Part shown: positions 1-10,688 of the stretch, in pieces | Layout: each line of letters opens with the position of its first letter | How positions within the stretch are numbered: the stretch's first letter is position 1 | Virus record (IMG/VR): IMGVR_UViG_2695420822_000015 | DNA length: 10,688 nucleotides | Origin: a virus | Taxonomy: Duplodnaviria; Heunggongvirae; Uroviricota; Caudoviricetes | Strand: one strand, 5' to 3' | The notes under the pieces: generated by a model | Database searches by the model: none | What the model was told of the DNA's origin: nothing | Seen by the model: the letters and a program-made list of their open reading frames with translations, nothing else | Program-made: the position numbers and the translations under genes

Positions 1-1
1 A

Positions 2-220
2 AGTCATCGGGCATTATCTGAACATAAAACACTACCAATAAGTTGGAGTCATTACCAAACGGTTGAAATGTATGCCGCTACTTACGGGTCCTGTAATCCT
101 CTGAATAAACCAGAGGGAAAAGATGATTTCGACAAAATTTACCGCTTCTTGGAGGACCGCTATATCAAAAGCTTAGAGGACGCAGGGATCAAATCCCCAG
201 TGAAGTCACCATTGTCCTGA
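2..220 (+). CDS. Hypothetical protein, 5'-truncated at window edge
   Basis: Frame is open from position 2 to TGA at 218-220 (73 codons, ...DDFDKIYRFLEDRYIKSLEDAGIKSPVKSPLS*). Absent from the ORF track because the only internal ATG (pos 68) gives under 60 aa. Convergent 32-bp overlap with 189..566(-). No recognisable family. Confidence 0.25.
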   Translation, partial: SHRALSEHKTLPISWSHYQTVEMYAATYGSCNPLNKPEGKDDFDKIYRFLEDRYIKSLEDAGIKSPVKSPLS

Positions 221-566
221 GAACTTGCAGAACGTCATGATCATAACTTCCATCCAAACCGCGACGGCGAATTGCTTCTCGTATTACCGGAAGCAGTTCG
301 CTGGAAATCTCGGTGCATATTTCACCTGATAATACGCTTGGCTCAAGTGAGAATATTGGTGAACTTACGGTCTTGGTCTCGACAGTTTCAGAGTCAGTGC
401 CAACATTATAAAGCTCAACGAAAGCGGTCTTGATTTTCCGGGCCAGATCTTTTGCTGGCTCGCTTGCAATATCTTTCCCGATTTCTCGCAGCACAGAATG
501 CAATGTATGAGCTGCTGTTTTCTGTACATCAGACGGTAAATCTTTAAATTCCATCGTCAGCCTCAT
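189..566 (-). CDS. Hypothetical phage early-left protein (125 aa)
   Basis: ATG start; its start overlaps the stop of the upstream gene 566..772 in an ATGA arrangement on the minus strand (translational coupling). Lies leftward of the OL-like operators as expected for a PL-type operon. No family recognised. Confidence 0.5.
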   Translation of the reverse strand: MRLTMEFKDLPSDVQKTAAHTLHSVLREIGKDIASEPAKDLARKIKTAFVELYNVGTDSETVETKTVSSPIFSLEPSVLSGEICTEISSELLPVIREAIRRRGLDGSYDHDVLQVLRTMVTSLGI

Positions 567-772
567 CAGTCAGTGTTTCTGGCTAACCAGCAACGCGCGC
601 CAGATTCGGTTTTAAACGTTTTGCTTTTGGTATACGTCATGGCGGTAAACGTTCCATCCTGGTTAGGGAACACGCCGCACACCAGAGATTCGTTGTTGCC
701 AAGATCGATAGTATCCATGCTGACCTCATTTCCCCTTAACGCCGGGGTGGCGGAACAAAAAACCTGCTGCAT
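566..772 (-). CDS. Hypothetical phage early-left protein (68 aa)
   Basis: ATG at 772-770; weak SD; coupled by ATGA to the downstream ORF. Not arginine-rich, so not an N-type antiterminator. No family recognised. Confidence 0.4.
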   Translation of the reverse strand: MQQVFCSATPALRGNEVSMDTIDLGNNESLVCGVFPNQDGTFTAMTYTKSKTFKTESGARCWLARNTD

Positions 773-898
773 AGTTAAAGATTGAACCCTGCCGTCATGT
801 TCTTACGCCTCGGGCTGGCTACTTAACCCCTGACCACTGTCTGGTAACTCGAAGTATTGCCCTGCATTCTGTGGGGCGGGGTGGGTTGACGCCTGAAA

Positions 899-943
899 CA
901 ATAGCATCATTATTTTTTTTGATGTAAATAGCATCGCTATTGT
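899..943. promoter_or_regulatory. OL-like operator pair (inverted repeats AATAGC-N3-GCTATT)
   Basis: Perfect 15-bp palindrome AATAGCatcGCTATT at 927-941 and a degenerate copy AATAGCatcATTATT at 900-914, centres 27 bp apart. Same motif recurs in the cI/cro intergenic region. TTGACG at 886-891 and minus-strand TTTACA (923-928) are possible -35 elements; -10 not confidently assigned. Confidence 0.5.
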
Positions 944-956
944 TTTTTGTTGGGGC

Positions 957-981
957 AAGAAAAAACCACCCTAAGGTGGTT
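957..981 (-). terminator. Rho-independent terminator ending the repressor-antitoxin-toxin operon
   Basis: Stem 964-970 (AACCACC) pairs with 975-981 (GGTGGTT), loop CTAA. On the minus-strand transcript the hairpin is followed by UUUUCUU. Sits 17 bp downstream of the parE-like stop (998). Confidence 0.6.
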
Positions 982-997
982 CTGTCGGCGGGAATAA

Positions 998-1288
998 TTA
1001 ACTGTTTTTGCCTGGATACTGTCTTCGAGAATGCACAATATTTACTACTTCTATGCTTGATGCTGTTACTCGGTAAAGGATGATGTAGTTAGGATGAGTT
1101 ACAATTTCACGAAGACCAAGAACTCGCTCGCTTGGAGGATACAGGTAAGGATGCTCTGTGAGCGGCAAAACGGATGTTTCAATTCGAATTTTCATTCTGC
1201 GTGCTGCCGCGGGATTTTCTTTAGCTATGTAGGCTACGATCTGGCGCAAATCATCACGAGCAGATGGTAGCCATAAAACGGGTAACAT
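998..1288 (-). CDS. parE: Type II toxin, RelE/ParE superfamily (ParE-like), 96 aa
   Basis: Sequence has the ParE-like pattern (N-terminal LWLPSARDDLRQIVAYIAKENPAAARR; core ILYRV...IEVVNIVHSRRQY). ATG overlaps the antitoxin stop as TAATG at 1286-1290. Third gene of a repressor-antitoxin-toxin operon, as in the paaR-paaA-parE modules described in E. coli O157:H7 prophages. Confidence 0.85.
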   Translation of the reverse strand: MLPVLWLPSARDDLRQIVAYIAKENPAAARRMKIRIETSVLPLTEHPYLYPPSERVLGLREIVTHPNYIILYRVTASSIEVVNIVHSRRQYPGKNS

Positions 1289-1482
1289 TATTCACCTCTG
1301 TGAGTTGCAGCAGCAATTTGGGCAATAATTTGTTCCATTTCCGCCATTACCTCATCATGCGGAATCGCCGGGCGGGGATCCGCGAGGCTTGCTGCTACTT
1401 TGGCCCGCAGCCATTCGTTGTAACTATTTTCTTGCTCAACTGTCTCAAATTCTGAAACCATTGGGGAAAGGACTGTACTCAT
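1288..1482 (-). CDS. Small acidic antitoxin partner of ParE (64 aa, PaaA-like)
   Basis: 64-aa acidic protein immediately upstream of, and overlapping, the toxin gene. SD GAGGAG about 9 nt upstream of ATG (1482-1480). Position and size fit a ParD/PaaA-type antitoxin; identity inferred from context, not from a recognised motif. Confidence 0.7.
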   Translation of the reverse strand: MSTVLSPMVSEFETVEQENSYNEWLRAKVAASLADPRPAIPHDEVMAEMEQIIAQIAAATHRGE

Positions 1483-1501
1483 TTTACATATCTCCTCTGA
1501 T

Positions 1502-2032
1502 TTAGGCGCGACGGCCTTTTTGTGCAGCTAACCACCGCGCAACCGTACGATCCATTGATTCTTTTTTATCTTTCATCTCCTGAAGCATGTGTTCTTGATC
1601 TTCTTTCGGAAAAGCTCTGAACGTATGGATTAAATCTCGTTCCATCGGCTCTACGGCAAACGGTAGTTCATCCTCTGTTTGTTCTGTGTCTGCTGGTAAT
1701 GCGACTATGTTATCTTGCTGTGGTTCTCGACAATACATCCTTGCAATTTGCAGCAAATCTACCATGTCTGGCCTGATTGACTCAGGGGGAACTTTCAGTA
1801 AGCCAGCAAACTTTAGAACAGCCTCAAGGTTTAGTGGGGTTTGACCATTTAGGTAGTGACTTACCGCCCCTTGTGTTGAAAACCCCATAATTTCCGCCGC
1901 ACGTTCCTGAGTCAATCCCAACTGAGATTTCTTTGCCATCCAGATTTCTTTCAGTCTTCTGGCGGCGTTGAGGTCGGTGTCTGACAATGATTTTCTTTTC
2001 ATACATCCAATTCTAATAAGATTGCTAATCAC
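1502..2032 (-). CDS. cI-like HTH (XRE-family) repressor lacking an S24 peptidase domain (PaaR-like)
   Basis: N-terminal HTH segment LGLTQERAAEIMGFSTQGAVSHYLNGQ resembles lambda cI/XRE DNA-binding domains. No Ala-Gly/Ser...Lys autocleavage motifs seen. Track start is GTG at 2032; ATG at 2002-2000 with almost no leader or SD is the more likely start (leaderless, as for lambda cI from PRM). 19-bp gap to the antitoxin gene. Confidence 0.8.
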   Translation of the reverse strand: MISNLIRIGCMKRKSLSDTDLNAARRLKEIWMAKKSQLGLTQERAAEIMGFSTQGAVSHYLNGQTPLNLEAVLKFAGLLKVPPESIRPDMVDLLQIARMYCREPQQDNIVALPADTEQTEDELPFAVEPMERDLIHTFRAFPKEDQEHMLQEMKDKKESMDRTVARWLAAQKGRRA

Positions 2033-2086
2033 TTTGAAATAGCATCACTATTTACTTTTAAAAATAACAGTGCTATTAATTATGCA
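2033..2086. promoter_or_regulatory. OR-like divergent operator/promoter region between cI-like and cro-like genes
   Basis: Two near-palindromes of the OL motif: AATAGCatcACTATT (2038-2052) and AATAACagtGCTATT (2063-2077), centres 25 bp apart. Candidate rightward promoter TTTACT (2051-2056), 17-bp spacer, TATTAA (2074-2079). Confidence 0.6.
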
Positions 2087-2113
2087 TTGGTAACACATCA
2101 CATAGGGCGGATT

Positions 2114-2377
2114 ATGAATCTTGGAGAATATTTGCATCATTTTCATATAACCCAGAGTTCATTTGCTGAGATTGTTGGCGCATCCCAAGGGATGGTCAGC
2201 CACGTTATAACGGGGCGTGCAAAACTTACAGGAGAAAAAATATTACGTTGGTGTGAAGCAACGGGATGGGTGGTGACCCCACATGAGATTGACAGTAAAA
2301 CCTACCCCAACCCAACTGACGGCTTGCCTGCTGAGTTTCAGGCTAACACACAACCATCGGCGGGGGTTGATTCATGA
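2114..2377 (+). CDS. Cro/YdaS-like HTH transcriptional regulator (87 aa)
   Basis: Divergent from the repressor gene. Short HTH protein (FAEIVGASQGMVSHVITGRAKLTGEKILRW). Track start is TTG 2087; ATG 2114 with upstream AGGGCGG is preferred. Stop overlaps the next gene start in ATGA (2374-2377). Confidence 0.8.
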   Translation: MNLGEYLHHFHITQSSFAEIVGASQGMVSHVITGRAKLTGEKILRWCEATGWVVTPHEIDSKTYPNPTDGLPAEFQANTQPSAGVDS

Positions 2378-2799
2378 AAATCAAGCATGAACACATCCGC
2401 ATGGCGATGAAAGCCTGGGCGCATCCGGACGGTGAAAAAGTTCCGGCAGCTGAAATAACCAGGGTTTATTTCGAACTGGGAATGACGTTTCCGGTTCTGC
2501 ATAACGACAGCAAGCACAACACGCTTTATCTCAACACCCAAAAGATTTTCCGTTGGCTGGATAAAGACACCCCTGACGCTGTTGAAAAAATTCAGGCGTT
2601 GTTACCTGCGATCGAAAGGGCAATGCCACCTCCGCTGGTGGCTCGAATGCGCAGCCACAGTTCAGCTTATTTTCGGGAACTGGTGGAGACGCATGAACGA
2701 CTGGTGAGAGACGCTGATGATTTTGTCGCAGTGGCAATCGCCGGTTTCAATCAGATGAACCGTGGTGGCCCGGCAGGAAATGCTGTGGCAGTACATTGA
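2374..2799 (+). CDS. YdaT-like (cII-position) protein, 141 aa
   Basis: Translationally coupled to the cro-like gene; GGGGG SD 7 nt upstream. Size and position match Rac-type ydaS-ydaT pairs. Family assignment from recalled similarity, unverified. Confidence 0.6.
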   Translation: MKIKHEHIRMAMKAWAHPDGEKVPAAEITRVYFELGMTFPVLHNDSKHNTLYLNTQKIFRWLDKDTPDAVEKIQALLPAIERAMPPPLVARMRSHSSAYFRELVETHERLVRDADDFVAVAIAGFNQMNRGGPAGNAVAVH

Positions 2800-2870
2800 C
2801 TGACAATAGCCATATCGAATCGCTCCCGGCAACTCGTGAGTAAAAAGATTCGGTATCAGAAGAGGTGAGT

Positions 2871-3935
2871 ATGGCTAACGCCTGGCTCAGATTATGGCAT
2901 GACATGCCAAATGACCCTAAGTGGCGAACAATTGCCAGGGTGTCAGGGCAGCCAATTGCAACAGTGATGGCAGTGTATATCCACCTCCTGGTGAGCGCGT
3001 CACGAAATGTCACGCGAGGTCACATTGATGTCACGACAGAAGATTTGGCAAGTGCGCTCGACGTGACAGAAGAGGTAATTGATTCAATTTTGCAGACGAT
3101 GCAGGGGCGGGTACTTGATGGTGATTTAATCACTGGATGGGAAAAACGCCAGGTGCTTAAAGAGGACAACGGCAATATTTCGCAAACCGCAAAATCTCCT
3201 GCAGAGCGCAAGAGGGCGCAGCGAGAGAGGGAAAGAAAGCGGGAACAAAATGGCGATTGTCACGGCGCGTCACGAAATGTCACGCACATGTCACGACGAG
3301 TCACGACAGATACAGATAAAGATACAGATAAAGAAGATCAAAACACTATGGTCCATGGCGTAAAAAACGCCACGAACCAGGCAGGGGATGTTCAGACCGT
3401 CAATCCTGGTCAGCCAGCAGGCTCGACACCGGAAGCCGATTCAGCGTATGCGCTGAAAGCCGATTCGGGCGCTGTGCAGCAGGTGATGACCGCAAGGCCG
3501 GAGCAATCACTCCAACTGCAGCAGCCTGAAGCCGATTCCGCCATTCAGCGGGAAGCCGATCGGGTAGCCCCGGAAAACACCGGGCAGCCTGTGGGACGAG
3601 TGGATTATCCGGATGTGTTCGAACAGGTCTGGCGGGAATACCCGTTGCGTGCCGGGGCAAACCCGAAGAAATCCGCATTCAGTGCCTGGAAGGCCAGATT
3701 GCGCGAGGGGGTGCCACCAGAGACCATGCTGGATGGTGTGAGGCGTTACGCGAGATACCTGGCGGCGACCGGGAAAGCGGGAACGGAATTTGTTCAGCGA
3801 GCGACGACGTTTTTTGGGCCGGACCGGAATTTTGAAAACCCCTGGTTGCTCCCGGTAAGCGGCACGAACAACCAGCGTTGTGTGAATCATATTTCTGAAC
3901 CGGATACCGAAATTCCGCCGGGATTCAGGGGGTGA
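2871..3935 (+). CDS. Phage replication initiator / replisome organiser (lambda O-like, YdaU-like)
   Basis: Lies directly upstream of the dnaC-like gene. Contains iteron clusters in its coding sequence, as lambda O contains ori. Low-complexity acidic/Pro/Gln-rich linker in the middle. SD GAGG 5 nt before ATG 2871 (track start GTG 2865). Confidence 0.7.
   Translation: MANAWLRLWHDMPNDPKWRTIARVSGQPIATVMAVYIHLLVSASRNVTRGHIDVTTEDLASALDVTEEVIDSILQTMQGRVLDGDLITGWEKRQVLKEDNGNISQTAKSPAERKRAQRERERKREQNGDCHGASRNVTHMSRRVTTDTDKDTDKEDQNTMVHGVKNATNQAGDVQTVNPGQPAGSTPEADSAYALKADSGAVQQVMTARPEQSLQLQQPEADSAIQREADRVAPENTGQPVGRVDYPDVFEQVWREYPLRAGANPKKSAFSAWKARLREGVPPETMLDGVRRYARYLAATGKAGTEFVQRATTFFGPDRNFENPWLLPVSGTNNQRCVNHISEPDTEIPPGFRG
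2999..3035. repeat. Iteron cluster 1: four GTCACG/GTCACA copies phased about 10 bp apart
   Basis: GTCACG at 2999, 3009, 3030 and GTCACA at 3019; an inverted copy CGTGAC at 3062-3067. Helical-turn phasing. Confidence 0.5.
3259..3332. repeat. Iteron cluster 2 (five GTCACG copies) plus 12-bp tandem repeat; candidate phage origin
   Basis: GTCACG at 3259, 3269, 3279, 3290, 3300 (spacing 10-11 bp). The 19-mer GCGTCACGAAATGTCACGC occurs at both 2997-3015 and 3268-3286. Immediately followed by perfect tandem GATACAGATAAA x2 (3309-3332), an A+T-rich patch. Confidence 0.55.
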
Positions 3936-3941
3936 TGTGGC

Positions 3942-4719
3942 ATGAAAAACATTGCGGCAGCCGGGGTTCTTGAACGTATTCACAGACTTGCACCACAGGG
4001 GGCGGTTCCACCGTACCGGACGGTGGAGGAGTGGCGGGGGNNNNNNNNNNNNNNNNNNNNNNNNNNNNGAATGGCAACTTGCTGAAGGACGAAAACGCAG
4101 CGAGGAGATTAACCGCCAGAATCGCCAGTTGCGGGTGGAAAAAATCCTGAATCGTTCGGGCATCCAGCCTCTGCACAGCAAATGCTCGTTTGCGAATTAT
4201 CAGGTGCAGAACGACGGGCAAAAATACGCGCTGAGCCAGGCCAAATCCATAGCTGACGAACTGATGACCGGGTGCACGAATTTTGTGTTCAGCGGTAAAA
4301 CCGGCACCGGGAAAAATCACCTTGCAGCGGCGATGGGTAACCGGCTGATGGCGAAGGGGCGCAGCGTGATTATCGTCACCGAGTCTGATGTCATGAGCGT
4401 GTTGCATGACAGCTACGACAACGGCAAATCCGGTGAAAAATTTTTACAGGAGCTTTGTGGTGTTGACCTGCTGGTCCTGGATGAAATTGGCATGCAGCGG
4501 GATACGAAAAACGAGCAGGTGGTACTGAACCAGATTGTTGATCGCCGGACGGCATCGTTACGCGGTGTGGGGATGCTGACAAATATTAACCATGCAGCGA
4601 TGAATACACTTCTCGGCGAGCGGGTGATGGATCGCATGGTCATGAACGGCGGGCGCTGGGTGAATTTTAACTGGGAGAGCTGGCGTCCGAATGTTAGCCA
4701 TTCGAGGGTTGTTAAGTAG
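3942..4719 (+). CDS. DnaC-like helicase loader (phage replication protein, AAA+/IstB-like), interrupted by assembly gap
   Basis: Walker A FSGKTGTGKNHLAAA, Walker B DLLVLDEIG; C-terminal LGERVMDRM closely resembles E. coli DnaC. ATG 3942 (MKNIAAAGVLERIHRL...) lies 6 nt after the O-like stop. The track's TTG 3952 start is in another frame and is an artefact of the 28-N gap. Confidence 0.8.
4041..4068. other. Assembly gap (28 N) inside the dnaC-like gene
   Basis: Run of N; gap length is not a multiple of 3, so the reading frame across it is undefined. Confidence 0.95.
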
Positions 4720-4750
4720 TTTCAGGAGGATTTATGGCGAAACCTTTTAN

Positions 4751-5154
4751 ATCACTTAGCGGCAGCTATCGGGAATCGCCTGCTGAAAGACGGTCAGACA
4801 GTGATTGTGGTTACCGTGGCTGATGTTATGAGCGCCCTGCACGCCAGCTATGACGACGGGCAGTCAGGCGAAAAATTTTTGCGGGAGCTGTGCGAAGTGG
4901 ATCTGCTGGTTCTTGATGAAATTGGCATTCAGCGCGAGACGAAAAACGAGCAGGTGGTGCTGCACCAGATTGTTGATCGCCGGACAGCGTCGATGCGCAG
5001 CGTGGGGATGCTGACAAACCTGAACTATGAGGTGATGAAAACATTGCTCGGCGAGCGGGTGATGGATCGCATGGTCATGAACGGCGGGCGCTGGGTGAAT
5101 TTTAACTGGGAGAGCTGGCGTCCGAATGTTAGCCATTCGAGGGTTGTTAAGTAG
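4751..5154 (+). pseudogene. Second, 5'-truncated copy of the dnaC-like 3' region (fragment; likely chimeric join)
   Basis: Starts in-frame at ..NHLAAAIGNRLLKDGQ.. right after a single N (4750) that interrupts the start of the downstream gene (ATGGCGAAACCTTTTA, 4735-4749). Segment 4610-4749 is identical to 5045-5184. Confidence 0.6.
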
Positions 5155-5168
5155 TTTCAGGAGGATTT

Positions 5169-5353
5169 ATGGCGAAACCTTTTACTCCCGAACAGCGGGA
5201 AGAACTGAAGACGCGAATTGTGGAACTCGTGCATCAGGACGGTCGGGTCACGATTCGGCAGTTGTCAGATGAAACAGGTATCAGTCGTGCGTCTGTCGGT
5301 CGCTTATGCATAGAACTGGTCGCAAGTGGTGATGTATATAATTCTGGCTACGG
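5169..5353 (+). CDS. Hypothetical winged-helix-like protein, 5' portion only (truncated at N 5354)
   Basis: RBS AGGAGGA then ATG 5169 (MAKPFTPEQREELKTRIVELV...GISRASVGRLCIELVASGDVYNSGY). Reading frame is broken at the N junction, where sequence switches into a dnaC fragment. Confidence 0.5.
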
Positions 5354-5354
5354 N

Positions 5355-5599
5355 TCCTGGATGAAATAGGCATTCAGCGGGAGACGAAAAACGAGCAGGT
5401 GGTATTGCACCAGATAATTGATCGCCGGACAGCATCACTGTGCAGTGTCGGGATGTTAACAAACCTGAATCATGCCGCAATGAGCACGCTTCTTGGTGAG
5501 AGGATTATGGACCGCATGACCATGAACGGTTGTCGGTGGGTGACGTTTAACTGGGATAGCTGGCGTTCAAATGTCAGCTTTCCGGGAGTTGTGAAGTAA
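5355..5599 (+). pseudogene. Third, 5'-truncated dnaC-like 3' fragment (divergent allele)
   Basis: Encodes ..LDEIGIQRETKNEQVVLHQIIDRRTASLCSVGMLTNLNHAAMSTLLGERIMDRMTMNGCRWVTFNWDSWRSNVSFPGVVK*. Begins immediately after N 5354. C-terminus differs from copies 1 and 2. Confidence 0.6.
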
Positions 5600-5620
5600 T
5601 TTTTGTTGGAGGATGTTTTA

Positions 5621-6346
5621 ATGGAAACTGTATTTGACGCACTGAAAGCACTGAAAAGAGCCTCTTCACATGTGGTGGCGTCCCGCCTTGGAATCAGCCG
5701 TGAAGATGCGGTCAACGAACTGTGGAAACTGAAGCGCCGTGGTGAAGCGGATAACAAGGGTTCGATGTGGTGGCTGATTCAGGCTGGTGAAAGTGAACCA
5801 GTGTCACCGGTACCGAAAGTGACAGCGCAAATGCTGACTGAGGCGATTGAACAACATGGCCCACAAACGGCGGATGAGCTGGCACTGATGTTCGGGATTA
5901 CCTCCCGCCGGGCGAATTCATCGCTGGCCATGGCAATCAGCAAAGGGCGTCTGATTCGCGTGAATCAGGGCGGTAAATTTCGGTACTGCATACCGGGCGC
6001 TGATTTACCGGCAGAGCCGAAAGCCGCATCCATAGCGGAAACGGATGGTAAAGTCTTTCCTCAGCCAGCAGGTGTTGCGTTACCGGTACAGGAAGCTGCA
6101 ACACAGGAAGAAATTAAAACAGAAACTGTGGCGGACATTGTGCAGTCGTTGCCATCGTTCACCGAAACGCAAGCGGATGACCTGGTTTTACCATCGCTGC
6201 ATATGGCAAACCGCGAACTGCGTCGGGCGAAAAGTCATGTCCAGAAGTGGGAGCGTGTCTGCGCCGCGTTGCGGGAGCTGAACAAGCACCGGGATATTGT
6301 TCGACAGATTGTCGATTCCTCCGGTCGTATTGTGTCGGAAAAGTGA
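5621..6346 (+). CDS. Hypothetical phage protein with two putative winged-helix-like segments (241 aa)
   Basis: GGAGGA SD 7 nt upstream of ATG 5621 (track start TTG 5603 is in the same frame). Follows the third dnaC fragment. Segments [22 protein letters not shown] and [31 protein letters not shown] resemble the wHTH of the neighbouring gene family. Confidence 0.6.
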
Positions 6347-6361
6347 TTGCCGGGGGCGCTT

Positions 6362-6501
6362 ATGGCAAAAGTATTTACACAGGAAGAGCGGGAAAAAATT
6401 AAGGGGCAGGTTGTTGAACTCGTACGCCAGAGTGGGCGCGAGACGTTACGACAACTGGAAGCTAAAACCGGGGCGACAAGATATTTAATAAGCGTTCTCG
6501 C
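6362..6501 (+). CDS. Hypothetical winged-helix-like protein, 5' portion (runs into 63-N gap)
   Basis: ATG 6362, MAKVFTQEEREKIKGQVVELVRQSGRETLRQLEAKTGATRYLISVL; paralogue of 5169..5353. Truncated by the gap. Confidence 0.5.
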
Positions 6502-6564
6502 NNNNNNNNNNNNNNNNNNNNNNNNNNNNNNNNNNNNNNNNNNNNNNNNNNNNNNNNNNNNNNN
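6502..6564. other. Assembly gap (63 N)
   Basis: Run of N. Confidence 0.95.
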
Positions 6565-6611
6565 ATTCTATTTCAGGAAGGAGTGTCCGTTAAACTCAGG
6601 CTACCTCAAAA

Positions 6612-6998
6612 ATTAAAGGGCAGGTTGTTGAACTTGTACGTCTGAGCGGTCGCGAGACGTTGCGGCAACTGGAAGCCAAGACAGGTGCGACAAGATATCT
6701 GATGAGTGTTCTCGCCAGAGAGCTGGTTGCCAGTGGCGATGTATACAACTCTGGTTACGGGTTATTCCCGTCTGAACAGGCGCGTAAGGACTGGCAAAAC
6801 GCCCGCAAAAAACTCTCAAGGGCAAATCTGAAGAAACCATCTGTGGTTGATCCTGACCTTATCTGGTCATTACCAGACGGAGAAATACGCCGCTACGACA
6901 GGCGTCAAAACATAATCTGTAGCGAGTGCCGGAAGAGTGAAGTTATGCAGCGTGTACCGGCTTTCTATCAGGGTGATTTTCAGGAGGCGGTACTGTGA
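6612..6998 (+). CDS. Hypothetical winged-helix-like protein, 3' portion (5' end lost at gap/junction)
   Basis: In-frame IKGQVVELVRLSGRETLRQLEAKTGATRYLMSVLARELVASGDVYNSGYGLFPSEQARKDW...QGDFQEAVL*. Overlaps the pre-gap copy by about 32 aa with substitutions (Q to L, I to M), so the two pieces are different alleles. In-frame stop at 6591-6593 upstream. Confidence 0.5.
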   Translation: MKGQVVELVRLSGRETLRQLEAKTGATRYLMSVLARELVASGDVYNSGYGLFPSEQARKDWQNARKKLSRANLKKPSVVDPDLIWSLPDGEIRRYDRRQNIICSECRKSEVMQRVPAFYQGDFQEAVL

Positions 6999-7055
6999 GT
7001 GAAATTAGCTATCAGGCTTCAATTACCGCTGGCATTCGCATCAAAGGAGAGGAGC

Positions 7056-7412
7056 ATGGAAATAAAACCAGAAGATGAGTTAAGCAATATTGTTTTATTT
7101 CCGGTAAAAGAGGATAACCCTCGTAATCAGGTTAATTTTCTTTATGAGCCATCGGAAAGACCATATTGCCATCACGCCTCTGTCCGGGTTGACGAAAAAG
7201 AGCGTCAGGTCCGCTGTAAAATTTGCGGTGCAGTTGTGGAGCCATTTGACTGGATGCTCTCTGTGGCGAAAAGAGAAACCAGACTGGCAGATGATGTAAG
7301 GCTCTTGCGCCAGGAGGAGCGGGAAAGGCGAAAAAATATAGAAAAGCTAATCCAGATTGAGCGTAATGCGAAAGCGCGGATACGCAGGGTGACAAAATAT
7401 AGCCCCGAATAA
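7056..7412 (+). CDS. Hypothetical zinc-ribbon-like protein (118 aa)
   Basis: Strong SD GGAGAGGAG before ATG 7056. Motif Y-C-H-H...(14)...C-K-I-C suggests a Cys/His metal-binding knuckle. Basic, Arg/Glu-rich C-terminal tail that may be helical. Confidence 0.55.
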   Translation: MEIKPEDELSNIVLFPVKEDNPRNQVNFLYEPSERPYCHHASVRVDEKERQVRCKICGAVVEPFDWMLSVAKRETRLADDVRLLRQEERERRKNIEKLIQIERNAKARIRRVTKYSPE

Positions 7413-7551
7413 TCAAGGTTATTTCTGGAAGTCAAGTCGTGAGTGATGAGGACTAACAAATACGGTGAACTCGATAAAGAGATTCAGGACGAACTGGAGG
7501 CCAGGAATGATTGACAAATCACCAAGTGAGTTCAGCTACAAAGATTTATTG

Positions 7552-7567
7552 TCATAACGGGTTATGA
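7552..7567. promoter_or_regulatory. Perfect 16-bp palindrome TCATAACGGGTTATGA upstream of the methyltransferase gene (possible operator)
   Basis: 7-bp arms around a 2-bp centre, 60 bp upstream of ATG 7627. A consensus -35 hexamer TTGACA lies at 7511-7516. Confidence 0.35.
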
Positions 7568-7626
7568 GATCGACTTGGTGCGTGATATTCTTCGGGCCAG
7601 TTTGCTATGCGCCACCATGAGATGTT

Positions 7627-9459
7627 ATGGCCCGCATGTTTGATACATTAGGATTTTACATTATGAATGTGCAACATTTTGATTTTTTTACAGATAATGA
7701 GTTTTCTAATCTGGAAAGATATCAAACTTGTAAAGCCATGGCCAAAGGTTATGCGGGCAATTACAAAACCGGGCAGTCAAGGTTGATGCATGCCCGCTCA
7801 TACTGCTTCAGCATCGTAGCTGCATATTGGGATACCCTTGCAAAAAAGCAAAAAAGCAGCATTAAAATGAGGGCAGTACCGCACACTGTTTACATAGAAG
7901 ACATTCCATGTGATGCACGCGAGCTCGCTGAACGAACAGGTGAGCTTATTGCTCAATTTCCGGCGGAGGACGCTGGATATCTGATTGGGTCAATTTATAC
8001 GGTAATGCTGCCATCCGCTTACCGTTCGGAATTGGGGGCTTACTATACCCCCCCACCTTTGGTAGCGCGTCTCTTGGACCTGGCTGAAAAGTCTGGTGTT
8101 GATTTTTCTCATGCATCGGTTATTGATCCTGCGTGTGGTGGCGGTGCATTTTTGGCACCAGTAGCCATTCGAATGTTAAAAAAAGACAAGGGGCCTTCCC
8201 CTGAATGGATGTTGAGGAGAATCAGTCGTCGTTTAAAGGGGATAGAAATCGATCCATTTGCGGCTTGGATGAGTTTGGTATTGCTCGAATCTGTACTAAT
8301 GCCACTATGTGTAAAGGTAAAACGTAGATTGCCTGAAGATACAATTATTGTTGCTGATGCGCTTCAGCAAGATAAATTTTCTGGTTATGATCTTGTGGTA
8401 GGGAATCCGCCTTACGGACGTGTCACTCTCGATATTAAAACGAGAGAAAAATATTCTCGTTCGTTATTTGGTCATGCAAATCTATATGGATTGTTCACCG
8501 ACTTAGCTGTTCGCATGGTTAAAGAGAAAACAGGAGTTATTGCATTTCTTACGCCAACTTCTTTTCTTGGTGGGCAGTATTTCACCGCGCTGCGAACCCT
8601 TTTGACCGAAAAAACTACTCCGTATGCCCTTGATTTCGTCACTGACAGGGATGGGGTCTTTGACGATGTTCTCCAGGAAACAATGTTGACAGCATTCAAG
8701 GCGGGAGAACATAAAGTTCGGGCCCAGGTATCCTCACTTGTCCCTAAGGGGTTGAACAAAGCAAAAATTGAGAAAATAGGTAATGTTGATATAGAAAAAG
8801 GTGGAGCAACGTGGCTTTTGCCACGCGTTAAAGATGATGCCTGTTTTCTTAATGTATTAAAACAGATGTCTACGCGTTTAGCTGATCTGGGATACTCAGT
8901 CTCTACAGGTCAGTTAGTCTGGAATCGATTTAAGTCGCAGTTGCGTACGACGAAAGGAAAAAATAGCTACCCATTAGTCTGGGCGGAATCAATAACTTCA
9001 GCTGGTTTTCGTTTTAGTGCAGACAGAAAAAATCATGTTCCCTATATCGATATAACCCCACAACAGGGTTTCCTTGTGACAAAATCTGAATGTGTGCTTG
9101 TTCAGCGGACAACATCGAAGGAACAGGACAGAAGGATTTTAGCGGCAATTTTACCTCAGGGATTTATAGATGAAACTGGTGGCGTAGTAGTTGAAAACCA
9201 TATTAATATTGTATATTCAAACGGATTGTTCTCTGCGGTTCGCCCTGATGTTATTGATATGCTACTTAATTCGCATGTTGTCGATCGGGCGTTCAGGTGT
9301 ATAAGCGGAAGTGTTGCTGTTTCGGCCTATGAATTGAATTCAATCCCGTTGCCTTCTCTGGAGCAGGTGATGGAGATTCAATCGTTAATTGATGCTGGCG
9401 TCCACAGACGGATTATTGAGAGAACTATCGCTGGTTTCTATGGAGTGATGATTGCATGA
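7627..9459 (+). CDS. N6-adenine DNA methyltransferase, gamma class (Eco57I/TaqI-like motif order)
   Basis: Motif X GAYYTPPPLVARLLDL, motif I IDPACGGGAFL (SAM binding), motif IV VVGNPPYG, in the order X-I-IV. About 130-aa N-terminal extension and about 280-aa C-terminal region (presumed target recognition). AT-rich codon usage. Start could be ATG 7627, 7636 or 7663. Confidence 0.85.
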   Translation: MARMFDTLGFYIMNVQHFDFFTDNEFSNLERYQTCKAMAKGYAGNYKTGQSRLMHARSYCFSIVAAYWDTLAKKQKSSIKMRAVPHTVYIEDIPCDARELAERTGELIAQFPAEDAGYLIGSIYTVMLPSAYRSELGAYYTPPPLVARLLDLAEKSGVDFSHASVIDPACGGGAFLAPVAIRMLKKDKGPSPEWMLRRISRRLKGIEIDPFAAWMSLVLLESVLMPLCVKVKRRLPEDTIIVADALQQDKFSGYDLVVGNPPYGRVTLDIKTREKYSRSLFGHANLYGLFTDLAVRMVKEKTGVIAFLTPTSFLGGQYFTALRTLLTEKTTPYALDFVTDRDGVFDDVLQETMLTAFKAGEHKVRAQVSSLVPKGLNKAKIEKIGNVDIEKGGATWLLPRVKDDACFLNVLKQMSTRLADLGYSVSTGQLVWNRFKSQLRTTKGKNSYPLVWAESITSAGFRFSADRKNHVPYIDITPQQGFLVTKSECVLVQRTTSKEQDRRILAAILPQGFIDETGGVVVENHINIVYSNGLFSAVRPDVIDMLLNSHVVDRAFRCISGSVAVSAYELNSIPLPSLEQVMEIQSLIDAGVHRRIIERTIAGFYGVMIA

Positions 9460-10538
9460 ATCTGCCTGTTGTTCCCCCATTGAATGTTATCCGGGAAAGA
9501 TTACAATTAATTTTCCCTGAAGGGACTGAGAATCGTGGATATTTAATTCGGGAAATAGCTGCAAAAACAATTTTTGTCATGTTTTATGCTGGTGCGGTTG
9601 AGGGGCTGGGGCGATGGATAAGGCCCAGCCAGGTTGTAAGTATGGGAGATTCGCAGGCTGCTCTTACTGATGATGCGTCCAGAGAAAGCTGGGTAAAGAT
9701 GACTTTCTCTAAACAAAAGATAAGGCCTGCTGATGCATGGTATGCGGAAAATACGCGTGAGCCAATACGTGATGAAACTATAAAAAATGGCCTAATACCT
9801 TGCAATGCAATTGTTGAGCGTAAAGGTATACCCACCACATCCTCTCGTCCTCGTTACAGTTTGAATCGCTCTTTTGCAGCACTCTTTGATGCCGGGCTTG
9901 AAGGAGATTCGCTGCTGAGTGCAATAAGTTCCTGGCAAGAAAATCATTTGAACAAAGCCGCTCTTGCTAGGTTGCGTTTATTGAAATCAGGGGCAGTGAT
10001 TGCTGCTGATGCCGTAGTCGTCACTTTCCCAAATGGAGAGAAGAGAACTTTAGCTCCGGGCCCGTCAAGTACAATAGCTAAGGCCGTCATCGAAGTTTTT
10101 GCTCCTAATTTTCTTAAGAATCCAACTGTGCTCTGGTTGTCTGAATCCGGGAATAAAGTTGTTGCTCAGGATGATGTATTGGCAAAAGCATTGGGGCTGA
10201 ATATTGATGCCTCAAAAGCACTTCCAGATATTATTTTGATTGATTTGGGAGAGGACCGAACGGGTTCGGACATGCTTGTAGTTTTCACTGAAGTAGTTGC
10301 GACAGATGGGCCTATAAACAGGGAACGAAAAGTTACTCTCACTCATTTGGCTATTGACGCTGGGTTCAGCGAGAAAAATCTTGCATTCCTTACGGCATTT
10401 ATGGACAGAAGTGCTCTGCCTTTTAAAAAGGCAATACCAGAATTGGCGTGGGGATCTTATGCATGGTTTGCTTCTGAACCGGAGCACTTAATTGATCTTC
10501 GGGATGGTTATCCGGTAAAGATCAGCCAGAGAAAATGA
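9456..10538 (+). CDS. MTase-coupled partner protein (360 aa); putative restriction endonuclease or other effector, family unassigned
   Basis: ATG overlaps the MTase stop (ATGA 9456-9459); GGAG about 10 nt upstream. Same AT-rich composition as the MTase. No Walker motif, HNH or clear PD-(D/E)xK triad identified by eye; candidate acidic cluster IDLGED...FTEVV. Confidence 0.55.
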   Translation: MNLPVVPPLNVIRERLQLIFPEGTENRGYLIREIAAKTIFVMFYAGAVEGLGRWIRPSQVVSMGDSQAALTDDASRESWVKMTFSKQKIRPADAWYAENTREPIRDETIKNGLIPCNAIVERKGIPTTSSRPRYSLNRSFAALFDAGLEGDSLLSAISSWQENHLNKAALARLRLLKSGAVIAADAVVVTFPNGEKRTLAPGPSSTIAKAVIEVFAPNFLKNPTVLWLSESGNKVVAQDDVLAKALGLNIDASKALPDIILIDLGEDRTGSDMLVVFTEVVATDGPINRERKVTLTHLAIDAGFSEKNLAFLTAFMDRSALPFKKAIPELAWGSYAWFASEPEHLIDLRDGYPVKISQRK

Positions 10539-10688
10539 CCAAAGTTTGATATCCGCCACGCCCTGAAGGATGGGGGTTTTACGGTGCACTGGATAAAAAA
10601 TCGGTTTCATAGATTTGCCCACCGTGGTATACGCCTGCGATAAAAACTTTATTGTCATCAACGGCAAAAGCAATAATTGTTCTGTGGC
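10488..10688 (-). CDS. Hypothetical ORF, 5' end beyond window; doubtful
   Basis: Minus-strand frame is open from the window edge to the stop at about 10488. It overlaps the 3' end of the 9456..10538 gene by 51 bp (convergent). No family recognised. Confidence 0.2.
   Translation of the reverse strand, partial: ATEQLLLLPLMTIKFLSQAYTTVGKSMKPIFYPVHRKTPILQGVADIKLWSFSLADLYRITIPKIN

Follow-up and report, generated by a model that had tools for sequence, protein, structure and literature searches.

Predicted operators of a lambda-type immunity switch on both sides of a repressor-paaA-parE operon

Genes at the locus

The window analyzed here is the entire 10,688-nt (10.7-kb) stretch of DNA from IMG/VR record IMGVR_UViG_2695420822_000015. 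At its center of interest is an operon that runs leftward and encodes a repressor, a PaaA-type antitoxin, and a ParE-type toxin. A cro-like gene and ydaT run in the opposite direction, and ydfA, which is annotated under that name in E. coli relatives, lies to the left. The ydfA start was inferred from 50-aa homologues. The genes are listed in Table 1, together with the predicted regulatory features discussed below.

Table 1. Genes and predicted regulatory features in the window, from left to right
Feature	Position	Strand	Description
ydfA (DUF1391)	566..718	-	Pfam PF07151, E 3e-28; first gene downstream of PL
PL, inferred leftward early promoter	898..928	-	-35 TTTACA 928..923; extended -10 TGcTATTGT 906..898
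OL1, predicted operator	900-914	.	AATAGCATCATTATT, 2 mismatches; promoter-proximal left site, overlaps PL -10
OL2, predicted operator	927-941	.	AATAGCATCGCTATT, 0 mismatches; arms perfect; abuts/overlaps PL -35
Intrinsic terminator of the repressor-paaA-parE operon, predicted	957..983	-	Hairpin, then UUUUUCUU
parE-type toxin, 96 aa	998..1288	-	PF05016, E 2e-17; 67% identical to CP-933P ParE2
paaA-type antitoxin, 64 aa	1288..1482	-	PF21217 PaaA2, E 3e-23; 75% identical to PaaA2
Repressor, 166 aa	1502..2002	-	Lambda CI-like head, disordered linker, PaaR2-like helical tail
PRM-like promoter	2010..2038	-	-35 TTCAAA 2038..2033; -10 TAGAAT 2015..2010
OR3, weak predicted operator	2015-2029	.	AATAAGATTGCTAAT, 3 mismatches; center -20 from repressor ATG
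OR2, predicted operator	2038-2052	.	AATAGCATCACTATT, 1 mismatch; center -43 from repressor ATG
PR, inferred	2051..2079	+	-35 TTTACT 2051-2056; 17-nt spacer; extended -10 TGcTATTAA 2071-2079
OR1, predicted operator	2063-2077	.	AATAACAGTGCTATT, 1 mismatch; center -68 from repressor ATG
cro-like gene, 87 aa, HTH	2114..2377	+	Pfam HTH_3, E 4e-4
YdaT operator, predicted	2367..2384	.	TTGATTCATGAAAATCAA; spans cro stop and ydaT start
ydaT, CII functional analogue	2374..2799	+	PF06254; 77% identical to CP-933P YdaT

The repressor is a composite protein. A phmmer search of the PDB matched residues 2-81 of its head to the lambda repressor (1lmb/1rio, E 3e-9), and a Foldseek comparison of its AF2 model with the N-terminal domain of lambda cI gave TM scores of 0.83-0.93 at 33-40% identity. 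The model consists of a five-helix N-terminal domain followed by a linker and two helices. The acidic residues that align with Glu34 and Asp38 of lambda CI, which we take to be its sigma-contacting residues, are retained. Pfam reported only HTH_3/HTH_31, and an S24 peptidase domain is absent. The 45-aa tail is 53% identical to residues 80-124 of PaaR2; since a PDB search with PaaR2 showed that the N-terminal domain alone has been solved, this tail is without structural precedent. The exact repressor protein occurs in >6000 blocks of the assembly collection. Its 166-aa form is found in Shigella, E. coli, and E. albertii, and the same head is joined to other tails in prophages of Citrobacter, Salmonella, Yersinia, and Rouxiella. 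The phage collection returned only lambda-group cI proteins at ∼31% identity and holds no isolated phage with this immunity type.

On the rightward side, an alignment of Cro-like proteins from 10 loci shows that the recognition helix SQGMVSH resembles TQGAVSH of the repressor. YdaT matches PDB entries 3c4r (4e-79) and 8bt1 (3e-70), and the predicted YdaT operator is the sole perfect match in the window to the published site TTGATT-N6-AATCAA (PMC9986795). Rfam scans, at gathering thresholds for the entire window and at E values up to 1 for positions 500-2200, gave nothing credible; the conserved PL leader corresponds to no RNA family in these scans.

Predicted operator sites and the promoters they overlap

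The initial annotation described four copies of AATAGC-N3-GCTATT that form two pairs with 25-27 bp spacing, about 1.1 kb apart, on either side of the repressor-TA operon. We scored this motif across the whole 10.7-kb window, allowing up to two mismatches, and recovered all four sites, beginning at 900, 927, 2038, and 2063, and no others. The number expected by chance is 0.32, and none of 200 shuffles reached four. The center spacing is 27 bp in the left pair and 25 bp in the right pair, and the inner sites of the two pairs are 1111 bp apart, as had been described. Two details required amendment. The site at 927-941 had been called a perfect palindrome, which holds for its 6+6 arms but not for its center, ATC, which is asymmetric. 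In addition, a weak third site on the right (OR3) had been overlooked. It is not significant taken alone; its position is kept in most related loci.

A search for further copies had also been proposed. The operator zones contain 31 motif matches in 1096 bp. In 172 kb of flanking sequence and E. coli chromosome there are 12 matches and no pairs, which places the density in the operator zones ∼400-fold above the background of this 172-kb sample. The pooled half-sites (n = 64; A64 A62 T64 A64 R56 C54) are conserved in both arms, including bases beyond the promoter hexamers, and the central 3 bp are free to vary. From these we assigned the predicted sites a 15-bp (6-3-6) consensus, AATA(G/A)C-N3-G(C/T)TATT. 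The sites very likely function as operators.

On the right side, three tandem sites (2015-2077) lie in the interval between the repressor gene, which ends at 2002, and cro, which begins at 2114. A consensus promoter scan called the PRM-like promoter with a 9/12 match and a 17-nt spacer. Its predicted start is the A of the repressor ATG (2002) or the nucleotide before it, so the repressor mRNA would be leaderless. Leaderless starts have been documented for paaR2 and lambda cI (PMC8630535). All related loci keep the -10-like hexamer at a distance of 6-7 nt from the ATG. PR and PL received no call from the same scan; both were read by eye and are putative. The -35 element of PR (TTGAC/TTTAC) lies at the end of OR2 and its -10 element begins with the last 4 nt of OR1, and both features are conserved across loci. 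OR1 overlaps the PR -10. OR2, which carries a G-to-A change relative to E. coli relatives, shares bases with the PR -35 and abuts the PRM -35. OR3 overlaps the PRM -10 and spacer. The likeness to lambda OL/OR geometry that was proposed initially is borne out here, as the centers of OR3, OR2, and OR1 lie at -20, -43, and -68 from the repressor ATG, within 1-2 bp of their lambda counterparts (-19, -42, and -66 from the cI ATG).

The left cluster consists of two sites, with OL3 absent. The putative PL has its -35 (TTGAC/TTTAC) fused to OL2 and its -10 (TATTGT) within OL1, an arrangement conserved in nine loci. Its dimensions are atypical in this window. The OL spacing is 27 bp here and 24-26 bp, most often 25, in relatives, and the PL spacer is 19 nt here vs 17-18 nt. 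The extra 2 bp sit in a run of eight T at 913-920, which is T6 in E. coli relatives and is 7, 8, or 9 nt long in six other genomes with an identical repressor, presumably Shigella sonnei. Given the two mismatches in OL1, the 27-bp spacing, and the 19-nt spacer, PL may be crippled here. In addition, IS1 cuts the PL operon. A terminator had been noted between the operon and the left pair. It is real, and we can add that it is on the minus strand, with a hairpin from 983 to 962 (-15.1 kcal/mol, z = -2.7) and a U-tract that extends to 957. This predicted terminator ends the repressor-TA transcript just before OL, a position that we take to be that of the lambda tIMM terminator. An equivalent hairpin and T-run are present in four related loci (L001, L002, L012, and L013). 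A further call of the consensus scan, a rightward promoter-like site at 886-913 overlapping OL1, was rejected: L002 does not conserve its TTGACG, and transcription from it would run antisense into the terminator.

Conservation of the motif in related loci

Eight loci, with repressor-head identity down to ∼60%, were examined site by site. They come from E. coli, Citrobacter braakii, Salmonella diarizonae, Yersinia frederiksenii, Rouxiella aceris, and metagenomes. In these loci, sites are centered at -65 to -68 and -40 to -43, mostly at -68/-43, and a second pair with 24-27 bp spacing (the OL pair, present in all of them) lies 572-2977 bp beyond OR2. OR3 was found at -17 to -20 in six of the eight with no more than three mismatches, and at this threshold L002 and L012 have none; a site was placed in all eight to derive the OR3 consensus ATTAG(C/T)AA..CTATT. 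The scan of genome contigs yielded six loci only, and that of viral contigs was far richer. In a scan directed at the two pairs, nearly all of 42 distinct IMG/VR contigs carry the -68/-43 pair and a downstream pair, and OR3 is present at -20/-19 with up to two mismatches in contigs L069-L072 and L081. At a head identity of only ∼40%, three of four contigs retain the motif, two of them with a clear downstream pair, and the upstream sites are at other offsets. Every structural element of the initial reading is backed by this comparative evidence.

The genes between the two site clusters vary among loci, from ParE/PaaA to HipA_2 plus DUF3037 (HipA-like), HigB/HTH, or none, and the motif layout is unchanged. 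The motif goes with the repressor head and cro and is independent of the cargo. The recognition helix of the repressor, TQGAVSHYLN, is invariant across motif-bearing loci. The motif is absent from a related locus (L014) in which both recognition helices differ. A Cro-like protein with the conserved helix (S/T)QG(M/Y)VSH is present in every motif-bearing locus. This protein very probably shares the AATAGC-N3-GCTATT sites. Three loci with a different repressor tail (L009, L012, and L013) keep the OL pair. A Pseudohongiella locus (L016), whose S24-type CI has the same helix, has no match at up to two mismatches. GC-rich sites of a related pattern, AATACC-GGC-GGTACT, can be seen there by eye.

A probable lambda-type switch and its relationship to CP-933P

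Based on these data, we consider it very likely (roughly 0.85) that a degraded lambdoid prophage, probably of Shigella sonnei, carries a lambda-type immunity switch here and that these sites are its operators. In this scheme, dimers of the 166-aa repressor would recognize AATA(G/A)C-N3-G(C/T)TATT, with cooperative binding to paired sites. Occupancy of OR1 and OR2 would cover the PR -10 and -35 and silence the genes to the right, namely the cro-like gene, ydaT, and those for replication. OR2 sits at -43, where lambda CI is placed when it activates PRM, and a repressor bound there may activate its own promoter; filling of the weak OR3 over the PRM -10 would give negative autoregulation at high repressor levels. 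On the left, OL2 would cover the PL -35 and OL1 the PL -10; PL is predicted to read into ydfA and further early-left genes, and the terminator would stop the repressor-paaA-parE transcript ahead of OL. The Cro-like protein, with its near-identical recognition helix, probably competes for the same sites.

The locus has the features of a lambdoid switch: a repressor whose N-terminal domain is homologous to lambda CI in sequence and fold, a divergent cro with tandem operators over both the PRM-like promoter and the inferred PR (OR1 over its -10 and OR2 over its -35, as in lambda), and a second operator cluster over an inferred leftward promoter beyond the repressor operon. The predicted leaderless PRM is shared as well, and as in rexB-rexA-cI, the repressor transcript includes accessory genes and stops at a terminator ahead of OL/PL. 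The LexA/S24 autocleavage domain is missing, but this is a trait of lambda CI and not of all lambdoid switches; in this respect the repressor resembles PaaR2, DicA, and RacR. It differs from lambda CI in having a short helical tail instead of the S24 autocleavage/oligomerization domain. Further differences from lambda are the length (15 bp, 6-3-6) and sequence of the operators, two OL sites instead of OL1-3, YdaT as the CII analogue, no identified N or nut, and an OL-OR distance of 1.1 kb instead of 2.36 kb.

The paaR2-paaA2-parE2 locus of CP-933P is reportedly the subject of work by Hallez in 2010. In the paaR2-paaA2-parE2/ydaS-ydaT immunity region of this prophage (Sp12, E. coli O157:H7), PaaR2 and YdaS gave footprints on OR and repressed reporters of PR and PL, and the OL/OR/PL arrangement was demonstrated by experiment (Jurenas et al. 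2021, PMC8630535). Gene order and orientation in our window are identical. Here too, operators lie between repressor and cro, with a second set and PL just past parE, the repressor mRNA is predicted to be leaderless, and the S24 domain is lacking. The YdaT operators of the two loci follow one pattern, their PL leaders are 93% identical, and the ParE toxin is preceded by a PaaA antitoxin without a DNA-binding domain. The first gene of the operon is in the PaaR position and encodes a tail 53% identical to that of PaaR2, but its DNA-binding domain is a different fold family member and has no detectable similarity to that of PaaR2: its head is lambda CI-like, and the PaaR2 head (PDB 7nkv/8c3k) gave no match. 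The Cro-like protein has no similarity to YdaS, and GTTTAGTAA-type repeats, which are the PaaR2/YdaS sites in CP-933P, were not found in OR or OL of the window, where AATAGC-N3-GCTATT is present instead. With its unrelated head, Cro-like protein, and operators, the locus represents a heteroimmune relative of CP-933P. Nucleotide similarity to CP-933P breaks off at 888 and is found again at 1041-1167, 1349-1567, and 2363-2788, with none across 889-1040 and 1568-2362. These two unmatched islands are exactly the ones that contain OL and head+OR+cro.

Whether OL and OR are joined is a separate matter. A loop of ∼1.1 kb, closed by tail-mediated oligomers, is plausible by analogy and from the homology of the C-terminal tail to that of PaaR2, and we put its likelihood at somewhat under one-half. 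With a similar likelihood, just short of an even chance, the sites are genuine operators but OL represses PL only and OR runs PR and PRM only, with no loop. Its overlap with a conserved promoter is reason enough for the OL pair to be conserved, and the loci with a different C-terminal tail retain it, so that control of PL alone accounts for OL. Moreover, OL3 is lacking and the OL-OR distance is not conserved (572 to 2977 bp). Against this, filling of a weak OR3 in lambda usually depends on long-range help. PaaR2, whose tail is homologous to the one here, is reported to form octamers as lambda CI does, and octamers of lambda CI are supported by just such an arrangement, with paired sites at both ends (PMC8630535 and refs 38-40 therein). 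A broader proposal, which we consider unlikely, is that the PaaR-type tail is a portable oligomerization module, attached to heads of different kinds (lambda CI-like, of a second HTH type, that of PaaR2, or two in tandem), and that it forms an OL-OR loop with a variable cargo slot inside. In S. sonnei, the slippage-prone A/T tract between OL2 and OL1 (7-9 nt vs 6 nt in E. coli) would then tune both PL spacing and operator phasing. If this were true, expression of toxin or defense cargo would be physically locked to the lysogenic state.

Other assignments of the sites fare less well. It is improbable that the Cro-like protein alone binds the motif and that the repressor recognizes another sequence. 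The conservation of the Cro-like protein and its helix in every motif-bearing locus would fit this, but the repressor helix is invariant in the same loci and close to the Cro helix, no other repeat common to the OR/OL zones of the eight loci was seen by eye, and operators are common to both proteins in lambda and CP-933P. Still less credible is autoregulation by a PaaA-ParE complex bound to the palindromes. Type II TA systems usually do autoregulate through palindromic operators, and the sites flank the TA operon; however, the same motif occupies the same positions in loci without paaA-parE, PaaA2 lacks a DNA-binding motif, and CP-933P is regulated via PaaR2 (PMC8630535). Chance AT-rich repeats or duplicated promoter sequence without a protein-binding role are very improbable, since the motif, although AT-rich and overlapping promoter hexamers whose -35 and -10 sequences are common to PR and PL, reaches four copies in none of 200 shuffles, is ∼400-fold enriched with no background pairs in 172 kb, is conserved in arms outside the hexamers while its center varies, and is lost in L014, where the recognition helix changes.

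Taking the sites as operators of a lambda-type switch, the type of switch is already known from CP-933P, and what is new is the operator specificity rather than the kind of system. A literature search on paaR1, on PaaR2 since 2022, and on the motif string found nothing on this variant. The result is confirmatory and opens no new ground. It provides a concrete, predicted operator and promoter map for an uncharacterized repressor and widens what was found for CP-933P to include a heteroimmune lineage, in which the ParE-type TA pair would be part of the prophage immunity switch and not an autonomous TA module. The OL and head+OR+cro islands, exchanged around a conserved TA core, amount to a natural specificity swap that could be used for the study of operator-repressor coevolution.

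The cryptic prophages of E. coli K-12 carry switches of their own, DicA/DicC with ydfABC-dicF-dicB in Qin and RacR/YdaS/YdaT in Rac. Both differ from the locus described here in their repressor proteins and operators, and neither is known to have a TA pair placed between its repressor and its leftward promoter. What they have in common with it, in part according to PMC8630535, is a repressor without autocleavage that is divergent from a cro-like gene. In Qin, ydfA-ydfB-ydfC...dicB also belong to the leftward operon that is repressed, and the E. coli relatives of our window are annotated likewise.

Probable operator sites in the window and in related loci

The initial annotation described four copies of an AATAGC-N3-GCTATT motif in two pairs bracketing the repressor-toxin-antitoxin operon, and a motif scan returned all four at those positions (OL1, OL2, OR2, and OR1). 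At up to two mismatches, no further match was found in the 10.7-kb window, and dinucleotide shuffles gave 0.32 matches on average and never reached four. A fifth site, OR3, is not significant alone, and its position is conserved in relatives.

Features of the control region, with promoters as inferred
Feature	Position	Direction	Remarks
ydfA/DUF1391	566-718	leftward	beyond terminator and left site pair
OL1	900-914		2 mismatches to AATAGC-N3-GCTATT
PL		leftward	-35 TTTACA fused to OL2, -10 TGcTATTGT within OL1; read by eye
OL2	927-941		0 mismatches
Terminator hairpin, putative	957-983	minus strand	-15.1 kcal/mol, z = -2.7, then UUUUUCUU
ParE toxin	998-1288	leftward	
PaaA-family antitoxin	1288-1482	leftward	
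Repressor	1502-2002	leftward	166-aa HTH protein; first gene of operon
PRM	-35 2038..2033, -10 2015..2010	leftward	TTCAAA, TAGAAT; promoter scan
OR3	2015-2029		AATAAGATTGCTAAT; seen only at 3-mismatch threshold
OR2	2038-2052		1 mismatch
PR		rightward	-35 TTTACT fused to OR2 end, 17 nt, extended -10 TGcTATTAA starting inside OR1; read by eye
OR1	2063-2077		1 mismatch
Cro-like HTH protein	from 2114	rightward	87 aa
YdaT	2374-2799	rightward	

Eight non-redundant loci were compared, from metagenomes, Escherichia coli, Citrobacter braakii, Salmonella diarizonae, Yersinia frederiksenii, and Rouxiella aceris. Relative to the repressor ATG, all eight have motif copies centered at -65 to -68 and -40 to -43, and six carry a third match (up to three mismatches) at -17 to -20. 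Farther out, 572-2977 bp past OR2, is a second pair spaced by 24-27 bp. The cargo genes preceding it differ (PaaA/ParE, HipA_2 with DUF3037, HigB with an HTH protein, or none), which indicates that the motif goes with the repressor head (the N-terminal DNA-binding domain) and the cro gene rather than with the TA pair. The cargo slot is seen in the related loci L005 (4787-6360), L009 (4612-5339), L007, and L011-L013, whose lineages differ.

The 64 pooled half-sites read A64 A62 T64 A64 (G32/A24) C54 and the central 3 bp are unconstrained; judged by sequence, conserved half-sites with a free center are characteristic of an operator bound by an HTH dimer. Of 42 distinct IMG/VR contigs, nearly all repeat the pattern. 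Where heads are only about 40% identical, three of four contigs carry the motif, two as a clear downstream pair, with upstream sites at other offsets. The motif was not found in the Rouxiella locus L014, in which the repressor and cro helices are altered (TQATVSQYLR, SQGYISL). Motif density elsewhere, proposed at the outset as a check, proved to be about 400-fold lower: 172 kb of locus flanks and E. coli chromosome (100 kb, with prophage) held 12 matches and no pairs, as compared to 31 matches in 1096 bp of operator zones. Assignment of the sites as operators for the repressor is strongly supported by sequence evidence. The cro-like protein, with a helix (SQGMVSH) much like TQGAVSH of the repressor, very probably uses them as well.

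A hybrid repressor and lambda-like geometry of sites and predicted promoters

The repressor is a hybrid of a lambda CI-like head and a PaaR2-like C-terminal tail. Homology to the N-terminal domain of lambda CI spans residues 2-81 (E 3e-9), and structures of that domain match the AlphaFold model with TM scores of 0.83-0.93. Beyond the head, the model has a disordered linker (92-111) followed by two helices, one short and one long (within 119-165), and no S24 peptidase domain was found with Pfam. Lambda CI Glu34 and Asp38 are the sigma-70 contacts that activate PRM; they align with E33 and E37 of the repressor. In an alignment of 13 heads, E37 is invariant, and only one head has a residue other than E or D at position 33.

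The recognition helix TQGAVSHYLN is invariant across all architectures of head homologs, which are 166 aa (head and PaaR tail), 240-255 aa (head, second HTH, and tail), and 153-156 aa (head and a different tail). Tandem HTHs, the lambda CI-like head and a second one, precede the PaaR-type tail in homologs P0013-P0023 and at loci L005, L007, L011, and L069-L072; the second HTH with its tail also stands alone as 132-aa proteins. The tail thus acts as a portable module, with three or more kinds of DNA-binding head attached to it in different proteins. At about 4900-5000 of L016, a Pseudohongiella MAG locus, a CI protein that shares the QGAVSHYLN helix and ends in an S24 domain accompanies three GC-rich sites (e.g., AATACCGGCGGTACT) that contain CTGGCGGT, as lambda OR1 does, and fit an AATAnC-N3-GnTAnT frame at 3-5 mismatches.

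The suggested likeness to lambda OL/OR geometry extends, at OR, to the site positions. OR3, OR2, and OR1 are centered at -20, -43, and -68 from the repressor ATG. In lambda, as annotated in GenBank, the corresponding centers are at -19, -42, and -66 relative to the first base of the cI start codon, which is the leaderless PRM start, and OL1-3 lie 2.36 kb away. Spacings are 23 and 25 bp here and 23 and 24 bp in lambda. In the window, the predicted PRM start is at the ATG or 1 nt before it, and all relatives keep a hexamer resembling a -10 element 6-7 nt from the ATG; the repressor mRNA would be leaderless. PR and PL were not called by the promoter scan of the window; their arrangement, often with consensus TTGAC, is kept in every locus. 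The variable cargo between the repressor gene and OL/PL is analogous to lambda rexAB. A hairpin lies between the operon and the left pair, as first annotated, and is plausibly an intrinsic terminator closing the leftward operon.

Relation to CP-933P and possible OL-OR looping

The closest described arrangement is that of CP-933P, an E. coli O157:H7 prophage with a paaR2-paaA2-parE2/ydaS-ydaT immunity region. Its ParE, PaaA, and YdaT are 67%, 75%, and 77% identical to the counterparts here, whereas PaaR2 resembles only the repressor tail (53% over 45 aa) and YdaS is unrelated to the cro-like protein. Nucleotide similarity covers the PL leader (729-888, 93%), parE, paaA, and the repressor tail (1041-1167 and 1349-1567, 76%), and ydaT (2363-2788, 79%). 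The gaps at 889-1040 (OL, terminator, parE 3' end) and 1568-2362 (head, OR, cro) thus form two separate specificity islands around a shared TA core, with one operator cluster in each, an arrangement that would be hard to explain unless OL has to match the repressor. Similarity in the PL leader ends at a sharp mosaic boundary, about 10 bp before the PL -10 and OL1 are reached, and an Rfam search of this conserved leader gave no match.

In CP-933P, PaaR2 and YdaS footprint a 97-bp intergenic region, PR is repressed by PaaR2, which at low level stimulates PRM, and both proteins repress PL, which has three operators just past parE2, about 100-fold; PaaR2 octamerizes as CI does, and the paaR2 mRNA, like that of lambda cI, was shown to be leaderless (Jurenas et al. 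2021, PMC8630535). CP-933P uses GTTTAGTAA-type repeats as operators, with no relation to AATAGC-N3-GCTATT. The YdaT operator, TTGATT-N6-AATCAA (PMC9986795), occurs here as a perfect copy at 2367-2384, across the cro stop and ydaT start, and points to a leftward promoter of PRE type, like that of CP-933P. The locus is a heteroimmune member of an already described kind of switch. A literature search found no publications on this operator and a phage collection search no isolated phage with this repressor.

OL-OR looping may occur, as suggested by the paired sites at each end, the weak OR3, and the PaaR2-like tail. Against it, there is no OL3, the OL-OR distance is not conserved, and OL is retained in loci with a different tail, a retention that control of PL alone explains. 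Overall, the initial observation is confirmed and its interpretation supported, with OR3, the predicted promoters, and a consensus for the whole family as additions.

State of the switch and its surroundings

The repressor is 99-100% identical to Shigella sonnei database entries, and its exact 166-aa sequence is found in >6000 assembly-collection blocks. DNA identity to E. coli relatives is 96% and about 83%, and most of the 500-2900 region is present in 72 of the 5426 complete E. coli genomes. The switch in this window looks worn, with two mismatches in OL1, a change in OR2, and a lengthened homopolymer. OR2 reads ACTATT at 2047, a G-to-A change from the GCTATT of E. coli relatives (a perfect palindrome), and four of six other genomes encoding the identical repressor have a second, symmetric change (AATAGT...ACTATT). 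Both changes fall at a half-site position where T is a tolerated minority base.

The homopolymer at 913-920, between OL2 and OL1, is T8 here, T6 in E. coli relatives, and 7, 8, or 9 nt in the six other genomes (presumably S. sonnei), variation that may reflect real slippage or assembly error. Eight nucleotides give a 19-nt PL spacer and 27-bp OL site spacing; across the observed lengths, the -35/-10 spacer shifts from 17 to 18-20 nt and operator spacing from 25 to 26-28 bp.

The prophage is degraded. An IS1 end at 1-57 interrupts the leftward operon, so the early-left operon is truncated and dicB/kil-type genes are parted from PL; in identical-repressor genomes, the IS1 transposase gene lies just past a 121-125-aa ORF. 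Right of YdaT are a replication organizer and a DnaC-like loader. The 4041-6564 region, which looks like a scaffold joining copies of several similar prophages, not one contiguous locus, contains four N runs (28, 1, 1, and 63 nt); paralogous DnaC/IstB-like segments lie near 3952-4719, 4801-5154, and 5399-5599, with DUF1627-like pieces. A restriction-modification pair at 7627-10538, in the prophage-like region, combines a 610-aa methyltransferase of Eco57I/N6_Mtase type with a 360-aa endonuclease of the BsuBI/PstI family; the two genes overlap by 4 bp.

Follow-up and report, generated by a model that had tools for sequence, protein, structure and literature searches.

The window, a stretch of 10,688 nucleotides from a virus of the Caudoviricetes, contains what we consider very probably to be the immunity region of an E. 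coli/Shigella lambdoid prophage, in which a single repressor would control both the prophage switch and a toxin-antitoxin (TA) pair; this degree of confidence covers the whole explanation, including the mechanism proposed below. The locus belongs to an already characterised kind, the paaR-paaA-parE three-gene TA operon, and is a new immunity type of this known system, because only the lambda-cI-type DNA-binding domain and its own operators differ.

Results and Discussion

Gene order and boundaries of the operon

Three genes lie on the minus strand in the order HTH regulator, PaaA-type antitoxin and ParE toxin, and are followed by a terminator:

1502..2002, minus strand: repressor, 166 aa; lambda-cI-type N-terminal domain (NTD), linker and PaaR/DicA-type C-terminal hairpin
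1288..1482, minus strand: PaaA-type antitoxin, 64 aa, pI 4.55; Pfam PaaA2 3e-23, PDB PaaA2 (3zbe) 1.4e-23
998..1288, minus strand: ParE-family toxin, 96 aa, pI 9.9; Pfam ParE_toxin 1.8e-17, PDB ParE2 (5cw7, matching residues 1-93) 6.7e-37
959..986, minus strand: intrinsic terminator behind the three-gene operon, with the stem GAACCACC..GGUGGUUU and a U-run after it (inverted repeat I11)

All features that a sequence-only reading had listed for a three-gene operon are present on this strand. The regulator is separated from the antitoxin ATG (1482) by a 19-nt gap that contains a Shine-Dalgarno (SD) sequence, GAGGAG, and the antitoxin stop and the parE start overlap as TAATG at 1286-1290. The minus-strand RNA of 940-1000 forms a GC-rich stem of 9 bp, with UUUUUUCUU behind it (-15.1 kcal/mol, z = -2.7; 3 of 200 shuffles fold equally well), and this terminator is kept in the related loci L001 and L003. 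Though shown by folding, it is absent from the list produced by a simple consensus promoter/terminator scan; the three weak terminator-like sites that the scan did return were treated as chance. Homology of the toxin and the antitoxin bears out the earlier assignment to the paaR-paaA-parE architecture, as do the order and spacing of the genes and the terminator with regard to the operon. Co-transcription of the three genes and their repression by the regulator would be consistent with this anatomy, namely the 19-nt gap, the overlap, the single terminator and operators lying over the upstream promoter.

The extent given in that reading, 998-2032, has a right end that lies 30 nt beyond the regulator coding sequence, because the regulator is likely to start at ATG 2002 and not at an upstream GTG. 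The maximal ORF (1502-2032) does begin at that GTG, which gives 176 aa, and the database has a 178-aa 'partial' protein (P0001). We rejected the GTG-2032 start because an operator-like site (OR3, below) and the -10 element of a promoter lie within bases 2003-2032 and would become coding, and because RefSeq annotates 166 aa. The RefSeq coding sequence in the closest E. coli locus, to which the stretch 900-2400 is 99.2% identical, has 501 nt, the same length as the regulator gene starting at ATG 2002.

Toxin and antitoxin

The calls of a small acidic antitoxin and a ParE-family toxin are both confirmed. Aligned to PaaA2 and ParE2, the antitoxin is 75% and the toxin 63-67% identical, while the corresponding values for the second O157:H7 copy (L002, presumably PaaA1 and ParE1) are 77% and 86%. 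Toxicity, neutralisation and the protease-lability of the antitoxin are known for ParE2/PaaA2 (PMC8630535). At 63-86% identity to characterised proteins, the ParE encoded here would be expected to be toxic and the PaaA to neutralise it.

Pfam, NCBIfam and PDB searches returned the PaaA2 toxin-binding region as the only domain of the 64-aa antitoxin and no DNA-binding domain. The TA complex is for this reason not expected to autoregulate the operon, and control would be delegated to a third protein. A canonical two-gene ParDE system was rejected, as the antitoxin has neither a ribbon-helix-helix (RHH) nor another DNA-binding domain.

Domain architecture of the regulator

In a structural model the regulator consists of a five-helix NTD (residues ~1-91), a disordered linker (92-118) and a C-terminal helical hairpin (119-164). 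The NTD matched that of lambda cI (1lmb/1rio) with a phmmer E-value of 2.5e-9, and Foldseek placed the model on 1lmb/3kz3 with probability 1.00, a target-normalised TM score of 0.85-0.93, an rmsd of 1-2 Å and 34-40% identity. Acidic residues at the positions of lambda E34/D38 are kept in the alignment (QERAAE versus QESVAD). Judged by its sequence and modelled fold, the domain that binds DNA is a homologue of the lambda cI NTD. In agreement with the earlier description of a cI-like HTH regulator without an autocleavage domain, Pfam gave HTH_3 only and no Peptidase_S24, and the model shows just a 45-residue hairpin after the disordered linker. Without an S24 domain the protein is best described as a cI-NTD fusion and not as a full member of the cI family.

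The identification of this regulator as PaaR applies to one of its ends. The C-terminal 44 residues are 52% identical to PaaR2 and the C-terminal 64 residues 56% identical to PaaR1 (L002), whereas the DNA-binding NTD has no sequence homology to that of PaaR; in the PDB search, the PaaR2 NTD structures 7nkv/8c3k were found with PaaR2 as the query and not with this regulator. The C-terminus also matches positions 74-130 of the 135 in DicA (NCBIfam, E = 8.8e-8), a match that is confined to the C-terminal part and, at 32 bits, lies below the NCBIfam cut-off of 101. PaaR2 octamerises (PMC8630535), and it is from these octamers that we infer an oligomerisation role for the hairpin, because the PDB holds the PaaR2 NTD only (7nkv, 8c3k, 8c3l) and no structure of the shared C-terminal part. 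Other details of PaaR2, such as its four inverted repeats and low-dose activation, are not simply transferable because the DNA-binding domains are unrelated in sequence.

Operators and promoters

Predicted operators of the type AATAGnnnnnCTATT lie in the 111 bp between the regulator and cro genes, and recur immediately beyond the terminator. A scan of the whole 10.7 kb with AATAGCATCRCTATT, allowing up to 3 mismatches, gave 6 strand-matches at only four places (900-914, 927-941, 2038-2052 and 2063-2077), where 0.53 would be expected by chance; none of 200 shuffles reached 6. The operators and candidate promoters are:

2015..2077: OR-like operator set; OR1 2063-2077 AATAACAGTGCTATT, OR2 2038-2052 AATAGCATCACTATT, weak OR3 2015-2029 AATAAGATTGCTAAT
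900..941: OL-like operator pair just beyond the operon terminator; 900-914 AATAGCATCATTATT, 927-941 AATAGCATCGCTATT
2010..2038, minus strand: PRM-like promoter candidate; TTCAAA (2038-2033), 17 nt, TAGAAT (2015-2010)
2051..2079, plus strand: PR-like promoter candidate, tentative; TTTACT, 17 nt, TGcTATTAA (extended -10), overlapping OR2 and OR1
928..898, minus strand: candidate leftward PL, tentative, read by eye; TTTACA (928-923), TGcTATTGT (906-898)

The OR sites are spaced by 25 and 23 bp. The centre of OR2 lies ~42-43 bp from the predicted PRM start, and OR3, a poor operator match with 4 mismatches, lies inside PRM. A three-site OR layout with spacings of 25 and 23/24 bp is present in nine other loci (L001, L003 and L007-L013), across which the operator type co-varies with the repressor NTD. 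The OL pair lies downstream of the cargo in every compared locus with the same repressor NTD (listed: L003, L007-L013), and the AATAG-N5-CTATT layout is absent from the PaaR1 and PaaR2 loci. Operator half-sites are kept in an 80%-identical relative, in which the centres vary. These observations uphold the view that the regulator occupies the cI position, divergent from a cro-like gene and flanked by matching OR- and OL-like operators.

Because the consensus scan performed at chance level for promoters (3 found, 3.3 expected), the promoters were assigned by position and conservation only, and an internal minus-strand site at 1915-1887 that the scan reported was treated as chance. The PR candidate was read by eye; unflagged by the scan, it is conserved in L001 and L003. 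From the PL candidate, ydfA and the genes that follow it would be transcribed; the spacer of this candidate measures 19 nt in the window and 17 nt in L001, the closest relative. The -10 element of the PRM candidate ends 7 nt before ATG 2002, which has no SD upstream. This position of the -10 element predicts a leaderless repressor mRNA, by analogy with cI and paaR2 (PMC8630535).

The cro-ydaT side

Opposite to the repressor operon run two genes, with a predicted activator site at their junction:

2114..2377, plus strand: Cro-like (YdaS-position) HTH regulator, 87 aa; Pfam HTH_3 4.9e-4, phrog_35 transcriptional repressor 8e-17
2374..2799, plus strand: YdaT, CII-like activator, 141 aa; Pfam YdaT_toxin 5e-9, phrog_163 CII-like activator 3e-40
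2367..2384: perfect predicted YdaT (CII-analogue) site TTGATTCATGAAAATCAA at the cro/ydaT junction

The Cro-like protein is 36% and YdaT 81% identical to the respective protein of L002. TTGATTN6AATCAA matched once, with 0 matches expected from 200 shuffles; both the definition of this site and its position correspond to OM/PRE of CP-933P at the cro/ydaT junction (PMC9986795). In structure YdaT, an HTH protein of the POU type, bears no relation to CII (PMC9986795). The Pfam name 'YdaT_toxin' and weak NCBIfam HigA matches could be read as a second TA pair formed by cro and ydaT, which we rejected because YdaS and YdaT have been shown to be non-toxic analogues of Cro and CII (PMC8630535).

Relatives and exchange of the immunity core

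Comparison of the window with L002 gave alignments at 575-1629 (76%) and 2303-2797 (81%) and nothing between. The homologous flanks thus enclose a swapped segment of ~670 bp, with one boundary in the repressor gene and the other in cro:

1630..2302: immunity core swapped relative to the O157 CP-933M-type locus; repressor NTD, OR and the DNA-binding part of cro

The same arrangement occurs in ~72 complete E. coli genomes, with ~80% DNA identity over the module. In the closest complete genome (L001) the module is surrounded by a full lambdoid prophage with integrase, exonuclease, dicB, replication genes, Q (frameshifted), lysis genes and terminase, and no other repressor candidate is annotated in this prophage. 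A megablast of 900-2400 against a phage genome collection gave only 32-39-bp matches, located at the start of ydaT, and among the sequenced free phages of that collection none has the module. One further locus has an IS91-family element between paaA2 and parE2, which are thereby separated.

Relatives of the repressor with the same NTD and operators occupy the cI position opposite cro and YdaT, with or without TA cargo, and other cargo found in the slot of related prophages comprises HigBA and HipA_2 with DUF3037 (HipA-like). From this occurrence with or without a TA pair we conclude that the protein is primarily a prophage repressor. It might instead be a dedicated TA regulator, that is, the split-off DNA-binding module of an antitoxin, with immunity provided by another protein. 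PaaA has no DNA-binding domain, and three-component TA systems do divide DNA binding and antitoxin function between separate polypeptides (PMC3141249). However, the gene is divergent from cro and ydaT, its operators overlap both directions and recur at OL, its close relatives hold the same position without TA or with unrelated cargo, the L001 prophage has no other annotated repressor, and PaaR2 was shown to repress ydaST primarily (PMC8630535). A dedicated TA regulator is on these grounds highly unlikely.

The cassette could also be a decayed remnant in a defective prophage that no longer works as a TA pair. CP-933P is a cryptic prophage in which steady-state ParE2 activity went undetected (PMC8630535), Q is frameshifted in the closest complete prophage, and the IS91-family insertion mentioned above separates antitoxin from toxin in one locus. 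Here, however, both ORFs are intact and of full length, SD, overlap and terminator have all been kept, the products are 75-86% identical to proteins with published toxicity and neutralisation, and the module, conserved at the level given above among the ~72 genomes, is undisrupted in the loci inspected. We regard decay as very improbable and retain a working TA pair under the control of a prophage repressor as the preferred reading.

Proposed mechanism

We propose that the repressor gene is co-transcribed with the PaaA-ParE pair, which would sit in the slot of lambda rexA-rexB. The lambda-cI-like NTD would bind 15-17-bp palindromes of the form AATAG-N5-CTATT, and the short C-terminal helical domain, common to PaaR1, PaaR2 and DicA, would oligomerise the repressor. 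OR1, OR2 and the weak OR3 are predicted to overlap two promoters, the rightward one of cro-ydaT and the leftward one of the repressor gene, with the second pair of sites (OL) 1.1 kb away, beyond the operon terminator. Occupancy of these operators would silence cro/ydaT and the leftward early genes, while the repressor operon would stay on, probably via a leaderless PRM-type transcript from which the ParE toxin, a stable protein, and the acidic antitoxin, a labile one, would also be made. Since a DNA-binding domain is missing from PaaA, the prophage switch alone would determine whether the TA pair is transcribed. The Cro-like protein may compete for the same operators, and YdaT, bound to TTGATTN6AATCAA, may open a second, PRE-like route into the operon. 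As a RecA-cleavable domain is missing from the repressor, any induction would proceed otherwise than by LexA-type autocleavage. What is observed here comprises the genes present, their homologies, the domain architecture, the places of the operators and the co-variation of operators with the NTD; it is homology to CP-933P and lambda that leads us to expect binding, co-transcription, the leaderless start, toxicity and addiction.

The most plausible role of the TA pair is that of an addiction module, which would put a penalty on losing the immunity region. Alternatively, it may serve mainly as phage-exclusion (abortive-infection) cargo that replaces RexAB. It occupies the rexAB slot (PMC9986795), and the alternation of HigBA and HipA_2 with DUF3037 in this slot is a pattern typical of defence/moron hotspots. 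Against this, plasmid stabilisation through post-segregational killing is the one phenotype for which the homologous locus has been tested (PMC8630535), and we consider exclusion a rather unlikely main role. This alternative concerns the role of the pair only and is compatible with the regulatory mechanism proposed here.

Wider implications

A broader reading may be offered, which is tentative and, with its parts taken jointly, somewhat doubtful. It supposes an SOS-independent repressor family with interchangeable HTH NTDs and a common PaaR/DicA C-terminal hairpin, in which the space between the repressor gene and OL is a dedicated, PRM-transcribed cargo slot and the ParE cassette a recombination anchor. 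The slot would be filled by differing toxin modules (PaaA-ParE, HigBA or HipA-like), and the cassette would have outlived repeated swaps of the immunity core because recombinants that lost it were killed. Going further still, one might suppose that induction signals or toxin status reach the switch through the shared C-terminal domain and not through RecA.

No single regulator is bound up with the paaA-parE cassette: at least three DNA-binding specificities occur among the repressors that precede this TA pair. The locus is also a further example of a repressor-adjacent slot that holds prophage toxin or defence cargo. The regulator has, unlike PaaR2, a bona fide lambda cI NTD and could for this reason be a convenient test system for which features of the CP-933P switch carry over; candidates are bistability, PRM activation and OL-OR looping via the small C-terminal domain. 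The significance is modest and current understanding is unchanged.

Comparison with known systems

Like the ParD-ParE systems of RK2 and Vibrio cholerae (parDE2), the locus encodes a ParE-fold toxin with a small acidic protein immediately upstream. In those systems an RHH DNA-binding domain of the antitoxin autoregulates the operon, whereas the antitoxin here has none. DicA of the Qin cryptic prophage of E. coli K-12 occupies the same cI-equivalent position, next to ydfA-ydfB-ydfC-dicB, and the closest prophage has the same left-arm genes as Qin. DicA matches the regulator in the C-terminal domain but has a different N-terminal HTH, and no TA pair is known to follow dicA in the Qin map.

The OR/OL layout of lambda, the position of its OR2 and the co-transcription of rexA-rexB as cargo with cI are well established. 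The present locus resembles lambda in its homologous repressor NTD, including the basic N-terminal arm and the acidic E34/D38 positions, in three OR sites with 23-25-bp spacing and an OR2 centred at ~-42 from the predicted PRM start, in an OL set ~1.1 kb away, and in non-essential cargo behind the repressor gene. It differs in that the S24 autocleavage/dimerisation domain of lambda cI is replaced by a 45-residue PaaR/DicA-type helical hairpin, RexAB by a type II TA pair, and CII by its analogue YdaT.

The closest TA pair is that of L002, the second O157:H7 copy (at 1.25 Mb of ATCC 43894), with 86% identity for ParE and 77% for PaaA. By elimination, as the non-ParE2 copy, L002 would correspond to paaR1-paaA1-parE1 of CP-933M. 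It shares the left flank (ydfA/DUF1391) with our locus, whereas the ~670-bp core has no DNA similarity to window positions 1630-2302 and its intergenic region has no AATAG-N5-CTATT.

The paaR2-paaA2-parE2 operon of the cryptic prophage CP-933P/Sp12 of E. coli O157:H7, reportedly described by Hallez in 2010, agrees with the present locus in the order and orientation of its genes and in their divergence from a cro-like gene (ydaS) and a CII-like gene (ydaT). CP-933P likewise has operators at OR and beyond the TA genes (OL/PL), a predicted leaderless repressor start, no S24 domain and a YdaT site TTGATTN6AATCAA at the cro/ydaT junction. The differences lie in the length of the regulator (166 aa here versus 123 aa for PaaR2) with NTDs of no detectable sequence similarity, in the operators (AATAG-N5-CTATT here versus GTTTAGTAA repeats in CP-933P), in two strong and one weak OR site here versus four inverted repeats there, and in Cro-like proteins that are unrelated at the BLAST level. 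In the published PaaR2/YdaS/YdaT model, an OL/PL site already lies past the TA genes, the repressor has a leaderless mRNA and no SOS-cleavable domain, and ydaST is the primary target of PaaR2 (PMC8630535). A regulator shared between prophage repression and toxin control, as the sequence-only reading had suggested, is supported here by the cI position and the OR/OL operators; the idea itself is not new, since control of prophage and toxin by one regulator was shown experimentally for paaR2-paaA2-parE2 of CP-933P (Jurenas 2021, PMC8630535).

Anatomy of the operon and identity of the toxin and antitoxin

ORF calling recovered three genes in series on the minus strand at 998-2032. All particulars of the operon that the sequence-only reading had described (the gene calls, the 19-nt gap, the TAATG overlap and the terminator fold) were recovered, except that its right end had been set 30 nt too far. 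The mechanical regulator ORF opens at GTG 2032; we placed the start at ATG 2002, giving a protein of 166 aa, because the regulator CDS of the closest E. coli locus (L001) is 501 nt in the RefSeq annotation and because promoter and operator elements lie within 2003-2032. TAATG joins the antitoxin stop to the toxin start, and 3' of the toxin stop a 9-bp GC-rich RNA hairpin is followed by a U-run (-15.1 kcal/mol, z = -2.7 in RNA folding). The divergent cro-like gene of the earlier reading was found as an HTH gene.

Features of the operon and its surroundings
Regulator/antitoxin spacer, minus: 19 nt, contains GAGGAG
1288-1482, minus: antitoxin, 64 aa, acidic, pI 4.55
998-1288, minus: toxin, 96 aa, basic, pI 9.9
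2114-2377, plus: cro-like HTH gene
2374-2799, plus: ydaT
2367-2384: predicted YdaT site at the cro-like/ydaT junction, perfect match to TTGATTN6AATCAA (0 expected by chance)
2038-2052 and 2063-2077: predicted operators, regulator/cro intergenic region
2015-2029: weaker third predicted operator, 23 bp from the second site
900-914 and 927-941: predicted operators just past the terminator

The antitoxin hits Pfam PaaA2 at 3e-23 and the PaaA2 structure from E. coli O157 at 1.4e-23; the toxin hits Pfam ParE_toxin at 1.8e-17 and solved ParE2 at 6.7e-37. Protein identities were calculated against both O157:H7 loci. Identity to the PDB sequence singled out the ParE2 locus, whose regulator also begins with MQKKE, the N-terminus that was determined for PaaR2 (PMC8630535). 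The second copy maps to 1.25 Mb of ATCC 43894 and was assigned by elimination to the CP-933M homologue paaR1-paaA1-parE1 that the literature mentions. ParE of the window is 86% identical to this second copy and 63-67% to ParE2, and PaaA is 77% identical to the second copy and 75% to PaaA2. At 75-77% and 63-86% identity to the O157:H7 proteins, the paaA-parE assignment made earlier stands.

A putative domain-swapped repressor

Alignments show the regulator to be a mosaic, domain-swapped repressor. Its alignment to PaaR1 is restricted to the last 64 residues (56% identity) and that to PaaR2 to the last 44 (52% identity), so that the likeness to the PaaR proteins is confined to the C-terminal 44-64 residues; the remainder does not align and its N-terminus is lambda-cI-like. 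This C-terminal part also matches DicA, at the C-terminus of that protein. Over its first 90 residues the regulator is truly homologous to the N-terminal domain of lambda cI: phmmer matched the structures 1lmb/1rio at 2.5e-9, and the alignment, which opens at the basic arm of the N-terminus, retains acidic residues where lambda has E34 and D38. The AlphaFold model (mean pLDDT 79, about 90 in the C-terminal hairpin core and through most of the N-terminal domain) consists of five helices, a disordered linker (92-118) and a two-helix hairpin (119-164). In Foldseek its N-terminal domain superposes on structures of lambda cI (target-normalised TM 0.85-0.93, rmsd 1-2 A, 34-40% identity). A PaaR2 query recovered the solved N-terminal domain of PaaR2 (7nkv, 8c3k); a query with the window regulator did not. 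Neither the Pfam search nor the model contained an S24 peptidase domain, in agreement with the proposal that the regulator lacks an autocleavage domain.

Predicted operators and promoters

Allowing up to 3 mismatches, AATAGCATCRCTATT was found at just four places in the whole 10.7-kb window, as 6 strand-matches where 0.53 would be expected; 0 shuffles reach 6. These are the pairs at 2038-2052 and 2063-2077 (OR) and at 900-914 and 927-941 (OL), which bear out the matching operators proposed to flank the operon. In the 80%-identical relative L003 the half-sites AATAG/CTATT are conserved and the five central bases differ. The loci with a cI-like domain (L001, L003 and the further repressor relatives L007-L013) all have three intergenic sites at spacings of 25 and 23-24 bp, each with an extra pair past whatever is downstream of the repressor gene; no such sites were found in the regulator/cro intergenic regions of the PaaR1 and PaaR2 loci. 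Operator type goes with the type of repressor N-terminal domain.

A candidate leftward promoter, TTCAAA-17-TAGAAT, ends 7 nt ahead of the ATG. Since the -10 lies this close to the ATG and no SD precedes it, the regulator mRNA is predicted to be leaderless. The middle operator would then lie about 42-43 bp 5' of the predicted start, in the geometry established for lambda OR2. Leaderless mRNAs have been shown for cI and paaR2 (PMC8630535).

The OL operators are 27 bp apart (900-941), compared with 25 bp in L001 (10001-10040), in L003 (3001-3040) and in OR, and the T-run between them has 8 T in the window and 6 T in L001. The longer gap is either a homopolymer error of the draft assembly or a real change stretching the PL spacer to 19 nt. 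Downstream of OL on the minus strand lie ydfA (DUF1391, 566-772) and a 125-aa ORF (189-566) with no Pfam family and a strong match to phrog_33007 (function not known); these two genes (189-772) would be the first on a PL-type transcript.

Exchange of the immunity core and the cargo slot

At the DNA level, the window resembles the second O157 locus (L002) over 575-1629, taking in ydfA, both toxin-antitoxin genes and the final ~42 codons of the regulator gene, and again from 2303, at the cro end and ydaT, with no similarity to that locus at 1630-2302. The exchanged piece is precisely the specificity core, namely OR together with the DNA-binding parts of the repressor and of cro, and so follows the classical pattern of lambdoid immunity swaps.

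Repressor relatives of 244-255 aa (P0013-P0023; L007-L011) combine a cI-like HTH, a PaaR1-like HTH and the common C-terminal hairpin, and the 166-aa regulator looks like this form without the second HTH. Every relative inspected faces a cro-like gene, with cro and YdaT in all except the Salmonella locus.

Cargo downstream of the repressor relatives
L007-L009 (L007 4518-4793): nothing or a 91-aa ORF
L010/L011 (L010 4287-5860): HipA_2 and DUF3037
L012/L013 (Salmonella; 4112-4839): HigB and an HTH antitoxin

Because the relatives face cro genes while the downstream cargo differs, the regulator is in the first place a prophage repressor. Its toxin-antitoxin pair is one among several alternative cargoes in a rexAB-equivalent slot, and the interval from the repressor gene to OL acts like a variable slot for toxin or defence cargo.

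Other layouts were seen at ParE2-type loci. L005 (2977-4288) and L006 (1455-2766) have four genes with two regulators in series, a 123-aa PaaR2-like gene and then a 153-aa PaaR1-like gene before paaA-parE. In one E. coli assembly (L004, 917-3216), an IS91-family transposase (Y2_Tnp) and a 121-aa ORF lie between paaA2 and parE2, and the first codons of parE2 are replaced; this toxin gene appears disrupted and parted from its antitoxin.

Prophage context and distribution

In the closest complete genome, E. coli FDAARGOS_944, the module lies within a lambdoid prophage at tRNA-Ser, with integrase, exonuclease, dicB and ydfABC to its left and replication genes, a frameshifted Q, lysis genes and terminase to its right. 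Of 5,426 complete E. coli genomes, 72 contain at least 80% of 900-2400 (99% identity in two of the 72); some paaA-parE-like cassette occurs in 842 genomes. The best protein matches of the regulator carry the label Shigella sonnei. The module is already widely distributed among the sequenced genomes of E. coli and Shigella.

A type II restriction-modification pair within the prophage is a second defence-type cargo of the same element.

Restriction-modification pair (7627-10538, plus)
7627-9459, plus: methyltransferase, Eco57I/N6_Mtase family, 610 aa
9456-10538, plus: endonuclease, BsuBI/PstI family, 360 aa, overlapping the methyltransferase gene

The window has four N-runs, at 4041-4068 (28 bases), 4750 (1), 5354 (1) and 6502-6564 (63). 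A dnaC/IstB-like 3' end restarts after each single N (repeats 4366-4749, 4801-5184 and 5355-5602; 87% and 80% identity to the first copy), with DUF977/DUF1627 genes next. The repeats look like scaffold joints of paralogous prophage replication-module contigs rather than a real tandem array, and have no bearing on the operon finding.

Comparison with CP-933P

The suggestion that one regulator serves both prophage and toxin is already the published CP-933P model, since Jurenas et al. 2021 (PMC8630535) showed this behaviour for the O157:H7 prophage. There, PaaR2 acts as a CI analogue, is made from a leaderless mRNA, lacks an autocleavage motif and, as the authors stress, has no sequence similarity to CI; footprints of PaaR2 and YdaS extend over the 97-bp intergenic region and the two proteins repress both promoters, a PL/OL-like site lies past the TA genes, a PRE-like promoter is activated by YdaT, and the locus is bistable and addictive (PMC8630535). 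The YdaT site was defined by Prolic-Kalinsek et al. 2023 (PMC9986795), and the high-affinity site OM of CP-933P occupies exactly the same position as the site at 2367-2384. From homology and anatomy, binding, co-transcription, a leaderless start, toxicity and addiction would be expected of the window operon as well. The feature is real, was correctly read and is ordinary. It differs from CP-933P in the truly cI-like N-terminal domain of its regulator, in operator sequence and number and in its cro-like protein, and adds one more hetero-immune member to the paaR-paaA-parE / lambdoid immunity-region family.

Follow-up and report, generated by a model that had tools for sequence, protein, structure and literature searches.

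The placement of a replication origin inside the gene for its own initiator is a principle that has been known since lambda, and the candidate locus described here would add breadth and detail, not concept. The iterons of lambda are ∼19 bp in length and have internal dyad symmetry. Lambda ori is located in the middle of gene O, where an A+T-rich tract lies to one side of four iterons, and Stx-phage variants carry six iterons, with the extra iterons lengthening the protein (PMC7466680). The N-terminal part of lambda O sets the origin, and the C-terminal part sets the helicase-loading partner (PMC7466680). In the Bacillus phage SPP1, oriL is located in gene 38, whose product (G38P, or gp38) binds direct repeats there that adjoin an A+T-rich unwinding element; the loader and helicase are encoded downstream, and a second origin is found 13 kb away (PMC6316719). 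The oriJ of Rac is an active origin that has been employed in plasmids (PMC3945230; Potrykus et al. 2000 via PMC11014345), and a map position for oriJ at the sequence level was not found in the literature searched. Finally, DopC carries an O-like HTH N-domain fused to DnaT_C, and dopC was not found to have iterons (PMC5509034).

The window, which is the entire 10,688-nt stretch of DNA that was analyzed, derives from an integrated lambdoid E. coli prophage. A region within the gene for its presumptive origin-binding protein is quite likely to be the replication origin of this element. The best reading of the sequence is an origin of the lambda ori or SPP1 oriL kind, in which iterons and an unwinding element would be embedded in the initiator gene. 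As in lambda, initiator-binding direct repeats would be followed by an A+T-rich tract within the central part of the initiator gene, with extra iterons lengthening the protein and with roles divided between its N- and C-terminal parts. Unlike lambda, the initiator has no O homology, the repeats have a 6- to 7-bp core that recurs every 10–11 bp, a second array lies ∼230–260 bp upstream in the region coding for the DNA-binding domain, and the partner is DnaC-like rather than P. The resemblance to SPP1 oriL includes an initiator to which NCBI gives the replisome-organizer name, direct repeats in its own gene beside an A+T-rich tract, a loader gene downstream, and a DnaD-N-like fold of the N-domain. 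In contrast to SPP1, the second array is in the same gene and the C-domain is DnaT-like, and the sequence kinship is weak, with marginal PHROG matches.

The ydaU-ydaV pair of the Rac prophage of E. coli K-12 has the same gene order, and YdaU has the same C-terminal tail (...PD..IPPGFRG) as well as a ...TNKDTDKD tract that is preceded by direct repeats of its own. However, YdaU has an unrelated N-domain (DUF1376), its repeats (approximately CAGATGTTCAA) are spaced at 33/33/12, and its alignment with the prophage initiator is confined to the C-terminal tail and a short stretch of the linker. The C-domain of the prophage initiator is homologous to that of DnaT in the host DnaT-DnaC pair, including the SEPDxxIPPGFRG tail, and is encoded directly upstream of a DnaC-like gene, whereas DnaT has no origin-binding domain and its full-length model is not matched. 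DopC has the same architecture of an HTH N-domain and DnaT_C, but iterons are the main feature of the prophage gene. Searches of the literature on GTCACG iterons, E. coli prophage replisome-organizer iterons, Eru-type regions, and DnaT-like organizers did not yield a description of this origin or reports of binding, unwinding, or autonomous replication in this family; because few subscription journals were covered, this absence is weak evidence.

Repeat architecture of the initiator gene

The initiator gene (2871–3935, plus strand) encodes a protein of 354 amino acids that NCBI names "phage replisome organizer". A word search of the window placed GTCACG on the plus strand at positions 2999, 3009, 3030, 3259, 3269, 3279, 3290, and 3300, and GTCACA at 3019, giving nine GTCAC(G/A) copies. 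The only GTCACG outside this gene in the 10.7-kb window is at position 5247. The nine copies form two clusters with the 10- to 11-bp spacing that the original prediction had reported. Array A (2999–3035, plus strand) reads GTCACG/GTCACG/GTCACA/GTCACG with spacing of 10, 10, and 11, whereas array B (3259–3305, plus strand) consists of five GTCACG words with spacing of 10, 10, 11, and 10. The core of the repeat unit is 6–7 nt and asymmetric, and the 3- to 4-nt spacer is weakly constrained, so the predicted departure from the longer iterons of lambda is evident. A single inverted GTCACG (3062–3067, minus strand) lies 27 nt 3′ of array A over D-V-T codons. This copy recurs at gene nucleotide 192 (or 180) in many homologs of the GTCACG class, where conservation at the DNA and protein levels is inseparable.

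The two clusters are linked by a 19-bp exact direct repeat, GCGTCACGAAATGTCACGC, which spans two iterons plus a spacer and is present on the plus strand at 2997–3015 and 3267–3285, as had been described. The repeated SRNVT peptide that was also pointed out is indeed encoded twice (ASRNVT at amino acids 43–48 and 134–139), but it is a by-product of this DNA repeat. Past array B there is a perfect 12-bp tandem, AGATACAGATAA ×2 (3308–3331, plus strand), which encodes DTDKDTDK. It occupies the A+T-rich patch noted earlier, which is 35% G+C. We propose that the A+T-rich, purine-rich tract that holds the tandem (3306–3338, plus strand) is a DNA unwinding element. The 31-mer at 3308–3338 is the least stable in the gene, with a ΔG of −33.0 versus a mean of −41.9 (SD 3.5) for the whole window. 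The tract after array B is short, and its A+T content is just moderate (∼65%).

No low-stability tract adjoins array A. The two clusters, which the original prediction had taken together, are not equivalent. Array B alone adjoins the low-stability tract and is nearly universal among relatives, whereas array A is accessory and sometimes missing or relocated. On the best reading, array B and the tract at 3306–3338 would form the core of the origin, and array A would be an auxiliary site.

An imperfect inverted repeat at 3349–3379, assigned to neither strand, begins 44 nt past array B and has 13-nt arms (11/13 complementary) and the loop AAAAA. It is possibly a third origin element, which is tentatively supported by the fact that the longest perfect hairpin of the gene begins 10–110 nt past array B in 20 of 49 homologs, versus ∼8.9 expected. 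A sliding-window calculation of folding energy did not reveal a conserved hairpin past the purine tract at a significant level (rank 1 in six of 49 loci, approximately chance). This hairpin has a terminator-like score on the minus strand and is the sole notable item in the search for internal promoters and terminators, whose counts are not above those in shuffles. No DnaA box is present near the arrays within one mismatch, which is neutral for the origin reading, and no Rfam family matches anywhere in the window.

The initiator and its genetic neighbors

The initiator can be divided into a winged-helix N-domain (amino acids 1 to ∼95), a basic helix (110–127), a disordered linker (129–241), and a DnaT-C-like C-domain (∼245–354). 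Array A encodes the end of the helix at amino acids 29–45 and a low-confidence loop at 46–55 of the N-domain. Array B and its tract encode amino acids 130–155, and thus are inside the linker, between the N- and C-domains. The AF2 model of the protein has a mean pLDDT of only 55 overall, whereas the folded domains alone reach 70–88. The N-domain fold is a winged helix that resembles the N-domain of DnaD and plasmid initiators. The C-domain matches that of DnaT (6aep, E 5.6e-9; 2ru8, E 4.8e-7; 9zbt, E 1.2e-6), with the DnaT-type matches covering profile positions 214–316. With the full-length DnaT model NF002770, for which the cut-off is 201 bits, the score is 18.1 bits, and the last 24 residues alone align.

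The protein had originally been called O-like. This designation did not survive the family searches because no Pfam family is matched at E ≤ 0.01, and homology to lambda O is therefore rejected. The best PHROG match is phrog_3729, and the others are DnaD-like, primosomal, or replisome-organizer families, including weak matches to two that are named "replisome organizer" (phrog_4880, 2.4e-5; phrog_5968, 4.2e-4). From these sequence relationships, the initiator is judged to be analogous rather than homologous to lambda O and is probably of the replisome-organizer type with a DnaT-like C-domain. Some records call the gene "replication protein O", which is an annotation only.

The gene order is repressor, Cro-like, YdaT-like, initiator, and DnaC-like loader. 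The DnaC/YdaV-like helicase-loader gene (3942–4719, plus strand) matches IstB_IS21, phrog_50, and NF009043 (441 bits). Its product is 74% identical to YdaV of Rac, and its N-terminus, MKNIAAAGVLERIHRLAP, matches that of YdaV. The loader is presumed to be the partner of the C-domain of the initiator. A run of masked N positions (4022–4068) breaks the apparent frame of this gene, and because of this gap in the loader gene of the chromosomal copy, the element could be defective.

Type II and type III plasmid centromeres are arrays of ∼10- to 12-bp direct repeats. The arrays could accordingly be a centromere-like or packaging-type site that is bound by a small DNA-binding protein, given that such centromeres typically have short direct repeats that recur at one helical turn. 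However, no partition NTPase or terminase gene is found near the arrays, the element is an integrated lambdoid prophage, and the arrays are associated with a replication-initiator gene and an unwinding-prone tract. We consider this explanation to be extremely improbable.

Sequence constraint and conservation of the arrays

The total number of GTCACG words in the window is mildly unusual (10 versus 3.75 expected; two of 200 shuffles reach 10). Their clustering is not due to chance, since 0.108 sites are expected per 307 bp and the Poisson probability of nine or more is ∼5e-15. When the gene was shuffled 300 times with its protein and codon usage preserved, identical 6-mers 10 or 11 nt apart numbered 0.83 on average and eight at most, compared with nine in the natural gene. 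The repeat excess is above that of every synonymous-codon shuffle in 14 of the 17 genes tested. Moreover, the nine words begin at codon positions 3, 1, 2, and 1 in array A and 2, 3, 1, 3, and 1 in array B. Because the words occupy all three frames, the repeat is a DNA repeat and not a peptide repeat. The three-frame use and the excess over synonymous shuffles together rule out an explanation based on a repeated peptide.

Constraint at the DNA level is also apparent from comparisons among homologs. Homology at the protein level was the sole criterion for a set of 65 loci, which came from Enterobacterales, Pseudomonas, Bordetella, Acidovorax, Stenotrophomonas, Sphingomonas, and Acidobacteria MAGs. 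Outside the iterons, four-fold degenerate sites of the conserved N-domain are saturated (0.0–0.6 bits), and third positions inside the first iteron, which played no part in locus selection, keep 1.4–1.7 bits. The low-confidence loop that holds array A and the disordered linker that holds array B are parts of the protein that tolerate change, and indels among homologs map exactly to these two places.

In most of ∼60 homologous loci, arrays are found at gene nucleotides ∼117–160 and ∼350–430 with spacing of 10, 10, and 11. A fixed-word search identified an equivalent of array B in 50 of 62 gene sets, the window included. No recognizable fixed-word array B is present in the other 12, and iterons are therefore not a feature of every family member. 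The least stable 31-mer starts −5 to +25 nt from the end of array B in 40 of the 50 gene sets that have this array (again counting the window). The 40 nt past array B average 65% A+T and 73% purine, versus 44% and 57%, respectively, for the gene. This conserved layout, together with the agreement between the words of the two arrays, the unwinding-prone tract, and the linkage to the winged-helix N-domain, strongly supports the original proposal of a candidate origin that resembles lambda ori and is under dual constraint from coding.

The words fall into classes that follow lineage (GTCACG, GTAACG, CGAACG/GGAACGC, and GTGACG). In 44 of 61 loci, a motif-agnostic search found that arrays A and B have a periodic 5-mer in common, and in fixed-word maps no gene has periodic arrays of differing words at A and B. 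In one locus (L046), region B has one CGAACG beside two GTGACG. Cluster A is missing or located in another loop in some relatives. For example, the upstream array in Xanthomonadales is in a different protein loop with the same word and spacing. Two loci (L059 and L040) retain GTCACG in array B despite an unrelated loop sequence, which disfavors the array A loop peptide as the reader of the iterons. The distances from A to B range from 188 to 340 nt and are spread over all values modulo 10.5, and for this reason we make no claim on helical phasing between the arrays.

The downstream partner varies, being lambda-P-like in 18 loci, DnaC/IstB-like in five, a DnaB-like helicase in four, and Toprim-DnaB in one. 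The C-domain is also swapped, and homology with O157-type genes breaks at ∼3335, right past the tandem. The iterons always travel with the N-domain, whatever the C-domain or partner gene. Among 120 arrays of three GTCACG words in viral contigs, 83 sit downstream from the N-domain signature. Of the other 37 contigs, seven have N-domain homology (tblastn E < 1e-8), and a 19-residue match was also obtained at 5e-4. Phage Tritos is 97% identical in this region, and its complete genome has no GTCAC arrays besides these two.

The arrays might instead lack any sequence-specific function as DNA and be a neutral by-product of slippage-prone, low-complexity coding sequence in permissive loops or of a hotspot for recombination where modules join. 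Iteron counts among close relatives, a comparison raised by the original prediction, vary in a manner that fits this idea (four or six copies in A, five or six in B, and 1.5–3.5 units of the tandem), as does the position of the O157-type homology break. A frameshift is annotated in one relative that has an extra iteron, which could be viewed in the same way. However, neutral slippage predicts neither the invariance of the 6-bp core across lineages with saturated synonymous sites nor the use of three frames by words in excess over synonymous shuffles. Nor does it predict that arrays A and B of a gene have the same word or that the Xanthomonadales upstream array keeps its word and spacing in a different loop. 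A neutral origin of the arrays is thus disfavored, and we regard it as very unlikely.

A proposed mechanism of initiation

Binding, melting, loader recruitment, and origin firing are steps that we infer from the anatomy and relationships of the locus. Transcription of the early rightward operon, past the Cro-like and YdaT/CII-like genes, would provide the message for the replisome organizer. Its N-terminal winged-helix domain would bind the 6- to 7-bp core GTCACG(C/A), and since these sites recur every 10–11 bp, all would lie on one helix face. A protein filament or oligomer may assemble on array B (3259–3305), and this initiator complex would strain and melt the adjoining A+T- and purine-rich tandem tract (3306–3338). 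The C-terminal domain of DnaT binds single-stranded DNA. The DnaT-like C-domain of the initiator might engage the opened DNA, the DnaC/YdaV-like loader, or both, and the loader would then bring host DnaB. Array A (2999–3035), which is ∼230–260 bp upstream and has the same word, may provide auxiliary binding through cooperative loading, looping, or regulation.

In known iteron systems such as iteron plasmids, initiation and control often share the same sites. Rather than an origin, the arrays could be operators or other regulatory sites at which the organizer, or a different DNA-binding protein of the phage, functions in autoregulation, transcription block, or titration of the initiator, which would control copy number or exclude related phages. 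This possibility draws on the dual use of iterons in those systems and on the location of array A in the 5′ part of the gene, where no easily melted tract adjoins it. Titration or cross-talk is also plausible because there are up to five copies of the module per E. coli genome. Nevertheless, the least stable tract is directly 3′ of array B in the 40 of 50 gene sets noted above, and the pairing of array B with an unstable tract is a signature of an origin and not of an operator. The replication-module context, in which the N-domain and its iterons stay constant while loader or helicase genes are exchanged, also counts against a purely regulatory role. Such a role is unlikely in our estimation. 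Regulation and origin function are mutually compatible.

A broader version of the origin reading can be proposed tentatively, although we think it more doubtful than probable. The locus might represent a distinct and widespread class of bipartite phage origins, in which two phased arrays of a 6- to 7-bp word are ∼200–300 bp apart and the upstream array is required. The coding sequence of the initiator itself would accommodate both arrays in permissive loops, and the upstream array would have an architectural or control function, such as looping or handcuffing mediated by that initiator. Specificity would switch among a few related words, including GTCACG, GTAACG, and CGAACG. Under this scheme, up to five co-resident prophages in one E. 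coli genome would share the N-domain and iterons, and induction of one could lead to firing or titration of the other origins.

If the assignment of the origin is true, then an origin and specificity module would be defined for a replication system carried by ∼40% of complete E. coli genomes. A simple annotation rule for such origins would be two phased xxxACG(C) arrays followed by a purine-rich tandem. The word classes would offer natural specificity classes for studying the co-evolution of initiators and iterons under coding constraint, and replication cross-talk or interference is predicted among co-resident prophages that have the same iterons. The module was found in 2256 of 5426 complete E. 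coli genomes at up to five copies per genome, with several O157:H7 prophages among these copies. The system also extends to temperate phages of Pseudomonas, Aeromonas, and Ralstonia and to those of many uncultured hosts.

Phased iterons in the organizer gene

The organizer gene (2871–3935, + strand) encodes a 354-aa protein that matches phrog_3729, “replication initiation protein”, from end to end (E 3e-250) and is named “phage replisome organizer” in the sources. A word search of the window finds GTCACG on the + strand at 2999, 3009, 3030, 3259, 3269, 3279, 3290, and 3300, and GTCACA at 3019. These nine words form the two clusters reported in the original prediction, array A (2999–3035) and array B (3259–3305), with spacings of 10, 10, 11 bp and 10, 10, 11, 10 bp, respectively. 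Because the mean spacing of 10.25–10.33 bp approximates one turn of B-DNA, the sites within each array lie on the same side of the helix, as had been proposed. An inverted GTCACG copy is located at 3062–3067 (− strand), and the remaining 10.4 kb of the window holds a single further GTCACG, at 5247. The total of 10 GTCACG words compared with 3.75 expected is mildly unusual, being reached by 2 of 200 shuffles. Their clustering is not due to chance (0.108 sites expected per 307 bp; P ∼5e-15).

Two additional repeats were also recovered as first described. A 19-bp exact direct repeat (2997–3015 and 3267–3285, + strand) links the clusters, and a perfect 12-bp tandem (AGATACAGATAA twice, 3308–3331, + strand) follows array B in an A+T-rich patch.

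All three codon positions are used as starts by the nine words, which are translated as CHG, ASR, or VT, and thus the repeat is a DNA-level feature. The repeated SRNVT peptide noted originally does exist, since ASRNVT occurs twice in the protein, but it is a by-product of the 19-bp DNA repeat. When synonymous codons were permuted within the gene, leaving protein and codon usage unchanged, identical 6-mer pairs at 10 or 11 nt averaged 0.83 with a maximum of 8, compared with 9 observed, in agreement with the suggested dual constraint. Similar contrasts were seen for 16 homologues, with the observed value exceeding all shuffles in 13.

An AlphaFold2 model of the organizer scores low overall (mean pLDDT 55), and its folded parts reach 70–88. 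The N-domain is predicted to contain helices at residues 3–11, 16–25, 29–45, 56–63, and 67–77, a low-confidence loop at 46–55, and a beta hairpin after the last helix. A basic helix (110–127), a disordered region (129–241), and a helical C-domain are predicted to follow. The family profile matches the DnaT C-terminal domain (6aep, E 5.6e-9), including the tail SEPDxxIPPGFRG. Array A falls on the codons for the end of helix 29–45 and the loop 46–55, and array B with the tandem on those for residues 130–155 of the predicted linker. Given these loop and linker positions, both arrays sit in parts of the protein that tolerate change, and the indels of the family alignment fall exactly at the two coding regions.

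Conservation of the arrays among homologous genes

Sixty-five homologous loci were chosen by protein homology alone (N-domain identity 34–97%). They derive from Enterobacterales, Pseudomonas, Aeromonas-like bacteria, Bordetella, Acidovorax, Stenotrophomonas, Chromobacterium, Sphingomonas, and Acidobacteria MAGs. In most loci, GTCACG is again the most frequent 6-mer of the gene and forms arrays at gene nt ∼117–160 (typically 10, 10, 11) and ∼350–430, and it is scarce in the 4–5 kb flanks. Other lineages carry GTAACG, CGAACG(C)/GGAACGC, or GTGACG at these two positions. In 44 of 61 loci, a motif-agnostic search found a periodic 5-mer common to regions A and B, and in the fixed-word maps no gene pairs a periodic array of one word at A with a periodic array of another at B. 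One locus, L046, departs from this in part, as its region B has a single CGAACG next to two GTGACG.

Some loci have array B without array A. In three Xanthomonadales loci, L060, L062, and L063 (Stenotrophomonas, Lysobacter, and Dyella), the upstream array occupies another loop of the N-domain, with word and spacing unchanged. It forms an 8-residue insertion between helices 2 and 3 (gene nt ∼56–104), and the L062 array runs in the opposite orientation to array B. This placement suggests that the auxiliary array was positioned independently. Both arrays are absent from L045 (Serratia MAG) and L058 (Pantoea), whose genes (396 and 434 aa) carry a different insert after the N-domain at nt ∼330–500, with peptides such as YVYYVATTDGDVVRVGISRNP.

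The strongly conserved N-terminal segment is saturated at its four-fold degenerate sites (0.0–0.6 bits). In the first iteron, which played no part in choosing the loci, 1.4–1.7 bits remain at third-codon positions. The iteron core spans 6–7 nt (GTCACG plus C or A), and the spacer is weakly constrained. Iteron counts compared among close relatives are 4 or 6 for array A and 5 or 6 for array B, with 1.5–3.5 tandem units. Neutral slippage or a recombination junction would be a very improbable origin for such arrays.

The gene copy in E. coli SCU-104 (L071:1510–2557) has one more 10-nt iteron and one fewer tandem unit than the O157 copy (L069), a net change of −2 nt, and carries a frameshift annotation. 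Judged from its sequence, this is a case of iteron slippage inactivating the gene, in which the cost of dual constraint is visible.

A probable origin and its partners

The repeats first described are confirmed, and their interpretation as a candidate origin is supported, with corrections. The best-supported reading is that array B and the adjoining tract (3306–3338) very likely constitute an origin inside the organizer gene. To the observed anatomy, conservation, and agreement of the arrays and the domain assignments, we add binding, melting, and firing, which we infer to proceed as follows. The N-domain would bind the phased words of array B, and this complex would destabilise the purine-rich A+T tract. 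The DnaT-like C-domain would then engage single-stranded DNA and/or the DnaC-like loader, such that DnaB is brought in. Array A would be an auxiliary binding array. It is unlikely that the arrays are purely regulatory sites, a role that is also compatible with origin function.

The segment 3308–3338 (35% G+C) is the least stable 31-mer of the organizer gene (dG −33.0 versus a window mean of −41.9, sd 3.5). Array B is recognisable in 50 gene sets, the window included, and in 40 of these the least stable 31-mer of the gene begins −5 to +25 nt from the end of the array. The 40 nt after array B average 65% A+T and 73% purine, compared with 44% and 57% for the gene, and the tract is usually made up of tandem GATAAA, GATACA, or GAGAAG units. 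A G+C-rich hairpin frequently follows among homologues, and the longest perfect hairpin of the gene begins 10–110 nt past array B in 20 of 49 loci (∼8.9 expected). Because an energy-based test for this hairpin was not significant, and a repeat search of the window yielded only an imperfect inverted repeat there (3349–3379), we regard it as a tentative third origin element. The stretch 3340–3400, coding NTMVHGVKNATNQ, overlaps this inverted repeat and is kept at 92–93% DNA identity beside unrelated N-domains (hits H46 and H47; proteins P0033 and P0044). At the module junction it may represent a DNA element that is shared, or else a short protein motif.

The N-terminal 475 nt of the gene (to ∼3335, just past the tandem) are present in 2256 of 5426 complete E. 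coli genomes, with up to five per genome. In O157:H7, the same N-terminal part precedes a different C-domain (DnaT-like, Pfam PF17948), and the next gene is lambda-P-like. Downstream genes in distant loci are lambda-P-like (18), DnaC/IstB-like (5), DnaB-like helicases (4), or a Toprim-DnaB fusion (1); the others are unique or unassigned. Since C-domain and downstream gene vary, the winged-helix N-domain is, by sequence comparison, the sole constant partner of the iterons and the only product linked to them in every case.

At least 120 viral contigs carry GTCACG three times at 10-bp spacing; in 83, the N-domain signature lies upstream of the words, on the strand that carries them. Of the other 37, seven have N-domain homology (tblastn E < 1e-8) and one has a 19-residue match (5e-4). 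Among the rest, iterons with a purine tract are located within other ORFs in several contigs and between genes in a few. The complete Tritos genome has no GTCAC arrays besides the pair in the organizer gene. We consider it exceedingly unlikely that the arrays are a centromere or packaging site.

Related systems and neighbouring genes

Lambda iterons are long, with dyad symmetry, whereas those of the organizer gene are much shorter, asymmetric words at one-turn spacing. The original analogy with lambda holds for the layout, iterons and then an A+T tract, but not for homology to O: the organizer has no Pfam match and is therefore not a lambda O family member. The modular logic of lambda O (N-terminus to origin, C-terminus to loader) is nevertheless the same. 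Lambda ori in gene O (PMC7466680) and SPP1 oriL in gene 38 (PMC6316719) share the layout, but the organizer gene differs by a second array within the DNA-binding-domain coding region and by the DnaT-like C-domain. An architecture with a DnaT-like C-domain was noted for DopC, but without iterons (PMC5509034). No description of the organizer-gene origin was found in the searchable literature. The in-gene principle is classical, but conservation throughout the family, the switching of word classes, the bipartite layout, and the high frequency among E. coli prophages make this a clean, directly testable system.

The Rac ydaU-ydaV module matches in gene order, and its DTDKD-coding tract comes after repeats of its own, but the YdaU N-domain is unrelated. 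In E. coli K-12 Rac (L067:3972–4063), the linker region of ydaU holds four copies of approximately AAGCAGATGTTCAA at 33/33/12 spacing, then a tract coding TNKDTDKD, and YdaU also has the ...IPPGFRG tail. This segment may be the sequence-level site of oriJ, with the plan shared and the N-domain different.

The window's DnaC-type helicase loader gene (3942–4719, + strand), next after the organizer gene, encodes a protein 74% identical to Rac YdaV. Part of this gene, which actually starts at ATG 3942, is masked by an N run (4022–4068) that displaces the apparent frame. The match of a separate 117-aa ORF at 4801–5154 to the IstB/DnaC profile is confined to the profile's C-terminal half, suggestive of partial duplication or rearrangement. 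Upstream of the organizer are a CI-like repressor, a Cro-like HTH protein, and a YdaT/CII-like protein. A ParE-family toxin (998–1288, − strand) and a PaaA2-type antitoxin (1288–1482, − strand) adjoin the repressor gene.

At the DNA level, identity to temperate phages of E. coli, among them Tritos and Evi, is ∼97%. Tritos and strain SBF22 have the same full-length organizer gene and then, directly downstream, an intact DUF977 gene. In the window (5169–5369, 5603–6346, and 6660–6998), DUF977 is split into N-terminal (profile 1–60) and C-terminal (30–134) pieces with a DUF1627 gene between them. An A+T-rich block at 7627–10538 encodes an N6-adenine methyltransferase of the Eco57I/N6_Mtase type (7627–9459) and an overlapping BsuBI/PstI-family restriction endonuclease (9456–10538). 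The block resembles a restriction-modification module carried as cargo in the early region of the prophage.

Follow-up and report, generated by a model that had tools for sequence, protein, structure and literature searches.

The 10,688-nt stretch of viral DNA analysed here (IMG/VR record IMGVR_UViG_2695420822_000015, referred to below as the window) appears to carry a pile-up of broken replication genes. The 3' part of a dnaC-like gene is found three times in register (4468–4722; 4903–5157, 91%; 5348–5602, 79%), and parts of the DUF977 gene stand on both sides of a run of 63 N. This raises the question of whether the arrangement belongs to the biology of the element or to its assembly. The window is a single scaffold, from IS1 to IS1, of a lambdoid (Rac-type) prophage remnant of Shigella sonnei, its right end being 3 nt short of the IS1 that comes next in S. 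sonnei Ss046, and the pile-up is no biological feature, the true locus being ordinary. Judged by how it compares with genomes other than that of the source strain, this short-read scaffold of a draft genome was very probably assembled wrongly, with short contigs from other prophage remnants stitched into one S. sonnei locus. Its segments are collected in Table 1, where S denotes the true locus, F2 a second remnant, X a locus with an IS600-truncated DUF977 gene, and F1 a further dnaC allele.

Table 1. Segments, gaps and joins of the window
Positions	Feature	Strand	Basis or remark
1–56	IS1, terminal 56 nt	+	left boundary of scaffold
2865–3935	O-like "phage replisome organizer" gene, S locus	+	99.95% to S. 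sonnei chromosomes; RefSeq product name on E. coli homologues
3942–4038	S-locus dnaC-like gene, first 32 codons	+	identical to Ss046 up to 4038
4039–4068	unsupported GG (reference AA) and 28-N gap	.	comparison with Ss046
4069–4457	S-locus dnaC-like gene, middle, with Walker A GKTGTGKN	+	identical to Ss046; Pfam IstB_IS21, Bac_DnaA
4411–4457	hidden chimeric join without N, S to F1	+	47-nt run exactly common to S and F1 alleles; contig switches allele
4458–4749	F1-allele dnaC-like 3' end, intergenic spacer, first 16 nt of DUF977 gene	+	foreign to this locus
4750	single-N scaffold join	.	junction pattern absent from all fetched loci
4751–5353	second-remnant contig (F2)	+	ydaV/dnaC-like 3' 404 nt (4751–5154, without Walker A); DUF977 codons 1–61 (5169–5353)
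5354	single-N scaffold join	.	junction pattern absent from all fetched loci
5355–6501	true S contig	+	dnaC-like 3' 245 nt (5355–5599), complete DUF1627 (5621–6346), DUF977 codons 1–46 (6362–6501)
6502–6564	63-N scaffold gap; the contig ends on its two sides are unrelated	.	85% identity over the 108 homologous positions at which the flanks overlap
6565–6608	IS600 (IS3 family), last 44 nt, ending ...CCTCA	+	terminus match; full element annotated IS600
6609–6937	5'-truncated DUF977 (from codon 12), X locus	+	X locus: IS600, truncated DUF977, IS1, beside ompW
6922–6937	hidden chimeric join without N, X to S	+	16-nt run common to X and S alleles; contig returns to S locus
6938–10688	rest of true S locus	+	DUF977 3' end (to 6998), zinc-ribbon ORF (7056–7412), N6-methyltransferase (7627–9459), BsuBI/PstI-family endonuclease (9456–10538)

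The true locus and the repeated dnaC-like segment

Four blocks of the window (1–4038, 4069–4457, 5355–6501, and 6922–10688) match the true locus at 99.95–100%. The first corresponds to positions 1292–5329 of the Ss046 reference interval at 99.95% identity, the second to 5329–5717 (389/389 identical), and the third to 5735–6881 (1147/1147), while from 6922 to the end of the window only two mismatches to Ss046 are present. By this alignment, the real locus would read 1–4038, 4070–4457, 17 missing nucleotides, 5355–6501, 206 missing nucleotides, and 6922–10688, adding up to 9,563 nt, which is also the length of the Ss046 interval. Each kind of gene is present in it once and intact. In finished S. 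sonnei chromosomes there is a single series comprising the O-like gene, the dnaC-like gene, DUF1627, DUF977, the zinc-ribbon ORF, the methyltransferase, and the endonuclease. In all eight S. sonnei places inspected (seven in records of Mb scale, one on a draft contig of 9.8 kb; 20 similar places exist besides), the same single series follows the O-like gene, with a DUF1627 protein of 241 residues and an ORF of 118 residues after DUF977, individual genes being split or shortened in some records.

The order and families of the genes in the true locus are the same as in the Rac-type lambdoid replication module (cro/ydaS – ydaT – O-like organizer – ydaV/dnaC-like loader – [DUF1627] – DUF977). The S. 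sonnei version is an IS1-flanked remnant with a PaaA2–ParE pair, as well as a type II restriction-modification pair, and there is nothing unusual about it. A Pfam search of the contig 5355–6501 matched DUF1627 (E = 5.9e-93) and also DUF977, and the O-like gene at 2865–3935 gave no Pfam match. Other S. sonnei drafts fail at this place too; in CWVT01000151, the O-like and dnaC-like genes are interrupted by N gaps of 377 and 230.

The dnaC-like segments at 4069–4716 (E = 1e-17) and 4753–5151 (E = 5e-13) match PF01695 (IstB_IS21) / PF00308 (Bac_DnaA). The 80-residue fragment encoded by 5357–5596 has no Pfam match alone, and is 100% identical to the C terminus of the S. sonnei dnaC-like protein. 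The Walker A motif, GK(T/P)GTGKN, is found only within 4069–4719, with the fragments 4751–5154 and 5355–5599 beginning downstream of it. These two had been described in the first-pass annotation as 5'-truncated dnaC fragments lying right after single Ns, which is correct, and both are open to their stop codons. The "full dnaC-like gene" named there before them is not full, since the 28-N run lies inside the gene and the part that follows the gap is a hybrid of two alleles. The repeat that had been given as 4610–4749 and 5045–5184 is nearly right, but exact identity extends only over 4612–4749 and 5047–5184 (138 nt), the 140-nt span having one mismatch at 4611/5046.

Three copies that are in register and have open reading frames might be expected from a real tandem partial duplication of the dnaC–DUF977 junction in a decaying prophage, in which case the Ns would be ambiguous base calls. 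However, the paralogous copies agree with one another at 77–91%, apart from islands of exact identity, and each matches a different, distant locus at 100%, which is not what duplication produces. The breakpoints noted in the first pass all fall on N characters, and the DUF977 parts that flank the 63 N overlap by 108 homologous positions, an overlap that cannot arise from a simple gap or from an IS insertion. Among the finished genomes of S. sonnei and E. coli that were examined, none has the arrangement; it was found at none of the places among 5,426 complete E. coli genomes, where the matching places are ~1 kb shorter than the query. A real duplication, which the first reading had already dismissed, and against which the single dnaC-like – DUF1627 – DUF977 series of finished S. 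sonnei chromosomes also speaks, has thus virtually no chance of being the explanation.

Origin of the blocks foreign to the locus

The block 4751–5353 is identical (603/603) to another remnant located 0.9–1.1 Mb from the S locus in the same S. sonnei chromosomes, the S and F2 loci being found at 2.20 and 3.09 Mb in CP104423, and at 4.07 and 2.97 Mb in CP032523. It is also 99.8% identical to E. coli FDAARGOS_943 at 2.087 Mb. The gene of this allele is named ydaV in RefSeq and is naturally split in S. flexneri, so the ORF at 4801–5151 of the window is on record.

The block 6565–6937 is in turn identical (373/373) to S. sonnei contigs carrying an island of IS600, truncated DUF977, and IS1, and the genuine truncated ORFs of this locus are recorded as proteins of S. 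sonnei 53G and 3226-85. The 43 nt immediately following the 63-N gap match 67 stretches, the flanks of which diverge immediately past the terminal A. This terminus is identical to that of IS600 copies, ends in CA, has unrelated flanks, and belongs to an element annotated as IS600 at 99% identity, the transposase genes of which are absent from the window. The IS600 end, identical over 6565–6608 to the known terminus, had been overlooked in the first-pass annotation. The same junction in S. sonnei truncates DUF977 at codon 12, and the insertion is a property of the locus beside ompW, not of the locus of the window; the 63-N gap therefore adjoins a genuine IS600 insertion of another locus. No IS600/DUF977 junction was found in a scan of viral contigs. 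Two other interpretations of this region were rejected. The 43 nt, with dozens of copies in a few genomes and a match at a Streptomyces contig end, were considered as a sequencing adapter, but are the IS600 terminus. The segments 4411–4749 and 6565–6937 were considered as two sides of one IS600-interrupted locus, but the DUF977 start ahead of the join is of the MAKPF type and the DUF977 part after IS600 of the MAKVF/KIKGQ type, and the layout of the X locus, with IS600 and then unrelated genes upstream, also disagrees.

The segment 4411–4749 is identical (339/339) to E. coli FDAARGOS_943 at 1.593 Mb, as well as to S. flexneri contigs, and only ~80% identical to Ss046. The F1 dnaC allele occurs mainly in S. 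flexneri and in a few complete genomes of E. coli. Almost every exact match of its C terminus is a partial protein from S. flexneri (clusters with 89, 51, and 8 members); another S. flexneri cluster, with 589 members, is of the F1 type over the part covered. Since the allele is rare under the S. sonnei label, with two records found, one of them an 827-bp orphan contig of a draft, its presence in the window needs either a strain-specific prophage or contamination. On one alternative reading, the scaffold is artefactual all the same, but received its F1 allele from a second organism (S. flexneri or an E. coli with this allele) by cross-contamination or in a mixed culture. The distribution of the alleles points in this direction because, unlike F1, the S dnaC-like, F2 dnaC-like, and S DUF977 genes are each found on about 1000 or more S. 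sonnei-labelled contigs; the truncated X ORFs, although on far fewer contigs, are likewise S. sonnei-labelled. Against it, lambdoid prophages move among Shigella lineages, making a strain-specific extra prophage equally possible, and the other three alleles were all traced to S. sonnei chromosomes. We therefore consider contamination a possible, but somewhat doubtful, source of this one allele.

Gaps and joins

Four runs of N are present in the window (4041–4068, 28 N; 4750, 1 N; 5354, 1 N; and 6502–6564, 63 N). At each of them the window breaks collinearity with finished S. sonnei chromosomes, so chance is not an issue. The 28-N gap hides no sequence, since 1 nt of the reference (GAGTGGCGGG/AATGGCAA) is common to both of its flanks, and the flanks of the 63-N gap are collinear with nothing; on these grounds the view of the N runs as masked real sequence was rejected. 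The 63-N gap separates two non-identical DUF977 copies, as had been described, with the 5' parts 6394–6501 and 6608–6715 being 85% alike. A single N was said to cut the first codons of the downstream gene; this holds at 4750, where DUF977 is cut after 5 codons, but not at 5354, where the cut comes after 61. A single N is the mark that scaffolders use for a negative gap left unresolved; a literature check for this convention found no usable statement. All of the breakpoints described earlier do lie at N characters, but two more chimeric joins, at 4411–4457 and 6922–6937, have no N at all.

None of the four junction sequences of the window is found in any of the 109 fetched loci, whereas every parental version is present. 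A 58-mer across the join at 4411–4457 occurs in 0/109 loci and its parental versions in 8 and 9; for a 26-mer across the join at 6922–6937 the corresponding numbers are 0/109, and 7 and 8. Cluster representatives (best match 96%) could not show the absence of a hybrid protein, and exact look-ups were therefore used; by these, neither hybrid protein, DnaC-like or DUF977, as reconstituted from the window, is present among ~15 billion proteins. The ORFs at 6660–6995 and 5399–5596, which are peculiar to this scaffold, are not on record either. Another, different S/F2 hybrid protein is on record, from a 1.1-kb S. sonnei draft contig. The warning that the gene order should not be trusted is borne out, as 4751–5353 and 6565–6937 belong to other loci and the junctions are found in no fetched locus.

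Both joins without N could in principle be real, recombination or gene conversion between prophage remnants having created a dnaC-like gene that is part S and part F1 and a DUF977 gene that is part X and part S, with only the N-linked pieces misplaced. Both switches lie within runs of exact identity (47 and 16 nt), where homologous recombination would occur, and lambdoid modules are mosaic, as exemplified by the locus of FDAARGOS_943, in which O, dnaC, DUF977, methyltransferase, and endonuclease follow each other without DUF1627. Nevertheless, S. sonnei has been sampled thousands of times and neither hybrid protein is among the ~15 billion searched. In addition, the same scaffold holds the middle piece of the S locus (5355–6501, 100%), so an unrecombined locus exists in the sample, and the X part brings along its IS600 end, just as in the separate X locus, and is therefore the contig of that locus. 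Real conversion at these two joins is, on this evidence, highly improbable.

A possible course of the misassembly and its consequences

The preferred reading remains that of a wrongly assembled scaffold. It agrees with the first-pass annotation, which had proposed an assembly chimera of near-identical paralogous prophages, in that the blocks trace to different loci, but the paralogues are not near-identical (77–91%) and one of the four alleles may be contamination. How the software produced the joins we infer as follows. A segment of the lambdoid replication module (a dnaC/ydaV-like gene followed by DUF977) is present in the sample in at least four diverged copies, namely S, the true locus; F2, the second remnant ~1 Mb away; X, the IS600-truncated DUF977 beside ompW; and F1, the dnaC allele found mainly in S. 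flexneri. The copies have islands of exact identity in common, at or near which the contigs would have broken. The assembler or scaffolder would then have fused S to F1 over the common run at 4411–4457, and X to S over that at 6922–6937. A run of 16 nt is shorter than the usual de Bruijn k-mers, and the X-to-S merge needs overlap-merging during scaffolding or gap closing. Single-N joins would have chained the F2 contig (603 nt) and the S contig (1147 nt) behind, and the two sized gaps (28 and 63 N), which match no real sequence, would have been inserted. The truncated dnaC fragments are contig ends rather than genes, and biologically inert.

This course resembles the chimeric-scaffold or collapsed-repeat misassembly of short-read drafts in the breakpoints at gap characters, the short contigs (603–1147 nt) ending at or near paralogue repeats, the unreal gap sizes, the IS1 boundaries, and the collinearity of each block with a separate locus in finished genomes. 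It differs in that two joins of the window are seamless, without N, and that the genome may not be the source of one of the alleles.

The value of these results is practical only. The gene order, the gene counts, and the calls of "truncated dnaC" and "split DUF977" within 4039–6937 should be discarded, and cutting the scaffold at its Ns is no repair, because two of the chimeric joins are seamless. Analyses of pan-genomes, prophage types, or recombination that use this record would count hybrid alleles and pseudogenes that do not exist. If the seamless switches were true conversions, they would represent very recent recombination between remnants ~1 Mb apart, with crossovers in runs down to 16 nt. 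As it stands, the case illustrates how short-read assembly of IS-rich Shigella may be defeated by diverged paralogous lambdoid modules that have short exact islands in common.

Block structure and provenance

Four runs of N divide the window into five blocks (1-4040, 4069-4749, 4751-5353, 5355-6501 and 6565-10688), across which a dnaC-like 3′ part recurs three times in register (4468-4722, 4903-5157 at 91% and 5348-5602 at 79%) and a DUF977 5′ part twice (6394-6501 and 6608-6715, 85%). The repeats described in the first-pass annotation are confirmed, and Pfam backs the gene families: IstB_IS21 and Bac_DnaA for the dnaC-like pieces, DUF1627 for 5621-6343, and DUF977, with a winged-HTH signal, for the gene previously called winged-helix. 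The exact repeat reported there is real, with 4612-4749 identical to 5047-5184 over 138 nt, although the 140 nt originally quoted include one mismatch. The main correction concerns the first dnaC-like gene, which had been taken as full and is in fact broken by the 28-N run.

Searching for exact copies of the DUF1627 protein pointed to Shigella sonnei chromosomes, among them CP000038 (strain Ss046), to whose locus (S; ref coordinates below) the window blocks were aligned. Three further sources account for the remaining stretches. F1, a dnaC allele, is found in S. flexneri contigs and, at 1.593 Mb, in E. coli FDAARGOS_943, and the switch from S to F1 falls in a 47-nt run common to both alleles; as 4069-4457 is S while 4411-4749 is F1, block 2 is a hybrid. 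F2 is a second S. sonnei prophage remnant (ydaV, DUF977, hypothetical, QueH, hok), positioned 0.9-1.1 Mb from S on the same chromosomes (CP104423, 2.20 vs 3.09 Mb; CP032523, 4.07 vs 2.97 Mb). In X, a third S. sonnei locus, IS600 cuts a DUF977 gene at codon 12, and next come an IS1 and, further on, ompW; block 5 passes from X to S inside the common run 6922-6937. The stretches 4458-4749, 4751-5353 and 6565-6921 are foreign to the S locus.

Features of the window, with their sources and coordinates
Feature	Coordinates	Strand	Remarks
IS1, last 56 nt	1-56
S-locus match	1-4038		99.95% identity to Ss046
ParE	998-1288	minus	96 aa; Pfam marks on same-sized counterpart gene in database locus L071
PaaA2	1288-1482	minus	64 aa; Pfam marks on same-sized counterpart gene in L071
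N run	4041-4068		28 N
S-locus match	4069-4457		389/389 identical to Ss046
F1 match	4411-4749		100% identity
N run	4750		1 N
F2 match	4751-5353		603/603 identity
N run	5354		1 N
S-locus match	5355-6501		1147/1147 identical to Ss046
N run	6502-6564		63 N
X match	6565-6937		100% identity
IS600 end	6565-6608
S-locus match	6922-end		two mismatches to Ss046
N6-methyltransferase, Eco57I-type domain	7627-9459
BsuBI/PstI-family endonuclease	9456-10538		4-nt overlap with methyltransferase gene

Junctions, gaps and a proposed mechanism of assembly

All four junction sequences are missing from the 109 loci compared, whereas each parental version is present in 7-9 of these loci. The two proteins implied by the joins that carry no N, an S/F1 hybrid DnaC-like protein and an X/S hybrid DUF977 protein, were reconstituted, and neither is found among ~15 billion proteins. 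Contigs with an S. sonnei label that encode the S dnaC-like, F2 dnaC-like and S DUF977 proteins number ~1000 or more in each case, and genuine truncated X ORFs are on record, such as SS53G_1369 of S. sonnei 53G. Real recombination at these two joins is unlikely, since the scaffold also contains the unrecombined middle piece of S, and the X piece retains its own IS600 end. The feature is, as first proposed, an assembly artefact.

Neither of the two longer N runs marks a genuine gap. The block preceding the 28-N run ends in ...GAGTGGCGGG plus two unsupported bases and the next begins with GAATGGCAA; these ends overlap by one base in the reference, and the 28 Ns thus represent no sequence at all. 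The flanks of the 63-N run span the same 108 homologous DUF977 positions (85% identity), which rules out a true gap or an IS insertion there. The window lacks two pieces of S, one of 17 nt (ref 5718-5734) and one of 206 nt (ref 6882-7087); once they are put back, the S blocks total 9,563 nt, exactly the length of the reference interval.

The paralogues are 77-91% alike, yet they share exact islands of 47 nt (S/F1), 265 nt (F1/F2, running from the dnaC 3′ end into DUF977) and 29 and 16 nt (S/X), and the contig ends fall in or beside them. Paired-end links through the islands would allow a scaffolder to chain small contigs of other loci into the S scaffold. Scaffolders such as SSPACE join adjacent contigs where these overlap briefly and place a single N where an expected overlap is missing. 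F1 is abundant in S. flexneri, with only two S. sonnei-labelled records found, including an orphan contig of 827 bp; its presence in the window may reflect contaminating reads or an additional prophage peculiar to the strain.

The S locus and its relatives

In complete E. coli genomes the order is replisome organizer, ATP-binding protein (ydaV/dnaC-like), in some cases DUF1627, DUF977 and a hypothetical gene, each in single copy, and the matching places are ~1 kb shorter than the query. The S. sonnei order (IS1 ... ParE, PaaA2, repressor, cro-like, YdaT, O-like, dnaC-like, DUF1627 of 241 aa, DUF977, a 118-aa ORF, methyltransferase, BsuBI/PstI-type endonuclease, IS1) is identical in each of the eight places listed, seven on Mb-scale records and one on a 9.8-kb draft contig, and in 20 similar places beyond these, with single genes split or shortened in some records. 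The window starts in IS1 and stops at 10688, 3 nt short of the left end of another IS1 in Ss046; the whole is therefore an IS1-to-IS1 scaffold.

The PaaA2-ParE toxin-antitoxin pair adjoins the prophage repressor, and the remnant also has a type II restriction-modification pair as cargo. The O-like replisome-organizer gene contains an exact 21-nt direct repeat, GCGCGTCACGAAATGTCACGC, at 2995-3015 and 3265-3285 (270 nt apart), as well as 36-nt imperfect repeats at 3429-3464 and 3525-3560; they could represent iterons or an origin, similar to the case of lambda O, or simply a coding motif that is repeated.

Short-read assembly has repeatedly run into difficulty at the S locus. In another, independent draft scaffold of this locus from S. 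sonnei (CWVT01000151.1), N gaps of 377 nt (3552-3928) and 230 nt (4095-4324) lie in the O-like and dnaC-like genes. Another hybrid DnaC-like protein (P0016), from a 1,123-bp S. sonnei draft contig, is identical to the S allele over residues 1-120 and to F2 thereafter, and that contig is probably an independent chimera of the same paralogues. In six S. flexneri loci (L104-L109, gene 6001-6354) the F2-type ydaV is naturally broken into two ORFs (113 and 117 aa), so that a truncated dnaC-like ORF with the same sequence as window 4801-5154 is genuine in those loci, though its cause is different. A variant of the restriction-modification-bearing S remnant is present in E. coli FDAARGOS_943 (1.592-1.595 Mb); it differs from S in lacking DUF1627 and in having a frameshifted, F1-type dnaC-like gene, and represents a natural mosaic of the modules confused by the assembler of the window.

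The useful outcome is the corrected structure, along with the caution that two of the chimeric joins (4411-4457 and 6922-6937) contain no N. The locus beneath the artefact is an ordinary S. sonnei prophage remnant that has already been sampled well, and it offers no biological novelty.

Follow-up and report, generated by a model that had tools for sequence, protein, structure and literature searches.

A widespread zinc-ribbon-like protein gene of lambdoid prophages lies directly upstream of, and very probably outside, a type II restriction-modification cassette

A small gene lying just upstream of a DNA methyltransferase gene may belong to the same functional unit or may be a resident of the phage genome in which both are found. 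This question is raised by a gene, hereafter X, at positions 7056-7412 of the 10,688-nucleotide stretch analysed here (the window), taken from the Caudoviricetes virus record IMGVR_UViG_2695420822_000015. An initial annotation, made from the letters, had described its product as a zinc-ribbon-like protein that could be a regulator or third component of the downstream cassette, or else an unrelated phage gene. The features relevant to the question are as follows.

7027-7055, plus strand: left edge of the X module, including the ribosome-binding site (homology starts at 7027-7029 in copies preceded by Ea22-like genes)
7056-7412, plus strand: X, coding sequence for a 118-aa protein (PHROG 1621; RefSeq "hypothetical protein"; dN/dS)
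7056-7160, plus strand: residues 1-35, acidic (pI 4.4) and predicted to be mostly disordered (pLDDT 51-56, charge)
7161-7241, plus strand: residues 36-62, putative zinc-ribbon-like pair of knuckles, C38-x-H40 … C54-x2-C57, with a beta-hairpin
7242-7400, plus strand: residues 63-115, one long predicted helix with a heptad-like a/d pattern (AlphaFold2, conservation)
7413-7427, plus strand: right edge of the X module (blastn breakpoints 7412-7427, megablast 7398-7430)
7428-10592, plus strand: restriction-modification (R-M) block, very probably a moron and not part of X (Pfam, PADLOC, breakpoints)
7428-7626, plus strand: leader
7627-9459, plus strand: N6-adenine methyltransferase (PF07669, PF02384; PADLOC MTase_II, 994 bits)
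9456-10538, plus strand: BsuBI/PstI-family endonuclease (PF06616, E 9e-45; PF17728, E 1e-30; PADLOC REase_II, 426 bits)
From 10593, minus strand: ParE/RelE toxin gene, inside which the window ends

The reading frame of X is intact, running from an ATG at 7056 to a TAA stop codon at 7410-7412 (118 codons plus the stop), and its product is MEIKPEDELSNIVLFPVKEDNPRNQVNFLYEPSERPYCHHASVRVDEKERQVRCKICGAVVEPFDWMLSVAKRETRLADDVRLLRQEERERRKNIEKLIQIERNAKARIRRVTKYSPE. The ribosome-binding site, AAGGAG at 7044-7049, stands 6 nt 5' of the ATG within GGAGAGGAG (7046-7054), and both start codon and ribosome-binding site are conserved. The position and the strong ribosome-binding site originally assigned to this frame were thus borne out. 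The locus is shared by two E. coli chromosomes, FDAARGOS_943 and VL7S7, in which RefSeq places a coding sequence that is exactly X and names it "hypothetical protein", the DNA of X being 99.4% identical to the one annotated in FDAARGOS_943. A longer form starting at GTG 6999 was considered and rejected, since homologues align from ATG 7056 and homology to the copies preceded by Ea22-like genes starts only at 7027-7029.

Comparison of X with six other copies from E. coli and Stx phages gave dN/dS values of 0.08-0.19. In comparisons with the homologues of Yersinia, Serratia, Klebsiella, Salmonella and Erwinia, pS reaches saturation (0.8-1.0) and pN is only 0.05-0.15 across residues 84-111, a combination of low pN with saturated pS which shows that the conservation of the C-terminal helix reflects constraint on the protein rather than an embedded DNA or RNA element. 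Sequence comparison thus confirms X as a real gene under purifying selection. Replication-gene fragments and runs of N in the surrounding window might point instead to a spurious frame or a pseudogene decaying in a degraded prophage region; against the intact frame, these dN/dS values, the conserved start and ribosome-binding site, and the occurrence of X in 1679 genomes and 1621 protein clusters, the chance of such an explanation being right is negligible.

The irregularities of the window are found upstream of X. Runs of N occupy 4041-4068, 4750, 5354 and 6502-6564, the last of which (63 bases) falls inside the DUF977 gene, with N-terminal coding part on both of its sides (6347-6501 and ~6611-6700), and explains why GC content seems to fall at 6300-6750. 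Two gene fragments, the C-terminal part of a second DnaC/IstB-like ATPase (4801-5154) and the N-terminal part of a second DUF977 gene (5169-5369), separate the intact DnaC-like gene (3952-4719) from DUF1627 (5603-6346). They are either the scar of a recombination between two Rac-like replication modules or the product of a chimeric assembly. Regarding base composition, the GC content of X (0.448) is close to that of the cassette (0.43-0.44) and below that of the replication genes (0.50-0.55), so that the composition intermediate between both regions, as first perceived, was not recovered.

X is already catalogued, and it is an ordinary gene in its context. Its residues 1-115 match positions 1-118 of the 134 of the PHROG 1621 profile (E 1.1e-54, 184.6 bits); this entry, to which no function is attached, is the family of X, with no feature setting them apart, and further members stand in RefSeq (e.g. 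WP_005140877.1 and WP_001302146.1). When 1.8 billion representative proteins were searched with a profile, 1621 clusters (50% identity) were retrieved at E<=1e-3, of which 261 reach E<=1e-10. The 22 phage GenBank records matched by tblastn label the gene "hypothetical" or, in four LC6454xx Stx2a phage records, leave it unannotated. X matches no Pfam, NCBIfam or PADLOC family above cut-off, and a Pfam scan of 115 distant members returned neither a common family nor an informative extra domain or fusion. No solved structure of a relative was found, and the literature search found nothing on the protein, the words "zinc ribbon" in PMC12315714 belonging to the title of a reference. Phage lambda carries no true homologue (its best match is NinF, E 0.056), and its absence from lambda would explain why the family is not known to have been studied.

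Some database proteins join X to an upstream neighbour. DUF977-X fusions of 278 aa are rare (five singleton clusters, P0262-P0266), and Ea22-X fusions of 201-264 aa form several small clusters (P0006, P0010, P0122, P0267-P0272). In the window, the DUF977 frame and X share one reading frame (6660-7412) and are separated only by a TGA at 6996-6998 and 57 nt, and where an Ea22-like gene precedes X, both genes overlap by 23 nt. Both kinds of fusion would be explained by a lost stop codon, or by a frameshift in the overlap or at the in-frame TGA, and they were set aside as functional clues on account of their rarity and of their clusters containing one or two sequences.

The architecture of the protein was explored with a close alignment of 28 homologues (43-92% identity), a distant one of 115 members (22-37% identity) and an AlphaFold2 model. 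Cysteine and histidine residues are found at C38 (7167-7169), H39, H40, C54 (7215-7217) and C57 (7224-7226). C38, H40, C54 and C57 are invariant among the 28 close sequences, with H39 variable, while among the 115 distant ones C38, C54 and C57 are invariant and at least 90% keep H40, R50, L98 and R108. Hence, the C-H-H...C-x2-C motif initially pointed out is present, but H39 drops out of it, the candidate zinc ligands following the pattern C38-x-H40-x13-C54-x2-C57. The AlphaFold2 model, only moderately confident as a whole (mean pLDDT 74.5, pTM 0.39), places a beta-hairpin at residues 43-46 and 51-54, in a block of pLDDT 65-83 across residues 31-60, and a single helix of 53 residues at 63-115, with pLDDT 90-95 over residues 81-110. 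Matches to known ribbons fall below threshold: the Pfam Zn_Ribbon_TF model (PF08271) scores 21.6 bits (E 1.6e-4) against a gathering threshold of 29, and S27e (PF01667) scores 13.7 bits against a cut-off of 24.5. Seven of the 115 distant members match Zn_Ribbon_TF at E<=1e-3, and the top Foldseek match of the model is the N-terminal ribbon of TFIIB (E 0.17, probability 0.84). Altogether, the conserved ligands, the modelled hairpin and the sub-threshold TFIIB and S27e matches uphold the description as zinc-ribbon-like.

The highest conservation is found further downstream, in the distal basic third of the helix (residues 84-111, LRxEExxRRxNIEKLIQIERNAKARIRR), which is nearly invariant. In the close alignment L84, R85, E87, E88, R91, R92, I95, K97, L98, I99, I101, E102, N104, K106, R108, I109 and R110 do not vary, and a C-terminal signature with the consensus ERNxKARxRR is kept in the distant alignment at 22-37% identity. 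Residues 84-118 contain 12 K+R and 6 D+E (pI 10.9), in agreement with the Arg/Glu-rich charged tail previously noticed, and the best heptad register of the helix has hydrophobic residues at 10 of its 16 a/d positions. At the opposite end, E6, F15 and P16 are invariant among the close homologues. Within the predicted disordered acidic N-terminus, residues 6-16 (7071-7103) form the peptide E6-x-E8-L9-x-N11-[IV]-[IV]-x-F15-P16, of which [IV]-x-F-P is retained in homologues at about 25-35% identity; this ELxN[IV][IV]xFP peptide may be a docking motif. Alignments and model thus support X being a zinc-ribbon-like protein with a long basic helix, its zinc binding being a prediction.

The neighbouring cassette is recognised by Pfam and PADLOC as a type II R-M system of the BsuBI/PstI family, with methyltransferase and endonuclease in adjacent genes. 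It had been taken for a pair of methyltransferases, a label that these assignments correct, since the second gene encodes a restriction endonuclease. Its closest R-M relatives, with 60-66% aa identity, come from Erwinia dacicola, Salinimonas, Idiomarina and Burkholderia. Together with the minus-strand ParE/ParD genes it forms one block of ~3.8 kb (7428-10688 in the window, 7070-10880 in the sister locus L003), and the ParDE part is shared with the Stx phage ArgO145. A scan for promoters and terminators detected nothing on the plus strand between X and the methyltransferase gene; in particular, no intrinsic terminator, sought as a refuting sign, is predicted on that strand before 7500. Read-through transcription from X into the cassette is possible, and it would be incidental and say nothing about function. 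The Rfam scan of the window gave no match, and the predicted fold of the leader region (7400-7640) is not unusual (z = -0.69).

The distribution of both elements is far more informative about their relationship. Of 5426 complete E. coli genomes, 1679 (about 31%) carry X, at 2132 places in all. The cassette is present in two of the 5426, with X directly upstream in both and adjacent to it only there, leaving 2130 of the 2132 places without it. The reverse search, made with both X profiles within 4 kb of 54 loci that carry relatives of the methyltransferase (most at 40-66% identity, from very diverse bacteria and archaea), found X at none of them, and 44 have an endonuclease gene immediately downstream; the best profile match (E 0.014) lies within an opposite-strand ORF of 430 aa. 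Likewise, no R-M genes lie beside the X homologue in any of the 12 loci of distant homologues examined. Among the 80 IMG/VR loci closest to X, all with near-identical E. coli copies, DUF7167 is found downstream in 60 and the cassette in five, and these five have a leader 100% identical to that of the window. Both cassette-bearing E. coli genomes share with these five loci one identical junction, which, like the leader, points to a single insertion lineage. The five are also the only IMG/VR loci whose X protein matches that of the window at 99-100% identity. The cassette-linked allele of X ends in …VTKYSPE and the common one in …(A/V)TKSRTE, with substitutions in the last five codons (7399-7410), and homology to cassette-free copies continues past them to 7427.

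Module edges agree with this distribution. Homology to cassette-free prophages ends 0-15 nt after the stop codon of X, and in copies preceded by Ea22-like genes (ArgO145, ST131, 2013C-4361) the left breakpoint falls at 7027-7029. In the sister locus L003, the homologous sequence starts again only past ParE/ParD, just before DUF968-RusA-Q. From these breakpoints, the R-M and ParDE genes are inferred to be a moron inserted downstream of X.

The surroundings of X in other genomes delimit where it belongs. In Rac-like prophages of E. coli, it follows O-like and DnaC-like genes (with or without DUF1627), DUF977 and, in some cases, DUF4406 and an Ea22-like gene, and it is followed by DUF7167 or a 70-aa hypothetical protein, then hokD and, further on, DUF968-RusA-Q. 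The order is Ea22-like-X in the early-left region of the Stx2a phage ArgO145, NinG-NinH-X-75aa-Q in Yersinia, RusA-X-Q in Serratia and Erwinia tracheiphila, X-YlcG-Q in Klebsiella and Erwinia endophytica, and DUF1627-DUF977…X in Salmonella. The Yersinia, Serratia, Klebsiella and Erwinia prophages have X in the nin region, shortly before the gene of antiterminator Q. Two distant metagenomic members have small early genes as neighbours, and one of these members directly precedes a DnaC-like/primase-helicase module. Therefore, across several lineages X shares the strand of its neighbours and lies between replication genes and Q, or in the pL ea region, without any constant partner gene; all that stays the same is its place in a delayed-early operon, read in the direction of the other genes. 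In many cases the gene before it overlaps X by 4 nt. X is often translationally coupled to this neighbour, whichever gene it may be. In two Klebsiella prophages (L012, 10488-10772; L013, 10489-10782) a gene matching the Acb2_Tad1_hairpin Pfam family (anti-defence) follows the X homologue at a distance of a few kb; placed after the lysis genes and non-adjacent to X, it is probably unrelated.

Taken together, it is almost certain that X is an autonomous, conserved accessory gene of the delayed-early operons (pR/nin-type, sometimes pL/ea-type) of lambdoid prophages of Enterobacterales, that the mosaic module in which it moves is gene-sized (7027-7427), and that the R-M and ParDE block is a moron occupying a variable slot just 3' of X, where it replaces DUF7167…hokD. 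By the same sequence comparisons, X is almost surely no part of the R-M system that follows it, and their adjacency would have arisen by insertion of the cassette just downstream. A role within the R-M system, whether as a controller timing the endonuclease or as a specificity or anti-restriction partner, could draw on X being co-oriented with the cassette and 214 bp upstream of it, with a comparable GC content and no predicted terminator between, as well as on X being kept upstream of the cassette in both E. coli genomes and the five IMG/VR loci that have it. Nevertheless, such a role is highly improbable when X is found at 2130 of its 2132 places without the cassette and at none of the 54 related R-M loci, when distant homologues adjoin Q, RusA or NinH and never R-M genes, when homology to cassette-free prophages covers X from end to end and is lost shortly behind the stop codon, and when the protein lacks a helix-turn-helix (Pfam at E<=1, AlphaFold2) and is unrelated to Lar. 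The co-occurrence check suggested with the initial annotation hence speaks against its proposal of a regulator or third component, X being widespread without the cassette (2132 places versus two genomes) and missing from the related methyltransferase loci; the distribution bears out its fallback of an unrelated phage gene.

What X does for the phage can be proposed with much less confidence. We would guess, at low confidence, that X is an accessory protein of the delayed-early operon, dimeric, stabilised by zinc and able to bind nucleic acid, and this mechanism taken together with the identity and placement of the gene makes the best overall explanation, even if its chances as a whole stay somewhat short of even. 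X would be a small zinc-stabilised protein in which the C-x-H…C-x2-C ribbon caps the long helix, the helix pairing with that of a second copy of X as a coiled coil. The arginine/lysine-rich helix end (ERNAKARIRR) and the ribbon would bind nucleic acid, either DNA or an early transcript, and the acidic N-terminal peptide (…ELSNvvxFP) would dock on a partner or be masked by one. In this way X, without being essential, might modulate replication, recombination or the switch to late genes during lytic development or upon induction, its role probably lying outside restriction or modification.

An invariant charged helix suits a protein-protein interface equally well as nucleic-acid binding. X could thus be a host-takeover or counter-defence factor acting by contact with a conserved host protein, the helix, the …vvxFP peptide or both clamping a component of replication, recombination, RNA polymerase or immunity, and the ribbon serving as a structural cap. 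Charged surface residues of a single helix that stay invariant at 45% overall identity, under constraint at the protein level, would fit such contacts, as would a short motif kept in distant members within a disordered acidic N-terminus, the location of X among accessory early genes, which are typically aimed at host functions, and the weak resemblance of the ribbon to the RNA-polymerase-docking ribbon of TFIIB. On the other hand, X has no PADLOC match and no likeness to known inhibitors (hhalign probability 2.4% with Lar), and its TFIIB-type matches stay below threshold (21.6 versus 29 bits; Foldseek E 0.17). We give this takeover role slightly less weight than nucleic-acid binding, both at low confidence. 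A wider reading, which we put forward tentatively, is that the family represents a new class of zinc-ribbon/arginine-rich-helix factor that would bind nucleic acid or a host protein and modulate the early-to-late switch, replication or recombination: a large (at least 1621 clusters at 50% identity), uncharacterised family without a Pfam model, possibly defined by the C-x-H…C-x2-C ribbon and a helix ending in ERNxKARxRR.

For the locus, these results portray the R-M cassette as a self-contained two-gene unit that, along with the ParDE toxin-antitoxin, was probably inserted into a Rac-like prophage at a variable slot. They portray X as resident phage backbone, which keeps it from being mis-annotated as a controller or third subunit of the R-M system. 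This gene of unassigned function, under strong purifying selection, is present in about 31% of complete E. coli genomes, and its characterisation would annotate thousands of prophage genes.

X can finally be set against known systems with which it shares some traits. R-M controller (C) proteins are likewise encoded by small genes just upstream of R-M genes, but X lacks their Xre-type helix-turn-helix and does not co-occur with R-M. Lar, the restriction alleviation protein, is, as X, a small Cys-rich prophage protein; the Lar family (PF14354) was tried and rejected, with no Pfam match and an hhalign probability of 2.4% between the distant alignment and the Lar-family protein of locus L016. NinF of lambda is also encoded in the nin region and shows local similarity at the C-x2-C knuckle, although hhalign aligns only 19 columns there (probability 58%, not significant), and NinF is a small Cys-rich protein of 56-57 aa without the long helix of X. 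DksA/TraR-type phage proteins, such as lambda Orf73, combine a coiled coil with a zinc finger and bind RNA polymerase. They resemble X as small early phage proteins with a zinc knuckle domain and a long helix, but X reverses the order, ribbon first and helix last, and has a single helix instead of a hairpin; X gave no match to Pfam zf-dskA_traR at E<=1. The TFIIB-type and S27e-type ribbons (PDB 1pft, 1qxf) have, as predicted for X, two metal knuckles flanking a beta-hairpin with similar spacing; the first knuckle is C-x-H in X versus C-x2-C in those ribbons, and X adds a 53-residue basic helix that is absent from their domains.

Follow-up and report, generated by a model that had tools for sequence, protein, structure and literature searches.

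How a methylase-first restriction-modification (R-M) cassette that carries no controller gene avoids killing a new host is a fair, if not a pressing, question, and it is raised by a locus in the 10,688-nucleotide stretch of Caudoviricetes DNA analysed here (the window). A preliminary description had singled out positions 7494-7626, just upstream of the methylase gene, as a leader region with a consensus -35 hexamer, a perfect palindrome that might be an operator and two short leader ORFs. We compared this region with about 30 related cassettes and counted motifs in 30 non-redundant relatives. To judge from these comparisons, the flagged interval combines the defunct remains of a former boundary between phage genes with the start of the conserved control region of the R-M cassette, and the locus is mostly ordinary.

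That the interval lies upstream of an R-M operon, with M preceding R, was confirmed using Pfam, PADLOC and PGAP. The first gene product, a DNA methyltransferase (MTase), matches the Pfam domains Eco57I (1.7e-13) and N6_Mtase (3.6e-09) and the PADLOC profile MTase_II (1.3e-298), and an NPPY motif is visible in the alignment. The second matches BsuBI_PstI_RE (PF06616, 9.3e-45), BsuBI_PstI_RE_N (PF17728, 1.2e-30) and PADLOC REase_II (2.8e-128); its ATG overlaps the MTase stop codon (ATGA, 9456-9459), an overlap that is kept in relatives, and the gene is preceded by a GGAG of its own at 9442. On this domain evidence the cassette is identified as a Type II methylase-then-endonuclease system of the BsuBI/PstI endonuclease family. 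No candidate controller gene was found, as there is no small helix-turn-helix (HTH) ORF in 7413-10688, none is annotated and none occurs in related loci. Likewise, sequence profiles gave no Pfam match to an HTH in residues 1-120 of the MTase at E <= 0.01. The sequence CTGCAG occurs at two sites in the window, 3199 and 3516, and a methylation-sensitive promoter was rejected because the leader contains none.

In a sliding comparison with three related cassettes, identity was 0.2-0.4 at about 7500, had passed 0.9 by about 7560 and fell at 10538, and we take these steps as the cassette edges. Similarity of the phage backbone to other E. coli phages stops at 7398-7416 in BLAST searches. The cassette occupies the nin region in the same orientation as the replication genes. 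Rightward early transcription of the prophage would pass through it. In a consensus scan of 7000-8000, terminator-like sites were seen on the minus strand only (7418-7403 and 7955-7941) and none on the plus strand. Nothing in the window reached an Rfam gathering threshold, and a permissive search of 7400-7800 returned only a chance miRNA match (E = 0.69). When the leader was searched against E. coli and plasmids, only two identical genomes plus one junction match were recovered. The cassettes of relatives sit in lambdoid prophages, a P2-like prophage and a chromosomal island, a distribution which clearly points to mobility among unrelated prophage backbones. The features discussed below are listed in Table 1.

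Table 1. Positions of observed and predicted features in and around the leader of the R-M cassette
Feature	Coordinates	Strand	Basis or remark
Upstream prophage gene, hypothetical protein	7056-7412	+	PGAP annotation of identical genome; weak Pfam Zn_Ribbon match
3' stub of phage gene, pseudogene remnant	7463-7514	+	Encodes ...ELDKEIQDELEARND*; TGA at 7512-7514
Fossil RBS GGAGG (7496-7500) and start codon ATG (7507)	7496-7509	+	Alignment, phage annotations
Mini-ORF1, 16 codons plus stop	7507-7557	+	5' stub of truncated phage gene; not conserved
TTGACA, orphan -35-like hexamer	7511-7516	+	Codons 2-3 of stub (ATT GAC A); not conserved
Conserved leader travelling with R-M cassette	7549-7662	+	Sliding identity
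Imperfect palindrome TCATAAC-GG-GTTATGA	7552-7567	.	Only right arm conserved
Mini-ORF2, 18 codons plus stop	7564-7620	+	Without Shine-Dalgarno; not conserved past closest relatives
Predicted extended -10 element TG-a-TATTCT	7583-7591	+	TG 7583-7584, hexamer 7586-7591
Predicted transcription start	7598-7600	+	About 7 nt after -10 hexamer; from standard sigma-70 geometry
5'UTR stem-loop AUGCG-CCA-CCAUGA-GAUG-UUAUGG-CC-CGCAU	7606-7638	+	-12 kcal/mol, z = -2.4
Upstream in-frame ATG	7627-7629	+	PGAP-annotated start, 610-aa form
MTase Shine-Dalgarno AGGA	7649-7652	+	GGA core invariant in 30/30 relatives
Type II N6-adenine DNA methyltransferase, 598 aa from conserved start	7663-9459	+	Pfam, PADLOC, homolog alignment
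Stem-loop in MTase codons 6-22	7678-7726	+	Inverted repeat; -11.2 kcal/mol, z = -2.7; within silent-constraint block
Candidate convergent antisense promoter, hypothetical	7716-7745	-	Extended -10 TG-a-TATCTT 7724-7716; -35 TTGGCC 7745-7740
BsuBI/PstI-family Type II restriction endonuclease	9456-10538	+	Pfam, PADLOC, ORF coordinates

The GGAGG, the ATG at 7507, the TTGACA and the two short ORFs of the preliminary description are all present where it had placed them. Alignment with phage genomes nevertheless indicates that about 7463-7548 is what is left of a junction between two lambdoid-phage genes, lying at the left edge of the mobile cassette and made up of the last ~17 codons of one gene, its TGA stop, then the GGAGG and ATG of the next gene; an in-frame stop codon lies upstream of the 3' stub, at 7440-7442. 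Positions 7467-7514 are 81-83% identical to gene junctions in the Klebsiella phages RothC, KpF5 and Kp488x. The 114-amino-acid RothC protein ends in ...EIDEEIENELEAWND*, and the phage junctions have a matching architecture, with the C-terminus ...ELEAWND* followed by GGAGGCCTGGAATGACTGA and the ATG of the next gene. The fossil ATG overlaps the stop codon of the stub just as in the RothC and KpF5 junctions, and the annotated ASCH and EaA genes of the phages begin at the ATG equivalent to 7507. The same junction is found in decayed form to the left of the Klebsiella cassette (GTG plus 4 codons) and of the Kluyvera cassette (where the GGAGG is missing), and mini-ORF1 is shortened to 4 or 10 codons in these relatives. 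GGAGG-N6-ATG is a strong translation signal that elsewhere in the window marks real genes; its occurrence here is not due to chance, as it is the relic of a real gene start.

The TTGACA fares no better as a consensus -35 element. None of the three hexamers that lie 16-18 nt downstream of it (CAGCTA, AGCTAC and GCTACA) is a usable -10 partner, the closest relatives read ACGACA, TTAATA or CGAATA in its place, and the plus strand of the 10.7 kb contains three copies of it against about 2.6 expected. A consensus scan that requires a decent -35 found no promoter-like site on either strand of 7000-8000. The gene stub, GGAGG, ATG and TTGACA would all now appear to be without any function.

The palindrome is present, but it is not a perfect one of 16 bp: arms of 7 bp each, TCATAAC (7552-7558) and GTTATGA (7561-7567), flank a non-complementary GG, and 14 of the 16 positions pair. 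Its right arm, which coincides with the -35 position of the promoter predicted below, is invariant in relatives. The left arm reads TCACAAC, CCATATC or CTATAGC, with no compensation, and is lost in Klebsiella, in Citrobacter, in the relative L205 and in the group of cassettes that we term B. Taking mononucleotide shuffles as the null, the window has seven inverted repeats with perfect 7+7 arms no more than 4 nt apart, compared with 3.0 +/- 1.9, and such a repeat occurs in 4% of shuffled 250-nt stretches. As an RNA hairpin the palindrome is worth -3.3 kcal/mol (z = -0.3). It is intact in the present lineage, where it is centred about 40 bp upstream of the predicted transcription start, and it may conceivably act there as a lineage-specific protein site. 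Resemblances to Fur-like and C-box-like sites, judged by eye, are unconserved and were set aside.

Only one of the two mini-ORFs is preceded by a Shine-Dalgarno sequence, the GGAGG of mini-ORF1; mini-ORF2 has just GGG 2 nt before its ATG. The latter is frameshifted in Citrobacter, reduced to ATG-TGA in group B and without an ATG in the relative L201, and when the sequences were read by eye its substitutions showed no bias to third codon positions. The preliminary description had joined all of these elements in one model, in which a promoter with TTGACA as its -35, a palindromic operator and attenuation by leader peptides delay restriction. Its motifs exist, one of them is a strong translation signal, and the inverted repeat is uncommon in shuffled sequence. 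However, the TTGACA, the GGAGG, both ORFs and the left arm vary even where the neighbouring leader is 93-97% identical, the GGAGG/ATG/TTGACA segment is homologous to an ordinary phage gene junction, and the palindrome hairpin is unremarkable. An operator is further contradicted by the lack of compensation in the left arm and by the absence of both a controller gene and a detectable N-terminal HTH on the MTase, and attenuation by the want of a conserved leader peptide, of a plus-strand terminator and of any alternative hairpin with a following U-run. The comparative data largely refute this model; we reject its operator and its leader peptides and regard the whole as extremely improbable.

A control region does exist. 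Leader identity is 93-97% to the Kluyvera and Klebsiella copies and about 81-84% to those of Citrobacter, and in these same relatives 4-fold sites in the gene bodies differ at 49-63%. With silent coding sites saturated and leader identity still this high, we take the leader to be under strong purifying selection. The proposed elements do not belong to this conserved control region; the conserved signal is at 7583-7591 and the leader runs on to 7662, beyond the end of the interval first flagged. Leaders of cassette groups A and B can still be aligned although their 4-fold sites are saturated. When 90 loci of distant relatives were searched using an nhmmer profile built on the group A leader, only group A was recovered, and so the leader as a whole is not family-wide.

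What is shared more widely is a short motif. TGnTATnCT was found 66-88 nt upstream of the ATG in 25/30 non-redundant relatives, against a background of 0.016 per 100 nt. Apart from the motif, the leaders of these relatives, whose cassettes occupy lambdoid prophages, one P2-like prophage and a chromosomal island, cannot be aligned; in group D it persists although the rest of the leader is unrecognisable. The TG, T-12, A-11 and T-7 are invariant; variation is confined to the spacer base and position -9. The C at -8, also invariant, has no explanation in the sigma-70 consensus, and the motif could therefore serve another factor. Here the motif reads TGaTATTCT, with the TG at -15/-14 and the T-12, A-11 and T-7 by which extended -10 sites of sigma-70 are recognised in sequence; the -35 position is occupied by TTATGA (7562-7567), a poor match, at a spacing of 18 nt. 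We predict that TGaTATTCT is an active promoter, and the cassette's own promoter is most likely this extended -10 element, which stands 72 nt before the start codon. Read-through from early transcription of the prophage may contribute to expression. Two further plus-strand candidates, TTGATA...TATGAA (7640-7667) and TGaTACATT (7641-7649), were rejected as their spacing or sequence is unconserved.

Between the predicted transcription start and the MTase gene there is one stem-loop (7606-7638). It shows a few compensatory changes, for example CCAU/AUGG to CCAC/GUGG in K. africana, L205 has an insertion inside its loop, and overall covariation is weak. For this hairpin and that in MTase codons 6-22 taken together, covariation was 0.121 compared with 0.100 +/- 0.011, a value reached by 17/500 shuffles and suggestive only. 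The sequence downstream of 7606-7638, GUUUGAUAC, contains no U-run, and the hairpin might have a regulatory role. The fold of the whole 5'UTR has z = -0.22 and a 162-nt fold including codons 1-33 has z = -1.3, indicating no global structure signal. Two other pairings were discarded. The stem CGGGCCA/TGGCCCG (7593-7599 with 7628-7634) is broken in Citrobacter with no compensation; long-range pairing of the Shine-Dalgarno/AUG region with codons 25-30, predicted by RNAalifold for groups A and B, is uninformative since its pairs never vary, and it was gone when all groups were included (consensus -1.5 kcal/mol).

The start of the MTase was placed at 7627 in the preliminary description, as it is by PGAP. 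In Klebsiella, Kluyvera and L205, the equivalent ATG opens a 12-codon upstream ORF whose TGA stop overlaps the MTase ATG. Most of the homologs listed (84-89% identical, plus many more distant) are 598 amino acids long and begin at the residue encoded at 7663; in the homolog alignment M13 of the 610-residue form is an invariant column, and the PADLOC profile covers residues 1-596 of the 598-residue form. In a few relatives GGGA or CAGGA replaces TAGGA at the Shine-Dalgarno sequence. We conclude that, on homology, translation probably starts at ATG 7663 and not at 7627.

Nucleotide-level conservation does not end at the start codon. Silent-site variation was reduced in MTase codons 1-30 (7663-7752) in group A (7/22 compared with 315/391, p = 2e-6), and group B showed such a reduction on its own (3/14, p = 4e-6). 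The constraint coincides with a candidate antisense promoter that we found using an approximate, self-made PWM scan, with a predicted start near 7709. In the stem-loop that lies in the same block, the pair at alignment columns 110/124 changes from U-A to A-U in group B. A promoter, UTR and ribosome-binding site need neither 93-97% identity over 114 nt nor silent-site constraint, and probably more is encoded there.

One account of this surplus is that, in addition to the sense promoter, an antisense promoter within the first 30 MTase codons makes a cis-antisense RNA covering the ribosome-binding site, the 5'UTR and the sense promoter, which would tune the methylase and hence the endonuclease in the way that the reverse promoters of EcoRI and Eco29kI do. 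The minus-strand motif TG-a-TAT(C/T)(T/G)T, paired with TTGGCC or TAGCCA at 17-18 nt, does at least as well as the sense promoter under the approximate PWM. Groups A and B, where silent sites are suppressed, and the relative L202 have the site; it is absent from L201 and from group D, which has no such suppression. Reverse promoters in Type II R-M operons are described in passages of PMC3874152 and PMC3141266. Against this, the invariant protein motif RYQTCKAMAK dictates most of the bases involved and the only silent key bases are 7716 and 7719, AT-rich 5' coding ends are often constrained for translation, there is no terminator for an antisense RNA, the consensus scan lists nothing at 7716-7745 and, in EcoRI and Eco29kI, it is R and not M that comes first. 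We consider an antisense promoter doubtful. Equally speculative is a wider proposal in which the ~200 nt under nucleotide-level selection (7549-7752) would form a compact cis-regulatory module, with a weak extended -10 sense promoter facing the convergent antisense promoter in codons 1-30 and two hairpins bracketing the ribosome-binding site. Such a module would set the methylase:endonuclease ratio and its timing after entry into a new cell, and would be common to widely mobile controller-less M-then-R cassettes; if real, it would extend EcoRI-type reverse-promoter control to methylase-first prophage operons.

The conservation might also have an origin other than a promoter. The cassette could have none of its own in the prophage and depend only on read-through of phage early (pR-type) transcripts, TGnTATyCT and the leader being some other RNA or protein-binding element, for example for mRNA stability or translation. 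Its nin-region position, co-oriented with the replication genes and with no plus-strand terminator upstream, would suit this, as would the poor -35, the invariant C at -8, leader conservation in excess of what a promoter needs and local hairpins more stable than those of shuffled sequences. However, the motif stands at the same distance in a K. africana chromosomal island, beside a divergent transposase gene, and after gpA in a P2-like prophage, and as these settings are not lambdoid, lambdoid read-through is not the source there. Moreover, the positions that never vary are the very ones by which an extended -10 element is defined, and an R-M system silent in the lysogen would give no host defence. 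Dependence on read-through alone is in our view improbable. We think it very improbable that recombination, through a younger common ancestor of the cassette's left end, accounts for the conserved leader and first 90 coding nucleotides in place of function. The high-identity block 7549-7752 does abut a recombination-prone left junction of a cassette that moves between unrelated prophage backbones, but the pattern is the same against four lineages (Kluyvera, Klebsiella, L205 and Citrobacter) and arises independently within group B, group A and B leaders are alignable despite saturated 4-fold sites, and group D, whose leader is otherwise unrecognisable, has kept the extended -10 motif.

The explanation that we favour, and hold to be fairly probable, is that a relic on the left is followed by the cassette's own extended -10 promoter, 5'UTR, AGGA and MTase start at 7663, with no controller, operator or leader peptide. 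The sigma-70 promoter TGaTATTCT, with its poor -35, would drive the cassette; the transcript would begin near 7598-7600 with a ~65-nt 5'UTR holding the single stem-loop, and the unpaired AGGA would direct MTase translation from 7663. The endonuclease gene would follow on the same transcript, so that methylase is produced first and the endonuclease is expressed only as transcription, and probably translation too, proceeds through the methylase gene. This order and dependence would follow from the shared transcript and the overlap of ATG and stop codon at 9456-9459; coupling between the two genes is accordingly something we infer. In practical terms, three annotations change: the methylase probably begins at 7663, what had been read as a "consensus -35" and an "SD-preceded leader ORF" belongs to a fossil junction, and the promoter is most likely of the extended -10 type. 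A BsuBI/PstI-family cassette moves with about 115 nt of its own leader and without a controller gene, and the silent-site constraint in codons 1-30, with the candidate antisense promoter, offers a concrete testable lead.

The cassette resembles PstI and BsuBI in having both BsuBI_PstI_RE domains in an endonuclease that is paired with an Eco57I/N6_Mtase-type N6-adenine MTase. The PstI R-M genes are divergent, whereas here M precedes R, the two are co-oriented with an ATGA overlap and the MTase has 598 residues. In our literature search we found nothing specific on the regulation of PstI/BsuBI. The predicted promoter is like other extended -10 (TGn) sigma-70 promoters, including those of prophage "moron" cassettes, in its TG one base upstream of the hexamer, its T-12, A-11 and T-7, its weak and variable -35, its fixed distance to the gene and its movement with the cassette between prophages; it differs in the invariant C at -8 and in conservation reaching well beyond the promoter, and here it is predicted from sequence. 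PvuII, Esp1396I and other C-protein R-M systems delay the endonuclease after entry and use promoter-located palindromic C-boxes, according to passages of PMC2647307 and PMC3874152. The biological problem is the same, but none of the relatives has a controller gene and the palindrome is unconserved. For MTase autorepression of the SsoII/Ecl18kI/EcoRII type, an inverted repeat over the -35 of the M promoter would be in the expected operator position, going by a passage of PMC3874152. Unlike those enzymes, the MTase here has no Pfam HTH in residues 1-120, its N-terminal region is conserved family-wide as part of the enzyme, and the left repeat arm varies without compensation. Finally, reverse promoters and antisense RNAs are reported for EcoRI and Eco29kI in portions of PMC3874152, PMC3141266 and PMC3113576. 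The likeness lies in a candidate convergent promoter that faces the sense promoter from within the 5' part of the first gene of the operon; that gene encodes R in those systems and M in ours, where the parallel consists of a motif and silent-site constraint.

Gene annotation (Table), with a Type II MTase and endonuclease pair confirmed by Pfam and PADLOC, places the flagged interval in the nin region, within the 214-250 nt gap that precedes an M-then-R operon. A lambdoid (Rac/Qin-like) prophage of E. coli FDAARGOS_943, which is probably defective, matches the window at 100% identity; among 5,426 complete E. coli genomes, only 2 carry 7380-7720. The endonuclease gene is directly followed, on the minus strand, by a RelE/ParE-ParD toxin-antitoxin pair (~10579-10688, running past the window; 12200-12774 of L001, the source genome locus), so that the nin region holds two adjacent addiction-type modules. 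A cro/cI-like gene (L001 5634-5877), an ATP-binding replication gene (7435-8182) and antiterminator Q (14611-15299) are annotated as frameshifted in the source genome, and a 93-N run (masked or unresolved) occupies 4041-4133 in the replication-gene region.

Features of the leader and its gene neighbourhood
Feature	Position	Strand	Basis or remark
Phage replication genes; DUF977 gene	upstream part of locus		PGAP
Hypothetical gene	7056-7412		PGAP
GGAGG	7496-7500		preliminary description
Mini-ORF 1 (16 codons)	7507-7557		preliminary description
TTGACA	7511-7516		preliminary description
Palindrome	7552-7567		preliminary description
Mini-ORF 2 (18 codons)	7564-7620		preliminary description
Predicted -35 position, TTATGA	7562-7567	+	coincides with conserved right arm of palindrome
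Predicted extended -10, TGaTATTCT	7583-7591	+	motif conservation
Predicted transcription start	near 7598-7600	+	from motif; 5'UTR ~65 nt
Predicted hairpin	7606-7638		-12 kcal/mol, z = -2.4 vs shuffles
'HsdM family' methyltransferase	7627-9459		PGAP
Predicted hairpin	7678-7726		-11.2 kcal/mol, z = -2.7 vs shuffles
Candidate extended -10, TGaTATCTT	7724-7716	-	our approximate PWM scan
Candidate -35, TTGGCC	7745-7740	-	our approximate PWM scan
BsuBI/PstI-family Type II endonuclease	9456-10538		PGAP
ParD/RelE pair, then DUF968, RusA, Q	downstream of endonuclease		PGAP

We compared cassettes in lambdoid nin regions (Kluyvera, Klebsiella, Citrobacter, Enterobacter), in P2-like prophages after gpA (Serratia, metagenome contig L202), in a Klebsiella africana chromosomal island and in numerous contigs of metagenomic or viral origin. 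Sliding identity to three close relatives climbs from 0.2-0.4 to above 0.9 between ~7500 and 7560, and collapses directly past the endonuclease stop codon, which is exactly the right boundary of the cassette. Within it the gene body is ~80% identical, with 49-63% of 4-fold sites differing, whereas the non-coding stretch 7549-7662, which continues past the end of the interval first described (7626), reaches 93-97% identity with Kluyvera and Klebsiella and 81-84% with Citrobacter. By this comparison 7549-7662 is clearly under purifying selection. The cassette and leader occur together in unrelated contexts (P2-like L091 and L202; lambdoid L082-L090 and L093), and no recombinase of the cassette's own was seen in prophage copies. 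The K. africana island copy L095 lies beside SIR2-like and ParA-like genes and a T6SS Hcp; the near-identical L094 has a transposase gene and is flanked by IS-type transposase fragments.

The left half of the interval has a different origin. In a sensitive BLAST search of 7413-7662 against phage genomes, only 7467-7514 was matched, by Klebsiella phage gene junctions (81-83% identity, E down to 1e-4). In the Klebsiella phages RothC and KpF5 a 114-aa protein has the C-terminus ...ELEAWND before its stop codon, and the downstream gene (ASCH or EaA) takes its SD and ATG from GGAGGCCTGGAATGACTGA, in overlap with that stop; the window counterpart is ...ELDKEIQDELEARND and stop, with GGAGGCCAGGAATGATTGA. 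By this match 7463-7514 is a 3' gene stub (upstream in-frame stop at 7440), GGAGG and the ATG at 7507 are a relic of the next gene's start, and TTGACA is codons 2-3 of that gene. The junction also borders the Klebsiella and Kluyvera cassettes on their left, in a more decayed form, and travelled with an ancestral cassette copy. At the phage backbone/insert junction, a minus-strand terminator-like hairpin and T-run (7403-7418) could stop leftward (antisense) transcription leaving the cassette.

The preliminary description had read TTGACA as a consensus -35 element and had suggested that a perfect 16-bp palindrome acting as operator, or attenuation through leader peptides encoded by two mini-ORFs, would fit. 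GGAGG, the ATG, TTGACA and both small ORFs are located as it claimed. TTGACA, however, has no -10 partner (a consensus scan of 7000-8000 returned no promoter-like site), occurs in the window at chance frequency and is replaced by ACGACA, TTAATA or CGAATA in aligned relatives. The palindrome consists of two 7-bp arms around a non-complementary GG and is thus not a perfect 16-bp one; the window holds seven perfect 7+7 inverted repeats against 3.0 +/- 1.9 in shuffles, 4% of shuffles have one in a 250-nt stretch, and as RNA the palindrome gives -3.3 kcal/mol (z = -0.3 vs shuffles). Its left arm becomes TCACAAC, CCATATC or CTATAGC in relatives while the right arm is invariant, so pairing is not maintained. 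Both mini-ORFs are disrupted in relatives: GGAGG is lost from the Kluyvera and Citrobacter copies, the first ORF is down to 10 codons (Kluyvera) or 4 (Klebsiella), and the second is frameshifted in Citrobacter, reduced to ATG-TGA in group B (groups A-D being sub-families of related cassettes) and without an ATG in locus L201. By our reading, substitutions in the second ORF between the window and locus L205 do not cluster at third codon positions. We conclude that the original observation was real but is mostly explained, half of it being a pseudogene junction, and that the suggested -35, operator and leader peptides lack support.

The actual control region is predicted to be the adjacent conserved leader, carrying an extended -10 promoter. 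When raw upstream sequences of 30 non-redundant relatives (at least 64% protein identity) were anchored, one motif, TG-n-TAT-(T/C/G)-CT, survived in otherwise unalignable leaders. In 25 of the 30 it is found 66-88 nt before the ATG (background rate 0.016 per 100 nt), and only the five Serratia-type leaders (group C) lack it. Its invariant positions, TG, T-12, A-11 and T-7, are those that define an extended -10 sigma-70 promoter, and the -35 position, as usual in this promoter class, varies among relatives (TTATGA, GTATGT or TTCACT). Group D leaders (L110, L111, L124, L125, L126) have an inverted repeat, ACACAC-N9-GTGTGT, abutting the -35 (TTCACT) ~20-45 nt upstream of the TG motif; it has no counterpart in the window and is possibly an operator in that sub-family.

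Nearly all listed MTase homologues lack 12 residues relative to the 610-aa ORF, and those closest to it (84-89% identity) have 598 aa; M13 of the longer form is an invariant alignment column, the PADLOC profile covers residues 1-596 of the 598-aa form, and the GGA core of the SD (7649-7652) is invariant in 30/30 non-redundant relatives examined. On these grounds the functional start is most likely ATG 7663, and the annotated start at 7627 is probably wrong. In Klebsiella, Kluyvera and L205 the equivalent of the 7627 ATG begins a uORF of 12 codons that ends in a TGA overlapping the MTase ATG (TTATGA), and in the window a 1-nt insertion near 7659 puts this uORF in frame with the MTase. Independently of this, L201 and K. 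africana L095 likewise have an in-frame ATG 36 nt upstream of the MTase start.

The SD and AUG are unpaired between the two flanking hairpins. Compensatory changes were seen in K. africana (CCAU/AUGG to CCAC/GUGG) and in four group B sequences (one U-A pair to A-U), and the L205 insertion is confined to a hairpin loop. Overall covariation is weak (0.121 vs 0.100 +/- 0.011; reached by 17/500 shuffles), the whole-UTR fold is no more stable than shuffles, and no consensus structure survives in the all-group alignment. The two local hairpins are plausible but unproven.

The cassette has no controller gene, its MTase no HTH detectable by Pfam, the leader no CTGCAG and 7000-8000 no plus-strand terminator, which speaks against the modes of R-M control described in PMC3874152 (sections 16-21): C-boxes, autorepression by the MTase, methylation-sensing and attenuation. 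The simplest fitting model would combine a weak constitutive extended -10 promoter, a 5'UTR that is structured yet leaves the RBS open, and methylase-first order in which the endonuclease start codon (ATG) overlaps the stop of the methylase gene, an overlap kept in most relatives. After induction, read-through of phage early transcription would probably add to cassette expression.

The locus is otherwise ordinary and fits known kinds; its one modestly interesting open point is a constraint on silent sites in MTase codons 1-30 (7663-7752). At amino-acid-invariant degenerate codons, compared within each group between codons 1-30 and 31-560, 7/22 against 315/391 varied in group A (p = 2e-6), 3/14 against 315/387 in B (p = 4e-6), 12/23 against 288/356 in C (p = 0.003) and 13/17 against 184/209 in D (p = 0.25, not significant). 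Silent variation is sharply reduced in codons 1-30 relative to later codons, strongly so in groups A and B and not in D, with an abrupt boundary near codon 30. One possible account is a convergent antisense promoter within the MTase 5' coding region, for which the minus-strand candidate occurs in groups A and B and in L202 but in neither group D nor L201. We think this unlikely, since most of its bases are already fixed by the invariant RYQTCKAMAK protein motif and translation often constrains the 5' ends of coding regions where these are AT-rich, although the candidate does resemble the reverse promoters known in the EcoRI and Eco29kI systems (PMC3141266, PMC3113576).

What the first reader, a model, noticed from the sequence alone, without database searches (positions are those of the whole stretch)
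7627..10538. AT-rich two-gene cassette: gamma-class N6-adenine methyltransferase coupled to an unrecognised 360-aa partner
The two genes overlap by ATGA, so they are almost certainly co-translated as one unit. The first has unambiguous SAM-binding (DPACGGGAFL) and catalytic (NPPY) motifs in gamma-class order. Sampled 60-bp stretches are about 35% G+C here versus about 58% in the replication genes (two hand counts, not a full calculation), which suggests a horizontally acquired moron. MTase-first gene order with overlap fits a type II restriction-modification or related defence module, but the partner could not be placed in any nuclease family, so this may be a non-canonical or undescribed system.
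Basis: partly seen in the sequence, partly recalled or inferred. Interest (0 to 1): 0.8.

Follow-up and report, generated by a model that had tools for sequence, protein, structure and literature searches.

The report
Prophage PstI-family restriction-modification gene pair
The two overlapping genes are an ordinary, already annotated type II restriction-modification system (an adenine methyltransferase plus a BsuBI/PstI-family restriction endonuclease) carried as cargo on a lambdoid prophage of Shigella sonnei, not an undescribed defence system.

Summary
ORFs 7627-9459 (610 aa) and 9456-10538 (360 aa) overlap by ATGA. The first has DPACGGGAFL (aa 167) and NPPY (aa 260) in gamma-class order. The G+C contrast is real but overstated: 43.6% in the cassette against 54.7% in the replication gene, not 35% against 58%.

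The "unrecognised partner" is recognised. It matches both Pfam domains of the BsuBI/PstI restriction endonuclease family (E = 1e-30 and 9e-45), a PADLOC type II REase model over its full length (426 bits), and the solved SdaI structure by sequence and by fold.

The window is a Shigella sonnei contig. The exact endonuclease sequence occurs on at least 1000 public contigs, and RefSeq already names it "BsuBI/PstI family type II restriction endonuclease". The methylase-then-endonuclease pair is conserved in Serratia (P2-like prophage), Arenimonas (beside Tn7-like genes) and Burkholderia, always at lower G+C than its flanks, so it is mobile cargo.

Both proteins are only about 25% identical to the CTGCAG-specific EcoGIII-like pair of Stx2 phages. 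I could not determine the recognition sequence of this subfamily.

Verdict: a canonical, already catalogued type II R-M system of low interest.

The parts
7627..9459 (+). Gamma-class N6-adenine DNA methyltransferase gene. The ORF as listed is 610 aa; the likely true start is ATG 7663, giving 598 aa.
   Evidence: ORF. Pfam Eco57I 1.7e-13 and N6_Mtase 3.6e-09. PADLOC MTase_II PDLC03338, 994 bits over residues 7-608. TaqI methyltransferase and type I M subunits are the PDB relatives. RefSeq WP_000113425.1 sits at the same place in NZ_CP065615.1.
7650..7665 (+). AGGA (7650-7653) followed 9 nt later by ATG 7663. This is the probable ribosome-binding site and real start of the methyltransferase.
   Evidence: Sequence. 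The Serratia homologue starts at the aligned Met. 598-aa versions are annotated in the same 90% cluster. This is an inference.
8125..8154 (+). Motif I, the SAM-binding loop DPACGGGAFL (residues 167-176).
   Evidence: D167, G171, G173 and A174 are invariant in the alignment with three subfamily homologues and the EcoGIII-like methylase.
8404..8415 (+). Motif IV, the catalytic NPPY (residues 260-263).
   Evidence: N260, P261, P262 and Y263 are invariant in alignment A1.
9442..9459 (+). Gene junction: GGAG (9442-9445) lies 10 nt before the endonuclease ATG (9456-9458), which overlaps the methylase stop TGA (9457-9459).
   Evidence: Sequence. Translational coupling is inferred, not shown.
9456..10538 (+). 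BsuBI/PstI-family type II restriction endonuclease gene (360 aa).
   Evidence: Pfam PF17728 1.2e-30 and PF06616 9.3e-45, both well above the 27-bit cut-offs. PADLOC REase_II PDLC03589, 426 bits over residues 3-351. SdaI 2ixs E = 1.8e-16. SdaI is the only significant Foldseek PDB hit. RefSeq WP_001053102.1.
9483..9971 (+). N-terminal helix-turn-helix DNA-binding domain of the endonuclease (residues 10-172).
   Evidence: Pfam BsuBI_PstI_RE_N match, residues 10-172 to profile positions 2-136 of 140.
10017..10502 (+). C-terminal PD-(D/E)XK catalytic domain (residues 188-349), with P257-D258 (10224-10229) and E279 (10290-10292).
   Evidence: Pfam BsuBI_PstI_RE match. The query's PD and E align with SdaI P232-D233 and E248. 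D258 and E279 are invariant in 44 subfamily members and present in the EcoGIII-like enzyme.

Best explanation
This is a canonical two-gene type II restriction-modification system of the BsuBI/PstI family. It is carried as cargo (a moron) between the replication genes and the late-gene regulator region of a lambdoid prophage of Shigella sonnei.

Inferred mechanism, from the families involved:
- The upstream gamma-class methyltransferase uses SAM to methylate N6 of an adenine in a short specific DNA site on the host and prophage genome.
- The downstream endonuclease binds the same site through its N-terminal helix-turn-helix domain.
- It cleaves the site with a Mg2+-dependent PD-(D/E)XK centre (D258, E279) when the site is unmethylated.
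- Incoming phage or plasmid DNA is therefore cut.

The methylase-first order and the ATGA overlap, with a GGAG 10 nt upstream, probably couple endonuclease translation to methylase translation. Protection would then be made first and in excess. This too is inferred.

Loss of the pair would expose unmethylated sites to the remaining endonuclease, so the cassette would also stabilise the prophage that carries it.

The recognition sequence is not established. All characterised relatives I know of (PstI, BsuBI, EcoGIII, YenI, SdaI) recognise a CTGCAG core. This subfamily is only about 25% identical to them.
For: Shown here:
- ORFs, overlap and motifs.
- Methylase family assignment.
- Endonuclease family assignment by two Pfam domains, a PADLOC model, sequence match to SdaI and fold match to SdaI.
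- Catalytic D258 and E279 are invariant across 44 homologues of 62-89% identity.
- No HsdS, HsdR, Res, helicase or BREX partner lies in the window or in 20 kb either side in the finished genome.
- The same methylase-then-endonuclease pair is tightly juxtaposed in Burkholderia, Arenimonas and Serratia and in the CTGCAG-specific Stx2-phage system.
- The cassette has 7-13 points lower G+C than its flanks in every locus of the subfamily examined.
- In NZ_CP065615.1 the neighbouring cro, DnaC-like and Q genes are frameshifted and an IS21 sits in the head genes, yet both R-M genes are intact.
- The exact endonuclease sequence is on at least 1000 contigs, mostly S. sonnei.

From the literature:
- A PADLOC survey found 982 type II R-M systems in 994 S. 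sonnei genomes (PMC13293514). That these are this system is my inference.
- The related Stx2-prophage BsuBI/PstI system methylates CTGCAG and its endonuclease is active (PMC3893438).
Against: - No activity, methylation motif or restriction phenotype was tested here.
- No sigma-70-like promoter was found in the 214-bp upstream spacer by the simple scan, so expression in the lysogen is not shown.
- Lys251 of SdaI aligns with Ala282 here. The same position is Thr in the EcoGIII-like enzyme, which PMC3893438 reports as biochemically active for a sequence 100% identical to that of strain C227-11. The Lys is therefore not a family requirement.
- The AlphaFold model is of only moderate confidence (mean pLDDT 66, with the catalytic core below 50). 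The fold match is supportive, not decisive.
- The window's methylase allele carries two substitutions (S190P, A339T) relative to the widespread allele. Both fall in columns that vary among homologues.
Confidence: 0.93

Rival explanations
1. The biochemistry is the same, but the main selected role is addiction rather than phage defence. The pair acts as a selfish stabilisation module: cells that lose the decaying prophage are killed by the remaining endonuclease. This would explain why it is nearly fixed in S. sonnei.
For: - Both R-M genes are intact while neighbouring prophage genes are frameshifted or interrupted by IS21.
- The cassette sits among other addiction modules: a ParE/PaaA2 pair at 998-1482 and a RelE/ParE-ParD pair just downstream.
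- The exact endonuclease sequence is on at least 1000 contigs.
Against: - This is not exclusive of defence, since the same enzymes do both.
- No stability or post-segregational killing data exist here.
- Near fixation in a young clonal species can be simple inheritance.
Confidence: 0.3
2. The endonuclease is inactive or silent in this host, and the methyltransferase works as an effectively solitary epigenetic methylase.
For: - No promoter-like site was found upstream.
- The SdaI Lys251 equivalent is Ala.
- S. sonnei is known for gene decay (established knowledge).
- Frameshifted endonucleases occur in related phage systems, for example ArgO145.
Against: - The endonuclease ORF is full length and identical to the widespread allele.
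- D258 and E279, and about 90 other columns, are invariant across homologues from Enterobacterales to Burkholderiales and Lysobacterales. That indicates purifying selection on a working enzyme.
- Ala282 is invariant within the subfamily (visible as EVVATDGP in five of the six sequences), so it is not a lesion specific to this copy.
Confidence: 0.1
3. One reading: a non-canonical or undescribed defence system in which the methyltransferase is paired with a novel effector. BREX-, MADS- or type IIG-like arrangements would belong here.
For: Weak partial matches of the methylase domain to PglX and MAD2 models.
Against: - Those matches cover only the generic methylase core and fall far below cut-off (36.7 bits against 900 for BREX-6 PglX, 20.7 against 720 for MAD2).
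- No other BREX or MADS genes are nearby.
- The partner is a full-length BsuBI/PstI endonuclease.
Confidence: 0.02

Closest known systems
EcoGIII / BsuBI-PstI R-M system of Stx2a prophages (E. coli O104:H4 and O145:H28; recognition CTGCAG)
   Same: - It is also a prophage-borne pair in E. coli and Shigella.
- It has the same methylase-then-endonuclease order and a 4-bp overlap.
- The methylase is a gamma-class N6-adenine enzyme and the endonuclease has the same two Pfam domains.
- The proteins align over most of their length.
   Different: - Identity is only 25% (methylase) and 26% (endonuclease).
- The methylase here has an extra conserved N-terminal region of about 110-130 aa.
- The endonuclease here is about 43 aa longer.
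- It sits after the replication genes rather than next to cI.
- Its specificity is unknown here.
SdaI restriction endonuclease (PDB 2ixs; CCTGCAGG)
   Same: - It is the only solved structure that matches, by sequence (E = 1.8e-16) and by fold (Foldseek E = 4e-9).
- The architecture is the same: an N-terminal winged-helix domain plus a C-terminal PD-(D/E)XK domain.
- D233 and E248 of SdaI align with D258 and E279 here.
   Different: - Foldseek reports 20% identity over its full-length alignment.
- The phmmer match covers only residues 96-349.
- SdaI Lys251 is Ala here.
- TM-scores are low (0.27-0.30) because the model is weak.
YenI-type fused methylase-endonuclease (PstI isoschizomer of Yersinia enterocolitica). 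That the 838-840-residue models are YenI-type is my recollection, not tested.
   Same: One long profile (PADLOC PDLC03359, 840 positions; phrog_1639, 838 positions) matches the methylase C-terminal half with its N-terminal part and the endonuclease with its C-terminal part. The two genes here therefore correspond to one fused polypeptide elsewhere.
   Different: Here the two activities are separate, overlapping genes, and the matches are distant (E = 1e-13 to 1e-29).

Membership tests
Type II restriction-modification system (separate M and R genes) | Adjacent genes for a DNA methyltransferase and a separate endonuclease, with no specificity, translocase or helicase subunit. | tested here: met
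   ORFs 7627-9459 and 9456-10538. No HsdS, HsdR or Res-like genes in the window or in 20 kb either side in NZ_CP065615.1. The same two-gene unit appears in four other genomic contexts.
Type II restriction-modification system (separate M and R genes) | Site-specific cleavage that is blocked by the cognate methylation. | not testable with these tools
   This needs a methylome (SMRT or nanopore) and digestion or plaque assays.
Gamma-class N6-adenine DNA methyltransferase | Motif order: SAM-binding motif I (FxGxG-like), then catalytic motif IV (NPPY), then a C-terminal target-recognition domain. | tested here: met
   DPACGGGAFL at residue 167 and NPPY at residue 260. The C-terminal 270-600 region aligns with the TaqI/Eco57I/PstI-type region. 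The motif residues are invariant.
BsuBI/PstI restriction endonuclease family (Pfam PF17728 + PF06616) | Both family domains match above Pfam's curated cut-offs, in N-to-C order. | tested here: met
   PF17728 scores 106.6 bits and PF06616 scores 152.2 bits, each against a 27-bit cut-off.
BsuBI/PstI restriction endonuclease family (Pfam PF17728 + PF06616) | Acidic residues of the PD-(D/E)XK catalytic centre are conserved. | tested here: met
   P257-D258 and E279 align with SdaI P232-D233 and E248. They are invariant in 44 homologues and present in the EcoGIII-like enzyme.
BsuBI/PstI restriction endonuclease family (Pfam PF17728 + PF06616) | Catalytic lysine at the SdaI Lys251 position. | tested here: inconclusive
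   The position is Ala282 here and throughout the subfamily (Ala282 is invariant; sequences). It is Thr in the CTGCAG-specific EcoGIII-like enzyme. The residue is therefore not conserved across the family, and the lysine may come from elsewhere.
BsuBI/PstI restriction endonuclease family (Pfam PF17728 + PF06616) | Recognition of a CTGCAG core, as in PstI, BsuBI, EcoGIII and SdaI. | not testable with these tools
   Identity to characterised members is about 25%. No paper giving a motif for this subfamily was found in nine searches. REBASE was not available.
BREX (PglX methyltransferase) | Full-length PglX (about 1200 aa) above the model cut-off, together with other brx/pgl genes. | tested here: not met
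   The best PglX match is 36.7 bits against a cut-off of 900 and covers only residues 252-369. No brx/pgl neighbours.
Type I R-M (the RefSeq name is 'HsdM family') | HsdM accompanied by HsdS and HsdR. | tested here: not met
   No HsdS or HsdR in the window or the flanking 40 kb. The similarity to type I M subunits is limited to the shared methylase core. The RefSeq name is generic.

The most novel reading that the evidence does not exclude
This roughly 598-aa methylase / 360-aa endonuclease subfamily is widespread. The BsuBI/PstI endonuclease family has 1004 cluster representatives at E <= 0.001 (180 at E <= 1e-30), and the best 120 full-length homologues found are 63-89% identical to this enzyme. 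It may recognise a sequence different from the CTGCAG and CCTGCAGG sites of all characterised family members. That would be a new specificity in the PstI family. Its near fixation on a decaying prophage may also shape which plasmids and phages S. sonnei can acquire.
Probability: 0.3. Interest if true: 0.3.

Novelty: already known. Interest (0 to 1): 0.1.

Why it matters
It matters little beyond correct annotation.

The pair is a standard type II R-M system. RefSeq already names it, and PADLOC models match it over its full length. A published survey finds about one type II system per S. sonnei genome.

Two things remain mildly useful:
- The recognition sequence of this divergent PstI-family subfamily could not be established here. 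It would tell which incoming plasmids and phages S. sonnei restricts.
- Both R-M genes stay intact on an otherwise decaying prophage, which illustrates how R-M and toxin-antitoxin cargo can outlive the phage that brought it.

Tried and rejected
- **Recognition sequence from the literature.** Nine full-text searches and two supplement look-ups found no paper assigning a motif to this S. sonnei system or its subfamily. Only the distant Stx2-phage system (CTGCAG) is described. Fang et al. 2012 (PMC3879109) is not held.
- **Near-identical DNA in phage records.** None found. By protein, only the 27-28% identical Stx-phage homologues appear.
- **NCBIfam.** It has no specific model for the endonuclease.
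- **AlphaFold model.** The alignment had 44 sequences, all at least 62% identical to the query. It gave only mean pLDDT 66, with the catalytic core below 50. I use the Foldseek result as support only and did not interpret active-site geometry.
- **Promoter scan.** It found nothing convincing upstream of the methylase.
- **BREX, MADS, type IIG and type I readings.** Rejected, because the matches cover only the methylase core and partner genes are absent.
- **Palindrome-avoidance statistics.** I considered inferring the site this way but did not run it. S. sonnei is a young clone and only about 10-20 kb flanks per carrier genome are available, so the test would have no power.
- **Site counts in the window.** CTGCAG occurs 2 times, ATGCAT 6 times and CCTGCAGG 0 times. 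These are not informative, because a self-methylating element need not avoid its own site.
Full report
**1. What is in the sequence**

The window has two + strand ORFs at exactly the reported coordinates: 7627-9459 (610 aa) and 9456-10538 (360 aa). The sequence GCATGAAT at 9454-9461 places the second gene's ATG (9456-9458) over the first gene's TGA (9457-9459). A GGAG lies 10 nt upstream of that ATG.

The first protein carries DPACGGGAFL at residue 167 and NPPY at residue 260. A long C-terminal region follows, so the order is gamma-class.

Two details differ from the finding:

- **G+C.** The cassette is 43.6% G+C. The O-like replication gene is 54.7% and the DnaC-like gene 54.2% (profile). Only third-codon G+C is near 35% (37% and 36%, against 56%). 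The contrast is real but about half as large as claimed.
- **Methylase start.** The start is probably ATG 7663, not 7627. The evidence is:
  - The Serratia homologue begins at the aligned methionine.
  - AGGA lies 9 nt upstream of 7663.
  - 598-aa versions are annotated in the same 90% cluster.
  - Homologues are 592-598 aa.

**2. What the two proteins are**

The methyltransferase:

- It matches Pfam Eco57I (1.7e-13) and N6_Mtase (3.6e-09).
- It matches one PADLOC type II methyltransferase model over its full length, at 994 bits.
- Its solved relatives are M.TaqI and type I M subunits, through the catalytic core.

- It matches both domains of the BsuBI/PstI restriction endonuclease family. These are the N-terminal HTH domain PF17728 (1.2e-30, 106.6 bits) and the catalytic domain PF06616 (9.3e-45, 152.2 bits), each against a 27-bit cut-off.
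- It matches a PADLOC type II REase model over residues 3-351, at 426 bits.
- It matches the crystal-structure sequence of SdaI (2ixs) at E = 1.8e-16.
- An AlphaFold model was only moderately confident (mean pLDDT 66). SdaI was still its only significant Foldseek hit in the PDB (E = 4e-9, probability 1.00).

SdaI and BsuBI are listed as PD-(D/E)XK nucleases under PF06616 in the superfamily survey PMC3424549.

The catalytic residues look like this:

- In the SdaI alignment, the query's P257-D258 and E279 fall on SdaI P232-D233 and E248.
- Both are invariant in 44 homologues of 62-89% identity.
- SdaI Lys251 corresponds to Ala282 here.
- Ala282 is invariant in those 44 homologues. The motif reads EVVATDGP in five of the six sequences shown.
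- The same position is Thr in the CTGCAG-specific Stx2-phage enzyme, which reads ESVTSHGP.
- The Lys is therefore not a family requirement, and its absence does not indicate decay.

**3. Where it comes from and how common it is**

- The exact methylase sequence is a Shigella sonnei protein (CSP68833.1 / WP_252861036.1), recorded on one contig of 10,688 bases, the same length as this window.
- The exact endonuclease sequence is on at least 1000 public contigs. It is named [quoted passage not shown].
- Among 5426 complete E. coli genomes, only two carry the cassette, at 99.9% and 99.3% identity.
- A published PADLOC survey reports 982 type II R-M systems in 994 S. sonnei genomes and notes that R-M content is highly uniform in the species (PMC13293514). 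That these are this cassette is my inference.

In E. coli FDAARGOS_943 the cassette lies in a lambdoid prophage integrated beside potC. Its position and state there:

- It sits downstream of the replisome-organiser, DnaC-like, DUF977 and hypothetical genes.
- It sits upstream of a convergent RelE/ParE-ParD pair, DUF968, rusA and Q.
- In that record cro, the DnaC-like gene and Q are frameshifted, and an IS21 sits in the head genes.
- Both R-M genes are nevertheless intact there.

The window's methylase differs from the widespread allele at two variable positions (S190P, A339T). The endonuclease is identical.

**4. It is a mobile two-gene unit**

Homologues of the endonuclease at 63-89% identity occur across several orders. 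They were found in Kluyvera, Citrobacter, Serratia, Klebsiella, Pantoea, Erwinia, Burkholderia, Cupriavidus, Pseudomonas, Rhodocyclus and Arenimonas.

An exhaustive search found 1004 cluster representatives (50% identity clusters) at E <= 0.001, and 180 at E <= 1e-30.

In three distant carriers the endonuclease is always preceded, on the same strand, by a 592-598-aa Eco57I-domain methylase:

| Carrier | Context |
|---|---|
| Burkholderia cepacia | Among non-phage chromosomal genes |
| Arenimonas | Next to TniB/TniQ (Tn7-like) |
| Serratia marcescens | P2-like prophage, between the gpA replication gene and the portal gene |

The junction varies among them: a 2-nt gap, a 13-nt overlap, and ATGA. 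Tight linkage is conserved, but the exact overlap is not.

In all three, the cassette is 7-13 G+C points below its flanks. In the window the difference is about 6 points against the rest of the window and 11 points against the O-like replication gene.

**5. Relation to the known phage-borne PstI system**

Stx2a prophages of E. coli O104:H4, O145:H28 and O103 carry a BsuBI/PstI R-M. Its methylase, M.EcoGIII, methylates CTGCAG, and its endonuclease is biochemically active (PMC3893438, citing Fang et al. 2012).

That pair has the same gene order and a 4-bp overlap. It is only 25% (methylase) and 26% (endonuclease) identical to the pair here. It also lacks the conserved N-terminal region of about 110-130 aa found in this methylase subfamily.

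One long profile matches the methylase here with its N-terminal part and the endonuclease with its C-terminal part (PADLOC PDLC03359 and phrog_1639). In some relatives the two activities are therefore fused. From memory, this corresponds to YenI-type enzymes. I did not test that.

**6. Mechanism**

- **Shown:** the gene pair, the motifs, family membership, the conserved acidic catalytic residues, and the absence of other subunits.
- **Inferred from the families:**
  - The methylase makes m6A in a short specific site on resident DNA.
  - The endonuclease binds the same site through its HTH domain and cuts it with Mg2+ when it is unmethylated.
  - Methylase-first order with overlapping stop and start and an internal GGAG couples endonuclease translation to methylase translation, which favours protection before restriction.
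  - Loss of the cassette would be penalised by post-segregational killing. This would also stabilise the decaying prophage, alongside the neighbouring ParE-type toxin-antitoxin pairs.
- **Not established:** the recognition sequence, the promoter (none found by a simple scan), and activity in this strain.

**7. Rivals**

- **Addiction rather than defence.** This is compatible with the same biochemistry and cannot be separated here.
- **A silent or dead endonuclease.** This is unlikely, given the full-length ORF identical to the widespread allele and the strong conservation across orders.
- **A non-canonical defence system.** This is excluded. The BREX and MADS matches are generic methylase-core hits far below cut-off (36.7 against 900 bits, 20.7 against 720), and no partner genes are present.
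- **Type I.** The RefSeq name "HsdM family" is generic. There is no HsdS or HsdR nearby.

**8. Verdict**

The type II R-M and moron interpretation is right. The claim that carried the high score, an unrecognised partner and possibly an undescribed system, is wrong.

This is a canonical BsuBI/PstI-family type II R-M system. It is already annotated in RefSeq and matched by existing defence-system models. Interest is low.

The only open item of modest value is the recognition specificity of this divergent subfamily. A REBASE look-up or existing PacBio motif files would probably settle it at once.

Noticed in passing
window 3950-6720 (N runs at 4041-4068, 4750, 5354, 6502-6564): The 3' part of the DnaC-like gene occurs three times (4468-4722, 4903-5157, 5348-5602), at 91% and 79% identity and about 440-bp spacing. 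A DUF977-like small gene is also repeated across an N run (6394-6501 and 6608-6715, 85% identity). The finished genome NZ_CP065615.1 has one copy, and window 5354-6720 has no counterpart there. This is most likely a short-read scaffolding artefact that strings together paralogous prophage replication modules, but it could be a real mosaic.
   Followed up: partly
window 998-2032, - strand: Three co-directional genes: an HTH_3 regulator (1502-2032, 176 aa), a PaaA2-type antitoxin (1288-1482, Pfam PF21217, 3e-23) and a ParE toxin (998-1288, 1.8e-17). The layout resembles the three-component PaaR-PaaA-ParE toxin-antitoxin systems of E. coli O157 prophages (from memory). The HTH protein occupies the place where the prophage repressor would be expected. 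This region (883-2362) is not shared with the otherwise similar prophage of NZ_CP065615.1.
   Followed up: partly
window 10579-10688, - strand (runs off the window end): This is the C-terminal part of a RelE/ParE-family toxin gene, convergent with the endonuclease. In NZ_CP065615.1 its ParD antitoxin gene lies immediately beyond it, upstream on the same strand (L001 23180-23754). The R-M cassette is thus bracketed by two ParE-type toxin-antitoxin modules. The toxin gene alone is found at 88.5% identity in 16 other E. coli genomes that lack the R-M pair.
   Followed up: partly
L001 (NZ_CP065615.1) 16614-37059: The prophage carrying the cassette is decaying. Its cro, DnaC-like ATPase and antiterminator Q genes are annotated as frameshifted, and an IS21 (istA/istB) interrupts the head-tail module. 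The methylase and endonuclease genes remain intact.
   Followed up: no
window 7627-7665: Three in-frame ATGs (7627, 7636, 7663) could start the methyltransferase. Only 7663 has a good Shine-Dalgarno (AGGA 7650-7653), and it matches the start of the Serratia homologue. Public annotations are split between 610 and 598 aa.
   Followed up: yes
window 8194 and 8641: This contig's methyltransferase differs from the widespread allele WP_000113425.1 by S190P and A339T. Both fall in columns that vary among homologues. According to the cluster table, this exact variant was seen on one contig only.
   Followed up: yes
L008 (Serratia marcescens AP028506.1) 4208-7083: A 75% identical copy of the same R-M pair sits in a P2-like prophage, between the gpA replication gene and the portal and terminase genes. 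The same cassette is therefore cargo of two unrelated temperate phage types.
   Followed up: no
window 5603-6346 (+) and 6999-7412 (+): A DUF1627 protein (247 aa, Pfam 3.9e-93) and a 137-aa protein with a weak zinc-ribbon match (E = 2e-4, below the cut-off) lie just upstream of the cassette. Their function is unknown.
   Followed up: no

Follow-up and report, generated by a model that had tools for sequence, protein, structure and literature searches.

A prophage-borne gene pair of Escherichia coli, very probably an ordinary type II restriction-modification operon of the PstI/BsuBI/SdaI family

Two adjacent genes in the window, the whole 10,688-nucleotide stretch of DNA analysed here, very probably make up an ordinary type II restriction-modification (R-M) operon of the PstI/BsuBI/SdaI type, which a lambdoid prophage carries as cargo (Table 1). 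The upstream gene is assigned to the DNA methyltransferase (MTase) and the downstream gene to the restriction endonuclease (REase), and the reading draws on family membership, fold, conservation of the active-site signature, gene order and prophage location. In the original prediction the REase had been singled out as possibly a novel effector, for instance a sensor or a component of abortive infection; its SdaI-type homology and fold and the name it already carries in RefSeq do not support this. What had been named at that time as counting against novelty, a confident profile match to a known family of restriction endonucleases whose catalytic signature is conserved, is what was found.

Table 1. 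Features of the predicted R-M operon and of its REase.
Feature	Residues	Position in window	Strand	Evidence
Cognate DNA MTase gene, 610 aa, gamma-class N6-adenine		7627-9459	+	Pfam, PADLOC, motifs
ATGA overlap, REase start (9456-9458) over MTase stop (9457-9459)		9456-9459	+	Sequence, gcATGAat
REase gene, 360 aa, BsuBI/PstI/SdaI family		9456-10538	+	ATG-to-stop ORF; two Pfam domains
N-terminal winged-helix DNA-binding domain of REase	10-172			PF17728
Candidate recognition helix of winged-helix domain	98-113	9747-9794	+	N99-(S/T)100-R101-E102-x-x-R105
C-terminal PD-(D/E)XK-type nuclease domain of REase	188-349			PF06616
Active-site segment, the acidic patch PDIILIDLGEDRTGSDMLVVFTEVVATDG of the original prediction	257-285	10224-10310	+	Family alignment

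The REase carries both domains of the BsuBI/PstI/SdaI family, in order and above the Pfam gathering score of 27 bits that applies to each: the helix-turn-helix domain PF17728 (106.6 bits, E 1.2e-30) and the nuclease domain PF06616 (152.2 bits, E 9.3e-45). These scores contradict the earlier view that no nuclease core can be made out in the REase. Pfam gave no domain beyond these two and NCBIfam gave no match to the REase. In PADLOC the type II REase model PDLC03589 matched the protein over its full length (E 2.8e-128, model positions 3-350 of 364), and all PADLOC matches were to R-M models. SdaI (PDB 2ixs) is the only solved structure with significant sequence similarity to the REase (E 1.8e-16). 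The protein is identical, residue for residue, to RefSeq WP_001053102.1, which is named "BsuBI/PstI family type II restriction endonuclease"; a literature search for WP_001053102 or for the MTase accession WP_000113425 returned no paper naming either. Judged by its sequence and its modelled fold, the REase is a normal member of the known BsuBI/PstI/SdaI family, and its existing RefSeq name is correct. Searched exhaustively with HMMER, 1.84 billion cluster representatives yielded 1004 relatives at E values up to 0.001. The clade to which the REase belongs (the query clade) is maintained at 63-89% identity across Enterobacterales, Burkholderia, Pseudomonas and others, with both domains always present.

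Structure prediction, which the original prediction had called for, points to the same family. Two AlphaFold models of the REase were obtained, the first, built from 17 close homologues, with a moderate pLDDT of 72 and the second with a pLDDT of 84. A Foldseek search of the PDB with the first model returned SdaI as the only significant match (E 4.4e-15, probability 1.0), and the REase model has the SdaI-type fold, in which a winged-helix N-terminal domain is joined to a PD-(D/E)XK-type C-terminal domain. The overall rmsd between the model and the SdaI crystal structure is large and the relative domain orientation differs; the large value arises because the two domains are placed differently in the model, not because the fold is different. 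The modelled core consists, in order, of helix 203-219 (with E213), hairpin 223-230/234-238, strand 259-263 preceded by P257-D258, strand 274-281 carrying E279, and helix 289-301 beginning with R291-K292. The model thus has the alpha-beta-beta-beta-alpha arrangement that is usual in the core of PD-(D/E)XK nucleases.

Regular-expression checks agreed with the original prediction that the REase has no Walker A, HNH-like spacing or GIY-YIG motif. The acidic patch PDIILIDLGEDRTGSDMLVVFTEVVATDG is also present and is not followed by a lysine, since it reads E279-V-V-A282 and the E-x-K arrangement is absent. This patch had been named as the best candidate for a nuclease motif, and it is itself the PD...E core of the family's variant PD-(D/E)XK site. 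P257-D258 opens one beta strand, and E279 sits in the next and is followed by V281-x-(T/S)-x-G285-P. Among the aligned family members D258 is kept in 186 of 188, as is E279, and G285 in 185 of 188. The strict PD-(D/E)XK motif, with a Lys two residues past the second acidic residue, is not found in the REase, where that position is V281; the same canonical position is Val in 178 of the 188 aligned members. In the alignment to SdaI, D233 corresponds to D258, E248 to E279 and K251 to A282, the SdaI residue numbers having been counted from the printed alignment. By this alignment numbering, D233, E248 and K251 are taken as the catalytic residues of SdaI.

The residues at these positions vary by clade. 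Position 281 is Val in 65 and position 282 is Ala in 50 of the 73 near-full-length representatives of the query clade. The SdaI fragment retrieved 114 proteins, of which 112 have Val at position 281; at position 282, 94 have Thr and only 13 have Lys, the latter being the SdaI/SbfI group. This subclade is marked by E-A-V-K, with Lys at the SdaI K251 position, and the REase was not filed in it because A282 replaces that residue. The 317-residue PstI-like enzyme of a Stx2a-converting phage reads MPDVVL...LLLVESVTSHGPVDGKRH and likewise has no lysine after the Glu. Migration of the K residue in the R.SdaI subfamily is described in the classification paper of Orlowski and Bujnicki (PMC2441816). On the evidence of these alignments the absent lysine is a trait of the whole family and, being family-wide, provides no evidence for inactivity or a new function of the REase. 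The suggestion of a divergent restriction enzyme therefore survives in part: the protein appears to be a restriction endonuclease with a non-textbook active site, but the departure is a known hallmark of the BsuBI/PstI/SdaI family and not of this protein alone.

The active-site signature sought for the family comprises a Glu on the first helix, a P-D pair opening strand 2, E-x-V-x-(S/T)-x-G-P on strand 3 and an invariant Arg with which the next helix begins. It is complete in the REase (E213, P257-D258, E279-V-V-A-T-D-G285-P286 and R291), and its columns are conserved at 97-99% over 188 sequences. The REase matches all fourteen columns found to be invariant in the two clades (W79, R101, E102, R105, P257, D258, E279, V281, G285, R291, L295, R318, W332 and W337), and it also keeps the near-invariant E213 and K234. 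The conserved basic residues able to provide the missing positive charge are K209 (92% K/R), K234 (89%), R291 (98%) and R318 (98%). Presumably a basic residue from elsewhere in the fold stands in for the textbook lysine, the conserved candidates being K209, K234 and R291. K251-S-K253 of SdaI is replaced by A282-T-D284 in the query clade and by T-(T/S)-H in most PstI-like proteins, so that K251 and K253 of SdaI are A282 and D284 in the REase. Residues 282-284 represent a clade-specific charge reversal beside the catalytic Glu, which may reflect different ways to complete the active site.

The Ala at the SdaI K251 position and the Val at the canonical Lys position could also be taken as signs that the REase is a catalytically dead relic, leaving the MTase as a solitary prophage methylase and the 360-residue protein as, at most, DNA-binding. 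Decay of this kind does occur in the family. In Escherichia phage ArgO145 a PstI-like REase (3824-4778 of the examined locus) is annotated as frameshifted, with in-frame stops, beside an intact MTase, a case of REase decay leaving a solitary phage methylase. We nevertheless regard this fate as improbable for the gene studied here, which is of full length, matches its PADLOC model over positions 3-350 of 364 and keeps every family-invariant residue. Its Ala and Val are the majority state of the clade and not private mutations, the clade has been maintained with both domains across the range of bacteria given above, and distant relatives still have the ATGA-coupled M-R pair.

The MTase matches the Pfam families Eco57I (E 1.7e-13) and N6_Mtase (E 3.6e-09) and, over its full length, the PADLOC MTase_II model PDLC03338 (E 7e-300); M.TaqI is its best solved relative (E 3e-08). 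It contains a SAM-binding IDPACGGG motif at residue 166 and a catalytic NPPY motif at residue 260 and is therefore assigned to the gamma-class N6-adenine methyltransferases. The corresponding RefSeq protein, WP_000113425.1, from which the window MTase differs at two positions, is named "HsdM family class I SAM-dependent methyltransferase". An adjacent cognate N6-adenine MTase, a mark of the family, is thus found directly upstream of the REase, and the ATGA shared by the two genes fits a single operon whose genes are translationally coupled. A conjugative Burkholderia pyrrocinia plasmid, whose REase is 67% identical, and metagenome contigs bearing a 41%-identical REase also have M before R with overlapping ends. 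When 7300-10688 was scanned for promoters and terminators, promoter-like sites were fewer than in shuffled sequences and nothing useful lay upstream of the MTase. A small ORF just upstream of the MTase (6999-7412, + strand) weakly matches a zinc-ribbon family (PF08271, E 2e-4, short of the cut-off) and corresponds to a 118-residue hypothetical protein in the complete genome.

R.SdaI (2ixs; CCTGCAGG, isoschizomer SbfI) is about 22-29% identical to the REase and has 323 residues compared to 360. A megablast search of the R-M region against the phage collection gave no match, and the distant PstI-like pairs of Stx phages emerged only with tblastn. The PstI-like pair of a Stx2 phage has a REase 26% identical (E 4e-22) and a MTase 25% identical (E 7e-27) to those of the window, and both window genes are therefore co-homologous with an established R-M pair. 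Like the window pair, the Stx-phage pair has the M-then-R order, is carried by E. coli lambdoid prophages and has no lysine after the catalytic Glu. It belongs to a different clade, with a REase of 317 and a MTase of 489 residues compared to 360 and 610 (the window MTase is about 120 residues longer than the MTases of PstI-like pairs), and it adjoins cI, whereas the window pair follows replication and DUF977 genes. The PstI-like clade was represented by 312-318-residue proteins without names and by the Stx2a phage enzyme, and none of the hits was identified by name as PstI or BsuBI. EcoGIII, the PstI-like enzyme type of Stx2 phages, is reported to restrict lambda-like phages (PMC6602927) and to cut CTGCAG. 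Judging from the published papers, the Stx2a-phage pair compared here is probably the EcoGIII orthologue.

It is very improbable that the 360-residue protein is a specificity subunit, sensor or abortive-infection effector merely lying beside the MTase, a role for which one could cite only the missing textbook E-x-K lysine. The protein is homologous over its full length to a type IIP restriction enzyme of known crystal structure (SdaI) and shares its fold; further arguments against such a role are its lack of additional domains, its PADLOC matches to R-M models only and the co-homology of both genes with the R and M of the Stx2-phage pair.

In the 840-residue PADLOC model PDLC03359 the window REase matches positions 595-831 and the window MTase positions 315-498, so the two window genes correspond to two halves of a single-chain relative. 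The match to this model indicates that fused single-chain M-R relatives exist; these form one chain, whereas the window has separate genes that appear to be translationally coupled. YenI of Yersinia enterocolitica is a fused M-R protein.

In the AlphaFold model the helix at residues 98-113 is followed by strands 119-121 and 134-136, and it is the likely recognition helix because a beta hairpin comes next. R101, E102 and R105 are invariant in the 73 query-clade representatives and in the 114 SdaI/PstI-like proteins, and the core N-(S/T)-R-E-x-x-R is common to the query clade and the CTGCAG cutters. The model thus suggests a role for this helix in base recognition. Position 106 is Asp in the query clade compared to Arg or Lys in the SdaI/PstI-like clade, and position 110 is Arg compared to His. 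The candidate helix fits a CTGCAG-related site without establishing one, and the number of CTGCAG sites in the window (2, with 2.6 expected) says nothing either way on specificity. A more tentative proposal, to which we give a little less than an even chance, is that the clade of about 360-residue E-V-V-A-(T/S)-D-G-P proteins with about 600-residue Eco57I-type MTases recognises a site other than CTGCAG or CCTGCAGG, and that its active site is perhaps completed by K209, K234 or R291, a position undescribed in the family. If correct, this would represent a new specificity and a further case of catalytic-residue migration. The recognition sequence of the clade is apparently uncharacterised and could interest enzyme collectors.

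For the conventional R-M operon we infer enzymatic activity, residue roles, a recognition sequence and a biological benefit as follows. The MTase would add an N6-methyl group to an adenine in the recognition sequence of host and prophage DNA, and the REase would bind the same sequence, when unmethylated, via its N-terminal winged-helix domain and cut both strands with its C-terminal Mg2+-dependent PD-(D/E)XK-type domain. D258 and E279, together with E213 on the first helix, would be the acidic catalytic residues and would bind Mg2+. Through the ATGA overlap, REase synthesis would be coupled to MTase synthesis. Restriction of incoming unmodified phage and plasmid DNA would benefit the lysogen, and a post-segregational penalty on its loss together with methylated progeny would benefit the prophage.

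From 7400 to 10688 the window shares 99.9% identity with the E. coli FDAARGOS_943 chromosome and 99.3% with strain VL7S7; among 5426 complete E. coli genomes, only these two contain most of the query. In the complete genome the R-M pair lies inside a lambdoid prophage integrated next to potC. The prophage begins with integrase, excisionase, exonuclease and dicB, followed by the repressor/Cro region, a replisome organiser and a DnaC-like ATPase, then DUF977 and a small hypothetical gene. The M and R genes come next, followed by a convergent RelE/ParE-ParD pair, DUF968, RusA and Q, and then tRNAs, lysis, terminase and head genes. The pair is accessory cargo, situated between replication genes and Q with toxin-antitoxin modules on both sides, and the prophage is a recent acquisition.

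Several other features of the window belong to this setting. A ParE toxin/PaaA2 antitoxin pair (998-1482, - strand) lies beside the immunity region, and a second RelE/ParE-family toxin gene (10579-10688, - strand) converges on the REase gene and runs off the end of the window; in the complete-genome locus it occupies 15180-15491 and is followed by a ParD antitoxin. Addiction modules thus surround the R-M pair. The immunity region has divergent CI-like (1502-2032, - strand) and Cro-like (2087-2377, + strand) genes followed by a YdaT-family protein (2374-2799, + strand), the usual arrangement in Rac-like lambdoid prophages. Identity to the reference prophage is about 94% at the immunity region and 99% from 6720 onward, and the element is therefore mosaic. 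Between 3950 and 6620 the window is a gapped scaffold, with runs of N at 4041-4068, 4750, 5354 and 6502-6564. This part holds three DnaC/IstB-like C-terminal pieces (3952-4719, 4801-5154 and 5399-5599) and two DUF977-like starts, and within it 4366-4749 matches 4801-5184 at 87% identity; in the complete genome the DnaC/IstB-like and DUF977 genes are each present once. The region looks like several lambdoid prophage variants strung together by the assembler and not like real tandem genes.

Mobile elements commonly carry members of the family, which were found in 182 plasmid records and 98 phage records, mostly of Stx converting phages; the family is also present in SGI1-related islands (PMC9035990). 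For the window itself the analysis removes a false lead, as the supposed novel defence effector is read here as a standard restriction enzyme; motif reading failed because the BsuBI/PstI/SdaI family does not have the textbook lysine. The importance of this result is little beyond correct annotation. Prophage-borne R-M pairs of the PstI family can reshape the methylome of their host and exclude other phages, as reported for EcoGIII in Stx phages, and the rarer pair described here may act likewise on methylome and phages.
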